Below, one piece after another: positions 1 to 64,000 of a stretch of 64,000 bases of DNA. The stretch is taken from the NCBI GenBank assembly GCA_012295275.1, contig CM022679.1, positions 18,042,001-18,106,000 on the forward strand. The letters are read 5' to 3'. Both the position numbers and the translations under genes were made by a program. This stretch comes from Chrysomallon squamiferum. Lineage: Eukaryota; Animalia; Mollusca. The notes below the pieces were generated by a model. That model was not told the DNA's origin and did no database searches. It worked only from the letters and a program-made list of their open reading frames with translations. How positions within the stretch are numbered: the first letter of the stretch is position 1; every line of letters starts with the position of its first letter.

Positions 1-1771
1 CAAAGTTTGCACAGCCATTTAGTTTATTTTGTAAATAGATTCATTAATTCTTTTTCATTATATCTAGTGATCTTGTTCATTTTGATCATTAGATATCTGA
101 AATGTATATATATTATTTGATCTGGGGGAGTCTTCAAATCATCATTCTTATCATTGAAATATTCAGATAAATAGGTCTGTGAATTATTGACTACCTACAG
201 TAAGCAGACTTGTGTTCTTGACCCATTAGTTGTATACATTGATCATTATAACAGATATGCTTAATAATGTTAATCACACATCATTTCATCTCAGCTTTAA
301 TATAATTGTAATACGGTAGGTAGCTAATTTCAATTAAATAATTAACATTTTTTATTTTATTTAATGGTCAATTTTAAATTTAATATATTAAAATGAAATA
401 ATTTGAAATAGAAATTATTCAATAACTTTTTAATGAATATCTGTGATATATGAATGCATGAAAACAATGGTCTTTGGACATGGTATATGTATATGCCATG
501 TATATGCATACCCAGATGTGTATTTGTGATATGAACATAGTCATCTATCCAAATTCATGTGGCTTTCAAAAATGTATGACTTTACAGCTATACAATATAG
601 TATTGAATGTAGTGTGTATGTGGAGTGTAATTTATTTTTAGATGGGTATTACACTGTTACTGCCAAATGATTGTCCAGATAGAAAGAAAAGACACTGAAC
701 AAAAGAAAAATGTAATTATTATCAAGTGGTTTATTAATGAATTAGTTAATGTTTTATATTGTATGTTTAATTATTATGATTATGTGGTTTCAGAATGTAT
801 GTGTTAGTATGTTTTACATAACATGAAATGTTTGGTTGTGATGCTGTCTGTAAGCATAAAATATTAGATTGATTGTATTTTGAGAGAAAGAATATGCATA
901 TATTACTCCTTTAAGATACCTATCTTGTGGTTACATATTGCCCATGTGAATATAGTTTCCAGATCAGTTTAAAGAATAAATGAATACAAATATTTACAAT
1001 GTACAGTATGGATAGCATTTTATAGTGCTCAGCATTATTGTTGCAAAGTGATTTTGATCTTTGTGAAAGCTTGTCTCTTAATAATCTTGAGAATGCAGGT
1101 CATATATTGGTATGTGATAATCTAAACTCATGTACTGTGTGTCCAGCTAGAGTTAAGTATAATAGATATGTCACTGCATGTCAATCAAACAAATAATACA
1201 TTTGAAAAATAGACGACGATATGTTGATTCAGTGTGTATAACTGTACACTGGTTTAGTTTGTTAGTATTAGATTTTCAGCAGTATTGTGCAGTTTCATTT
1301 ACTCACTCTTGGTATGGTTATTTTTTTTAAATAGTAATCATTTACTATGAGCCCATAATTGTGTTTTCGTGATCAAGTTAGAATAAATTCGATTTTGTGT
1401 CAAAAAAGGTGGAAAAAGACTTTAAACACTGAGCTTAGAATTGTTTAGTATTTTATGAAGGATTCCAGTTTGTAATATTTCTTAGATGATAAATATCTGT
1501 TAGTAATTGTTTTTTCATTTTTAGTTTGTATAACAGGCTATGGAAGCATTGAGTTTTAATGTTTTAATTTATGATTTAAAAAAAAAAAGAAAAAAAATCC
1601 TATATGTATAAAATAAAGTTTATAATGTCAATGAAAAAAAGAAGACTGAAAAAGACACAGCATGTGCAAAATACTTATTGGTTTTAAATAATTTTAAACA
1701 GACAAAGCTTGTACAAATGTTGTTATTGACCTATACCTTATATATGTTCTGAAATTTGTATTTAATTTTAG

Positions 1772-1814
1772 GGTGCCATCCTGACCACAATGCTGGCAAC
1801 AAGAAATTTTTCAA
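1772..1814 (+). CDS. CaMKII: CaMKII exon: end of calmodulin-binding segment (Thr305/306 equivalents)
   Basis: tttag|GGT...TCA A|gtaagt; [14 protein letters not shown]; 43 nt, ends phase 1. Confidence 0.97.
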
Positions 1815-4800
1815 GTAAGTAAATTTTAAACTGGAATTGTCCATTCCAGTCTTGTTCGTATATCTGTTACAATGTAAAGGTGTGTGAAATTGAATACTTG
1901 CAGAAACTAGGCATTAATTTTTACAATACTTCAAACATTCTTAATAAAAAAAAATATTAGGTTTCCTATTGAAATTTCATTTAATATAATATATTTGTGT
2001 TTTCCATTTTGGAGGTTAACTGTATCCTTAATCTCCGATTTGAATTTCATATAAACCTATCTGACATTTCCTATTTAATTAAAATTATAGCAGTGTCCTC
2101 CTGTTGGAGTGAAATTTGCATGTATAGTAAGTTGAATAAAACGGTAAAACAAGCAAATTTGTTACAGCAGTTGTTTCTAATAACTGTTAATTTATAATTG
2201 TTTCTGAAATTGTTCAGCACAACTGAAATACTACAGTCAAATTTCTTTTCATTATAATGATATGATTAGGACATATAAACCAGGGAAGTAAATTTTTAAT
2301 GGATTTAACTTTTAAGAAAAAAATAATTTTTATTTATTTGTTTTTCAAAATGGTATATGACTTCAGATTTTACTTTTTTTTTTTTTTTTTTTTTTTTTGT
2401 TGTTGTAATGATGTGATAGTTTTAACATTACCTATAATAGTTACATTTGACAAAACTGAACTTCAGTTGCATTTTACCTATTAATGTTAAATTTTATTTT
2501 TAATACTTACCTTATTTGCATCTCTGTTATTTTATTAATAAATCTATTAGTATTTATTTATTTCTTTAAGAAGAATTTTTATTACTAATCTTAAATTACA
2601 AAATATATTTGATTTTTTCACTATTCATATTATATTATTTTTAATTTTTACAGCAGAATTATAAAAATTAATCCCACTGAATTTGTCTTTTGATAAATTA
2701 AGTTTTTGTTGTTGATATTTTTACACTTTGTACAACTCAGATTCACATGTATTTGTCTTTCAAGAACTGACATGAAACCATAGACTCCAACAAAAAGAAA
2801 TGTACAATAATAATAATATCACAATATCATTTCTATAAACAGCTATTTCAGGAGAAAAAAAATATTTATATCATTAATGTAAATACTGTTAGAATTACTT
2901 AAAGCAATATTATGTTAATATAAACAGCTAATTCAGAATAATAATGACTGACATAGTTGGTTACATTATTAAATGTAATTAATGTAAACATGGTATCACA
3001 GTATGAATGCTGTAGAGAGCTGTTTCAAGAAAACTGTAAAAGCCATTGTGTCACAATATCATAACTATAAATATCTACATATGCATAATAAACATAGCCA
3101 CAGTATCATAATACCATTAATAACATTATTTCAAGGTAACAATGGTATCATTGTTATACAGCATTTTTGTATTGCAATATCCTCTGTGTTGATTATAAAC
3201 TGGAATATATTTATAATTATTATTATTATTTTTTTATTATTATTCTTTTCTTGCTGTTTTGTTTAATATTTGAACTGATTAAAAATTTAAGAGAGATAAA
3301 TATTAAGAAATGAACGATATGGTTTTTATTGGCAAAGCATGTGACAGTCATTTTTAATCCTGACTTTCTTCTTTCAGGACTTTCCCACACTAGATAAACA
3401 TAGTACAAAGAGATATATTTATCAGTAGAATAATGAATATAAAAGATGTAACAGTAGTAAATAATATGATAATATCTCATTAGTAGAAACATTAATATGG
3501 AGAATGTCACAGTAGTAGAATCATGAATATGGAGAATGTTACAGTAGTAGAATCATGAATATAGAGATATCTCAATAGCAAAAATCATGAATAAAGATAA
3601 CATCTCAGTAATGGAAACCTGAATGTAGAGAATATCACACTAGCAGAAACATGAATATAGGGAATACCCAATAGTGGAATCATGAATATAGAGAATATTT
3701 CAGTAATAGAAACATGAATATGGAGAATGTCTCAAAAAAGAGACATGACTAGTAGAAAAACAAATACAGAAAACATTAGCTTTAAAAAGAATGATATATG
3801 GGTTTATCATAATTATAGAGGGTTTATCACAGTTGCAGAAACTTGAGTGTAAGACTTCCTTGTTGTTACAGAAACAAAAGCAGGTTAATAAAATGCAGGC
3901 TGCTTATATATAATAATACTTGTAATGTGATTGTTTTTAATGTTTTTAATTGTTTTCATACACAACTGATAATGGAAATGACTTAATCCAGTATTACAAA
4001 TTTTAATGGATAGTACATAGACATTCATTATAGTTACCGGGGGGGGGAGTACAATTTGTAATTGTTTTGTTTGTTTATTTTTTTGTTTGTTTAATATCTC
4101 TTATCAGTGAAAAAAACCACCTTTATAATTTGTGGCTAAATATAAAAATTAATTGTACTAATGATTATATCAGTCATATAATTGAAAGTAATAATACCAG
4201 TTGGTTTAAATTTAAATATTTCTTTTTTATATAGTTAAAAATAATGTTTCTGGGATAATCCATTAATGTTGTGCAGATAGTTGAACATATGCAGATCATC
4301 TGATTGTTGTCCTGTGTAAATTCTTCCATTGTGGAGAATGTCTCCTCACTAATTATCTTCGTATGTACTATATTATTAGACAGCATGATTGGATTTATAA
4401 CTGTCATCTATTGTTTTCTTTTCTGCTGTCTGTCTTTCCTATAGTAAACAAAGGTAAGTTTATCAGTATAAATATCTATGCATAGCCTTTCCTTTTAATA
4501 CATGCATGTTCATAAGCCTACGGACAATGCTTTCTTAGAATTATTGTTAACGTTTTCCCTATTTAGAACTAACTTCTAGCTAATTTTATTCAAGAATTGT
4601 AACTATGTAATATAGAAATGAAATGTAAAGTATAATATAGAAATTAAAAGTTTTAGACTAAAGTTTAGATTAAGTATTTTGAAGGAATGATAATAGTAGC
4701 ATCTGTTAATGCATTGTCTTTGTTTTGTTTGATAATAGTGGACCTGTTTTATAATTATTTGTCCTAACATGTATTCAACTGTCAATGTTTGTTTAATTAA

Positions 4801-7800
4801 CTAGTTTTATGAATTAATACCATTTTAAAAAAAAAAATAACTTTAAAAATATTATCTTGTAATGCTTGAAGATGTCTTTTCAAATTAGCAATGATTTTAA
4901 ACACAAAACCTAAAACATCATGGTAAGCATGATCAGGCCAGAATTTTCTCAAGTAAATATAATGTGAAAATAACAAACTATGATTATAGCAATGAATTTA
5001 AATCCACTGACATAATGTTTTCCAAATTTAATCTGGTATGGTATAATTATCATTGCCGGAACTCTAATTTTAAAACTTAATTAATTTGTCTCATTATGCT
5101 TTTTGAATTGTTGAATCTTCTGCATGAAATACACATTGAATAACATTACTGGACTCAGATTAACTTGGTGTCATATTGTTGAAAGATTATCTCACAAAAA
5201 CAGATGGATTGTTTTCAGAACTGACTTTGAATAGAATATGTCATGGGTTTTTCACTGGAAATATATTTAATGTTTCTATGCTTTGTAGAGTCTGAGGCCA
5301 TTTCTTTAAATACTCAAACAGAATTTTTCTTAAGTAATATTAATGGTTTCAACACTTTATAGAAAGTAGATGTGAATATTACCAACATGGAAGACAAAAA
5401 GTATCATTCTACGAAAATGTTTCAAGATCAGTCATGAAAAAGAAAGATAATATATTATAATCCAGTTTAGAATTTGATAAATTTTTTAAATTTATTTACT
5501 ACCTAAACAGAATATATTGACCTATATTCTTTAAAGATATATATTATAACTATATGGTATTTTATTTTGTATGTGTGTTTAGACTTAGTTATCAGATAAT
5601 AGCCATATGAAATAGTTTCAGGAGACTGGCTTATAAAATAACTGAAATATGAGTGTTGTACACATATTTCTGTCGTTTTATTCCACCTAATAATGGTTTT
5701 AGAAAGTCCACCAATTCTTCAGTAATGCACTCCTGCCATTCCATGTTTTAGATAAACCAGTATGTTGGCAATATGTGAATGATGTAGAGATAAAATTAAA
5801 TAGGGAGGGAAGAGCTTCCTGAAAAGACATTGTTCTAAAGTTACTAAATAGCCAAATCACTGCACTGTTAAACTTTGGTGATGCTGAACCAAACAAAACC
5901 ATAACAATCCCTGTTGACAAAAGTTCAGTTATCATATCAGCACATCTTGCAGTAGATGATGACTTCAAATTAGCAAGGAGCAAAATGACAAGAAACTGAA
6001 GCTGGACAAATAGGCCCTCTCAACCCTAATCTGTTGTTATCTTTGCACCATAGTGTATTAATTGCAATACAGTTCACACTTTTAGGATAATTATAAGGAA
6101 ATCATTTTCAAAATATATCAGCACACTGATGGATAAATGAATACAATAATACTAACGCTCATTGAATATGGATCACAACATAAAATATTTATTTCTTCAC
6201 GGTTCAGTAAATTTAATATAAAATTTTACTTTAGTCTTTACGATCACAAACATAATGTTAAAAGAAATTCTGAACTTTTTGAAGAATTATGATTCATAAT
6301 CTTAATAATATTTGAATATCTCATAGCATCTTTATTGTAATTCACATAATAATTTTTATCATTATCATTATTTCTTTTTTATTATTATCTTTTTTCAATA
6401 ATTAATTGTAACCTTTTTACAGATGCATAAAAATCATCGGTAAAGCTAATTTTATACTGCATCCAGACAAACTCAATTCACTCAATTAATAATTTGTCAT
6501 TCTTTTGTCATCCTTGTTTCAAAATTATTATGTTTGAATGGATGAAAATTATTTGTTTAAAATGCATTGTTTCTTTCTTTAAGAAGAATTTTTTATTATT
6601 AATCTTAAATTACAAAATATATTTGACTTTTTCACTAATTATTCTCAAGTATTCATATTATATTTTTAATTTTTACAGTAGAATTATAAAAATAACCTGA
6701 CTAATATTCTGCTTAACCATTCAATACAAACAGCTGAATGGAACACACTGGCAAAATAATTGTGTAAATGTTACACCAAATTGTTTCAACCTATTTTTAT
6801 TGACTTTAGAATGCTTGATTTATTCTGTTTTAGGCCCAACATGGATAAAAAGTGCATAAATCGAAAAGGTTTATGTTTATTGCACTAACATTGCATTGTG
6901 GTGGGGGGGGACAATTTATTTCAGTATGGGGAAGTCACCATCAAGCAATGTTTCTACAAACATGTTTTGTGAACATCATTCATGCATTACATTTTACAAT
7001 TATGGGGTTAACTCTACAAGCTTTTTTCATGTAAACAGACTTCATCACATATAAGTTCCATATGTTAGCTTCATTTGTATGTCTAATATAAAAGCTTTTG
7101 ACAATTTTCAAGCTACAGACTTCTTTCAAAAAGATATCACTGTAAAATAGCAATTTTTCATCTTTTAAAAAACTGCAGAATTGAGGGTCAAAACAACATC
7201 ACTAACTTCTTGATTTGAAAGTGTCTTCACCAGAGCAGGTTTTCTGGAGAAATCAAAATATGAAACCATAAACTACTATTATTATAAATATATTATTACA
7301 GGTATTTATTTATTATTGAACAAAAATATGATACTTTTTGGGTGTATATTTCATTTAAAAAGTGCTGTAAAATACAAAAACAATATTATATTTAATAAAC
7401 ATGATGCTCTATGTATGTGTGATCTTTTTTTTGTCTTACTGGTCAATATCTTTTATGATTTCAACCAGATCAGTTTTCATCAATCACCTTTTTCTTTCTT
7501 TTTTAAATCTGGAACTAGCTCAAAAAAGAAAGAAAGAAGGGGGGGGAAAAAAAGAAGAAAATTCCTAAGTGTCCTGATATTTATAATTTCCACTGAATTC
7601 TGAATTCTGTTCTTTATTTTTTCATTAAAAACATCTTTTTCTTCTGAACCTGTATGAGATCTTATCATGCATGACACAGCTTAACAATTTTAATTAATAA
7701 TATCTTTTCGTATAATTGTTTTAGATAATTCAGTTGAGCATTCAGTTTCCATTTCAGTTAGCTTTATTTAAAAGGATTTAGGACCTTATTTTCAAGTTGC

Positions 7801-8252
7801 ATCGTTTTTATCATTTATAAAACTTGAAAGACAAAGATCTCATCAGATACAGAATGTTTTAATCCACCATATCACAAATAAGCATCTTGTTAGTTATATT
7901 TATTTCTGAGATTATCTAATTTTAAATAATTATACTAAGTTTATTAGAAAACAAACAATGTTTTGATCATTATTTAAAGTCAGGTCTATGTTAGTTTAGA
8001 ACTTGAATAATTTGCTTCACAATCCAAAGTTACAATATAATTCATAGCAGATTCAGTATTTTTTTTAATTTGTTTTATAATCAGAGTTGGTACCTGATAT
8101 TGTGTGTATGTATCAATACAATTACAATCTGCGGATAATTGTTTTTCACAAAGTCTCATTCATTTTTTTTTTATCTCTCTCTTACCATCACTCCTTCACT
8201 CATTTCTGATTACCATAAATCATACAGATTAAACATACACACCTATGCTTGT

Positions 8253-8293
<41 letters not shown>

Positions 8294-10686
8294 GAGACAC
8301 ACATTTACAAATGCACAAAGAAGTGTTAACACAGTTCACTGATTTGGTCATTTCATAACCAGGTAATGTGCACCATGCTGGGGACAATGGCACTAAACTA
8401 CCCACAGGTATGTTGTTATTTGTGATGAGTGTTAGCAGTGTGTTTGGCTTGTGAGTGCAGTACTTCCACCTGTGTTCCCAATGCTAATTCACCTGTCTAA
8501 CCCTTATATCTGTAAAGAATGAATAGCAAGCAAAATAGTTTATATTTTATCAAACTATCTACTTTAATCTGTACATTTTTATGTTTATTTTTTTATTATT
8601 ATTTTTTTTAATGTTGGAGTATCAAAATGAAAAAGGTTTCATTTAGTTAGAATATATATTAAATTTTTCAGTTAAATGTTATATCTAAAAACTGGTTAAT
8701 ATATATGTGTGTGTGTGTGCGTGCACTTCATAATTTCTAATCACAGTAACACTGAAAAAATCTAAATATAGAACAATTTAACTGCATTTTAAAACAACCA
8801 ACAAAAATTGGTATTTGAAATACATTTCTAAAGTAAACAAAAATAAATAAATAAATAAATAAAATTTAGAGGTATATTCATTGTTTGTGTGTTTTTTTTT
8901 TTTGTTGTGTTGTTGTTTTTGGGTAGATTAATTTTGATTTCTTTTCTTTTCTTTTAAAAAAAAAAAAAAAAATTCAACTTTTCATATTTCATTTATTCAA
9001 GCATTCTGAGAATTCTGCTTATCCATTCTTTCACTGCATGATGTTTAAGTTGATCATTTGTTAAAATGAACAAAAAAATTACATGTTAACTGAAGGCATG
9101 TGCTCTGTTATTGTTGGTTGTTTCAGTGTTATTTTTGTTACACTACTCAATAATATCATTCAATCTTTACACTGTTTTCAGTTTAAAAATTTGAAAATTA
9201 AAATTGCTAATCAACATAATTTTGGCAAAATTTGTGTTGAATTTGTTTTATTAATAAAAATTTGTTTTAATTAGCTTTGTAATGTAACATCTATATGAAT
9301 CAAGTAAAATAACTAACAATTATTAAAAATCTTTGCTGTTTTAATATAATGACTGGCTAATTTTAATTTCTTAAGAAAAGCTTATACATGGGGATTATTT
9401 CTTGAAACTCAATCTTCTGATCTTGAGATAACTGACTGAATATTAATTTAATAAAACTTCATCATATTTTAAATTTTGTTAATTATTAATATTTGTATAA
9501 CTTTAAAATTAATGATTTGCAGTTTTCACATTCCAGAAGTTGATAATTGGTTAGCATAAGCAATTATGAGATGAAAACCATTTTTAAATAAATTATTTGA
9601 AAATAGACACGAGTGCAGGATGTAAATTTGTGGGTGATATAAACTAGAAAAGTTGAAAGTTCTAAATGTTTTTTGTTTTTTTTATGTCACTAATAATAAT
9701 TCTTGTCTTATGGCCATTTATTTCATAATTACATATAATTAATTTCTTATGTTAAAGAGAAATTATAATAATTATGTAATATTATCAAAAATAACTATTA
9801 CTTTTTTCTTTATTGACATCCAGAAAGAATTTCAAATTAAAAAAGATCAATTTCTGATATCTTCAGTTCATAATAAAATTTACACAAGTTTTTTTAAATT
9901 TTTGTTTTTGATACACATGTTGTGTTTTAAGTATTAGTAGTTATTATCCATTTATTTATTTAATTTTAATTTTGTATTATTAATTAAAAAAAAATATATT
10001 TTTTTTTTTTTTTTGTTATAAAGTTTAAATAGACAGGATTTCTAACCTGAGTATTTATGGACTTTTAAAAAAAAAAAATTTTTATTTAGGCTTGTGAACT
10101 AAATGGCAGATTTAATGTTAATCTTAACTTTAATCTACATTCATATTTTATTTATTTATTAATTTGTTTGTCTTTGTTATTTTAGAGTTTAATCATTAGC
10201 ATTCTAGTTACCTTTTTGTTTAAATGTTTTTCTGCATTATCAAAAGTATTTCTGAAATTTTTTGAAATTTTAGCTAAATTTTACAAGTAATTTAATTAAT
10301 TTATTTTATTTAAAATGTTTGATTTAAAGGCCACACACCAGTCATGGATGTGTACATGTCTTTTCAGACCAGTGTCTTGTTGTCTCCATTGTTCAGAGTG
10401 TTATTTGTTTAATGAAATTTCTGATTCTACTTAACATCATGACCTTTGAGTCTTTAGGTGAATGGTTGCATTTATAGACTCGCTAGTTTGTTTTGCTAAT
10501 CTATATATACATATACATACCCAGACAAATTATTTTTTGTTTTTGAAAGGGTATAATCAAATAACTGAATGCTTGTTACTTGGAGTTTGGTATTTGTTGA
10601 TTTTTAACAGCTATATATGTATGTGCCCAGGCCAGTAGAACTTTGTTGGATAGTTTGAATTAGGGTTAAAAATTCTGTTGTCTGTG

Positions 10687-10719
<33 letters not shown>

Positions 10720-13700
10720 TTAGCAATATTTTAAAATGTAACCTGTTCTAATAATAAAAATTCTTCATGTAAATTTAGTGGTGTGTAAAAATGGTTACTA
10801 TATCAAGTATATCAGGTATGTTAATAGATATCTCAGGATAGTAAATTCTGTTATGGTGGCTCATAGGTATACAAGTAAGTCTCTCTAAAACACTCTTGTA
10901 AACATCTAATGATTGTATTACATGCTAATAGATATCAGGAATATAAAACAACAAATATAACAATTTTTTTGTTTTAGTTTAAATCTACATAGCTTGAAAA
11001 TCTAAAAGAATTAAATATTTAATGACACAGCTAGGTGTGTATGGATGCCAGATTTTGTTATTAAATAGTGAAATAATTATTTTATTATTAATTTAAATTT
11101 GATAAATATCAACATATTACATCTGAGTGAAAAAAAATGTTCCTTTTACTTGGAAAAAAGTCCTGAAACAAAGTTACTTCTATTGCTGCATTGTATTAAA
11201 CAACTGATATTATCTAAACAGTCTATACATTTTATCTAAAATGTTTATATGTCTAACATATTAATTATTGCCAAAATCTTGTAACTTTGCAACTTTTCAA
11301 TATTTACTCTAATCTAGGTTGAAGTTGTATTTTGTCAGAGACTCATTCTGTTCAGTCTGATATTTCTTAAATGTTATATGTTATCTAAAGCATGCATAAT
11401 AAGAAATAGGTTCCAGCTGCAATGTCATCTAAATACAAATCTAACATCAAAATTAATATCCTTACTGATTTAAAACTTATATATTGTTACCCATCTATTT
11501 TTTCCTACATGTCCATTTTTCTTTAAATATTACCAAACAAATTACTGCAGTATTTCTAGCTTGGCCATTAAGTGCTTATAAAATCTATACATTTTTATAA
11601 GATTTTTTATTAGATTTGTGTTGGTTTCTCTCATTATTATAGACTTCTTTTTGTTTGCCTGTGTGCTCTGTGTCTTGCATTAAATAGTAGCTTGTTCAGT
11701 GTACAGTTTTTGATTTCATATGGTATTAATTTCATAGAATAATTTTTAAATACTGATAATTCATTGTTTTGTAACACATACAACATATATACTTATCAAA
11801 TATACGCACATTATTATACACATATATGCACATACACATAAAAATATACACACATTATTACAAACATACACTCGCACAGACATATATATATACTTATTAA
11901 AGGTACACAGTTTGTAAAATGGTCAGTTTTCCCATGATGTTGTACTTATATTTTTAAACCTTTATTTCCAATTAAAACTGATAGCATTATCTAGCTATTT
12001 TCTTTACTATTTTGTATTTTCCATGAATTCCAAAGCTTAAAAGGTTTTATTTCAATACAGAAATTGTTTTTGTTTTATTTTTTTACAAGAAAATGTCCTT
12101 AATGTTTTGTTGTCCATGAAACTGAATTTCTTGCAGGTAAATTATTTGTGACCGTAAAAAAGTTGTGCTGGCATGTTTCATAATATACATATATATAAAA
12201 ATATTGTCTCACTGTTTACTAAACAAATATTAAACTAACATTCTCTTCACTTTCAAAGGAAAATTTCAATCATTGTTTGTACTTTATTTTACTGAAAAAT
12301 GATCTAAATAACTTTTTGTTTTGAATAAATTGTATTTAATTATTGCTTAAAATTAATCATTCTTCTTAACATGTGTATTTTTTTTTTCACTTATGGTTAA
12401 TATGTCATTTTTGAAATTTTGTGAATTAAACATATTATGCACTAATAAATTTATCAAAATAAACCTAGCAACAACATTTTAGTATTTTTATTATGTTGAA
12501 TTCACTGTAACTCATATTTATATATAGTTTTGTTTAAAATTTCTGTTGATAGTAATTAGTTGATCTGATGTTTTAAATAAAATATAAACTGGTGCAAGTA
12601 GTGTATTTGAAAGCTTCTAACAACATTTTCAGTGTGAATTTTATGCTGAGACCATTTTTTATATATATATATTTCTTTCATTGCAGAAAAAATTTATTCA
12701 GAAAAAAGTAAAGATTCTGTGTATTTTTCATTTTGTGTAAATTAGATCTTGGTTGTAAATTAAAAGCATTGAAATTTTTTTTTTTTTTTTGTTTTACTTT
12801 ATTTAATGCATGATTTATTTGAAAGCCAACAGATTCAAAAAGAAATACGAAATATTTGTTGAATATTAATTAATTTGACACTACAGCTCAAGTTATATAT
12901 TTAGTGTCATTTTTTCTTCTTAATCTTGTCTGAGTATAATAGACATAAAACATTAAAATAAAAATGTTCAGATGTACAAAAACTACAATTAATAAAATGT
13001 TAGTTAAGAAAAAAATGAATTATGTGAAATATTTGTATTGTTTTCCATACCATGATCAATATTTCAAAATAGTTTTATACAAAACTAAAATTACATGGAT
13101 AATTAACGTTAACTGCTGTATCATTATTACCATTAATAAAATTCAGCAGCTTTTTGAAATTTGTAACAATATTTTCAGTTTATGAATGTTAAAACACTTT
13201 ATAACTCTTATCTTAATTTTATATATAAAGTAGACCATAAGATCAATTTTGTGTTACACAATCTGTACCATATTTGTCCTTGATATAATCAGCATTTTTT
13301 TATGGTTGTTCTTGGTAGTTCAGAAAAGCTGGACTGAAATTTGACTGTTTTTAAATAAGAAAATTATTTCTTCTTTAAACAGTTAGTTGTTTGCATTTTT
13401 CAGGCCGCAGTCTAAATGTGAAGAAGAATGATGGAATCAAGGAGTCAACAGACAGCAGTACAATTGAGGATGAAGATACCAAAAGTAAGTGTTTCAAATC
13501 ACCAATATATCATATCATTGAAACCCATCTGACATAATACATTAAGAATGAATAGAAATGAAATACATATATATATAAGATTAATATAGTGGCATTTCTA
13601 CAACTGATTTGACATTTAAATATGCTATATGACATACATTCACCCAAAATAGTTCATATATATTTTATTTTAAATCAGTAATAAATAAAATAATAATAAT

Positions 13701-16700
13701 TATAATTATAATCAAAAAAGAAAGATATCTAATATGAAATAGTATTTAATGTTTTCACAAACACTTAAAATTACAATCATAATCATATAAATTTTAAAAG
13801 AAAAGTGGAAGTTCCTGAAATCTTCCTAGGTATTATTAAAATAATTTGTATTTTTTCTTTATTTCTGTTTCTGACATTTTTCATGATAAATGTAATACAC
13901 ATTTAACAATTAAACTAAGACTTGTATATTTGGCAGTTAAATTTAATAGATAAAGTTAGTATATATATATTATTTTTGAGAACAGTCAACAAAATTAACA
14001 GTTTCCATTTATAACTGCTTGAAATAAATTGATAGTATTTTATTTTATGTTTTATTTTATTTTTTACTTGGGGGAGATCGAGTTGAGAATAAGACAATAA
14101 TTGAAATCAGCATGCAGGGAAAATCTACATATAATTAGACAATTTTCATTTTGTTCATATGTATTTTTTGTAACATAAAGCCAGATATATATTTATTTGT
14201 TATTAGAATAGAAATTATTTAAAGAGCAACAATCATAGAAAATATATTTGACTACTGCAATATGCAAACACAAGTTGATTATCTAGTATGTTAAATACCC
14301 TGTGTAATGCAAGCCAAAGATTTTCACTGAGGTATGTCAGAAAACTAACGTATTTATAAATCAAGCATATCATTATGAACACTATTTTCTTCCAACAAAA
14401 ATAAATAAATATATATATATAAATAAAAATATAAAAATAAATAAATAAAATGTTGCATTGACTGTTACTCTTTAAATTGTTATTTTTGTTTGTTTTGTTT
14501 TATTTTATTTATTTGTTGTTGTTAAACTTGTAAAAGTCATTTTTATTATGGAAATTGTACTGATTTGACATTGTTGAATCATCTAGTGAGAATATAAAAT
14601 CATTTGTTTTTCTTATCTGTGACTGGTTTTCCTTTCTTCCTATTTTCTTCATCACTAGCTGAATCCTTATTGTGTCAGATGTTATTTATGATAAAGATAG
14701 ATGACATAAATTTCTTTTGCATTCATGCAGTTGTTTTGTAAGTTTGTCCTCTGTGCCAGTTTTATAATAATAAATTACAGTAGTAATAAAATCAGCTTGG
14801 AATGTTCAAAGAGGCTGTCATCTTCAGTTGTTTGTTTTTTTTCCCCCGATTTGTTTTATTATTTATTTATTGATTTTTATAACTTGGTATGCTTGTTGAC
14901 TGGGATCCCACAGTCCCAAATCTGAAATTTTAGCCCAATCGGACCAGTGGTGTGGGAGATGAGGCCCACCGAATTTTGAAATTTTTGGCAAAAATGGGCG
15001 TGACCACCAACCTTTGAACCCTCATATCTCAGGAACTACTGGGCCAATCTTCATAAAATTGGTATTGTTGAAAAGGCAAGGATTCCAAATCTGCCATTTT
15101 TGTTCAGTTTGGAAAATAATGGGGTACATTTACCTTTTGACCTTTGCTATGACCTTGAAATTGACCATGTGGATCACGTGACCTTGAGATAACCTTTATT
15201 GAAATTTAATCTCCCACATGTTAACTAAAACATATAAAAGATTCCTGGGTGTAATATTTTTTGTTTAGCCACAATATAGATTTAAAAAATGCACATACAT
15301 GAAAATAACACCTTTTCAGCCATTAACATCTGATTAACTAAAACCTGAATGATCAATTCTGGATGCTAGGAATCACCATCTCTCTTGATCATCGAGTAAG
15401 ACATTGTAGGCCTACATGTATGCATAGAGTTACATAAATTTGAGAGAACTAGGTGTTTCTGATGCTTAACCTTCTCACCATCTGTTTCAAATGCTCACTG
15501 TATCCTTCATTCTTGGACATATTCTACTGTTCTCATCACTTACATAAAATTGGATTATTTCCTCCTTCAATTCATTTGACAGAACTTTCCCTTGTTTCTT
15601 ATCAATTGCTTATTAATTTTCTTGTTTTTAAATCCCTGTTAATCATTATTGTCTAAATCAAACTAAGCCATTGCTTAATTAAATGGATCAGAAATATTGA
15701 AATCTGTTTTTCTTAGATCTTTAAGCTTTAGCAGGAATTATTCTTTCATTATATTTGCTTTTCTTATTACTGTTTGTTTTTAAAAGACATACTCAGTTTT
15801 TATAAGTGATATTTTTTTTTCTTCCAGGATTATTCCTACTCTTGTTAATGTACAGTATTTTATTATTGTTTGTTATTACTGTTTATTTTTATTTCATTCA
15901 AATTGCAACATAATTTTTTAAGGGTTTATAAGAGAATTACTCTGTTGATCTTGGTTAATTGATAGATAATTGTTATTTATTGTTAGAAAGTTGTAGAAAT
16001 ATCTGAGAGAGGGAAGTTGGAGAGTTAAATCTATAGGATAGGTGTGTAATTTTAGCAATAATAATAATACTACTAATAATAATAATAACAGTAATTAACA
16101 ACAACAACAAAACAACAACACTAATAATAACAGCAATAACAATAGCAATAATTATAAAATAAAAAAAAAAAATAAAAAATTTGAAAGATGTACTCATTTA
16201 CATAGTCAGATGCATATAGAAAGAGAAAGAGCAATCGAACAACAGAGATAGTTCATTTATAAAATAAATGTCAGCTTCATCTTCTGAATGATGCTGTACA
16301 AGTTCAGGAACATGTTGGAGGAAAGAGAAATTCAAGAAGTCTGAATCCTACCCAGAGCGTGTGCAAATCTTGACTTTGTGAACCTTCACCATTGAAAGGA
16401 CAATGAATGAATTTAAAACAACGAATTACCTTATGAAAAAAAGCTGTGTGGTGAAGAAAGAGAAAGTGATTCTATCCCTCTGTGATAAGAAACAAGGGAA
16501 AGTTCTGTCAAATGAATTGAAGGAGGAAAGAATCCAATTTTATGTAAGTGATGAGAACAGTAGAATATCTCCAGGAATGAAGGATACAGTGAGCAATTGA
16601 AACAGTGTCTTCCCATTTGGTAGAATTCCCAGTTCGTATAATTCCCATTTCGTAGAAAAAGCTGGTCTACCGCAATACCTGATTACCTCTGTATATAATG

Positions 16701-19700
16701 AACTTGGCCTGTACATACATCTGGTTTCTTTCTAACATTCAGATGCGGAGCACATTGTTCCTAAATCGATTATGTAACATCAACCAAAAGCAGAATAAGC
16801 ATTCACTGCTCATTTGTTACTTTTTCATTATTATCATCATCATCTTCCTCTTCCTCATTATCATCATCATAATTATCATCATCAACATTATTATTATTAT
16901 AATATTATTACTATTATTATTGTTGTTATTATTATTATTATTATTGTTATTATTATTATTCATATTCTTCTTATTCTTATTCTTATTCTTATTATTGTAA
17001 TTACTGTTACTATTATTATTATTATTATTATTTTTTTTTAAACTGGTCATTTCTAATTCATAAACATTTCCTTTCCATTACAAAACAAGCAACCAGTAAT
17101 AAACAATTTTACATCAATTTCATCTATCTATTAAAAAACAAAACGAAAAAAGAATGAAAGAAAAGAAAAATGGCATGCTTCTGTAAGAGAATACGACAAA
17201 AATATTATAAATAACTAATTCAGCAATATAATTTTTAACAAAACATATTTTACATACGAGTAATTTACTTATATTCAGTAAATAGAATATTTGAACGTTA
17301 CATTATCATTAACTTTTTGAATTCAACCATATTCAGCTTAAACATGTACAAGATATCTGTTACTAATCATATTTATGTTATGCACACATACATATTCAGA
17401 TTGTGCACATATTACACAATATATGTGACATAGTATATTAATAGTATGTACACTAAAGATATTATGACCTGCAAATACTTTGGCTATGACTGAAAAAGTT
17501 TATAGGAAGGACCAAATCATTGGGAATACTTTTAGATAAATACCTTCTATTTTAATTATTTACATTCACTATATTCGATACATAGATTATTTTGATAGTT
17601 GTCATATTTGCATACTTTATGCGATAAGCGATATCCATACTACAATAATACCTCAGATTAAAGATGTAATTGGTTCCAAATTTCCGATAGTGAAGTGACG
17701 TATCGTTAAGCGGGAGACTAATTTACACAGAATTAAGGTTAAAAGCAGTGGTTACTTTCTCACTGATGAGATCTGACATAAAAAAAAAAAGGTGAAATAA
17801 GGAGAAATAAAATGGCAGTTTAGACATAAATGATTTAATAGATTGTAGATATTAAATAAACAGTAAATCATTTACAAATCAATTTATACAAATACATTAA
17901 GAAATAAGTATATGCCGCTCATTGTGGGTTTGGTTTCATTTAAGATAATGTATTTTGTTTCTAAAGTTATTGTCTTCTGTTGCTTTTTATCATCAGCATT
18001 TGCCGGTATCGTGTTATTCGTTTTGACATATTGGAAGGGTAAATTACAAACGAGTTTAAGTCTAAATCGAAGCAGAAGACAAAAGAGAATCAGAATATCA
18101 GATGCACGTATGACGTGTCAACTGATCAACACAGCTGACAGAAGCTCGTGAATGAACGAAAAATTAAAGAAAACAGACTTAAAAACATGTATACATTTGT
18201 ATCATTTATTTCGAGCAATTAACTATTAAATTAAATTTCTATTTATATAATTTGTAAAGAAGAAAGATTGTTAAAGCGTGATATCGTTAAGCGAGATATT
18301 ACTGTATTTATACAATAATAATCGCTTTCCAAATAATCTGGAGCAGTTCATTATAATGACTGAGGTAAAACCAAGCATGTCAATAAGACCACTGAACCAC
18401 ATTTAGCCTTTCTACGAAATGGGATTCTACCATATGGGACTAAGCCATTGAACCAGATGGTGAGATTTGGAATCCTTGTCATATTGCCTTTTCAACAATA
18501 CCAATTTTATGAAGATTGGCCCAGTAGTTCCTGATATATGAGGGTTCAAAGGTTGGTGGTCACGCCCATTTTTGCCAAAAATCCAAAAATTTGGTGGGCC
18601 TTATCTCCCACACCACTGGTCCAATTGGGCTAAAATTTCAGATTTGGTGCTGTGGGATCCCAGTCAACAAGTATACCAAGTTTTATAAAAATCTGAGACG
18701 GTAGGGTTTAAATTTCTTTTTTGTGGGGGGGGATTTGACATGGAATGACCCTTTATTATTATTTTTTTGTTTATTTTAATTTTTTTAATTTATTATTATT
18801 GTATTTTTTTTTCTTTTTGGTTTTTTTTTTGTTTTTGTTTGTCAGGAAGCTTTGTATTTTTGTTTGATGTAATTTTCAGACAGCAAGACATCATCTCCAG
18901 CTATATCATTGTTGTACTTTAGTAATAGTAAAGAGTAGTTTTGATATAAACGAATGTATTTAGGTGCTTTGTATATTTTAATTTTATTCTTGGAATAACA
19001 ATTTATTACAAATAAACAAAACTTGCAACAATTCCACTTTTTGAAGGTATTAGAAATTATAATGCAACAAGTTACAAAGTGAAAAAGCCTTTATTACACT
19101 TATGTTTGTAGTCAGATTAGAATATCCTGGGCATATATAATCTATATGGGCAATTCCACAGGGTCAGATATTACATTCAGAGGTCAATCCACTGCTTTGA
19201 TTGCTAGAGGCATATCCTCAAAAACGTGGCCCTGAGTATGAGATGAAAGAGCCCAGGGCTATCTGGCTTGATAGGTAATCAGAAATATGTGTGTGAAGGT
19301 TGTTACTACAAAAGAACATGGGTGAAAACCAACTAACTTCATTTCACAATTGTCTGAAATCTCTAAACTGTATAAATAAATGTTTGCTATTGGAATGAAG
19401 TGAAAGGCTATAGGAGACTACCAGTTTTAATTCAACTTGAAATCAATATATAACAAAAATATTATTATTTAATTGTGCATGAAGTACATTATCGTGACAG
19501 ATGTTACATAATATGAAGTTCGCTGTCATTGCCTTATTTACTGCTGTGATGATAAAATCATTTTATTGCATGATTAAGATGATGACATGGCTTTATATCA
19601 AAGCATGTTTAATCACTATGAACTTTCATTATACTGTATCATTCATTCTACAGTCTTCATTTGAATGGATTCAGGCAACATCCTTTCTGTTTCTTTGCTC

Positions 19701-22633
19701 TTCTGTCTACATGTGCTAATTGTCTTTCATTAATTGTCATTTCAACATAAAATCTGTGATTACTTTATAACACTCTTTTTCTTTAAAAAATAATTTTTCA
19801 GAACAGCATTAAAAATTGAATAAATGCCTTTATTTGTTTGGAAGATGTTCCTTATTTTCTGTAAGTTGGAAGTTTGGACCTTAAGTTTGGACCCTTTGCA
19901 TAATGAAACATCAAAATAATTTATACCCCTTTTGTTCCTTGAGCCATGGAATTGCCCATATAGGTTTGTTTTTCAAATACACTTAATTTAAATGTATATT
20001 CTTCACCAATTTTTAGGGAAATGTGGGTGTTTTTGACATGTTCATGTGTCTGTGTTTTTTTTTTTTTTTTTTTTTTTTTTTTCATATCTGGGGGAATGTA
20101 GAATTCATAGCAATGAAACAGAATGTACTAGTAAAATAATTTTTGAAGTTTTATTGTGACTCATTCAGGTAAGGACTGATGGGTATTGAAATGCTTCATT
20201 CTAAATCAGTTTGCTGGTTATATTTCATTAAATATCACTCTACTTCATGGGAAATTTATTTTTCATACTTTAAAGCAGGAATTCTATATACCATTCAATA
20301 ATCAGTCTTCTTTATCTGTCATTTTCTTTAATAATTATAAATGTAACAGAGATATAGAAATTTCTAAATAGTAAAAAAATAGATAATTTACATTATGTTT
20401 GTATGTGTTTATGTATTTTTGAGAGAGAGAGAGAGAGAGAGTTTAAAGTAAGTTGAGTTGTATTTTACATCATAATAATTATTGACAGAATGTGAAATAA
20501 AAAATATATTTTTGACTGAAAGAAAATCCTGCTTGGTGCTGATGTAGATTTATAAAAAGCTGTTCTCTCTTTTTTTTTTTTTTTTCCTTTTATTTTACCC
20601 CTTTTTCTTCTGTTTTATATTGTTTTGGTAATTTGGTTCTCTATAACATTACATGTTTTCATACTCTCCTTTCCTTTCTTGTGTCCTTCAGGCAAACCAG
20701 AGCTTGAAAGTGAGTATAGTATTATTTGAGTTACCCACCTTTCAATGTTTAGACTACCAAAAACATACAGAATAGTTTTCAAATCACTTATCCAACATTT
20801 AGATTAATGAAAGAAAAATAAACCAAAACCCCCCCAAAACCCCAATGTTTTTTCATAGTTATTACACATTTGACAGTATTGCTAGTTCTTTTCTTTTTTC
20901 TTCTTCTTGTTTATGCTGTATTTCTTTTCTGGGTTGATTTGCATGCTATAAAACGATTTTGTTTTAATGTTTTTGAACCTTTTATTTTGTAGAACAGTAT
21001 TACCCTAATAATATTCTTATTCATTTTTAATTTTATGATTTTATTATAATTATTTTTCATTAAAATTAACTTGTATTTATGTTATATATACAGTGGCATA
21101 TTTTTTATGTTTTTTTTTGTTGTTGTTGTTTTGTTTTTTTGTTTTTGACTTTAATGGAGATCAAGTCTGGTTAGTTTTCATAGGTTCAGGTTGATTCTTT
21201 TCTTTTCTCTCCATTATAGTTTCTCATATGGCTGCAAACAAAGCTTGGAATTAATTTTGATTTATCCATTTAACACATATAATTGTGATCATCGAGTCTT
21301 CAGCAGATAATATGATATATATAATAATTTTATAATCTACACTATAAGTTTAGTTAAATTTTAGTGGTTTCATGCTAACAAAAACAGTATGAAATGCTAA
21401 AATGTGAATTATTAAGAAAGTATGTATGTAAGATTGAAAAGATTTTCATTCTTTGTGCATTTTGAATGATACTTATCATCACAAAAATCATCTTTGCCTC
21501 GTCTTAATTTTAGTAATCATGAAAAATAGTAAGGACGTTTATAAATTAATTGATAATTTTATAAATTCTAAAACATTTGTATTAAATATTTTAACTGTAT
21601 ATTACAACAGATTACAGATATTGGTTTTTTAAATGTAAAAAAAAGGCCATCAGAATAAATTACTCACCCATGCACTTACCATGTAATTTAGTATAAAACT
21701 GAAATAATCATATACTATTTTTCAACTGTGAAAAAATGGATCTTAGTTTCATAAGAAAATTATTTTTGAATTAAATTCTGTATACAACAGCCTTTTCCCG
21801 GACATCAACTGTTACTCAGCGGACAATACAGAGGCAAGAAACATTTGGAAAACATGAGCTGAGTAAGCTGTTTTAATAGCTTTTTATTGTATTGTATTCC
21901 ACCTTGTTGGCAGCCCTCTTCCAGAATAGTACTGTCCTGTATATGTTTTGTGTTGGTATACTGTAGAAATCTCTATGTTGTTGTTCACTGGTGATTTTAA
22001 TTATATAAGTCACTTTAAAGAACACATGTAACTCCTGTCAAAAGTTCCTAGTATAATAAAATGTAAAAAAAATTGTAGTTGATAACTGAATTATTTCCAT
22101 ACTTGTATGTATGTAAACAAAATTAAAGTGGATAGATTTGTTTTTCTGTATTTCACCAATATGTAATGATACATCTGATTTTTCTTACTAACAAACCTAT
22201 AAATAAATTTATTTATAAATGCAGTGTAGAATCAGTAGGGTTATTTATTTATTTATTTATTTTATAGTTTAAGATTTAAAATGTATTCATGATGAATGTA
22301 TAATTGTTTTCTTTTTCAAAATACAGGACATACTGGCTATGATTAAATGAAAAGCAGTCTTTTACTAAAAAAATTATTAAGATTTTCTGGGTTGTTTTTT
22401 TTTACTCAGCAAAACTAGTTACAATGTAAATACATATAGTAACAGATAAATCTTGGCTTTTAAGAATATTTTATTTATTTAATAGTATTGCCAATTTTTA
22501 TATTGTTTTAACTTTATTTTGTTTGTTTTTGCTCTATGGCATGGTGAGATTGGAAATATTTATTATTACTAATAGTGAATATTTATTAATTTAGATTTGA
22601 AATGCAGGAATTTTCTATTTTTAATTTTTAATA

Positions 22634-22669
<36 letters not shown>

Positions 22670-25600
22670 ACTTTTCCTTAATATTTATAGTTCAGAACCA
22701 AATTTCTTCCATTTTTTTCATTTATTATTATTTTAAAATGTATTTTCTTCAAGAACCTAATGACTGCAAGGTTTTATAACAAACTGTTTTAATTCCTTTG
22801 TGCTGTTTTTATTCTTTTTCTTTTTTTTGTGTGTTTTTTAATCTATAAAATGCATAAAGATTTTAAATTGATTCAGATAAAACAAATAGTTGGTATATTT
22901 TAGAGATTGTGAGTGTTGTGTCATAATGAATTTTTTAAAATTATTTAATTACTTAATGAACATAAATATTATTTTCATATTTATATATAAGATATGTTCA
23001 TTTATCCATACAGTAGAGTTTTTTGTTTTATTTGTATCCTCTGGACTTTGAAGTTTTTATCCAAATAACAAATAAAAGTATTTATATTTCACGCCTTAAC
23101 TGTAACTTCAGTAGTAAATGGCCATTAAGAGGTGCCATGAAAGAAAATCCTTAAAACTTTAAGTTATAAAGAATATATTTATGATACAAGTATGTGTATT
23201 TGGTATGACATTTAAATTTTGTTGTAGCCATTTTACAAATCATTCTCTTAATATTTTTCATAATGTTACATGTAGATTTTATAAATGAACACAGAAAAGT
23301 GTATAGATATTTTCACATGAGGTTTTCCTGCTTCCTGCCATTATTTAGTTTCTTAAGTTCAGTAGCCGTAAAGATGAAAATAAACTTAATCAGGAAAATC
23401 AAACAACTGTGGCTGTTAATATGTCTATTGTCCAGAGAATGTTCTTCATAATGTAATACCTAGATTTAAAAATGAACACAGAAAAGTGTATAGATATTTT
23501 CGTATGAGGCGTTCCTGCTTCCTGCCAGTATTTTGTTTCTTAAGTTCAGTAGCCATAAAGATGAAAATAAACTTCATCTGGAAAATCAAACAACTGTGGC
23601 TGTAAAACCATTTTTTTTTTTTTGATGGCTTTTCTTGTGAGTACATTGCTACATAAAAGAATAATATTTAAAAAATAAAAACAACATTATAAGATAAGTA
23701 TTCTGTCTTGAGAGTTTATTAGACTTAATAATATCTACTCAAGAATCCATGGATTTTTAAGACTTTAAACAGATTTTGTAACTGAAAATTCTTCTTCAGT
23801 TATGTCCCTGCAGAATCTGTACCAAACAAAATGGACAATATAAATAAAACAAACTATAAATAGTAGAACAAATATTTTTAATTCTCTGATAGAGCAGATT
23901 TGAATTTTATTTGAGCTTGTTTTATGATAACACTCCAATTACAAAACAAAAATATTTTCAAAAAGTTTGTTTTTATCATTATTAAAATGTAAATTTTAAT
24001 ATAGTTTCTTTGATTGTGATTATATTGCAATGTTTATTTGATAAACTAAACCAATCAGTAATAGGTGAAAATAAACAATTATTTAGGAAAACATGTTTAA
24101 TATTTAAATTTGTTTTTTTAAATTTATTATTTATTTAATTATTTGTTTTATTTGTATGGGATGTTTTTTATATGAAAAATACTTCTCACATTTGAAATTC
24201 TAAAACATTTAGCAGGAAAAAAAAAGAAAACAAATTTGTAACTAAATTTTACTAATGAGTACATTATCAGTTTTAAGAGTGGTTTTTGACCACTCTGCAC
24301 TTTACCTAAATCATTACTAAAAATTCTTTACATTATGATTATAAATATTTATTATTATATTTTTAACCTGTAGTAAATCAAATATATTTAAATTTTTTTA
24401 AATTTTTGTTTTATATATAATTGTTAATGATTTAAATTTCTTAGTGGCTTAGAACTGACTGCTAGGTGAAATTTTTTCTTTTTATTTGATTCATATAATT
24501 AAACAACCTAAGAAAATAATTTCCTTACATTTATTTTAGCTGATCACTTACCAATATAGCCTCTTCTAACTGCATTATACAGGCTGATATTTAAAATACA
24601 CAAAATAATGATTAGAGTATTTGAAAATTGAAAACAATCTTGCTTCCATAATTTTTAGAAAGTAATCTGGCTTCTGATATTTCAGTGCTTGAAAATAAAT
24701 AAATATTCTGTTATTTTCTTTTGTCCTAGAAATGTCTCATATCAGTTCATCCCACCCAAAAAGAAAAGGAAAAAAATAGAATTAAATATCAGATTAAAAT
24801 ATTAAGTCCTTGGAGCATCTTTAGCTAATAAGTCGGTAATCAAAACCATGTTACAAAAAATTCCTCTTAATAACTTCAGGACAATCACCACTTCTCTGCA
24901 TTTCTGTTGTTTTTTTGAGCCTGAAACTAAATAACAATGACTTCAGTTGTTAATTAAAAAATTATTGTTTCAGCCCGAAAACAAGAAATCATCAAACTTA
25001 CAGAACAACTTCTGCAGGCTGTCACCAGTGGTGATTATGAAGCCTATACGTAAGCATTCGAAACAGCTAGAGACTTTTTTCTTTCTTTTTTTTTTCAATA
25101 AATTTGCAACAGCAAATATGATTTGAACTTCACTGCAGTTACAGTAGCAGTATATTTTAAAACAGTCAGACTACATTTTAATCTTTGTGTCATCATTTCA
25201 AAGTTAAATATAAAGTTTGCATGTCAATACAGACAGATTAAAACTGTCAAAAAGAGTTTGTTAGCCATTTATTTAATTATTCATCTACATTGCTGCATAA
25301 ACAGCAACAAGATGTTAACATTTCAAAATAAACTGACAAATAAATAGGACCAGTGCTGATTATAACATTAGTATTTTATTTATTAATTAAGATATTGTTC
25401 TTTTGTCAACAGGAAACTAATAGATCCTCACCTAACAAGTTTTGAACCTGAAGCTTTGGGAAATCTCATTTTAGGCATGGACTTCCATAAATTTTATTTT
25501 GACCATGGTAAGACTTTGTTACAAACAATATTTTCAGTTTCAGTGTTACATACACTGGCATATGCAGTTTACAATCTGTAATCTATTCAAATTAAATAAT

Positions 25601-26491
25601 GCAGCTAAAACTTTACATGCTGTCATTTATCTGCACTTAATACATATTAACTATATAATTTTTACATTTGATCAATAATATTTTCACAAAAATAAAATTT
25701 GATAGATGAACAGAGTTGAGTGTATTCAATATTATGCATTTAAAAGATAGAAATAATAAGCATTTTTGTAGGCTAGATTTGTTTCAGGAATTTTACACAA
25801 TCAAACATTACTTTAACATTTTTGATAAAAAGTAATTGTTTTCTTCAGCATATTAACTGATATCTTATCAGATTCAGCTTTAACACTGTTTCAATTTAAT
25901 TTTCAGTCTTGTCAAAAAACAACAAACCAGTGAACACAAGCATTCTGAACCCTCATGTTCATTTACTGGGTGATGATGCAGCCTGCATTGCTTATATTCG
26001 GTTAACACAGTGTATAGATAGGTAAGAATGTATCTTCTTTTTTAACTGTACCATATTTTTTTCAGATTTCCTTAGGTTGTTGTTTCAAGAAATTCATCTC
26101 ATATTTATCTTGAATGTATTAAAGCAAAACATAATTTTGTAATTATAAGCTAGTAAAACAAGTTATTTATTCCATCAGTCTGAAATATTTCTTCTTCTTT
26201 TTTTTTGTATTTAGATGATAACATATTGGCATTTTAACTATAATGCTGTTAAAATAAAATTTATATTTTTCTGTTTTAAAGATTGTAATACTATTACTGT
26301 TATTCTTCTTCTTTGTATCCTGTGTATCTGTAACTTCAAGACTGTAATTCTACTGTTAATCCTGTTTCAGAAATGGCCTTCCTATAACAGTGCAGTCAGA
26401 AGAAACACGGGTGTGGCAACGTAAAGATGGCAAATGGCAGAATGTTCATTTTCACCGGTCAGGCAGTGCATCTGCTCCACATGGAAAATAG
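1772..26491 (+). CDS. CaMKII: Calcium/calmodulin-dependent protein kinase II, 3' part (5' exons lie upstream of the window)
   Basis: Core exons 1772-1814, 13404-13484, 24974-25049, 25413-25507, 25907-26021, 26371-26491 splice in frame with GT-AG ends: [14 protein letters not shown] / [26 protein letters not shown] / [14 protein letters not shown]...FEPEALGNL...[21 protein letters not shown]...[24 protein letters not shown]...GK*. Confidence 0.98.
2563..2672 (+). repeat. ~110-bp dispersed repeat, copy 1 (copy 2 at about 6577-6700)
   Basis: tctttaagaagaattttttatta...tttttacag.agaattataaaaat occurs at both places with small indels. Confidence 0.75.
3420..3760. repeat. Degenerate minisatellite, unit 31-32 bp, roughly ten copies
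   Basis: Recurring CAGTAGTAGAATCATGAATATRGAGAATRT; units start at 3511, 3543, 3574. Confidence 0.85.
4445..4453 (+). CDS. CaMKII: Candidate 9-nt CaMKII linker microexon (I-N-K)
   Basis: Long pyrimidine tract ...ttctgctgtctgtctttcctatag|TAAACAAAG|gtaagt; phase 1-1, no stop; TGCATG at 4503. Confidence 0.7.
5150..6000 (+). mobile_element. Highly degraded Ty3/Gypsy pol fragment (RT to RNase H junction)
   Basis: + strand frame with an internal stop: [17 protein letters not shown]...[36 protein letters not shown] resembles Gypsy APLxxLLKKxxxWxW...LxxxDPNKxxxLxVDAS; judged by eye. Confidence 0.4.
8253..8286. repeat. (CA)n microsatellite
   Basis: Direct reading; about 75 nt upstream of the 45-nt candidate exon. 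Confidence 0.95.
8363..8407 (+). CDS. CaMKII: Candidate 45-nt CaMKII linker cassette exon ([15 protein letters not shown])
   Basis: ataaccag|GTAATGTG...CCCACAG|gtatgt; 45 nt, open in phase 1, GC-richer than its flanks. Confidence 0.6.
12687..12707 (+). CDS. CaMKII: Possible 21-nt CaMKII microexon (xKIYSEK)
   Basis: tttctttcattgcag|AAAAAATTTATTCAGAAAAAA|gtaaag; frame-preserving, weaker donor; TGCATG at 12807. Confidence 0.3.
13404..13484 (+). CDS. CaMKII: CaMKII conserved linker exon
   Basis: tttcag|GC CGC...ACC AAA A|gtaagt; [26 protein letters not shown] resembles the vertebrate KKxDGVKES...TIEDED linker; 81 nt. Confidence 0.95.
16825..17035. repeat. Compound (ATC)/(ATT)/(TTC) trinucleotide microsatellite
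   Basis: Direct reading; explains the low-complexity ORFs at 16698-17050. Confidence 0.95.
17643..18304. mobile_element. Tc1/mariner (pogo/Tigger-like) MITE nested in the MULE-like element
   Basis: TA|CAATAATACCTCAGATTAAAGAT ... ATCGTTAAGCGAGATATTACTG|TA; degenerate TIRs, TA flanks, internal repeat of TATCGTTAAGCG at 17701. Confidence 0.55.
19148..19957. mobile_element. 810-bp MITE with 4-bp TSD (Sola-type)
   Basis: ATAT|GGGCAATTCCA ... TGGAATTGCCC|ATAT; perfect 11-bp TIR and ATAT duplication. Confidence 0.8.
20692..20709 (+). CDS. CaMKII: Candidate 18-nt CaMKII linker microexon (SKPELE)
   Basis: ctcctttcctttcttgtgtccttcag|GCAAACCAGAGCTTGAAA|gtgagt; strong splice sites, phase 1-1. Confidence 0.8.
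21791..21862 (+). CDS. CaMKII: Candidate 72-nt CaMKII linker cassette exon ([24 protein letters not shown])
   Basis: caacag|CCTTTTCCCGG...GAGCTGA|gtaagc; 72 nt, open in phase 1, coding-like composition with two CGG codons. Confidence 0.75.
   Translation, partial: PFPGHQLLLSGQYRGKKHLENMS
23259..23604. repeat. Two-copy direct duplication, period about 188 bp
   Basis: cataatgt...aatgaacacagaaaagtgtatagatatttt...caaacaactgtggctgt occurs twice. Confidence 0.9.
24974..25049 (+). CDS. CaMKII: CaMKII hub exon 1
   Basis: [26 protein letters not shown]; tttcag| ... |gtaagc. Confidence 0.97.
25413..25507 (+). CDS. CaMKII: CaMKII hub exon 2
   Basis: [31 protein letters not shown]; caacag| ... |gtaaga. 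Confidence 0.97.
25907..26021 (+). CDS. CaMKII: CaMKII hub exon 3
   Basis: [39 protein letters not shown]; tttcag| ... |gtaaga. Confidence 0.97.
26371..26491 (+). CDS. CaMKII: CaMKII terminal coding exon
   Basis: [39 protein letters not shown]; TAG at 26489-26491. Confidence 0.96.
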
Positions 26492-27457
26492 TTTGTTTAT
26501 CCATCTGATCGGTTTTACTTGTCAACTTTTTTGGCTTTCCTTGGGCAAGTAATAATTTGCCCAGCAGGTTGTCTTCAGAACACCTATTTTTGCATGGTTT
26601 GATTTCATATCATGGAAGCAGTTTTTGTTCCACATAATATTTCCATTATACACAACAGCTGATATACACATCACTACTACTAACCAATGAGAAAGAAATA
26701 AACTGATGTGTTGCATAAGGGAATGATAAAACACATCATCAGACTGACAGGTCTTTCATTATGCATGTTTTATCTGGTTATGAAATGCATCTAGAAAGCC
26801 ATTTTGTTAAACAGAGTATGAAAAAAAGACAAACAAAATGTATTTTCTTACTTGATATTAATAAACAAATGTCAGGGAAGGAAAAATAAGGTACATTTGA
26901 ATTTTTTTTTTTTTTTTTTTTTTTGAGTTAAAACTACCATTGTGCAATATATGTCTTAATGTTTGTGGTCAGATTATTTTAACCAAATGAACTTGGATAT
27001 AGATCTATATTTCATATCATTGAATTAATACAATGAAATATTTTATTTCCATTAAAATTTTAAAACTTGTAGAATTTTTTTTTTTTTTTTTTACTTCCAT
27101 TTTGATTCAATAAGCAACATTTTTCATGTATGATGAAAAATTATTTTAAAGTTTATATTTTAAAAGAAAAAGATAATAAAAAGAAAATTATGTCATCAAT
27201 TTCTTATTCAAATATTTTATTATTATTATTATTTAATTCTTAGACTAGTCAACATAGCTTTCAAAAGTTATGATTGAATAAATATTTTAAACAATTTGAG
27301 TATTTATGTATATCACTTTACAAAATGTTAATGACACTGCCATCTGGGTTTGTTTTAGTTATAAACTATTAAAACTAATGTGTGAATGAATTATCTTCCT
27401 AACAAAATTACTTAAGATACAGTAAAGTGTTATTGTTTTGTCTCGCTATAGCAAAAA

Positions 27458-27458
<1 letters not shown>

Positions 27459-27520
<62 letters not shown>
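27459..27520. repeat. (AAT)n microsatellite downstream of the CaMKII stop
   Basis: Direct reading. Confidence 0.95.
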
Positions 27521-27522
<2 letters not shown>

Positions 27523-30500
27523 AATATATAAGTAAAAATTATTATACATTTCTAAATACTGTTATGGTTGTGATCAGAAATGATATAAAGCACTTGCATT
27601 GGTGATGAAAACCAAATAAGGCTTTCATGTTTTCATTCTCAGGTTTGGTTTGTTGTTATTTTTCTCATTATTAAAATTAGTTTAATTTTGTATTCCTTTT
27701 CTTTCTTTTTGTTACTTAGTATGCATTTTTATTCTGTTTCTCTCTTATTTGTAGATAAGCAAGTTCCATGCACCATTAATCATATCATTTTTTATTATTA
27801 TTGTTTTTTTTCTTAAATGATCAAAATACTTTTGTCCATAAAGTAGAAAACTGAAGATAAAAAATTGTCAAAGTATCTGTTAATGCTTTAGCTTTACTGA
27901 ATAATTTTATTGTTGGTGGTGTTCATGAACTGGAAAACAGGGTGCTTTGTTATTATATTATTTATACTTGCTATTAATTTCACAGAGAACTTTCCAGATA
28001 AGGGTAAAATTTCTCTGCTGCTTGTACATGTTTTAATCAAGGCTGCTTTTTGCCACCTGATAATGAAATACTTTATAGCTGCACATTTTGTGGACATTAA
28101 TAAAAATGTTCCCACTTGTATTTATCTGGCATTTCTTGTTAACCCATATAAATATTTCATTTTTTAATTAAATTTTTATTCATATTTAATGGAATTTGTA
28201 TTTTATTTTAACTATTTTAGGCTTTATTTTTAAATTATTTATATTCTGTTACCTGTATAATTAGTTTGCTTCTTGTTACCGCATCATCAATTTTTTTGTA
28301 CCTCAAAAATTAATCTTATACCAATTATTTATGTATATTCAACATTTTGTTTCACATTTTTATAGTTTTAGTACTATGTTTTCAGAAAATTACATTAAAT
28401 GGATTCTTTCTGAAAACAATAAAAACATAAAACACAACTAGTATTATATGATATTTTTAAAGTAAGACAGTCACTGTCTTTTTTTTTTTTTTTTAAATGC
28501 CTACAAAATCATAATACTGACTAATTTTAGACATTAAACCGCTCCCCTCCCCAAAAAAAAGGTTTTATGAGAAATAAAAACAGAAACAAGAAATCAACTA
28601 ATTTTGTTTGAATGAAAAGAACAGAAACCATACAAACAGAAAAAAATAAATAAATAAAAAATATAAAATGTTTTATGTCATTAAAAAATTATAAACTTTT
28701 GTGTATTTGCACTGTGGATCCTGTATGCTAAATTTTAGATACAGTTTTCTTTGACTTATAAAATCAAAAAAAAATTATAATAGACAAAGAAACAAAAATG
28801 AAAGTGCTCATAGCCTGTTGTTAATGATTCATATACAGAATTATCTTTTTAAAAAACATACCAGTCAACTATATAATTTACACTTTATTGTTGACAATTA
28901 CACTGATTAAAATGATGTAAGAAATAAAATGAGTCCCACAAGAAGAATTACCAATGTATTGTATTGCAGAGAGAATGCACAATTGACATGAAAGTGTTTA
29001 CATTTATTTGCTCATACCTTTCAAATCCTTGTATACATCTGTGTGATCTTGTGGATTTATATATCATTTGCTTGTTACATAGAGGTGAATGGAAATAAAA
29101 CCTATGTTTACTATTTGTTTCATTCAGATTAAACCATTTGCATTCTTAAATAAAATGTGATCATCTTTTTTTTTTAATTTTACTTAAAAATTGTGTTTGT
29201 AGTTAATCTGTAGTGTGTTTGTAATTTTTTCAGTTTTTTCATTATTTGCACTGCATATATATATATTTATATTCAATACGTGTGTGTGTGTGTGTGTGTT
29301 TTTATGGAGAGAGAGAGATGCACACACACACACACAAACACACAGAGACCCTTTCATGGGAGTGTCATTTTAAATGTTATGATAGTGTACACATTTTACT
29401 ATTTTAATTGAACATAATATAAATCTTTAACTTATTGCAATGCTTTTTCTAGTAACTTTGATTTGGTTCTCGTTTTCTTTAAATTGTGCTCTCCTTGTTA
29501 AAGAGGGTATTTTTGCAGCACTCTACAATTCAGGAGATTAGAATGTTATATAATTTATTTATCCATATAGAATGACAAATATTTACCTTGAGATGTGTCT
29601 TTGTGATTGTCAGCATGTGTTTTCAGATATGTGTTGAGCAATTTATACTGTCCCTTTTTGTCATATTTTCTTTTACATGTCACAGCAGTAAAAATTTGAG
29701 TCAGAATTACTTGTTTTACATATCTATATAAAAAAAAAATATATATAAATTAATCAGTTTCTGCAATTTTATTGTATTCATTTATTTGTATTACATTGAT
29801 TCTGAAATTTTGACATCAGCATTTTAACAGAAACTGTAAACATTTATGTAATAAGTTTTCTAATTTTTTTGTCTAATGTGGAATTCTTCCAGAACATCTT
29901 CAAACTAAGAATATTTTTGCAAAGCAGTTTCTGTTTATAAAATTATGTAACTTGAAGTTTTTATGGACTGATTTTGCTTCTCTTCAATATTTAAAATCAA
30001 GTCACCTATCAGTTTACAGCTCAGTAGTACCAAATAAAACCAACATGAATTTAATTTGGCATTAATCTGTGAAATTCAATTTATTCATTTAATTATTACG
30101 TGAAATAAACAGGTCTTGACCTTATTCTAATCAACAACAAAATTAAGAGTAATATTCATTTCATATCATTTTAGTAATGTTGCTGAACCAACAATAATTG
30201 AACAAATTGTTTTGCTTCTGTTTGTTTGTGTGTGCAGTATATATAGATACACACACAAAATAGTTTGGAAAATATTACTATTAAAATTTTAATTTCTTTT
30301 TTTCTTATGCATGCCTCATTAGTTCAGCAGTTCTGTTGCAGACATTATAGAGGAACAAAAATAATTCTGAATCTCAATATTTAATATAAAAGTTTTATGA
30401 ATAATATTTTTCTGTATATGCTTGGCTTTATCAATTTAATAAGATGCATAATATTAATCAGTAATAAATTCTATGTTATTAAACTAGATAATTAAACTAT

Positions 30501-33392
30501 AATGCAGTAATTATATTTAATTACAGACTTGTTATTATTTTCTGTCCTGAGTTTGTAAAGAATTTATTCTGTCAAAAGGATTTAATATTGTAAAAATGAT
30601 ATAATCATGTTTTTATTTATTGTTTTTATTGTTAGGTTATATATATTTTGAAAAATAAAATAAACTTAACTTTACAGAAAAAATGTTCAGTGAGACTTTG
30701 AACAAAAAGTAAATATAAATAGGTGTTTAAAAAAGTAAATCTTAACAACAATACTTGTATATTTGGTTACATTATTTCAACATACCATATGTAAATTTCA
30801 TTACATGTTTTTATTCATTCAAAAATTTTTCAAATGAATGTGATACCACTGGATAAAATTTTGAATTATAGTTGTCATTTTTATAATAACTTGCTTTATT
30901 GTCAAACTTGTATTATAAATGTTTAAAAAATATATGTAAAATGTTTATTTTAAATTAAAAGCCCTCTTGTTGCTAATTGTTAGTTTAGTTTTTGACAGTA
31001 AAACAGATTTAAATTTTTTTAATGTGTATTTTTCATCAAGATTACCAAAAATAAAATGACAAGAAAATAATATTGTATTCTTATTTATTATCTCAGTAAT
31101 CTCAACCTGTTTTAAAATCTATCCGTATTTTGTATTTGTATCCGTCAGATAGAATTTAAAAATGTCTTAATCATTTATTGTAAAAACACTTTATATTATA
31201 CTTATTATATTTTTCCTATTTTAATCCTAATATTTTGTGTTATTCTTTCATTTAAAAAAACAAAGTATATCATTTCATCAAAATCGGTTATAATAATATA
31301 AGAAAAAGTAGGTCTGCGATACTATTAGTTTAATAAATATTGGCATCTTATTACATTCTCTAGGCATTTTAAAAAGAAATATACATAAAGTGAAAACATT
31401 TTATGATAATTTTGCTCTATCAGTTTAACTCTATAATTAATCAAATAAGATAAAGGTCAATTTTATGATAGATTAAGTTAGTTAAGGTATGACTGAATAA
31501 TAAAATATTTTGACTTGATAAATTTATATATAAATAAGTTTTCTACATAATTATCTCATATTTTTCATAACACATTTTTTTTGTAGTATTTTATAGAATC
31601 ATGACATTTGTGAAATAATTTTGTTTAATTTTCTAAAAATTATTTGAGAAATATATAGGCTTCTCTTTACTTTTTATTATTATATATTTATTGTATTTAA
31701 TATTTTGTGGATAGGCTAGTAAATGTACAAAAATATATATTCTTCTTTTTCTTTTTAATTATTTTATATTTAATGCAAAGGGTACCTAATTCATGACTTT
31801 AAAATTACAAGCCTGATTTACCATTTTTGATGAATTTTAAACTAGCACATTTATACAATAAATAGAACAGGTTTTTCCTAGAAGTTTAGATTGATAACCC
31901 TTGTGGTTATCAAATAATGGTTATTTTGAAAATAAAAACATTTTATGTTTGTCAACCAGTTTAAAACTTTGTGCGCTTTTTGATCATTTCATCTTGCATG
32001 ATGTTGTTGATGGTCTGTAGGAGATTTTCTTCTCACTTTTTATGATAATGTGTAGTGCTTTCAATATGTTGTCCTTTACATCTTTGAAATAAATAATCTG
32101 TCTACTAAATTTTATTTGTAGTGTTCTGTTTTTTGGTTATTTCTACAAGAAAATAGATGTAGTTTCCATAATTACTTTTGTATCTAGTGGCCATTCCCAG
32201 ATCTCCAAAAAGGACACGTTTGTGTTTGTGTTTGCAGCTGCCTGCAAAGCCTAAATTATTTAAAACAGACACTTTGTTCAAAGGAGCGTATAATGCGTAC
32301 CACAAAAAAGAGCAACATTTCCTCTTTCCAGTGCAGTGTTTCTTTTTGTCTTGATGAAAATGTGCCCAATTTTTTTTCAAGAATCATGCCATTCGCTCAG
32401 TCAAACGGGATGTGGGGGCCTTCCTGTGCATTGGAAAATATGCATGGTTTCATTTCTATCCTGCATTTTCCCTAATTGCACCAGAAAGGTTACAATTAAT
32501 TGCATTTGAAAGTGCATGGATTTCTGTTTTTTAAATTCAGCAAAATTTTGTTTTGAAACCTTAGAAAACAACTTTTTAAACTGAAAATTATCTATCACAA
32601 TCAAGTATAATTTCTGAAAAGGGCAATTTCTTTGCTTTCTAATTCTATGATACCGTGGCAAAAATACAGCACACATTAAATGACAGTCACTCGTGTTCAC
32701 ATATAAATCTTGTCATCAATCTATGTTTTCACAAAGTAAATGGATGGGAATGGGATATAAAGGAAACTACTAGTGACAAATGTATTAAGAGACTTAATTT
32801 GAAAATACTAGAATTAAGCAATACATGAATACTAAATGGTTTTAATAAAAACATTTTTTCTTAAAATGGAGCACATGTTGAAAAATATTCATATTGTGAT
32901 ATTGAGAAATACAAACTGAAATGGCTTTATAATCATATTGCTGTAAGAACAGGTTGAAGTCTACTGTAGGATGCCCTGTAGGTTAGCTGAACTCTGTCAT
33001 TTGACTCCGCAGTCAACCTACCCTACCTTGTGATTGATTTCAAGTATGTCTTGTAAAATTTCTTTACACAGGTCTTTTTATTATAAAAATCAGATTTTAA
33101 TTAGACATTATACTTTATTTTAAAGTATTGAGAGAAAGGAGTCAAAATGAAATTCACATTTCGACCTATAAGCCAACTTCGGTGAGATGCAAGCTCAGTA
33201 CATATCTTCAAGCACATATATATGTATAAAACAAATATATGCTTTAATTTCATAATAAAAAAAATGCACAAATTACAAATTATAGTATTTGACAAATTAA
33301 TTACTAAATCTTGAAGATTTAACCTAAATCAAGTGTTTTATGATAAATTGAAGTATATAAATAGCAGGTGAAAATATCATTATATGACTCTG

Positions 33393-34490
33393 TACATATA
33401 TACTACAAAATTACAAGCATGCCAAAAATAAAATAAAATAATAAGGCATATTCTTCTGCCTCTCAATACTAACTGAAAATAAATATATTAATTTAAATAG
33501 TATGAAATGAACTTTATTTTTCCTTTCATTCTTTAGATCTAAACTTTTCTGAGCAGCATAAGAAAAATTAATGTTGCATAATCCTGATCATCTACAACAC
33601 TGCAGCCATAATATAATAATATAACTGTGCTATAGAATTAAAGAAATAAAGCTAAAACACTTAACTTTTGCTTCTTCAACATCAAGGTTTATTATTTATT
33701 TGGTTCAAAAGGTTAGTGTACCCTACCATTCTCCAAACTGAACAATAATCGCAGATTTGGAAACCTTGTCATATTGCCTTTCAACAATACCAATTTTATG
33801 AAGATTGGCCCAGTGGTTCCTGAGATAAGAGGGTTCAAAGGTTGGTGGTCATGCCCATTTTGGCCAAAAATCTCAAAAATTCAGGAAGGCCATATCTCCT
33901 GAACCACTGGTCCAATTGGCCAAAACATTTTGTATTGGTTGCTGTAGGATCCCATTCAACAAGTATACAGAGTTTCATAAAAATCTGAGTTGGTCAGATT
34001 TAACCCATTGGGTGATTTGACATGGAATGACCCTATTACTTAGTTTTTAATTTATTGTTACTGCATTCTGTAGGATTCTTTCACCAGACAGAACTTCTTC
34101 TATTTGCCATGTAAAAAGGATTTTAAATGTATATAAATTTGTTGTTGCATACTTATAACTGAAATATAATTATAAACACATGATGTCAAAATATAAACCT
34201 TGATGTTGAAGAAGCAAAAGTTAATTGTTTTACTTTATTTCTTCAATTCTATAGCACAGTTATATTATTATATTATGGCTGCAGTGATGCAGATGGTCAG
34301 GACGATGCAACATTAATTTTTCTTATGCTGCTCAGAAAATTTTAGATATAAAGAATGAAAGGAAAAATAAAGTTCATTTAATACTATTAAATTAATATAT
34401 TTATTTTCAGTTAGTATTGAAAGGCAGAAGAATATGCTTTATTATTTTATTTTATTTTTGGCATGCTTGTAATTTTGTAGTATATATGTA
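33393..34490. repeat. ~300-bp inverted duplication (arms 33393-33692 and 34193-34490)
   Basis: tacatatatactacaaaattacaagcatgcc...ttcaacatcaaggtttat is reverse-complementary to ataaaccttgatgttgaa...ggcatgcttgtaattttgtagtatatatgta, with scattered mismatches. Confidence 0.92.
33703..34033. mobile_element. Solo TIR fragment of the Sola2-like family
   Basis: Matches 18463-18751 and the reverse complement of 14872-15170; ends TGGAATGACCC. Confidence 0.85.
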
Positions 34491-34748
34491 TTCAAAAGTA
34501 CTTTAAAATCACTGTCAGCTGCAGAATATGCTGAAATACAGCTAATTTGCTAAAACAGTTAATTTCTTCACTGTTTTTCTGAGATTATTATATATGAAAT
34601 CAGACAGTACAAGATTACCTCTTTCTTAACCAAATATTTTTTTAATCAAGTAACATAAAAGTATGACGTAAATAGGATGTCCAGGCATCCTTCTTTTGGG
34701 GAAAAAAGGATATACAGTCATCACAGTATAGTGACATTTTCTGTGCTG

Positions 34749-34864
34749 GATTTGGTGCTGTGGGATCTCACTTAACAAGTATATCAAGTTTCATAAAAAT
34801 CTGAGACGGTTGGGTTTAAAAAAAAAAATTGGGGTGGGGGGTGTGATTTGACATGGAATGACCC
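34749..34864. mobile_element. Short terminal fragment of the same Sola2-like TIR
   Basis: gatttggtgctgtggga...aaaaatctgagacggt...gatttgacatggaatgaccc. Confidence 0.8.
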
Positions 34865-35760
34865 AATACTAATAAATAAATATCTTATTCCATTTCATTT
34901 GTTAATCCAGTTCAAAGAGTAAAATAAATGTGTGTTTAATAATAAAACTTAACTGATGATCAATTTATTCCTGTTAGTTAAAATACTGGATATTTCAGTG
35001 GACCAAATGGGTGTCATCTGACTGAACTTTAAAAGTTTCTGAACTACCATACTTCCATTCATGATACATTTTACAAAATAATTGTTTGTCTATGTATCTG
35101 ATCTGTGATAACAAAAAAAAAAAAATGGCTTGAATAGTGTCTGTCAGCCATTACCACATGACAGACTACTAGTCGGCCACAAGTTGACAGCACTGTAAAC
35201 ACTAAAAAGGTTTTGTTTCAACTCCTAGTTTGGATTCGTTCAGGCATGTGTTTTTGTGTTGTTGTTTTTTTTTGTAAGAATAAGCACCTACTTGGCAGTC
35301 ATTATTTGGCATCATTTACACTCAAATTCTTTTACAAAATACACATACACATATACAACAACAGCAATAATTATATACATGTTTGAATATTCGTAACTTC
35401 CTTATTATTAAACTCAGGAATTTGTCATTAGTATCATTTGATTCGGAAATTAATATACTTTCTGGATATTCACGCACATTTTAAAAAATATATTTTTTTT
35501 TTCTTTTAAGATAATAATAACAATAATTAAATCACTTCAGAATATATCATCATACCAAAATAATCAATCATTCAATGTATCATGTAGATTGTAGTCAACA
35601 AGCTCTTCGTCCGTATTCGCTCAAATAACCATGAAAATGAAATTTACGAAATAAATATTTCAAGCCTCGTAAAATTTTATTTTCAGACCACAGAAAACAC
35701 GTTGCTAATATGAAATTACAGTTTCATATTAAACTACATTTCAACATTTTAAAAAGGATT

Positions 35761-35822
35761 GACACGCCCACGATTTGAAATCGGAAGTAGATTGAAATCA
35801 CGTGATATAAAAGTAAAATGGC
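35761..35822 (+). promoter_or_regulatory. GGA core promoter motif cluster
   Basis: CpG-enriched patch with CACGCCC, palindrome CGATTT-G-AAATCG (35771-35783), ETS CGGAAGT (35782), E-box ATCACGTGAT (35797-35806), YY1-like AAAATGGC over the ATG. Confidence 0.6.
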
Positions 35823-35854
35823 CGAAAGAGACGAAACTTTGGAGACTCTACTTA
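35818..35854 (+). CDS. GGA: GGA exon 1
   Basis: MAERDETLETLL|gtaagt. Confidence 0.9.
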
Positions 35855-36489
35855 GTAAGTACCAAATTACCATTTTTTTGTGTGTTGATTTTTAAAAATA
35901 GTTATGGGCTTATTTGGCATTTAATTATGTACTAAATACAACAATACTGATTTAATGATTTGAATTTCTGAGTATGATTTACTCATCATATCAGTCGGTG
36001 TAATCACTGAATCAGTCATGAATCACTTTCAGTGTATCAGTTATTACTATCAGTATCACTGTCTCAGTATCATTGTGATTAATAGATTATCAGTATCGTT
36101 ATCATTAATATCATGATTATGGTTCATTGTATCATTCGATTCAATACGATCAAGATATTTGTGGCATTTTGGATTTGCAAGTTGAAGTTGGCCTGTTTGT
36201 CTTAGGATTTCTTTCATTTCATAAGATATTTTTTTTTAAATGTATTGATCAGCAGTGAGTAACAAATAGTTTACTGCAGATTTTATCATTAATCATGACT
36301 AAACTGCTGTTAAATTAAACCACCGTTTCTAAGAGGCATGAAGCTGAAGAACCAATGATGCTTTCAAAATTCTTTAGGAAACTGAGTGTTTGCATACATA
36401 ATAGTAAGGGTTATTGAAGAAGTATGCTTGTTATTTAAATGAAAAATAGTGAAACAGTAATGTTTAACAATGTTTTTATATATCAAGAC

Positions 36490-36542
<53 letters not shown>

Positions 36543-39500
36543 TTAAATACTTTTTGTTGTTGAATTTTCTGTCTAAAAACCTGTATCAAACACTATAACT
36601 ATAGTGATGTAAATAACTAGTGATTATTTTGCATTTTAGATGTAATAGATCAAAAATGGAAATAAATACAGATTGTTTTTAAAATACTTTTTGTTGTTGA
36701 ATTTTCTGTCTAAAAACCTGTATCAAGCACTATAACTATAGTGATGTAAATAACTAGTGATTATTTTGCATTTTAGATGTAATAGATCAAAAATGGAAAT
36801 AAATACAGATTTTTTTTTAAATGGTTTTAACAATTTAAGATTTGTTTTACAACAATGTAGTGTATGCAGCGGATATCAAGGGATTATTAAGCACAGTAAT
36901 GTGCCCACATTTATGGTACATATTCATCCACCAATGTCTATGAAAACTATTTCTTTTCTGTTTTCATGAAATACTTTTGCTGGTGGTGTGGTGTCTTTTG
37001 TTGACCTCTGAGGCCAGTAACAAATAGACAGACCAGTCAAAAATCTATAAAATATATTATTTAGAGTCAGGGAAGTTGTTGGTCAGATATCCCACAAAAT
37101 ACACCATCAGGTATCACCATACAAAATACTGAAACAGCATGATAGAACTAGGATCGGGAATAGTCTTTGTAAAGTTTGTTGGATGTGTCTGGTCAATGGA
37201 ACAGAGGCAGAGTGAATGTATCATTGTCAATACGAACATGGAAAACATGTCCACCAGGAGTCTGAATGAATTGGGGAAGTTCACATGATGTTTGTACATT
37301 GATTACAATGTCTCAGTAATATTTGAAAAAATACTGTATGAAATAGTTACAAAGTGGCCCCCCCCAAAAAATAAATTAAAGGTTTATATCTTTGCAACAA
37401 TTTCTCAGCATCCACATATAAACACACATATATGATATTTGGTTATATATTTCCCCAAATTACTTACAATAATAAATGTATAATTGATTGCATTGTGAAG
37501 GAATACATCTTAAAACATTAATAAAAGTTTGTAAACACTGATTAACTACCAATACTGCCATCATGGATTTTGATTGAGCCATCACCTTACTTTATTAAAC
37601 TTTGAAATTACATTGTTTTACATCGATTTTCAGTATTTTGTATGATTTTACCTTAACAAAGGTATGCATGGTTGTTCATATTACCAAACCATGATGTAGA
37701 ACACTTCTCCTAACTACATTTTTACCTTAATCAAACTTTTCAAATCAATTATTTTTGTGAAAATGCATGCATAATAAACTGAAAGTAGAACGTTCTAGCA
37801 GATTAATAAATTAACTCTCAGCTATGTTTGCCATATCAGAACCAATAAGAAAAGAGCTTTTAAATAGAGTTTCAGTTTGTATCCATTAAATTACAAAATC
37901 TGGAGCCATCATGAGTTATTGTTCCTGTTTGTTCTTGCTATTCTAAGACTGAAACCGAAATAAGCTCTGATTTTCCTTGTTTTCTGATTTGTTTATTTTT
38001 GCAGACCAAGCCACCAACCCAGCCATGCGGGAAGAAGACTGGGACCACATTATGACATTTTGTGATCAGGTCAACCGTGAGCTAGAAGGACCTCAGATAG
38101 CTGTCAGACTATTAGCACACAAAATACAGTCACCACAAGAGCGTGAAGCACTGTTTGCACTGAGTGTAAATAATAATATATAGAATAATATAATAACCAT
38201 TTTGACTCAGAAATGTACAGATCTTTTAATCATTAGTGTAAAATTGTTTGCCAAATTAATTCAAAAAAATTAAGATGGCATGTTATTATTTTAAAGAAAA
38301 TATAAAGTCTTTCTGAATGTCATGCTTAATTTTACAAAGAAAATAATGTTTATTTGTAGTTTAGCCTGCCTTGATGATGAGCCATTTTCTCATGTGACCT
38401 GCTTCTTAAATAAATTTGCAGATGCCTGATTTACATTATCTACCGTGGACTGTTTTAAAATTAGATTTAAACTTTGAAAACAATAATTTTTATTTTATCT
38501 ATGGACTGAAGTTGTAAATCTAATAATTTATTTTTACAGACTCTTGAATCTTGTGTGAAGAATTGTGGCAAAAGATTCCATCAGGAAATTGGAAAGTTTA
38601 GGTTTCTCAATGAAATTATTAAAGTTGTTTCACCAAAGGTGAAGAAATAAAATTTATATATTTAAATTATCAGAAGTAATATTTATTTGAAAAACTAAAA
38701 ATATTAAACAACCATAAAAATTAATCTTATGTTTCTAAATGTAATCAGAATTTATATTTTATGAGAATATTTTGTTCTGTTTAAGTATGTCACATTATAA
38801 GTAACAGGTAATGTTATATTTCAGTATTTGGGCAATCGAACAACAGCAGCAGTGAAAAAGCGATGCATAGAGATACTGTATAGCTGGTACATGGGACTGA
38901 AGCATGAATCAAAAATCACTGATGCATATGCAATGCTCAAGAAGCAAGGTATAATTAAGGAAGATCCTACTTACATAGAAAAAGTGAGTAATATAATCAA
39001 ATGTTAATAAATAATGTTCAAATTCTAGATGTATGAAAAGGGTAACATTTAAAATAGCATTACTTAAATTGTAAATAATCATTTGACTTTTCTAAATGTT
39101 TATTTCAATGCATATGTTATAACAGGCATGAAAAATAAAATGTCTGTAAAGTAGCAAATCATTGAGCCCTGGCCTTTTAAAGTACGCAACTGCTGTTGCC
39201 TACATAGGATAGATTATTTGTATGATTCACTGCTGACATTTGTAAAAAAAATATTTTAAAAACTATTGTTTAAACTTATTGTCATACATGCATAAACCTT
39301 AAGTGATCACAGGATTAAAAAAAAAAAAAAAAATTTTCCTTTATAAATAGGAAATAATCCAAAACAAAAGGTACTATTTATTGGCTTAGCTATCAAATTT
39401 CACCAGTCTCCAAATACAAAATAGGTTTATATTTTTAAACTGTATATAATTGTTACTATGTCAAAAACCTGTCAGAAGAAACATTTGACATAAGAATTCC

Positions 39501-42500
39501 TCTTTAGCAGATTAATAACTAATGATTTTTGAAAATCCTTTTAATATTAACTATTCCTTGTGCAAGATTATTGATGCTGTTTACAGTTTTTGAAAATCTA
39601 TTGGGTTCTACAAATAATATAAAATATATAAACAAAAATGTATATCATATTCCAGTAATGTATATTCCAGTCAAATACATTTGATATTTTAAAATACATT
39701 TCATTATTTGACTGTAAATTTAGTATTCCTAGGAAATAATTTGACTTCATGATTTGAGTATTGATTAATTAATATGTTTATTGTATCCAGCATAAACAGG
39801 TAACCTAACTATCTTTTATTATTCTTTTTTATTTAATTATTTTGTTTTGTTTTGTTAATTTATTGATATTTTCTATTTTAGTTTGAATTTAAAAAAAATT
39901 GTTTTAAAACTGTTCTATTATTTTATTATAAAAAAACAAACATGTCCACTCTGTAGTTTTTGTTGACTTTGGGGTAATTATTGTAATGTATGTAACTCAG
40001 GTCTTTCACATTAAGGAGTCAGCCTGCACTATCTCCATCCTACTAAGTCTTCGACACAGGGTACTTTACTCTAAAACTAAAATGTATGTGTGTATACTCA
40101 AATTATTTATACATAATCTGAACATCAAAATATCCAGACCCAAGAAATTACAGCAATTTGTGTCCAAAGACAGCAGTGTTTAACATGCATCTGTAACACC
40201 TTTTCCTGCCATCCCTTTCACAAATGCTGACAACACCACTGATGTTTATAGCAAATCTACAGCTAGTAATGTGTACTAAGTTAAAAAAAAAAAAAAAAAA
40301 ATGTTGTCAGTTATTAAATAAAATAGATATATTTGACTGCATAATCTATTATGCCTTTTTAATTGATAACCCTTGACATGAATATCTTATTACTGTTTTG
40401 GTTTGCTTTTGTAGAGATATAGTGCAAGATGCAGATTTTGATGTTATTTTATTTCTTACATGTATATTTGCTTGTTGTGATTTCCCCTGAGATTTCACAG
40501 TAATTAATATTTTCTTATTATTTTCTTATTACTAGATATATAAACTGGACCCATTCAGTAGTAACTTATATTGATTTTTTTCCAGACATTTGAACCATTT
40601 GCTGCTGAAAGACCTCGGTTAGCATCTTTTGAAGATGAAGAAAAATCTAAGGTGAGCATTACCCTAAATGTCTTGCTCAGACAATACACATTAGTTTTAC
40701 TTTCAATTCAAAAAGTGAGAGAAAGATGGTAATCTTAATATTTTAAAGCACAGAAATTGAAGAACTGTAAAATAAATGCTAAAATAGTACTCAGTGCATA
40801 TCTAATTATAAGTTTTTCCTTTGGATGTTTCCTTACTTGAACATTTCATTTATATATATTTTTTTATTTTTATTTTTTTCCATCTAGTTTAATTCTCATG
40901 CAGATCAGTCTATGATTTGTGTTACAGCTATGAGTAAAAAGTTTTCAGTTAAAGAAAACACTGTTCCTTTTCTAGAATAAATAGTTATTACCAAAATATC
41001 CTTAATATGACACAGTATTTGACCAAAAATATATGAGGTTCTTTGATGCAAGACCATATGTCATATGTCTTCATATCAAGCTGTTTATAACTCCTTCCAA
41101 CATTGGTTTCTCAGACATTTTGAAAACACTTACATATTTTGTTCATCCACCATGGTGCATTACGTTAAACTGCCAAAAATTGTGCTGGATTTTGTGCATC
41201 TTAGAAAAGATTGCACCAGTCCTGTAATTTATCATCAATTTTTCACTTAGATAGGTATGATGCTTTCATCCCATTTATACAGAAGGATTGCAAGTTGGAA
41301 ATTCTGTGGCTAGAGTTTTTCCATGAAATTGCCTAATTTGGCATCAGTTTTCACTGCTGAAATTTAGCTAGTTCTTAAATCCCTGGAAGAAATACATTAT
41401 TTTCACAGACTCACTTTTGGGTCTTCATATTTTACAGAACATGAAGTTAGAACATCCCTGAATTGTGATTGTGATATGAAACTATCTTTTTATCCAATGC
41501 CAATAAACTCTGCTTTAGAATTGCCTTGTGTCAGGGTAGATATTCTTTATAATGATTTTAAACCTAGATTCACCAATATAGTTTTTCAGTTTGGCAGAAT
41601 GATTGGATTGGTGTGGTCACAAACAAACTTCATTCTTTCAAGCCAGTCATAGGGTACTGGCAATGCAGGAAGGATGATATAGCCTTGTGTTGTGTCCGCA
41701 TCAGTCATTCTTATTTATCCAATTCATTTATCCTGAAGAAGTATTGTGCAGATCAGTGTAAGCACTGTCAGTATACTCTGACAGTTTGCCACATTTTGAT
41801 CATTATCTTAACCAGATTGGAAAGATATATTTGGTTGAACAAAAGTGAACTTGTTTTAAAATGTTTGAGAGTTATAGAATTTTACTATGAATTTTAATTT
41901 AATTACATTGATATTTTGCACAGCTTTTTACACAGTGTTCTAATTAATTTTCAAAAATTTACATATAAATAATCACCATTTTGTTGTGTTTACCTTTGGA
42001 TTGACACCCAATAGTCTTTATGTATTTTGTGCTGGAGTGTCATTAAACATTTATTCATTTCCTAGGATAGACATGTTCAGTTGAGTGGAAAAAACAAAGA
42101 AAACAACATTTTTTGATTGAATATGCTAGGTTAATATTTTTTTATGGAATGCTTAATAAGTTAATATATTATGTGAATTAAACTCTTGTTCATAGTTTCA
42201 GGTATACCGCCAGTTTGTTTAATATAGGCCTATTTAACAAACATAAATGCATCATCAAATTAATGCATCAGTGGCATAAACATTTTTTTTTACATTAGTT
42301 TAATCTGTGCATTAATTTCATCTTTTTCATCATATTTTTGATAATTTCATTATATATCTGTTTCAGATATTGTTTTTAATTGCTAATGTTTCTTTCTCTG
42401 ACAATTTTCTTCAGATTTTAGCAAAACTTTTGAAAAGCAGGAACCCAGAAGACCTACAGGCTGCCAACAGAATGATTAAAAATTTAGTGAAACAGGTAAT

Positions 42501-45500
42501 ACTTTTAAACATATTAATAAATCTTTGTTTTTTATTGTAAGAACCCATAAATATTATTAAAATAATACTAAAATCTAAACAAATTGGAAGGATACAAAAA
42601 ATTATATAGATTATTTTTCCTTAATCTATCTGAAATATATTTTAATTATTATTATTATAATTATTTTTTTGACGTTTATTTAATTTTTATTTTACAGGAT
42701 ATGGAAAGGTCTGAAAGAATTTCAAAGAGAATCAATGAATTAGAAACAATTGGAAATAATGTTAAACTCTTGAATGAAATGATGCTCATATATGAGCCAA
42801 ATACAACATCAACTTCAGACAAAGAAATGATGAAGGTTTTAGCATTTCTAATTGTTACATTTTATTCAGTGATATGTCAGACAATACCAGTTTATGAATT
42901 CTAAGTTTAGTCTAATATTTGTTTCCTGCAGGTAACTCAATAGATCTCTCAGTAAATAATGGTACATAATTATTAGTTCCTGGATGTTTACGTTAGGTCA
43001 AAAGGGTGCAAGTGCATCAAGTTTATTGGGGTTTACTGGGTATTTCTGATTATTTCTGTTAAGAAATGTGGAGAATATTTTATTATTTTTATTTTGTGAG
43101 TGAGCAGTGCTTTTATTTCAGGAGCTTTATGAAAGTCTAGAAAAATTACGTCCAAATTTGTTTCGACTTGCCAGTGATGCAGATGATAAAGATAGTGATG
43201 GAATCAGTAAGTTTGTAGTCATTTTTTTCCTAATGAAATCAGCTTTTTTAATTTCTGTATTTTTCATATTTTTGTTACTGTTTTAAAAGTGTTTTAAAAA
43301 CATTTTTATTTAAGATTTGTCTTTTTTTTAAAAATTATTATTACTGTGCATTATTTTTAATTAAATATTTCTCTGGTAGTTATAGATTTGTTTTTAATTT
43401 ATTATTTTCACAGATGATATCCTCAAAGCAAATGATGCTGTAATGAAATGTATGTCTGAATATAAATGTAAAGTAGAAGGAGTGGTCAGTGAAAATGGTG
43501 ACTGGTCATCAAATAGAGGTAAAATCCATTGATTTAAATTGAAATCTAATTAATATACACATTTTAATGTGTTAGTACTGTAATGAGTTAATAAATTTGT
43601 AACATATTTATCAAATGTGTTTGATATAATCATTATATTTTGTATTATAATTTGTTTATAATCCACACAGTAACAACAGTCTGTCAGATAATATCAATCT
43701 GTTCCCACCTTATCAAGTTAGTTTGTTTGATACCTTCATACATTCATTTCACCAATCTCAGTATATAATGAATTTCAATAAATCTAGGTCAAATACCATG
43801 AGTAAACTAGGTGCAGATCTTTAAAATTCACATGAAATCAGATGTATATATATTTGTCTCTTATGTTGAATTATGAGGATAATTAATATGTATATTTGGG
43901 GTTTCTGCCCTCATATTTGATCAACAAATATTATTTTTTTTAGTCCATCTTTTGTATTTTTAATCAAGTAGACCAAACAAAAAGAAGGAGAGCCTGGTGC
44001 CTCACATGTAGCAGAATACAAATGACAAAAAATCACATTTGTTCTATGGACATATAACAGTTACTCTGATATGACTGATTTCCACAACACAAAGGAAAAC
44101 AAAAATAATGATGAAATATTTCTTCACAAACATTTGGGTAACTGGTGAGCCATGAGATCGCTTAACATAGATTTGAGACCAAAAAAGAAAGAAAAAAGCC
44201 CAGTTAAAATTACTTCTGCACTAGTGGATATAGTGTGGAAAAAACAATACCATATTTATGATGATATCTTGGATTTTTTTATAAGCCCATAATTTCTGTA
44301 AATTGTTTTTAATCTTTATTGAAACAATCAGTGACTGAAGTTCATATCTCTCTTAAAATGCTAGATAAATCTACGAAATTTTCACAACATCAAGTTCATT
44401 GAATTAAAATAAAATTCTGATTAGCGTAAGTTATAGATAATTAATTTTGTACAGATATATCATTTAATCTACTGAAATAAAATAAAAATAAATTTCCAAT
44501 CAAATAGAAGGATTTGATCATAGTGGTGTTTTTTAATGATCTCTATCTCCAAATAACATGATTTTGGTATTTGCTAGAATAATGTTTGCCAATGACAGAC
44601 TTTGGCTGTATTTTGTACTAATAAAGCTAAATACCTGATCTACAAGCAAGGCTAGTTTTTAAGATGTCACATTCACATTTTGTTTATGCTTGGATAATTT
44701 GTGATGATATTTTTTATCAAAAAACAAAAAATATTTCAAAAACAAATTGGTGTGGATCAAGTTACTTAAATAAATTTAATCTAGAAAATTTAAAAACAGA
44801 CAATTTTCAACAGGAGGTTGTGTTTTGTATGTAGGATGGATGCAGAAATGGTGAAAAGTACCTACTTGACTGTATGCTAACATGTATGTTGCAATTATAC
44901 TTTAGGTCTACAAAAGAAAAATATAGTGTACAATCATTATTCCAAACTCAGATGAAATATTTCAGATATTTCCAAAAGGTGATTTTTGCTAATAATTCTC
45001 TCATTTTAAATGACTTGTTGGCTTGTGTCAATCATTACTAGACAGAAATTCACTTATCAGCAAATAAATTCTCAAATATTTCATTCTTCGCTCTTTCAAA
45101 GACATTGATACTTACCTCTATTTTATGTTAACAACAATAAAAAAATATATAAACAATGCTTGTCGGTTATTTTATAAAGAAAACACTGGATTGCCAAATG
45201 TTTTTGCAAAAATCCTTGATTGTGTTGGAAAATAATTATGAACTAATGAAGTTACAATTATACAGTATATTTTCTTGTGTAAACTTGCAGTAGTTAGCAA
45301 ATTGTAATAAAAATTGTGTACTCAACAAACTCACAGATCACCACCTACAATCTTTTTAATCAATATCTGCACAGGTTGTATTACTTATTTACACTAACAA
45401 GATATATTCCAGTAATTTCTTAAACCTTAACATTTAGTTAGAGAAATATTTTAATCTTTTCAGAAATTGCATGCCCTTTGATTTTCCTTTTAACTCTATG

Positions 45501-45707
45501 TATTATTGTTTTTTCTTTTTCTTCTTCTTCTTAGAACATTTGTAAATTCTATAATTTTAACAAAAATAAATCCATCATATTTAAAGAACCCAGAATCATA
45601 ATAATTTTAGTTAACCATTTAAAATAAATAATTTCATTTTTTCTTTTTGATATTCCATGCATATTGCAAATGATGTCCATTTGTATTTTTAATAATTTTT
45701 GATGGGT

Positions 45708-45744
<37 letters not shown>

Positions 45745-48700
45745 CCTTTTTTGCCATTAAAAACCACCAATATTGTTAATCTTTCATTATTATGAAAGAC
45801 TAAGAATATTGGTGGTTTTTAATAGCAAATTTTTCATTGATTTTTTTGTTTTCAGATGTCTTGTCCCTTCTGGATTTGAATTTTGATCATTCTCCTGCCA
45901 AATCCTCACCAGTACATGCTCCAAATATCAAACCTACATCAGCATCAATATCAACATCATCAGACATCTTAGAAGATGAACTTCAAAGTTTAGGTAAAAA
46001 TAGTTTGGATGTTGTTCATGTTAGGTTTTATCTAATCAGTTGCAACGTAAAAAAGTGTAGCTTATTTTTTCCTTTTTTCTTTAATTAGTAAACAAATGAT
46101 TGAAATATTCACTATGTTTGATGACTAATGAAAACACACCAATAATTAAAGTGTGTGTTGTTTGTGTGTGTGTGTGTATATGTATATATATATAAACACA
46201 CATACCTGCTCATTAATACCCCACATTGAGTCATTTTGGCCTGTGTCAAATTTGCCTTTATGTAAATATCCTGGAGTAAATTTCAGTTCAGTGAATATCA
46301 TCACGTCCAGCATTACGTCAGTCACCATCATCACCTATGTCATCATAAAAATATATTAAAAATTAATAGTAAGGAAAAACTAATTAAAACATTTTGTAAA
46401 CAGAATAAAAACATGTTAAAAACCTTAAATTACGTATACGGAAAAAAATGTTTACATTGACCTCCACCTCTCCCAGGACCAAGCATGCAGAAGAGTGAAC
46501 AAATTTAAGGTAAATGTCATAATTTTGTTAATTATTCTTACAAACTAAGATAAATATTCTTTAATGTCTTAATGAGAATTATATTCTTCTGTGTGTTATT
46601 TATGCTAATTGTAAGTATTTGTTGTATTATTTAAGGCATTTTTAATGGCAAATCAGTAGGTAATTTTATTGTTTTCATTATTCTTTAAAATTTAGTGATA
46701 ATTATTTTGTGAGTTATTTATATTTGTTTTATGGAGTTTGTTGTGATTTTTAGGCATTAAATCTGCAAATAGATCTGACTTACACCAAACATGGGGTTAG
46801 ATCACTGCTTTTTGAACCAGTTAATGATGCAGTGTGGAGCATGACTGTATAAAAAAGAAATAATAAAATGGCCCTGACATTTTGAAAAACATTTTTATTT
46901 CTTAATACATTTCATTTAAAAATAAACTGTACAATGTCTCTCAATTATATAAATATTACTGTAGTTTTTAGGAAATCAGAATGCTTAACATGTTGTTTTC
47001 AAAACAGAAACATGTTTAACCATGTCATTCTCATACTGAAAACAGTGCTAATACTTAAATGTTTCTTAAATAGAATTTGAAATAAACAAATTTATAAGTT
47101 TATTTTCCATAAATCTTTTAACTATTTTGTTCTATATATTTTTCTGTAAAAATATTTACCAACCGTTGCAGCTTGTTTTCAATTATTTTTTCCCACAATT
47201 GTATTTTCTTTTCCACTTAAAAGTCTGTGTTAAAGCAAGGAAGATGAGACTGTAAATAGTGTTGAATTATTTGTTTGTTTAATGAAGCTAATTTTAATGT
47301 ATTATGATTGCTGTTTTTTGGTGTATCTATTTATGTTTGGCTGCAAATTAATTGTAACTACAATTAAAACATTTATGTTTGTTTTTAGGTTTGGATGATA
47401 AAACTGTAGGTAATGGAAAGACAGAAACAACGACAGTCAGTACCAATGTCCTTGATGAGCTGGGTGATCTGTTTTCTCAACGGGTAATGATAGAAATTAT
47501 ATATTTTTTAAATTTACTATCAATTATGTGATATACAACTAAGTATGAAGTACATTTGAATAAAATTCTAAAAATTTGTATATATCTTTGGTGATAGATA
47601 ATTTATTTAATAAAATACCAATAATGTTTTACATTTTGGAACAACCAGTGTAATAACATGGAATCATGATTTGGAATATGAAGAAATTGTAAAATACATA
47701 TTATTTTGTTACATTCATCTCTTACAGTTTGAGATGGCTTTTCCAGACATAGTAAAATATGACTATATTCTTTTACTACATCATGCTCAGGTTTCCTCAA
47801 ATATTGAGTATTGGTCATAGTGCTCATGGCATAAACTGTAATTAAAATAACTTGCCAAGATATTTTCTTATTTAATACAGCAAGTGTAAACAATAATGTT
47901 TACTGTTATTTAAGCTTGTATCAATGTTTAATGATACAACAAACTCTTAACATAGAATCATGTAGCTAAATATGCTGGTAATAAAATAAAACATTTGATA
48001 ACAATAAGTCTAACAAAATATCTTGTTAAAAGTTAATAGTTATGATAACTAACTCTCAGACTATTCGGATTCCAAATATATTATTATAGTCCTATTAGCA
48101 TTAATTTTATTGATTTAGAGTATCGATTTTTACATTGTTATGGACATTTTTTTGTGGGTTTTTGTTGTTGTTTTCTTTACTTTTTATTTTGGTGAAAAAA
48201 AACATAACCTAATAATTAGAAAATATTTTTAAACTATTTTATTTATGCATTCAAACACTGGGATCCAGACTTCATTATTCAGTGCTACACCTCAGTTCTC
48301 TGAGACACAAAAACAGCCAACCATTCCTGTGATACCTCAACCATTTGATCAGAGTCCTGTTCCCAGATTACCACAGATTCCACAACTGCCTATACCTGCC
48401 ATGGGAACAAATCTAGCTGGTAAAAAGAAATAGATTAAAAATCCCTTCCATTTTATAAAGTATATAACAAATTATTCTGATTTAAGTCTAATATTTATAT
48501 AATTTAAAAAAAATATATATATATATATAATCCTTTTCCTTCATTCTTTGTATTTGTATAGCTTAGAATGGTCTAACCCAGAAAACAAAGTTTTTGAGAT
48601 AACTGGCTTTTAAAGTATATAACAAATATTAGAAATATTTTCATAGTACAGTTAAATGCAATTGACCTGGGTTATACCATTAAGACACAATATAATCTAG

Positions 48701-51700
48701 TCAGTATATGTCATTTCTTATTTTTTTAGCCACATTCATTCTCAGCTTTTCATTTTATTTGATTTTTTTCTTCTAACAGCTATACAGTGACAAAACAGTA
48801 CAATTTGTTTTCAGAATTCTTTTAAAACTATTTAATATTCATAATACAGACCAATAGGTAAAACTGTTTAAAGATTTTCTTTTGTATAGTTACTTCTAGT
48901 ATAAGTGGTTTACCAGAACCAATACAAGCAGTTCAAGTGGCTACAACAAATGCAACTCCTGCTGTATCTCAAAGTAATGCAGAAAAACCTAAAACAATAT
49001 CAGAATTAGACTTGCTGGGTCAAAATCTTGTGCAGGAAAACCTAGCTAAAGATCCTCATCGACATATACATCCTCCAATGTAAGTTCTGTTTTTATTAAT
49101 CAGCAAAAATTAATTGGATGTCAAGCTATGGTTATGGCAAAACTTAATGATGGTCAACATCAGTATAATCCTCTTGTTTCTTATTGTTGTTGTTTCCATT
49201 TTTGACCACTTTGCCATTGACATTACAACTTTGATTGAGATTGATAAATAAGGGCCAAACACTTGCCATGAACAGTGCATCATAGTCAAGTTATCTCCTC
49301 AGTTTAGATGGAACATAACCTTGTGATCTGCCCATTCATGCAGGTGTTTTACATATTGAACTACAAGCCAAGAATCTGGAATGAAATTCAAATAATTTGT
49401 ATTAGCACCTTTTTAATTATCAGTGGAGTAAGTAATAATTTGTAGATGATCGTTTTCTGGTAAGTAGTAGCTCATTCTTTGATCATGTACTCAGAATCCT
49501 TTTGAGCCATTTTTGTTAATGGCATTCTCTCTATGATGATTAGTGAGGTCTGTTTATGTATTAAAGTTTATAATAATAAATTACAAAATTTACATTTTGT
49601 TTAGTTAATATTTTGACTTTTCTTTATTTTTTATTTATTTTTCAGACCTATATCTAAAGTACCTATGAATCAGATGAACCAATCAGGTACAATTATTCAA
49701 ACAGCTACAGTTACTCCATCCAGCCAATCAGCACAGATGTTATTGGCCACTGATGCAGTAGGTCCTCAGTCAGTTTTACCTAATTTTGTAACTCCTCCTT
49801 CATCCCAGATTGGTCTTTTATCTCTCACTGATGTTTTTGTACCACTTGAATCTGTTCAGCCTGGTAAGTCTAGAATGTCATTTAATTAATTTGTCAAGAA
49901 ACATTAAACTTTTTTCCATTGTTATTTATCTTACATGTTTGCATCAGTAATGTGAAAAGATATATCAATCCTTGTAATTTTATTTATTTAGTCAGTTATA
50001 ATCTTGTAATCTATAAAAACTTTATTATTTGATTAGTATTAGGTATGGTTTTTGTTAGTGTGCAATAAAGCAAAAACTACACAAGTTCAATCTTGATTAC
50101 ATTAATTCTTTAATAAAGAATGACAGCATAATATAGACAATCACAATTTATAATATAATGTGTAGAATTGGCAAATTATCATTTACACCAATCATACTGA
50201 TAACATCACACACCAACACTGGCAGAGAATTACTGGCATGGGTTTACTATGTATATATTTACCAAGAATCTTAAGTTTAAATAAAGAGAAATAAATCTGA
50301 GATGCCTTAATGACGTTTATGTAAGTTTAATAAAACCAAAGATTATGTTGAGTGCTTTAATTCAGTCCCTGACAAACACCTCTGCTTAGTGGTTGCTTGT
50401 ACATTATGTGAGTTTTAATTTCTACTTTTTGTTGTACACTGACATCATCTCACAGTGTCTTTGCCTCTGCCTGAATGCTGATATGCTTCTCTACTTTTTC
50501 ATAGGCATAACCTAGCTTTTTTTATTCTCTTGTATCCATACTGGCAGTATTACTTCTTTGTCTTGGCATTGTCTCCACCCAGAAGACAATCTGTTAGAAG
50601 CTGGGAGTGTGTTCCAAAAATATGTTAAATTGGTGAAAAGCCAGTTGTTGAATGAGTTCATTATAACAATAAATGAGTTGAAATATGTACTAAGGTAATT
50701 TCTTCTTGTGATTATTTGGAACTGTGCGGAGCAGGTAATCAGAGTTATGTTGAATGTCTCACATTACCATTTTATGGAGTGACAAAGAATAGGAACACTT
50801 CTTATTACCTGAAGGAAAAGTACATAAACTTGCATCAGTTTCCACAAATAAAAGATTCATTGAAATCAGCACACCCTAATATCACAGTGATGTTAGTCTC
50901 ATCTTTAGAGTGTCAAAAACCTTATCGTCCTGAGCAAACTTTGACCATGCTTCTTTTTATCTTCTTCTTAACACCAAAGAATGCAAATGCAAAGCAAAAT
51001 GAGAATCCTTTCAAATAACATTTGTAGTAACTGACAAACCCCAAGACAGACATCAAGTCCTTTAGTGTTTTTTGAACTTCCCATTCAACAACAACCTTTA
51101 TTTTGTCTGAATCTGTAACTACTCCATCGATATATATTATATGTCCTAGATATTTCACTTTTTCCTAAAGAAACAGAATTTCCTGGTTTTTAGTTTGAGT
51201 CCATGTTATTTCTAAATTTTAAATGAACTTACATAAACTATACTTGTATCCAAGAAGACTAATAATAGGTATTCCAAATTGCACAATCTGAATAAAAATA
51301 GCACAAATGGAATATTTGAAGCCTTATCTTTGTGTTTATTGCACACTTCTTGTGCAATAAAAAAACTTTTAATCTCAATCAAAAGTGAGTTGCTGTAGCC
51401 ACCATCTTGTTATGGATCAACGATTGTTTCGTGAACATCATTTATACATTACTTTTCATGTTCATGGGTTTAACTCTGTGAGCTTTCTTTGTACAAACAA
51501 AATGTAATAAACAAAAGTTCAGTATCTTAGCTTAATTGTTATGTTCAATATAAAGTTTTTGCCCCAGAAAATGGTAGAAAACCTTCACAAAAAAAGCCTT
51601 ATTAAAGTCTGTTGACTATACCCAAGCAGTAGACTTCTTTCAAAGAGAAATATTTCCTCTTTTAAAGAACAGTAGATATGGACCTTAAAGCAACTACCTG

Positions 51701-54700
51701 AGAGAGATGTCACCAGAGCATGTTTTGAGTCTTATTATCACTACCACTAAGGTTGTACCTTGATGCAGAAGAAAACTGCAACTAGTTTAAAGAAAAGTTT
51801 CAAATCCCTAAAATTCACATTGCAGATTCTCTAATTTATCCTTTCTAAATGTATTTCATCATCTACATCTTTTCACTTGATTAATTTGGTATAAAAACTA
51901 TGTTTGAGGACAAATAGAAATAAAATTTTGAATTTTTGAAGATTTTATTTTTTTATTTGGTGCAGATATATGATTTAACCAAATTTGGCTCCACAAATCA
52001 ATGTAAATATATTTAGTAGAAGTATGAAAATAATTAGACTGAATATTTGCAACACACAGTGTGACATATGAAATGGGCTTTGTCAGGGACAGTATCACTT
52101 AAAAATGAATCTTAAAAATAAAAATTTGTTCAGAATGGAAATTGTGCACAAATAATTAAAAAAATATTAAATATTATTAAAAAAAATGTATTACTTTGAA
52201 ACTATTGGACTGAGACCTTTGAATCAGGATAAAAATATTTACAGTTATTGTCAGTCTTGTATTTCGCAAATGGAAAATCACTATTGAGTACCTAGTAGTT
52301 GTAGTAACATCTGAAATATCTACTCTCTGAAACAATGTTGCATACAAAGCATCTGTTCTCTGTAATGGAAAGCATTCATTCATAGTTTTAAGCATTCAGC
52401 CACCTATAGTCGTCACACAGATGTAAGGTGTTGTCCTTTTCTGTCACTTCAATAATAGGAAATTAATATGTTCAATGGCTGGATTGACTTCCTTGTGCTG
52501 ACTGGGTGAAATTATTCGCTATGGTTGTGATAAAATATTAAACTGTATTGTCATACCAGTTGTATATATGTGGTATTTTATTGTGTCAGTAAACCTCAAA
52601 TCAAGGTCATCATTATCAGATACATGAGAGTATTTGTTATCTATTATATTCAACTATTTCTGCTAAGAACAATCATTCCACTAGCATAGGATCTGTGGAT
52701 GGCAAAGAGATGACATCTGCAACCACTGTTCTTATGTCACTTTCTTTTTTGCACTGTGGTGGAACAGCTGATATCTTCTGACAGTTTAAAGGCTTCTTTC
52801 CATAACCTTAGAAAAATATGCCATCTGACTGCTGAACTAATTTTTTCAGTTTAATGTTCAAGCTTGGTCTCTCGCTTTCTGAGCAAACTGAGGTACTATT
52901 CTAGTCAGGCATGATTGCTGTATTTTTCTTAAACACTCCATCTAGTAACTCAGAAAGAGAATAGGAAAATTCTTTCACTGGTTCACCTTCCTTCTGTGAT
53001 TGACCAAAAAATAACTTTTGCAATTCATGCACTGATGATTTATCTTCAAATATCTTGCCCCAGAAACATCCCAAACCACCTCTGGAATTTCTTGGTCTTA
53101 CTGTTTTTGTAATCATATTTCATTTTTCAGTCCATCTTACAGTCCATCTTATAGCCTTGCACCTTTTCTGCAAGGCTATAATACAGAAATGCCCTTTCTG
53201 TCTGCTCCTGAAAACCTCTAAATTTGAGACCATTTTCTAAACCATAAAATTGACTATAGCTTTATCTCTTTTCCAGTATAAAATAAATGGGTCTTTGATT
53301 TGGTCGTCTTGCCTTTGACACCATTCTCATCTTGTTGTTTAGTACTCAACAATTCTTCATTTAGCTGTTGAGTCACAGCCCTTTCTTCTTGTAAAGCAGC
53401 CTGAACTTTGCCCCTTGATCTTTAACTTTTTAGCCTTTGTGCAAAGCTGTTATAAATTCAAGTCAGCTGGGCATTCAGTGATATATTATCAGAAGCTAAT
53501 CATATAGTGCTTACGCCAGAAGCCATTAATATATTTTCTATGAACTTACAGTTAAGCTTTAATTTGTGGAGGCTTTTTTCAGATTTTAATTATTATTTTG
53601 ATTGTGAATGTAGCTTAGCTTTAAATTCATTATTACACATTGCAATAAAAATAATAAAATAATTTATCAGAACAAAAGTAGTTAATTATGTTATTATTAG
53701 ATTACAACCAACCTCTCCAAGAACCTTAATGCAATAATAAATTGTAAGCAGATAGCTCAGACCATCAGTTTTATAATTTTGCCAGCAACTTATTTCAGTT
53801 TTAGTGTACATACTATTAAAACAGTTTATCTGAGAGAATGCCAGTATAGTTCAGTTACAAATATTTAACTCTTTTAATAAAACATCTCAATTACCTTTTG
53901 TTCAAGCGTTGAAAATACATTAATAAAGTGAATGATTATTACAGATAAAGTACAAATATTGGATATATTATGCAAACAAAATGTTATTAATTGAACTTTC
54001 TATATATATAATTCATACAGAAATTATTTTTCAATCTTTTAGCAACTGACATAGAACCAATTACAGTATATGATAAAAATAGCTTGAAGACAGTGATGCA
54101 TTGTGGGAAGGGTAAACCACGCCCCGATGTGGCTGTTTTTGTGATATCAACACTCAGTACAAATACACATCCAGTTAAACATTTTGTGTTTCAAGCTGCA
54201 GTTCCTAAGGTTTGATATACAAATTTACATGGCAACACCATCTAATTTATATTCAGCTGAAAAATAAGCATTTATAGTGTTTGAATTTCAGATTAAATTG
54301 CTTCTTTTTCTTTTATAAATGCAGTATAAAAGTACTGTATCACTGACTGGATTATTAATTGATAGTTCTGCCAAAATGTAAAGATATTGATTGATAAATA
54401 AAATAAAGTATTAAACTGCATTATCAGTGTTAAGTAAATATATATTATTTATTGTTTATTACACATGTAGTGTTTTCTTTACATTTTAAAAGACAAAGAT
54501 TTTATTTGGAATATATGTTTAAATTTGAGTTCAAAATAATGTAATAAAATACTTTGCTAAAAATATTTTTTATATTTGTAGATAATGAGAGTGAAACTAC
54601 AGCCACCATCAGCTTCCGATTTACCTGCATTTAATCCAATTCTGCCCCCTTCTGCAATTACACAAGTTATGTTAGTGGCAAATCCAAAGAAGGTAAATTT

Positions 54701-55123
54701 CTTAGTAACATTTACTTTTTTCTAGGTAGTCTTTTCAGCAGTATTTAAAATTTGTTTTGAACAGATTAAAGGATTTACCAATTGTTTACATTTCAAATCA
54801 ACTAATTATTTTATCTATGGTTTTAACTTACAATATATAAGTGTTGCATGTATAGTGGTTATATTTAAACTGATACCTATATGTTACAGTTCCTTTGTTG
54901 TGTGCCTCTTCTTGCTTGGTGGAATTCAGATTAGACTGGTGGATTATTTTAGATTTCAGAAGACAGACTACACGACTATTTAGTATAATTTATTGTTGCA
55001 TAATGTCATAGTTTGTTTTTATTCTTTTAGGAGAAAATCCGTTTGAAATTCAAAGTGTCATATGAACTGAACAATCAGATTGTAACAGATTTTGGAGAAA
55101 CTGACAAAATACCTGTACAATGA
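35818..55123 (+). CDS. GGA: ADP-ribosylation factor-binding protein GGA (VHS-GAT-hinge-GAE), complete, 17 exons, about 697 aa
   Basis: 17 GT-AG exons sum to 2094 nt in one frame; VHS (RLLAHKIQSPQEREAL, KFRFLNEIIKVVSPKYLG), GAT (FEDEEKSK, PEDLQAANRMIK, LRPNLFRLAS), GAE (FQAAVPK, VKLQPPS..LPAFNPILPPSAITQVMLVANP). Confidence 0.96.
36493..36543. repeat. (ATT)n microsatellite
   Basis: Direct reading. Confidence 0.95.
36541..36820. repeat. Near-identical 137-bp tandem duplication in GGA intron 1
   Basis: aaatactttttgttgttgaattttctgtc... starts at 36545 and again at 36682. Confidence 0.93.
38005..38165 (+). CDS. GGA: GGA exon 2 (VHS)
   Basis: NQATNPAMREEDWDHIMTFCDQVNRELEGPQIAVRLLAHKIQSPQEREALFALS. 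Confidence 0.96.
38540..38638 (+). CDS. GGA: GGA exon 3 (VHS)
   Basis: TLESCVKNCGKRFHQEIGKFRFLNEIIKVVSPK. Confidence 0.96.
38825..38983 (+). CDS. GGA: GGA exon 4 (VHS)
   Basis: YLGNRTTAAVKKRCIEILYSW...KITDAYAMLKKQGIIKEDPTYIEK. Confidence 0.95.
40586..40651 (+). CDS. GGA: GGA exon 5
   Basis: TFEPFAAERPRLASFEDEEKSK. Confidence 0.93.
41000..41940 (-). mobile_element. Possible degraded Tc1/mariner transposase remnant
   Basis: GC-richer block; minus-strand pieces with frameshifts resemble VLPxIKEL..FQQD and WPPNSPDLNP motifs; weak. Confidence 0.3.
42415..42495 (+). CDS. GGA: GGA exon 6 (N-GAT, Arf binding)
   Basis: ILAKLLKSRNPEDLQAANRMIKNLVKQ. Confidence 0.96.
42698..42835 (+). CDS. GGA: GGA exon 7 (GAT)
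   Basis: DMERSERISKRINELETIGNNVKLLNEMML...DKEMMK; weak donor AG|gtttta. Confidence 0.92.
43122..43206 (+). CDS. GGA: GGA exon 8 (GAT)
   Basis: ELYESLEKLRPNLFRLASDADDKDSDGI. Confidence 0.95.
43414..43518 (+). CDS. GGA: GGA exon 9 (end of GAT)
   Basis: NDILKANDAVMKCMSEYKCKVEGVVSENGDWSSNR. Confidence 0.93.
45750..45829. repeat. 80-nt near-perfect palindrome (hairpin)
   Basis: TTTGCCATTAAAAACCACCAATATTGTTAATCTTTCAT-tatt-ATGAAAGACTAAGAATATTGGTGGTTTTTAATAGCAAA; 38-bp stem, 3 mismatches. Confidence 0.9.
45856..45993 (+). CDS. GGA: GGA exon 10 (hinge, clathrin-box-like LLDLN)
   Basis: DVLSLLDLNFDHSPAKSSP...SSDILEDELQSLG. Confidence 0.92.
47389..47483 (+). CDS. GGA: GGA exon 11 (hinge)
   Basis: GLDDKTVGNGKTETTTVSTNVLDELGDLFSQR; phases fit both neighbours. 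Confidence 0.85.
48269..48419 (+). CDS. GGA: GGA exon 12 (Pro/Gln-rich hinge)
   Basis: TSLFSATPQFSETQKQPTIPVIPQ...AMGTNLA; acceptor gggatccag is weak but phase-compatible. Confidence 0.8.
48890..49079 (+). CDS. GGA: GGA exon 13 (hinge)
   Basis: VTSSISGLPEP...ISELDLLGQNLVQENLAKDPHRHIHPP. Confidence 0.88.
49646..49863 (+). CDS. GGA: GGA exon 14
   Basis: PISKVPMNQM...LLSLTDVFVPLESVQP. Confidence 0.92.
50430..53560 (-). mobile_element. Degraded, internally deleted Ty3/Gypsy LTR retrotransposon in GGA intron 14
   Basis: Minus-strand order gag (ELQKLFFGQSQKEGEPVKEFSYSL, about 52900-53100), RT (KYLGHII...TDSDKIKVVVEW...LMSVLGFVSYY, 50922-51158), integrase tail (HSTTGFSP, about 50640). Confidence 0.85.
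54043..54209 (+). CDS. GGA: GGA exon 15 (GAE)
   Basis: ATDIEPITVYDKNSLKTVMHCGKGKPRPDVAVFVISTLSTNTHPVKHFVFQAAVPK. Confidence 0.95.
54582..54692 (+). CDS. GGA: GGA exon 16 (GAE)
   Basis: IMRVKLQPPSASDLPAFNPILPPSAITQVMLVANPKK. Confidence 0.96.
55031..55123 (+). CDS. GGA: GGA exon 17 (terminal)
   Basis: EKIRLKFKVSYELNNQIVTDFGETDKIPVQ*. Confidence 0.94.
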   Translation, partial: EKIRLKFKVSYELNNQIVTDFGETDKIPVQ

Positions 55124-55266
55124 AGCCTCAGTTCATGAAAGTGCCATTTAATTTCAAAGACTGGTTTTCACTTTTAAACGATGAAGACTAGCTTATCTTT
55201 ACAAAAGTCTGATGGAATGAATTCAGGAACTGCTCTGTACAGCAGGTGTGCAGAATATAATTGTGA

Positions 55267-55292
55267 ACACACACACACACACACACACACAC
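55267..55292. repeat. (AC)n microsatellite in the GGA 3' UTR
   Basis: Direct reading. Confidence 0.9.
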
Positions 55293-56892
55293 TTCAGATA
55301 AAAAAATACCAAAAAAAAAAAAAAAATAATAATAATATTGGTATCATCTAGATACTGTGTGTATTGTTACAGAGAACATTACAGAGATCTAGTTAATGTA
55401 ATTATTAATTTTTAACTAAGATTAATTTCCTCTAGGAACCAGTTTAGAACCAGTTACGTGTGTGTATATAGAACAAATAGGTATCTGTTATGAATATACA
55501 CAGGCCGTTTGGTTGACTGATTTGCCAGAGATTTTATATAATAATCGTACTTTGCTACAATTTGGCAGCTTACACTAGAATTGTGTGCCAATGTCTGATC
55601 AGAATGTAAAAAAACCAAACAATTAACAGTCTTAAACTGAATAAACTTAAAGATAGAAGTTACAGCCTTTAACTTCGGTATCTCAGTGAATAAAATAGTA
55701 ATTATTAGCTAAATAATGGTTGTGGGTTCCAGTAATAAATCCAGTTACCTCCTACAGAAAAATCGTTTTTGGTGTCTATCAGTCTGACATGTACATTCCT
55801 TGAAAACACTGAAAAAGAAGTAACAATAACAGGAAACAAAAACTGCTTTTGATGATGTTTATGTTGTTTTGGACAAGTGTTGAGAAATTTAATGGACAGT
55901 AGAAATATTGTAACTTACAAAACTTTACACTATCTAGAAACGTTTTATGTTTTAAATAATAATAAATTTAATTCACAAGTATAGATCATTAAATTTTTCT
56001 TTAAAAGCATCTCTGTATGTATATTTTTATTTCAGGAATTGTTCTCCAGTTTGTATAAAATAACATTAGTCTTTGAAACTGAATGGAATTTTTTTATTGT
56101 CATTGTAAATTATAAATCTGAGTCAGCTGTTGAGATGGCATACTTTCATTCATATCAGTCAAGCTATATATCAAATATTTGTTCTGTATTTTCCTTATAA
56201 CTTAATTTCATGATAGGTACTGCTTAAAACAGTATTATGTTGCAAATGAGTGCTGAAGTGTTTACATTTAAGTCATGCTATTTTATTAACATATTTTAAA
56301 AAAGGATCGTGTATATGGAAAGTGTTACCAATTTGTGGTAACTGATGCACCTGTCTTGTGAAGCACAAATACATGGTTGTTCTTATTTGTTTGTTTCTGT
56401 AATTTAAAATATAGAAATAAAATAATGAGCAGTCATGATAAAGCAAAGAAGCCAATATATTATATAGAAATGTCAGTGCATAAAGAGAAGTACAAAAAAA
56501 CTTTAAAAATAAGTTGAATAAATCATTGTGAAATCATATGTAAATCACAGGTTTGTAAATATTTCATTATGCAAGAGAAAATGTCATACACCTTGTATTT
56601 TACACTTATTCTAATAATTTGTTAACAGCAAAAACTTGAAGCCAGGAAAAGCATGTAAACAAAACATATTTGTATTTATTTTTATCACAGGCATACATAC
56701 TAATTTAACTGGAAATGAAAATGTGGCCATACATATGAATTGTCTGCACATTAATAAGCATTGCTATCTACATCATTATTTCTTCAACACTATTTTGTTT
56801 ACTTCCTAGAACGTATAATATTTGTCATTAATATCAATATTTATCAAAATTAGCTCTATCACACTACAGAAGCATACTATGTTTGTGCCAAG

Positions 56893-57052
56893 AAAGAACT
56901 GGCAATTTGGATGTTTTTGTGGTTTTAGTTTGTATTTTGGTTCTGTCAATTCTTAATTAATTTTGGGGTCTAAAGAACTGGCAATTTGGATGTTTTTGTG
57001 GTTTTAGTTTGTTTTTTGGTTCTGTCAATTCTTAATTAATTTTGTAGTCTAA
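56893..57052. repeat. 79-bp tandem duplication
   Basis: aaagaactggcaatttggatgtttttgtgg... starts at 56893 and 56972. Confidence 0.93.
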
Positions 57053-58284
57053 TGTACATACAGTTGTGATAAATAATGTTTAACTACAACATGTTTGTTT
57101 TTGTTTTGTTTTCAATTTGTTGTTGTTTTAAATAGGTTATACATTTTTGTCAAAATATGGAATTAACATTCGCAAATTTTAATTTTCCTTCAAATAGCAA
57201 CACATCTGAGGATAATATACTTCGACATTTTTATCAATAAACATAGCCTGTGACCAGGCGCAACAGGTAAATGTTCAAACTTTAGTTAAATGATTTATCC
57301 TTACTTTACAAAGTATTCTGTTCAGATACAGAAAATATGTATAAATTATTCAAAAAATGAGCACAGCAGAAAGAGAACTAAAAAAACCCAAAACAATTAT
57401 ATACTAATAATTTAATGACTTATTATTCGAAATATGTAATTGGATTAGTGCTGTAAGGCAATGTTATGTTGACATAATATGTTTAAGAGTGAATCTATAA
57501 GATATGTAAAGTTCCAATGTATTCAGTATAATACACTTTAATTATCTGTAATAAATTATAATTCCACTGGTCTAAGTGGCATCTCTGAAATCTGAAAATG
57601 TTTTTCATCCAAACCAAAAATGTATCAGTGTTTCATCTGCTCTGAAAAAACCTAGAATTTGGATTAGGTGATTTAACTATTAGCTAAAAGTTTTTTGTAC
57701 TTATCAAAAAAAAAAAAAAAATAATAATGGAAGAAAAAGAAAAATACCAAAGGAAATAAACTCTGAATTCTGAATCATAAATTGTTACCAGTCTGCCAAA
57801 CTAAACATACATAATTTACATTATTATTATATAAATAATAAATAAGACGACGACAACCACAGGGGCTTATCATAAAGGCATATGATATGGTTTAAATTCA
57901 ATATACACTGTTTATAATGACTTTTTCTTTTTTAAATAAAATATTTCATATACATAAATTTATCAAATACTCTAGAAATGAAAGAAGTAAACAAACAGTA
58001 CAGATAACCAAGATGAACTAGTAATTTATTTTCAAATTTGGTACATTTTTTTTTTTTTTTTTTTTTTTTTGTAACTAATCTTCTTTTCCATTAATGTTAT
58101 AATGATGTATTCTGTTTGTATATTACGCAGAATTTATCTATAACTTGATTCTCATAATTATACCTAAATATTTATGCCAGGTTACAACAGTTCTTGATTT
58201 AAAAATATTTAAAACTCCTGTAATTAATGTTCTCTCTAATAAATTAACTGGTACCCAATCCTAGCTTTTTTACATTCACTGTAG

Positions 58285-58363
58285 ACTGAAGCGTAAATTA
58301 GTAAATATAACGGTCCTTTTCAAGTCTTGTCTATTTCCGTCGGATACAGGAAGTGAGGTAAAG
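58285..58363 (+). promoter_or_regulatory. GPS1/CSN1 proximal promoter and 5' leader
   Basis: CpG-enriched patch with ETS-like TTTCCG and CAGGAAGTG just before the ATG at 58364. Confidence 0.5.
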
Positions 58364-58396
58364 ATGCCACTATCGCTTCAGCAAGGAATATTTCAG
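58364..58396 (+). CDS. GPS1: CSN1 exon 1
   Basis: [11 protein letters not shown]|gtaaaa; similar to vertebrate MPLPVQVFNLQ. Confidence 0.88.
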
Positions 58397-61300
58397 GTAA
58401 AATATTACCACATTTATTATTTAATTTTCAGATGTTGAGCAGCTTATATTAAATAGTTGGAATGGACACGAACTGCTTCGTTAAAATTGGATAACTTAAT
58501 AACCACATGTTGATCTTTGCAGTTTATTATCGTACAATCATAATGGCAACAATCAATAAATCATAATCATTTATTCATTACTTAGCAATTTAGTTCAGCA
58601 GCATTCACTGAACGCGAGTTCTTCCACAAGTTCCAGTGCTATCATGAACCGTTGTCATAATCAGATATCTAACAATTTTTTCAGTACTTCTGACCATTCT
58701 GTCATACAAATAATTATAAAGAGTCATTTTACTGATTAATTTTTTCACTTACCCAAAACATGAAACTAATCTAAAATCAGACCAAGGTTGAATATTTTGC
58801 ATTTAACACTGGAAATTGAATTTGGAGGATATTTTGTCAATAAATAAGAGAAAAAAAAACAAAAACCAAAAGGAAATAGCCTCAGCTGTAACCACTGAAA
58901 AGAGCAAATAAATTACTCTAAAATGTTGTTCATAAGCTTGTCTACAGATTTTAAGAATATTATATATTTTTTCTTTTAAAAGATAATTAAATTCAGAGGA
59001 AGTTTTGTAGTAAGATAAAAATAAATAAAAATAAGATGTTCTCCACAAGAAATGTTAATAGTTATTTGTTTTAATATTTGTAGCCTGCAGTGGAACCAAT
59101 GCAGGTTGATGCTGCCCCTGAGGAAAATGACAATGTCGAGGAAGAACAACATTATACAGTTGAAAATCCTTCAGTGGTAAGCTGTAATAATTTAGAGACA
59201 GAAATTTCTATCTTGTGTTTCTTACCCTTTGTACCAATATATTTTAGAATTATTTTTTCTATCTTTAGTTTTTAAATTTTGTTCAAATTTAATGTATGAG
59301 ATCCTGGTTTTGTTTGAGAAGTATTACTGCTATCTTTATATTTATGATTCTAATAACATTCTGATAATAATGAGCTTAGCCAAATGTTGAGAATTTCTAG
59401 ATTATCTCAATGATAGGTAAACATTTAAATGATGGATAACATTTACTACTAAATGACTGTTTTATATATGAATATAACAAAGAATAAATTGATCAGTATA
59501 GCTAGGTAATATGCTTTTAATTATGACCCATATATGATATATCATTTTTGCTGAAGTCAGCATTGCAAAAAAAAATAATTAAAATATATTTTACAAAGCC
59601 CTTGATATATTTTACAATGTAGTTTACAGATGTGTATTCTGAAATACTTTCTGTGTATTCAGGATTTGGAGCAGTATTCTGCTCAGTACTCTGGTCTGGC
59701 AAAGCTGAATAGACTTGTGTTCATAGCTGAGCATTGTCCAACACTGAAGATAGAAGCTCTCAGGATGGCACTTACATATGCCATGACCACATACAATACT
59801 AATTTCTACCAAGTAGTTCATAAAAAACTACAAGAAGCTGTTTCAGTGTATGTGTTTAAACAATATTCTATATATATATATATATGTAGTTTAGATTAAT
59901 TTATTATACTTGACAATCAATAGATGTCTACATATTTCAATGAGCAATTCTGAAATATGATTTTTTGTTTTGTTTGTTTTACAAGGTTTCTCTCTGTCAT
60001 TGTGACTAGTGACTGTCAAATTATGTAAACCTTCAACTGTAAGCATGCTGTTGCTGTTTTTATATTTTTAAAATTAATTCTTAGAGTGACAATGAACTTA
60101 CAAAATACTGCATTTAACTTCTGCATTTTGTAACTATTGATAAAATTTGCTGCATAAGGTCTTCTAGTTTACCGGATGCTGTGGCTGGAGCAGTACACAA
60201 TGTTCCTCCACTTGACACACAGTGGATAGAAACTACAGCAAAGAAAGCTGCTCTGAAGCTAGAGAAATTAGATACAGACTTGAAAAACTACAAAAGCAAT
60301 TCTATAAAAGAAAGTATAAGGTAATTAAAAAATTGTGTTATCTTTTAGATATGCAGATATGTTTAATTTAATTATTCATAAACTCAGGTATTGTAGAAAC
60401 TTCAGTAAATACTGTTATCAAAATAAAAAAACACAAATAAACATGCTGAAAGTTAAGACACATTTGGTAAATGACAAAATATCATGCAGACCTTTTTTAT
60501 GAGATGTAATTTGTTACTGTACACTCATTAATAAATATTTTATTGGTTTAAGTTTGTTTAACAAAATGTTTTTTTGAACAAATACAATACGGTTATATCT
60601 GATGGACATTAACCATAATTTACTTAAGCTTATTTCTTTATGAAATATTACACAGCAGCATCCCAAATAGAACATTTATCATTGCATTTGGGAAATGGAG
60701 GGAACCACAGAAAAATTGGTAAAGGAGAACAAAAGCAGAATAATGAGAAAAAAGAAGAAGAAATAAAACCCTAACCTTGATTTGACATGTTTATTTAAGT
60801 ATGCCATTTGTTTCTGTGATACCCTTGTTTTCAATCTGTAGTGTTACAAACTTTCTTTTATTTAGTTAGTTATTGCTGTAATTCATTTCTTATGATTCAG
60901 GTCATGTTGGTGTCAGTGTTAATTATTGTTTTGATTTCTGTCAAATAGGCGAGGACATGATGATTTGGGTGATCACTACTTGGACTGTGGTGATCTTAGC
61001 AATGCACTAAAGTGCTATTCCCGAGCACGAGATTACTGTACAAATCCTAAACATGTTGTTAATATGTGTTTAAATGTAATAAAGGTTGGTATTTCAAACT
61101 GGTTGTTTTAGTTCTCTGCAGTTCATTATATCTAAAATTTCAAATATGCCATAAAATTAAATTACCTGTTTGTATGATGATGGAATAGGAATTTTAATTA
61201 TGTTTTCTCCCATTTCCAAAACATAAGAATTATAATTAAAAATTTAATTTAAAAATTACACCTTTATATGAGAATTCTTTATTTTTAAAATACATCTTCC

Positions 61301-64000
61301 CTTATTTGTATAGGTTAGTGTGTATCTGCAGAACTGGTCACATGTTCAGAGCTATGTTAATAAAGCTGAGGCCACACCAGAGGCCAATGAGGTAAGAAAC
61401 AGGAACAAATAATTTTCTTTTTTTTAAACAAACAATATAACAATGAGGATTTTAGTTGTTGTTTTTTATTAAAAATATATAATATGTAATAATTTACTAA
61501 ATCAAGAAAACAACTTACTCTTTCATCATTAATATTTTCATTTTACTATCAAGAAAGATTTGTGTTCTTTTATGAATATAATATTTAATAATTATAATAC
61601 TTGCTCTTTACTAAATGGAGAACAAAACTTACTCTTTCGTCATTGTTTTCATTTTGCTTGTATAGAAAACTCTTTGGTCCGTTATGCATGGAATAGTTAT
61701 TTAGAATAAAGTAAAATAACTTTGTGTTGTTATTGTAGCATGCTAAGGATGGTGGTCTTTTGATACAGACTAAGCTGCGATGTGCAGCTGGACTTGCTGA
61801 TTTAGCTACAAAAAAATACAAATCTGCAGCCAAATACTTTCTGCTTGCAAGCTTCGACCACTGTGATTTTCCAGAAGTATGTAAAATCTGCATTTATATC
61901 CAAATATAAACATATTCTTAATAAGAGATTAGTATGTTCAGAGCAGTTTACAGTTGTATTGTTTGTAAAGTTTTAAATTTTCATGTATAAGTCCTTTCAT
62001 TTATAGTATTTTGTTTGAATATCAATATTCATGAGAATAACAATTAAGAACAAGTGTTTTTCTGATACTTTAAAATTTCAGCTTTCCCCCAATTTTTTTT
62101 TTTTTTTAAAGTTGGAATAGACTAGTTTAGCAGTTAATTAAGAAATTAGTCATTTAGAAAGGATGACTTTCTGCAGCTGGTGAAAACAGACAGAATTGAA
62201 GAATTTAGTAATTGAAACAGAAAGTGCAAAGTTTTAAAATAAAATTAAAAAAAAAAATATTTTCATTTTTTATTTCTGAGTGGTAACTTCTGGATCAAAC
62301 ATCATGGTAAATATTTATGATACTTCTAAATTACACATCTGATAAAATGCTGATAGCATGTTATATTTCATATGTAGCATAGCTTTCTGTAGGCCTGTGT
62401 CTAGTATGTATGAACCTTGCTAGTTCTAGGATGTTTTACTTAATTAAGAATTAACATGTACACATATATTTGTAGGATCTTGATTAATGCATTGCTATAT
62501 TTCTGCCATGTTTTTGCCCATTATGATCCATATATGTAATCAGTTTGTGATACTTCTGTTGAATGGTACAAATTAGTTAAAATTTCAAGCATATTTGTTA
62601 ATGTTATGGAGATATTAATATTTAGCCTGCTTAAAGTGTTGTATGATTACAACCACTCTTTCCAGCATAATGGATCAAAAAAAAATAAAGCCTTTTTACC
62701 TGATTGTTTTAACAAAATAATGTTTTGATATGCTGTTCAATGATTGAACTGTAAAAAATAAATAGGTGTAATTTTGAAAAAAAAAAAAAAAAATAGAACA
62801 AAAAAGAGGATAAAATTCACCAAAATTTGAAACAGAAAACCATCCTCTTGTTATTTGTTCTGTCATCAATCCCAAAATTGCCTTGTTTTGCATTACACAA
62901 TTTATATCTAAAAAAGAAATACATATCCTCTAGATAATGAATCTGCAATTTGTTTCATTATTTCCCATTTATTGAGGACTTGTCAATAATGTCGGAGGGA
63001 ATGTGGACTCTAGTGTCAGTGAAACAGTTAACATTAAAAAAAAATGTTATAGCTTTGAAAGTTTATATATAGCAAGTATTTCATGTTTTCAGTCTAATAT
63101 GGTGGATATCTCCATCAGACAAAGTCAGACATCACATCTCATCAGTCGAGCATACACAATGAATGTGATGTATAGTTGTAGATTTCACGAGGTAAGATCT
63201 CCACCAAACACATCAGAGAACAGATGACAATTTACCACGTCCTTATTTTTTCAGACTATTATCTGACGAAAGGACGGCATTCAGAAAAGAAAAATGATGT
63301 GGTTCCAGTAATAGTTTGTTTTAAAAAGATATGTTCTCAGGGATTATAATTAAATATGTTATAGAAAAAAAAATTGCCATCAAATATTATTGGCGTTTTC
63401 TTAATAGAGAAATATGTGTAGTCCATGGACAGTATAAGGAACAAACTGAAAGTGAATGGGTTTTTTTATGTCATACTGTTAGTTTACTCAGTTTCCACTG
63501 ACAATTGGCCAAGTAACTAGAACCACACCATTTTTAATACACATCTGGATTTGCTTTAATTGTAGTGTGAATACTGGTCCACACTTTATAGATATTGATT
63601 ATGATGTGTTGTGTTTGTCAGCTTCTTTCAGCCAGTAATGTGGCAACCTATGGTGCTCTATGTGCTCTCGCATCCTTTGACCGGACTGAACTACAGAAAA
63701 ATGTTATATCAAGCAGGTAATTTTTTTTTTTACTACATTCTCACACATATTTATTTTTGTCGACCAGGGTTAAACAATACTTTATTTCTTTTACATTATA
63801 GATTAAAAACTATTTGTCCTCTCTATTAAATTTTTCTTAATTTTTAAATATCGTCGTTGTTTAATCTTAATTTTCTTATGTTAATGAAATTTGTTAAAAC
63901 AACAAACATTAATGCAAATGTTAGCACATTGTGAAGACATCTTTCTATTTGACTTGTTTATTTTTCAGTTCTTTCAAGCAGTTTTTAGAACTTGAACCTC
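58364..64000 (+). CDS. GPS1: COP9 signalosome subunit 1, 5' part (continues beyond the window)
   Basis: Nine in-frame exons: [11 protein letters not shown] / PAVEPMQVD... / [12 protein letters not shown]... / [22 protein letters not shown] / [31 protein letters not shown] / [11 protein letters not shown] / [10 protein letters not shown] / [21 protein letters not shown] / [10 protein letters not shown]. Confidence 0.97.
59084..59176 (+). CDS. GPS1: CSN1 exon 2
   Basis: [31 protein letters not shown]. Confidence 0.94.
59663..59847 (+). CDS. GPS1: CSN1 exon 3
   Basis: [37 protein letters not shown]...HKKLQEAVS; GT|gtatgt. Confidence 0.94.
60159..60320 (+). CDS. GPS1: CSN1 exon 4 (alternative in-frame start at 60168)
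   Basis: [54 protein letters not shown]. Confidence 0.92.
60949..61084 (+). CDS. GPS1: CSN1 exon 5
   Basis: [45 protein letters not shown]. Confidence 0.97.
61314..61391 (+). CDS. GPS1: CSN1 exon 6
   Basis: [26 protein letters not shown]. Confidence 0.96.
61739..61876 (+). CDS. GPS1: CSN1 exon 7
   Basis: [46 protein letters not shown]. Confidence 0.96.
63000..63531. mobile_element. Possible old MITE in CSN1 intron 7
   Basis: Degenerate inverted ends: atgtggactctagt..gtcagtgaaacagttaac versus gtttactcagtttccactgac..actagaaccacaccat. Confidence 0.4.
63622..63716 (+). CDS. GPS1: CSN1 exon 8
   Basis: [31 protein letters not shown]. Confidence 0.96.
63969..64000 (+). CDS. GPS1: CSN1 exon 9 (cut by the window end)
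   Basis: tttcag|T TCT TTC AAG...; [10 protein letters not shown]. Confidence 0.93.

What the first reader, a model, noticed from the sequence alone, without database searches (positions are those of the whole stretch)
21791..21862. CaMKII cassette exon encoding a second RQET (Thr286-like) site plus another consensus site
Seen: a 72-nt AG/GT-bounded, phase-1, stop-free segment between the EDEDTK exon and the hub, translating to [24 protein letters not shown]. Established: CaMKII prefers hydrophobic(-5)-x-R(-3)-x-x-S/T-hydrophobic(+1), and its autonomy switch is MHRQET286V. FSRTSTV and IQRQETF both fit that pattern, and the second repeats RQET exactly. Inference: including this exon tethers an extra substrate or pseudo-regulatory segment next to the hub. 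It could compete with the true regulatory segment, keep the kinase open in the way GluN2B binding does, or add autophosphorylation states, giving a splice-controlled second switch. I do not recall such an insert in vertebrate or Drosophila linkers.
Basis: partly seen in the sequence, partly recalled or inferred. Interest (0 to 1): 0.85.

Follow-up and report, generated by a model that had tools for sequence, protein, structure and literature searches.

The report
Snail CaMKII exon carries own substrate
A small optional exon in the calcium-sensing kinase CaMKII of two related snails adds a 24-residue piece that is predicted to fit the enzyme's own active site, so it likely acts as a built-in substrate that tunes the enzyme rather than as a second on-switch.

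Summary
The exon is real. 21791-21862 is an AG/GT-bounded, 72-nt, phase-1/1 segment. Gigantopelta aegis, a different species, carries the identical 24 residues in 4 of 7 RefSeq isoforms and skips them in 3. One RNA contig shows the donor spliced to the hub exon; the upstream junction was not seen. The second RQET occurs in 4 of 356 readable CaMKII linkers, all G. aegis, so it looks lineage-restricted. A complex model puts its Thr at the catalytic Asp and its Ile in the -5 pocket (score 0.82, best control 0.02; may be recall of solved peptide complexes). Only RQET matches the true regulatory segment: the docking helix and calmodulin-binding element are absent, and the -8 basic residue of GluN2B-type activators is missing. 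Best reading: a tethered autophosphorylation substrate in a splice-variable linker, not a second autonomy switch. A built-in GluN2B-like activator stays possible (about 15%). No phosphorylation or activity data exist here.

The parts
21791..21862 (+). 72-nt cassette exon, phase 1/1, 24 aa ([24 protein letters not shown]), net charge +2
   Evidence: identical in G. aegis isoforms X1, X2, X4, X5; donor joined to 24974 in an RNA contig
21826..21846 (+). site 2, IQRQETF: Ile -5, Arg -3, Gln -2, Thr 0 (T369 in G. aegis X4), Phe +1; Arg at -7, Gln at -8
   Evidence: predicted in the active site
21793..21813 (+). site 1, FSRTSTV: Phe -5, Arg -3, Thr 0 (T358), Val +1; no Gln at -2
   Evidence: not among the confidently placed residues of the model
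1772..1814 (+). CaMKII exon [14 protein letters not shown] (end of calmodulin-binding element); kinase and T286 exons lie upstream of the window
   Evidence: 14 of 14 identical to G. aegis
4445..4453 (+). 9-nt optional microexon (INK)
   Evidence: matches the SINKG versus SS forms of G. aegis and other molluscs
13404..13484 (+). 81-nt linker exon ending EDEDTK, present in all 7 G. aegis isoforms
20692..20709 (+). 18-nt optional microexon (KPELE); precedes the finding's exon in 4 of 4 G. aegis isoforms that include it
24974..25049 (+). first hub exon (RKQEIIK...)
   Evidence: its first 29 letters are the loose end of the RNA contig
25413..25507 (+). second hub exon
25907..26021 (+). third hub exon
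26371..26491 (+). last coding exon with stop

Best explanation
This is an optional CaMKII linker exon whose 24 residues likely act as a substrate tethered beside the hub: once calcium/calmodulin opens a kinase domain, the RQET threonine is predicted to enter the active site and would be autophosphorylated. Shown: the exon, its frame, its identity in a second species, its optional use there, and its downstream splice junction here. Predicted: docking of IQRQETF in the substrate groove. Inferred: at a tethered concentration of about 1-3 mM the site would briefly compete with outside substrates and with neighbours' T286 segments; phosphorylation of T369 (and perhaps T358) would turn the insert from net +2 to neutral or negative and weaken its binding; together with 24 extra residues of linker this would tune calcium sensitivity and the timing of autophosphorylation in the isoforms that include it. 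It would not itself release autoinhibition.
For: Exon real and optional. 0 of 23 substitutions against G. aegis versus 5 of 177 in the other coding exons in the window, so it is as constrained as the rest of the protein. Motif beyond chance. Model: score 0.82, best of 3 controls 0.02; runs share at least 54% of contacts; partner pLDDT at least 48; the mark was reached by 51 of 78 solved complexes and 2 of 108 mismatches (microbes), 39 of 65 solved eukaryote pairs without a like complex and 2 of 126 unrelated; T369 touches D136, G176, T177; Q367 touches K138, E140, G179, Y180; I364 touches F99, I102, V103, I206, the same pockets described for solved partners (bioRxiv 10.1101/2020.10.25.354241). 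That paper expects partners lacking 1-2 consensus positions to be weaker, substrate-like binders. Linker Ser/Thr of CaMKII-alpha exon 18 are autophosphorylated in vitro and linker charge and position set calmodulin sensitivity (PMC12474881). Gaussian-chain estimate 0.65-9 mM, about 1-3 mM at 3 nm for 70-96 residues.
Against: No phosphorylation, binding or activity data. The model's pass may come from memory of solved CaMKII-peptide complexes; peptides and disordered chains are untested for that tool, and the partner's fold is uncertain. In PMC12474881 phosphorylation of the linker did not explain the sensitivity difference, and charge mattered most next to the regulatory segment, whereas this exon is next to the hub. 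+2 is Gly, where Asp/Glu is favoured. Zero substitutions in 23 is also what the gene-wide rate gives about half the time, and does not single out RQET; other lineage-specific linker exons without the motif are conserved too (18-19 of 21 among scallop genera). The junction into 21791 was not seen in 4 RNA runs of one study. The motif is absent from all other molluscs examined.
Confidence: 0.55

Rival explanations
1. Built-in activator: the tethered segment stays in the substrate groove after calcium falls, holds helix D rotated out and kinetically blocks re-binding of the regulatory segment, as GluN2B, Tiam1 and fly Eag do in trans, giving T286-independent persistence in exon-containing isoforms.
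For: +1 hydrophobic, -2 Gln, -3 Arg and -5 hydrophobic are present; model places them in the known pockets, with residues 362-364 among the contacts and W215 in the interface; densin-180 uses an Arg at -7 against that Trp. Tethering at mM concentration could offset weak affinity: occupancy 0.67-0.97 for Kd 0.1-0.5 mM with no competitor.
Against: -8 is Gln, and E237 is not among the confident contacts; loss of that salt bridge cost solved partners 17- to 35-fold or all binding, and Syntide-2, which lacks it, showed no ITC binding. All five solved partners have Leu at -5, here Ile. The true regulatory segment is tethered closer and was not modelled as competitor.
Confidence: 0.15
2. Ordinary spacer: the exon matters through length (+24 aa) and charge (+2) only, and RQET is incidental or any phosphorylation is without effect.
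For: Every mollusc lineage examined fills this slot with its own unrelated exons. Linker length alone shifts the autophosphorylation balance (bioRxiv 10.1101/848044 abstract); linker phosphorylation did not explain sensitivity in CaMKII-alpha.
Against: Two full consensus sites in 24 residues: 0.02% of shuffles; full identity in a second species.
Confidence: 0.2
3. In the window's species the exon is rarely spliced in on its 5' side: it is mostly the end of a retained intron or of an alternative first exon, so little protein carries it.
For: The one RNA contig with the spliced donor runs 407 nt into the upstream intron at depth 13.2, against 2.6-5.2 for nearby single-copy intron contigs, and accounts for all depth in that bin. 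The acceptor has a pyrimidine-poor tract, 9 of 17.
Against: The upstream frame has a stop at 21772 and no Met, so no alternative N-terminus; unspliced intron contigs are spread over the stretch, as expected of pre-mRNA; contigs drop rare variants; the constitutive hub acceptor is also 9 of 17; the peptide is fully conserved and annotated as an internal cassette in G. aegis.
Confidence: 0.07
4. Second autoinhibitory segment or true second T286 switch, derived by duplication of the regulatory exon.
For: RQET is identical, and vertebrate regulatory segments also have STV upstream (local alignment shuffle p 0.01-0.04, driven by RQET).
Against: 0 of 11 upstream and 1 of 15 downstream identities to the snail's own segment; Gly at +2, His and Thr where Leu and Phe dock; hub begins 8 residues later. 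Molluscan segments have ERV, not STV. The regulatory exon is outside the window, so DNA-level duplication was not tested.
Confidence: 0.03

Closest known systems
Alternatively spliced variable-linker exons of CaMKII (human exons 13-21; primate-specific CAMK2B isoforms, PMC9772828; PMC12474881)
   Same: Frame-keeping optional exon between regulatory segment and hub; lineage-specific; Ser/Thr-rich; such exons are autophosphorylated in vitro and change calmodulin sensitivity, kinetics and substrate spectrum.
   Different: Carries a near-complete CaMKII substrate consensus with RQET; 0 of 352 other readable linkers held RQ[ED][ST], although RQ-x-S/T without the hydrophobic flanks occurs 13 times in 199 distinct linkers.
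CaMKII-beta linker autophosphorylation sites that gate F-actin binding (passage in PMC6341221)
   Same: Linker phosphosites, added by splicing, that the kinase writes on itself.
   Different: No partner is known for this exon; no sequence likeness to beta linker exons was found (fish beta slot exons, shuffle p 0.29-0.80).
GluN2B, Tiam1, fly Eag (activators) and densin-180, CaMKIIN (inhibitors) binding the substrate groove (bioRxiv 10.1101/2020.10.25.354241)
   Same: +1 hydrophobic, -2 Gln, -3 Arg, -5 hydrophobic; predicted to use the same pockets.
   Different: In cis, part of the kinase itself; lacks the -8 basic residue; Ile instead of Leu at -5; affinity and activation unknown.
CaMKII regulatory segment (T286) and the synthetic substrate autocamtide-2 (KKALRRQETVDAL, as printed in bioRxiv 10.1101/2021.10.11.463945)
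   Same: RQET core with hydrophobic -5 and +1.
   Different: No docking helix, no calmodulin-binding element, not adjacent to the kinase domain; closer in kind to a tethered autocamtide than to a regulatory segment.

Membership tests
CaMKII variable-linker cassette exon | lies between regulatory segment and hub of a CaMKII gene | tested here: met
CaMKII variable-linker cassette exon | symmetric phase, length a multiple of 3, canonical splice sites | tested here: met
   72 nt, phase 1/1, CAG and GTAAGC
CaMKII variable-linker cassette exon | both included and skipped forms exist | tested here: met
   G. aegis RefSeq models: 4 include, 3 skip, of 7; the evidence behind those models was not seen
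CaMKII variable-linker cassette exon | both junctions spliced in the window's own species | tested here: inconclusive
   donor joined to hub exon in 1 of 4 runs; acceptor junction not listed; contigs only
CaMKII regulatory segment (T286 autonomy switch) | phi-x-R-Q-E-T-phi core | tested here: met
CaMKII regulatory segment (T286 autonomy switch) | following helix that docks on the kinase (V-D-C-L-K-K-F-N-A-R-R in this snail) | tested here: not met
   0 of 11 identities at +1..+11; Gly at +2
CaMKII regulatory segment (T286 autonomy switch) | overlapping calmodulin-binding element | tested here: not met
   hub helix starts 8 residues after the Thr
GluN2B/Tiam1/Eag-type CaMKII activators | +1 hydrophobic, -2 Gln, -3 Arg/Lys | tested here: met
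   Phe, Gln, Arg; features
GluN2B/Tiam1/Eag-type CaMKII activators | Leu at -5 in the F98/I101/V102/I205 pocket | tested here: inconclusive
   Ile, not Leu; modelled in the equivalent pocket
GluN2B/Tiam1/Eag-type CaMKII activators | Arg/Lys at -8 pairing with E236 | tested here: not met
   Gln at -8, Arg at -7; E237 not among confident contacts
GluN2B/Tiam1/Eag-type CaMKII activators | sub- to low-micromolar binding and persistent activity after calcium removal | not testable with these tools
   needs ITC and autonomy assays

The most novel reading that the evidence does not exclude
These snails have spliced a GluN2B-like activator into CaMKII itself: isoforms with the exon keep activity after calcium falls without T286 phosphorylation or a receptor partner, because twelve tethered RQET segments at mM concentration outcompete re-binding of the regulatory segment. 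That would be a splice-selected, self-contained molecular memory and a natural test of the kinetic-competition model.
Probability: 0.15. Interest if true: 0.8.

Novelty: new variant of a known kind. Interest (0 to 1): 0.45.

Why it matters
How linker sequence, not only length, tunes CaMKII is an active question, and so is how groove-binding partners keep the kinase on. A natural isoform pair that differs by one tethered, near-consensus substrate gives a clean bench test of both: with versus without the exon, T369A/D, and Q361R to add the missing -8 residue. If it is only a phosphorylatable spacer it is one more lineage-specific linker exon in an obscure snail group; the restriction to close relatives of G. 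aegis limits its general reach.

Tried and rejected
No whole genome is held for this window, so the regulatory exon could not be compared at DNA level. Region search on the exon with short flanks: 2 candidates, none at E<=10; weak, because exon-bearing isoforms can hide as cluster members, as they did in G. aegis. phmmer of the 33-aa open frame over 1.84 billion representatives: 0 hits at E<=0.001. PDB sequences: 0 of 177,635 at E<=10. Degenerate DNA pattern in metagenome contigs: 0 matches. Deeper homology to other molluscan slot exons: best of 55 non-self comparisons were an oyster exon (shuffle p 0.0035) and the Pomacea exon (KRRSFGQH against RQETFGKH, p 0.007-0.015); Octopus p 0.11-0.15; bivalve profile p 0.024; all chosen after looking and not significant after allowing for the number tried, and none keeps RQET: inconclusive. 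Hydrophobic-moment comparison of the residues after each Thr was uninformative (0.25 versus 0.18). Three of four RNA runs had no spliced contig on the exon (X2 one unspliced contig over the donor, X3 and X4 no cover); absence in contigs is no evidence. An alpha-KAP-like alternative start before the exon was rejected: in-frame stop at 21772, no Met. No TGCATG (Rbfox) element within 21600-22100. Search for CaMKII-beta Thr382 papers gave nothing relevant among 12 listed of 44.

Full report
Observation. The window holds the 3' half of a CaMKII gene on the + strand: exons at 1772-1814, 4445-4453, 13404-13484, 20692-20709, 21791-21862 and four hub exons from 24974 to 26491. The finding's segment is 72 nt, stop-free, bounded by CAG and GTAAGC, phase 1 on both sides, 44% GC against about 27% around it. 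It is 1 of 15 AG..GTRAG phase-1 candidates between 1815 and 24973 and has the highest GC of them. No whole genome is held.

Which animal. The last exon's best hits are Gigantopelta aegis (95%), then Haliotis (90%) and Patella (88%) (120 of 1050 hits listed). The window differs from G. aegis at 5 of 200 compared residues, all in the hub, so it is a second, closely related gastropod species (inference). I did not establish which. For scale only: PMC7736800 (passages read) dates the split of G. aegis from Chrysomallon squamiferum, a fellow peltospirid, at about 66 million years.

It is a real, optional exon. Of 7 G. aegis RefSeq isoforms, X1, X2, X4 and X5 carry the same 24 residues, 24 of 24 identical, always after the KPELE microexon; X3, X6 and X7 skip them. 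I did not see the evidence behind those models. In the window's species, 1 of 4 RNA runs (one study, contigs only) has a 508-nt contig that matches 21384-21862 and then continues with the first 29 letters of the hub exon: the donor is spliced as predicted. Against this, the same contig runs unspliced through the acceptor, no joint into 21791 is listed, and this contig explains all the depth of that bin (10.5). Unspliced intron contigs lie across the stretch, so partly spliced pre-mRNA is the simplest reading; the upstream frame has a stop at 21772 and no Met. The lay covered 20600-24100 only, so skip junctions are untested.

How widespread. Of 393 proteins held had a readable linker; 4 hold RQ[ED][ST] there, all G. 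aegis. The set is redundant (many isoforms per species) and incomplete (120 of 1050 and 120 of 169 hits listed; 15 of 46, 15 of 22, 15 of 27 and 15 of 16 members for four clusters), covers gastropods, bivalves, cephalopods, a chiton, Lineus, Lingula and some vertebrates, and has no annelid or insect that I could identify. Each molluscan lineage fills this slot with its own exons. Likenesses to oyster and Pomacea exons are suggestive but not significant after selection. Direct searches with the exon found nothing else, which is weak evidence for so short a query.

Is the motif chance? Shuffling the exon's own letters gives RQET in 0.9%, phi-x-R-Q-x-S/T-phi in 0.5% and two full consensus sites in 0.02% of 200,000; background linker composition gives 1.3e-4 per 24-aa exon. 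These are post hoc. RQET is also close to the preferred substrate motif, so convergence on a substrate site explains it without duplication: Gln -2, Arg -3 and hydrophobic +1 and -5 are the general preferences (bioRxiv 10.1101/2020.10.25.354241; parts 1-4 of 7 of the text read; its alignment figure and supplements not seen). The exon shows 0 of 23 substitutions against 5 of 177 elsewhere: constrained like the rest, but not demonstrably more.

Not a second regulatory segment. In register on the Thr, the exon and the snail's own T287 segment share only RQET: 0 of 11 upstream, 1 of 15 downstream; +2 is Gly, +4 His, +7 Thr, and the hub begins 8 residues on. T286 gives autonomy because its phosphate undocks the inhibitory helix (established knowledge, recalled; the Introduction states the outcome); a copy without that helix cannot do so.

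Docking as a substrate. Folding G. aegis kinase 5-272 with residues 347-378 gave score 0.82 against a best control of 0.02; runs agree in at least 54% of contacts; partner pLDDT at least 48; the mark was reached by 51 of 78 solved complexes and 2 of 108 mismatches, and in eukaryotes by 39 of 65 and 2 of 126; peptides are untested for this tool. Confident contacts cover only 362-372: T369 at D136/G176/T177, Q367 at K138/E140/G179/Y180, I364 at F99/I102/V103/I206. These are the pockets of the solved GluN2B, densin and Tiam1 complexes, so the pass may be recall; it shows likeness, and that site 2 rather than site 1 is chosen. The paper's high-affinity consensus adds a basic residue at -8 pairing with E236; the exon has Gln there and Arg at -7, and E237 is not among the confident contacts. 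The paper expects weaker, substrate-like binding when 1-2 positions are missing. A Gaussian-chain estimate puts the tethered concentration near 1-3 mM (range 0.65-9 mM over the settings tried), enough to occupy an open kinase even at Kd 0.1-0.5 mM when nothing competes; this keeps the activator reading alive at low odds.

Mechanism, committed. Included exon: linker 62 residues against 32 in the isoform lacking it and the KPELE microexon. After activation the RQET site is likely phosphorylated in cis or by a neighbour, competing briefly with other substrates, and the insert's charge falls from +2. Precedent: all Ser/Thr of CaMKII-alpha exon 18 are autophosphorylated in vitro and linker charge position sets calmodulin sensitivity, though phosphorylation did not explain that difference (PMC12474881; abstract, Introduction and first third of Results read); linker length flips the autophosphorylation balance (bioRxiv 10.1101/848044, abstract only; PMC10642921, passages); beta-linker phosphomimetics abolish actin binding (PMC6341221, passages); species-specific CAMK2B isoforms differ in kinetics and substrates (PMC9772828, passages).

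In print? I found no description of this exon: CaMKII with Chrysomallon or Gigantopelta (0 CaMKII mentions in the 15 listed of 45); CaMKII + mollusc + variable region + splicing + isoforms (0 papers); CaMKII + snail + splice variants + association domain (2 cancer reviews); CaMKII + RQET (25 of 42 seen as listings only, none by title or abstract start on a linker copy); listings likewise. The library lacks most subscription journals. The peptide itself is already in RefSeq, unremarked. The scan's own notes had nothing near this place and nothing on this exon.

Verdict. Observation confirmed; interpretation partly supported. New variant of a known kind: a lineage-restricted linker exon with an unusually good self-substrate site. 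Interest 0.45; built-in activator 15% likely, 0.8 if true.

Noticed in passing
window 20560-20709: A longer AG..GT form of the KPELE microexon keeps frame and reads very hydrophobic (best 19-residue hydropathy 2.8). It is 60% T, contains a T run, lacks a pyrimidine tract before its AG, and shuffles are open in 42% and as hydrophobic in 4%; 0 of 7 G. aegis isoforms use it. Its last 9 residues match 8 of 9 of the extended form that Haliotis isoforms use, so this intron flank is conserved. Probably a translated polypyrimidine tract.
   Followed up: partly
bivalve proteins P0097, P0026, P0289, P0072: Joining the K-x-[ED]-x-D microexon to the next optional exon creates a full phi-x-R-x-x-T-phi site (IDRSITL, MDRGITL, IDRAITL, LDRAITL) that is absent when the microexon is skipped: a splice-made CaMKII site in the same slot.
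   Followed up: partly
Pomacea protein P0017, linker: Its slot exon has KRRSFGQH followed by two degenerate S-F-G-x-H repeats, resembling RQETFGKH; homology unproven.
   Followed up: partly
window 4445-4453: 9-nt INK microexon shared with G. aegis, Haliotis, Pomacea, Octopus, scallop and oyster isoforms.
   Followed up: partly
window 14874-15079 and 18484-18689; 15482-15604 and 16483-16605: Two inverted repeat pairs (206 nt, 94%; 123 nt, 97%) in the intron upstream of the optional exons, likely mobile-element copies.
   Followed up: no
G. aegis proteins P0002, P0122-P0125: Five of 7 isoform models carry a 25-residue duplicated stretch in the catalytic loop region (two tandem PENL...KLADF blocks), which looks like a mutually exclusive exon pair or a model error; outside the window.
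   Followed up: no
Liolophura protein P0225: A 30-residue hydrophobic insert splits the calmodulin-binding element between RRKLK and GAIL.
   Followed up: no
window 23250-23603 and 3463-3734: Intronic tandem repeats: 187-nt unit x1.9 and 32-nt unit x8.6.
   Followed up: no
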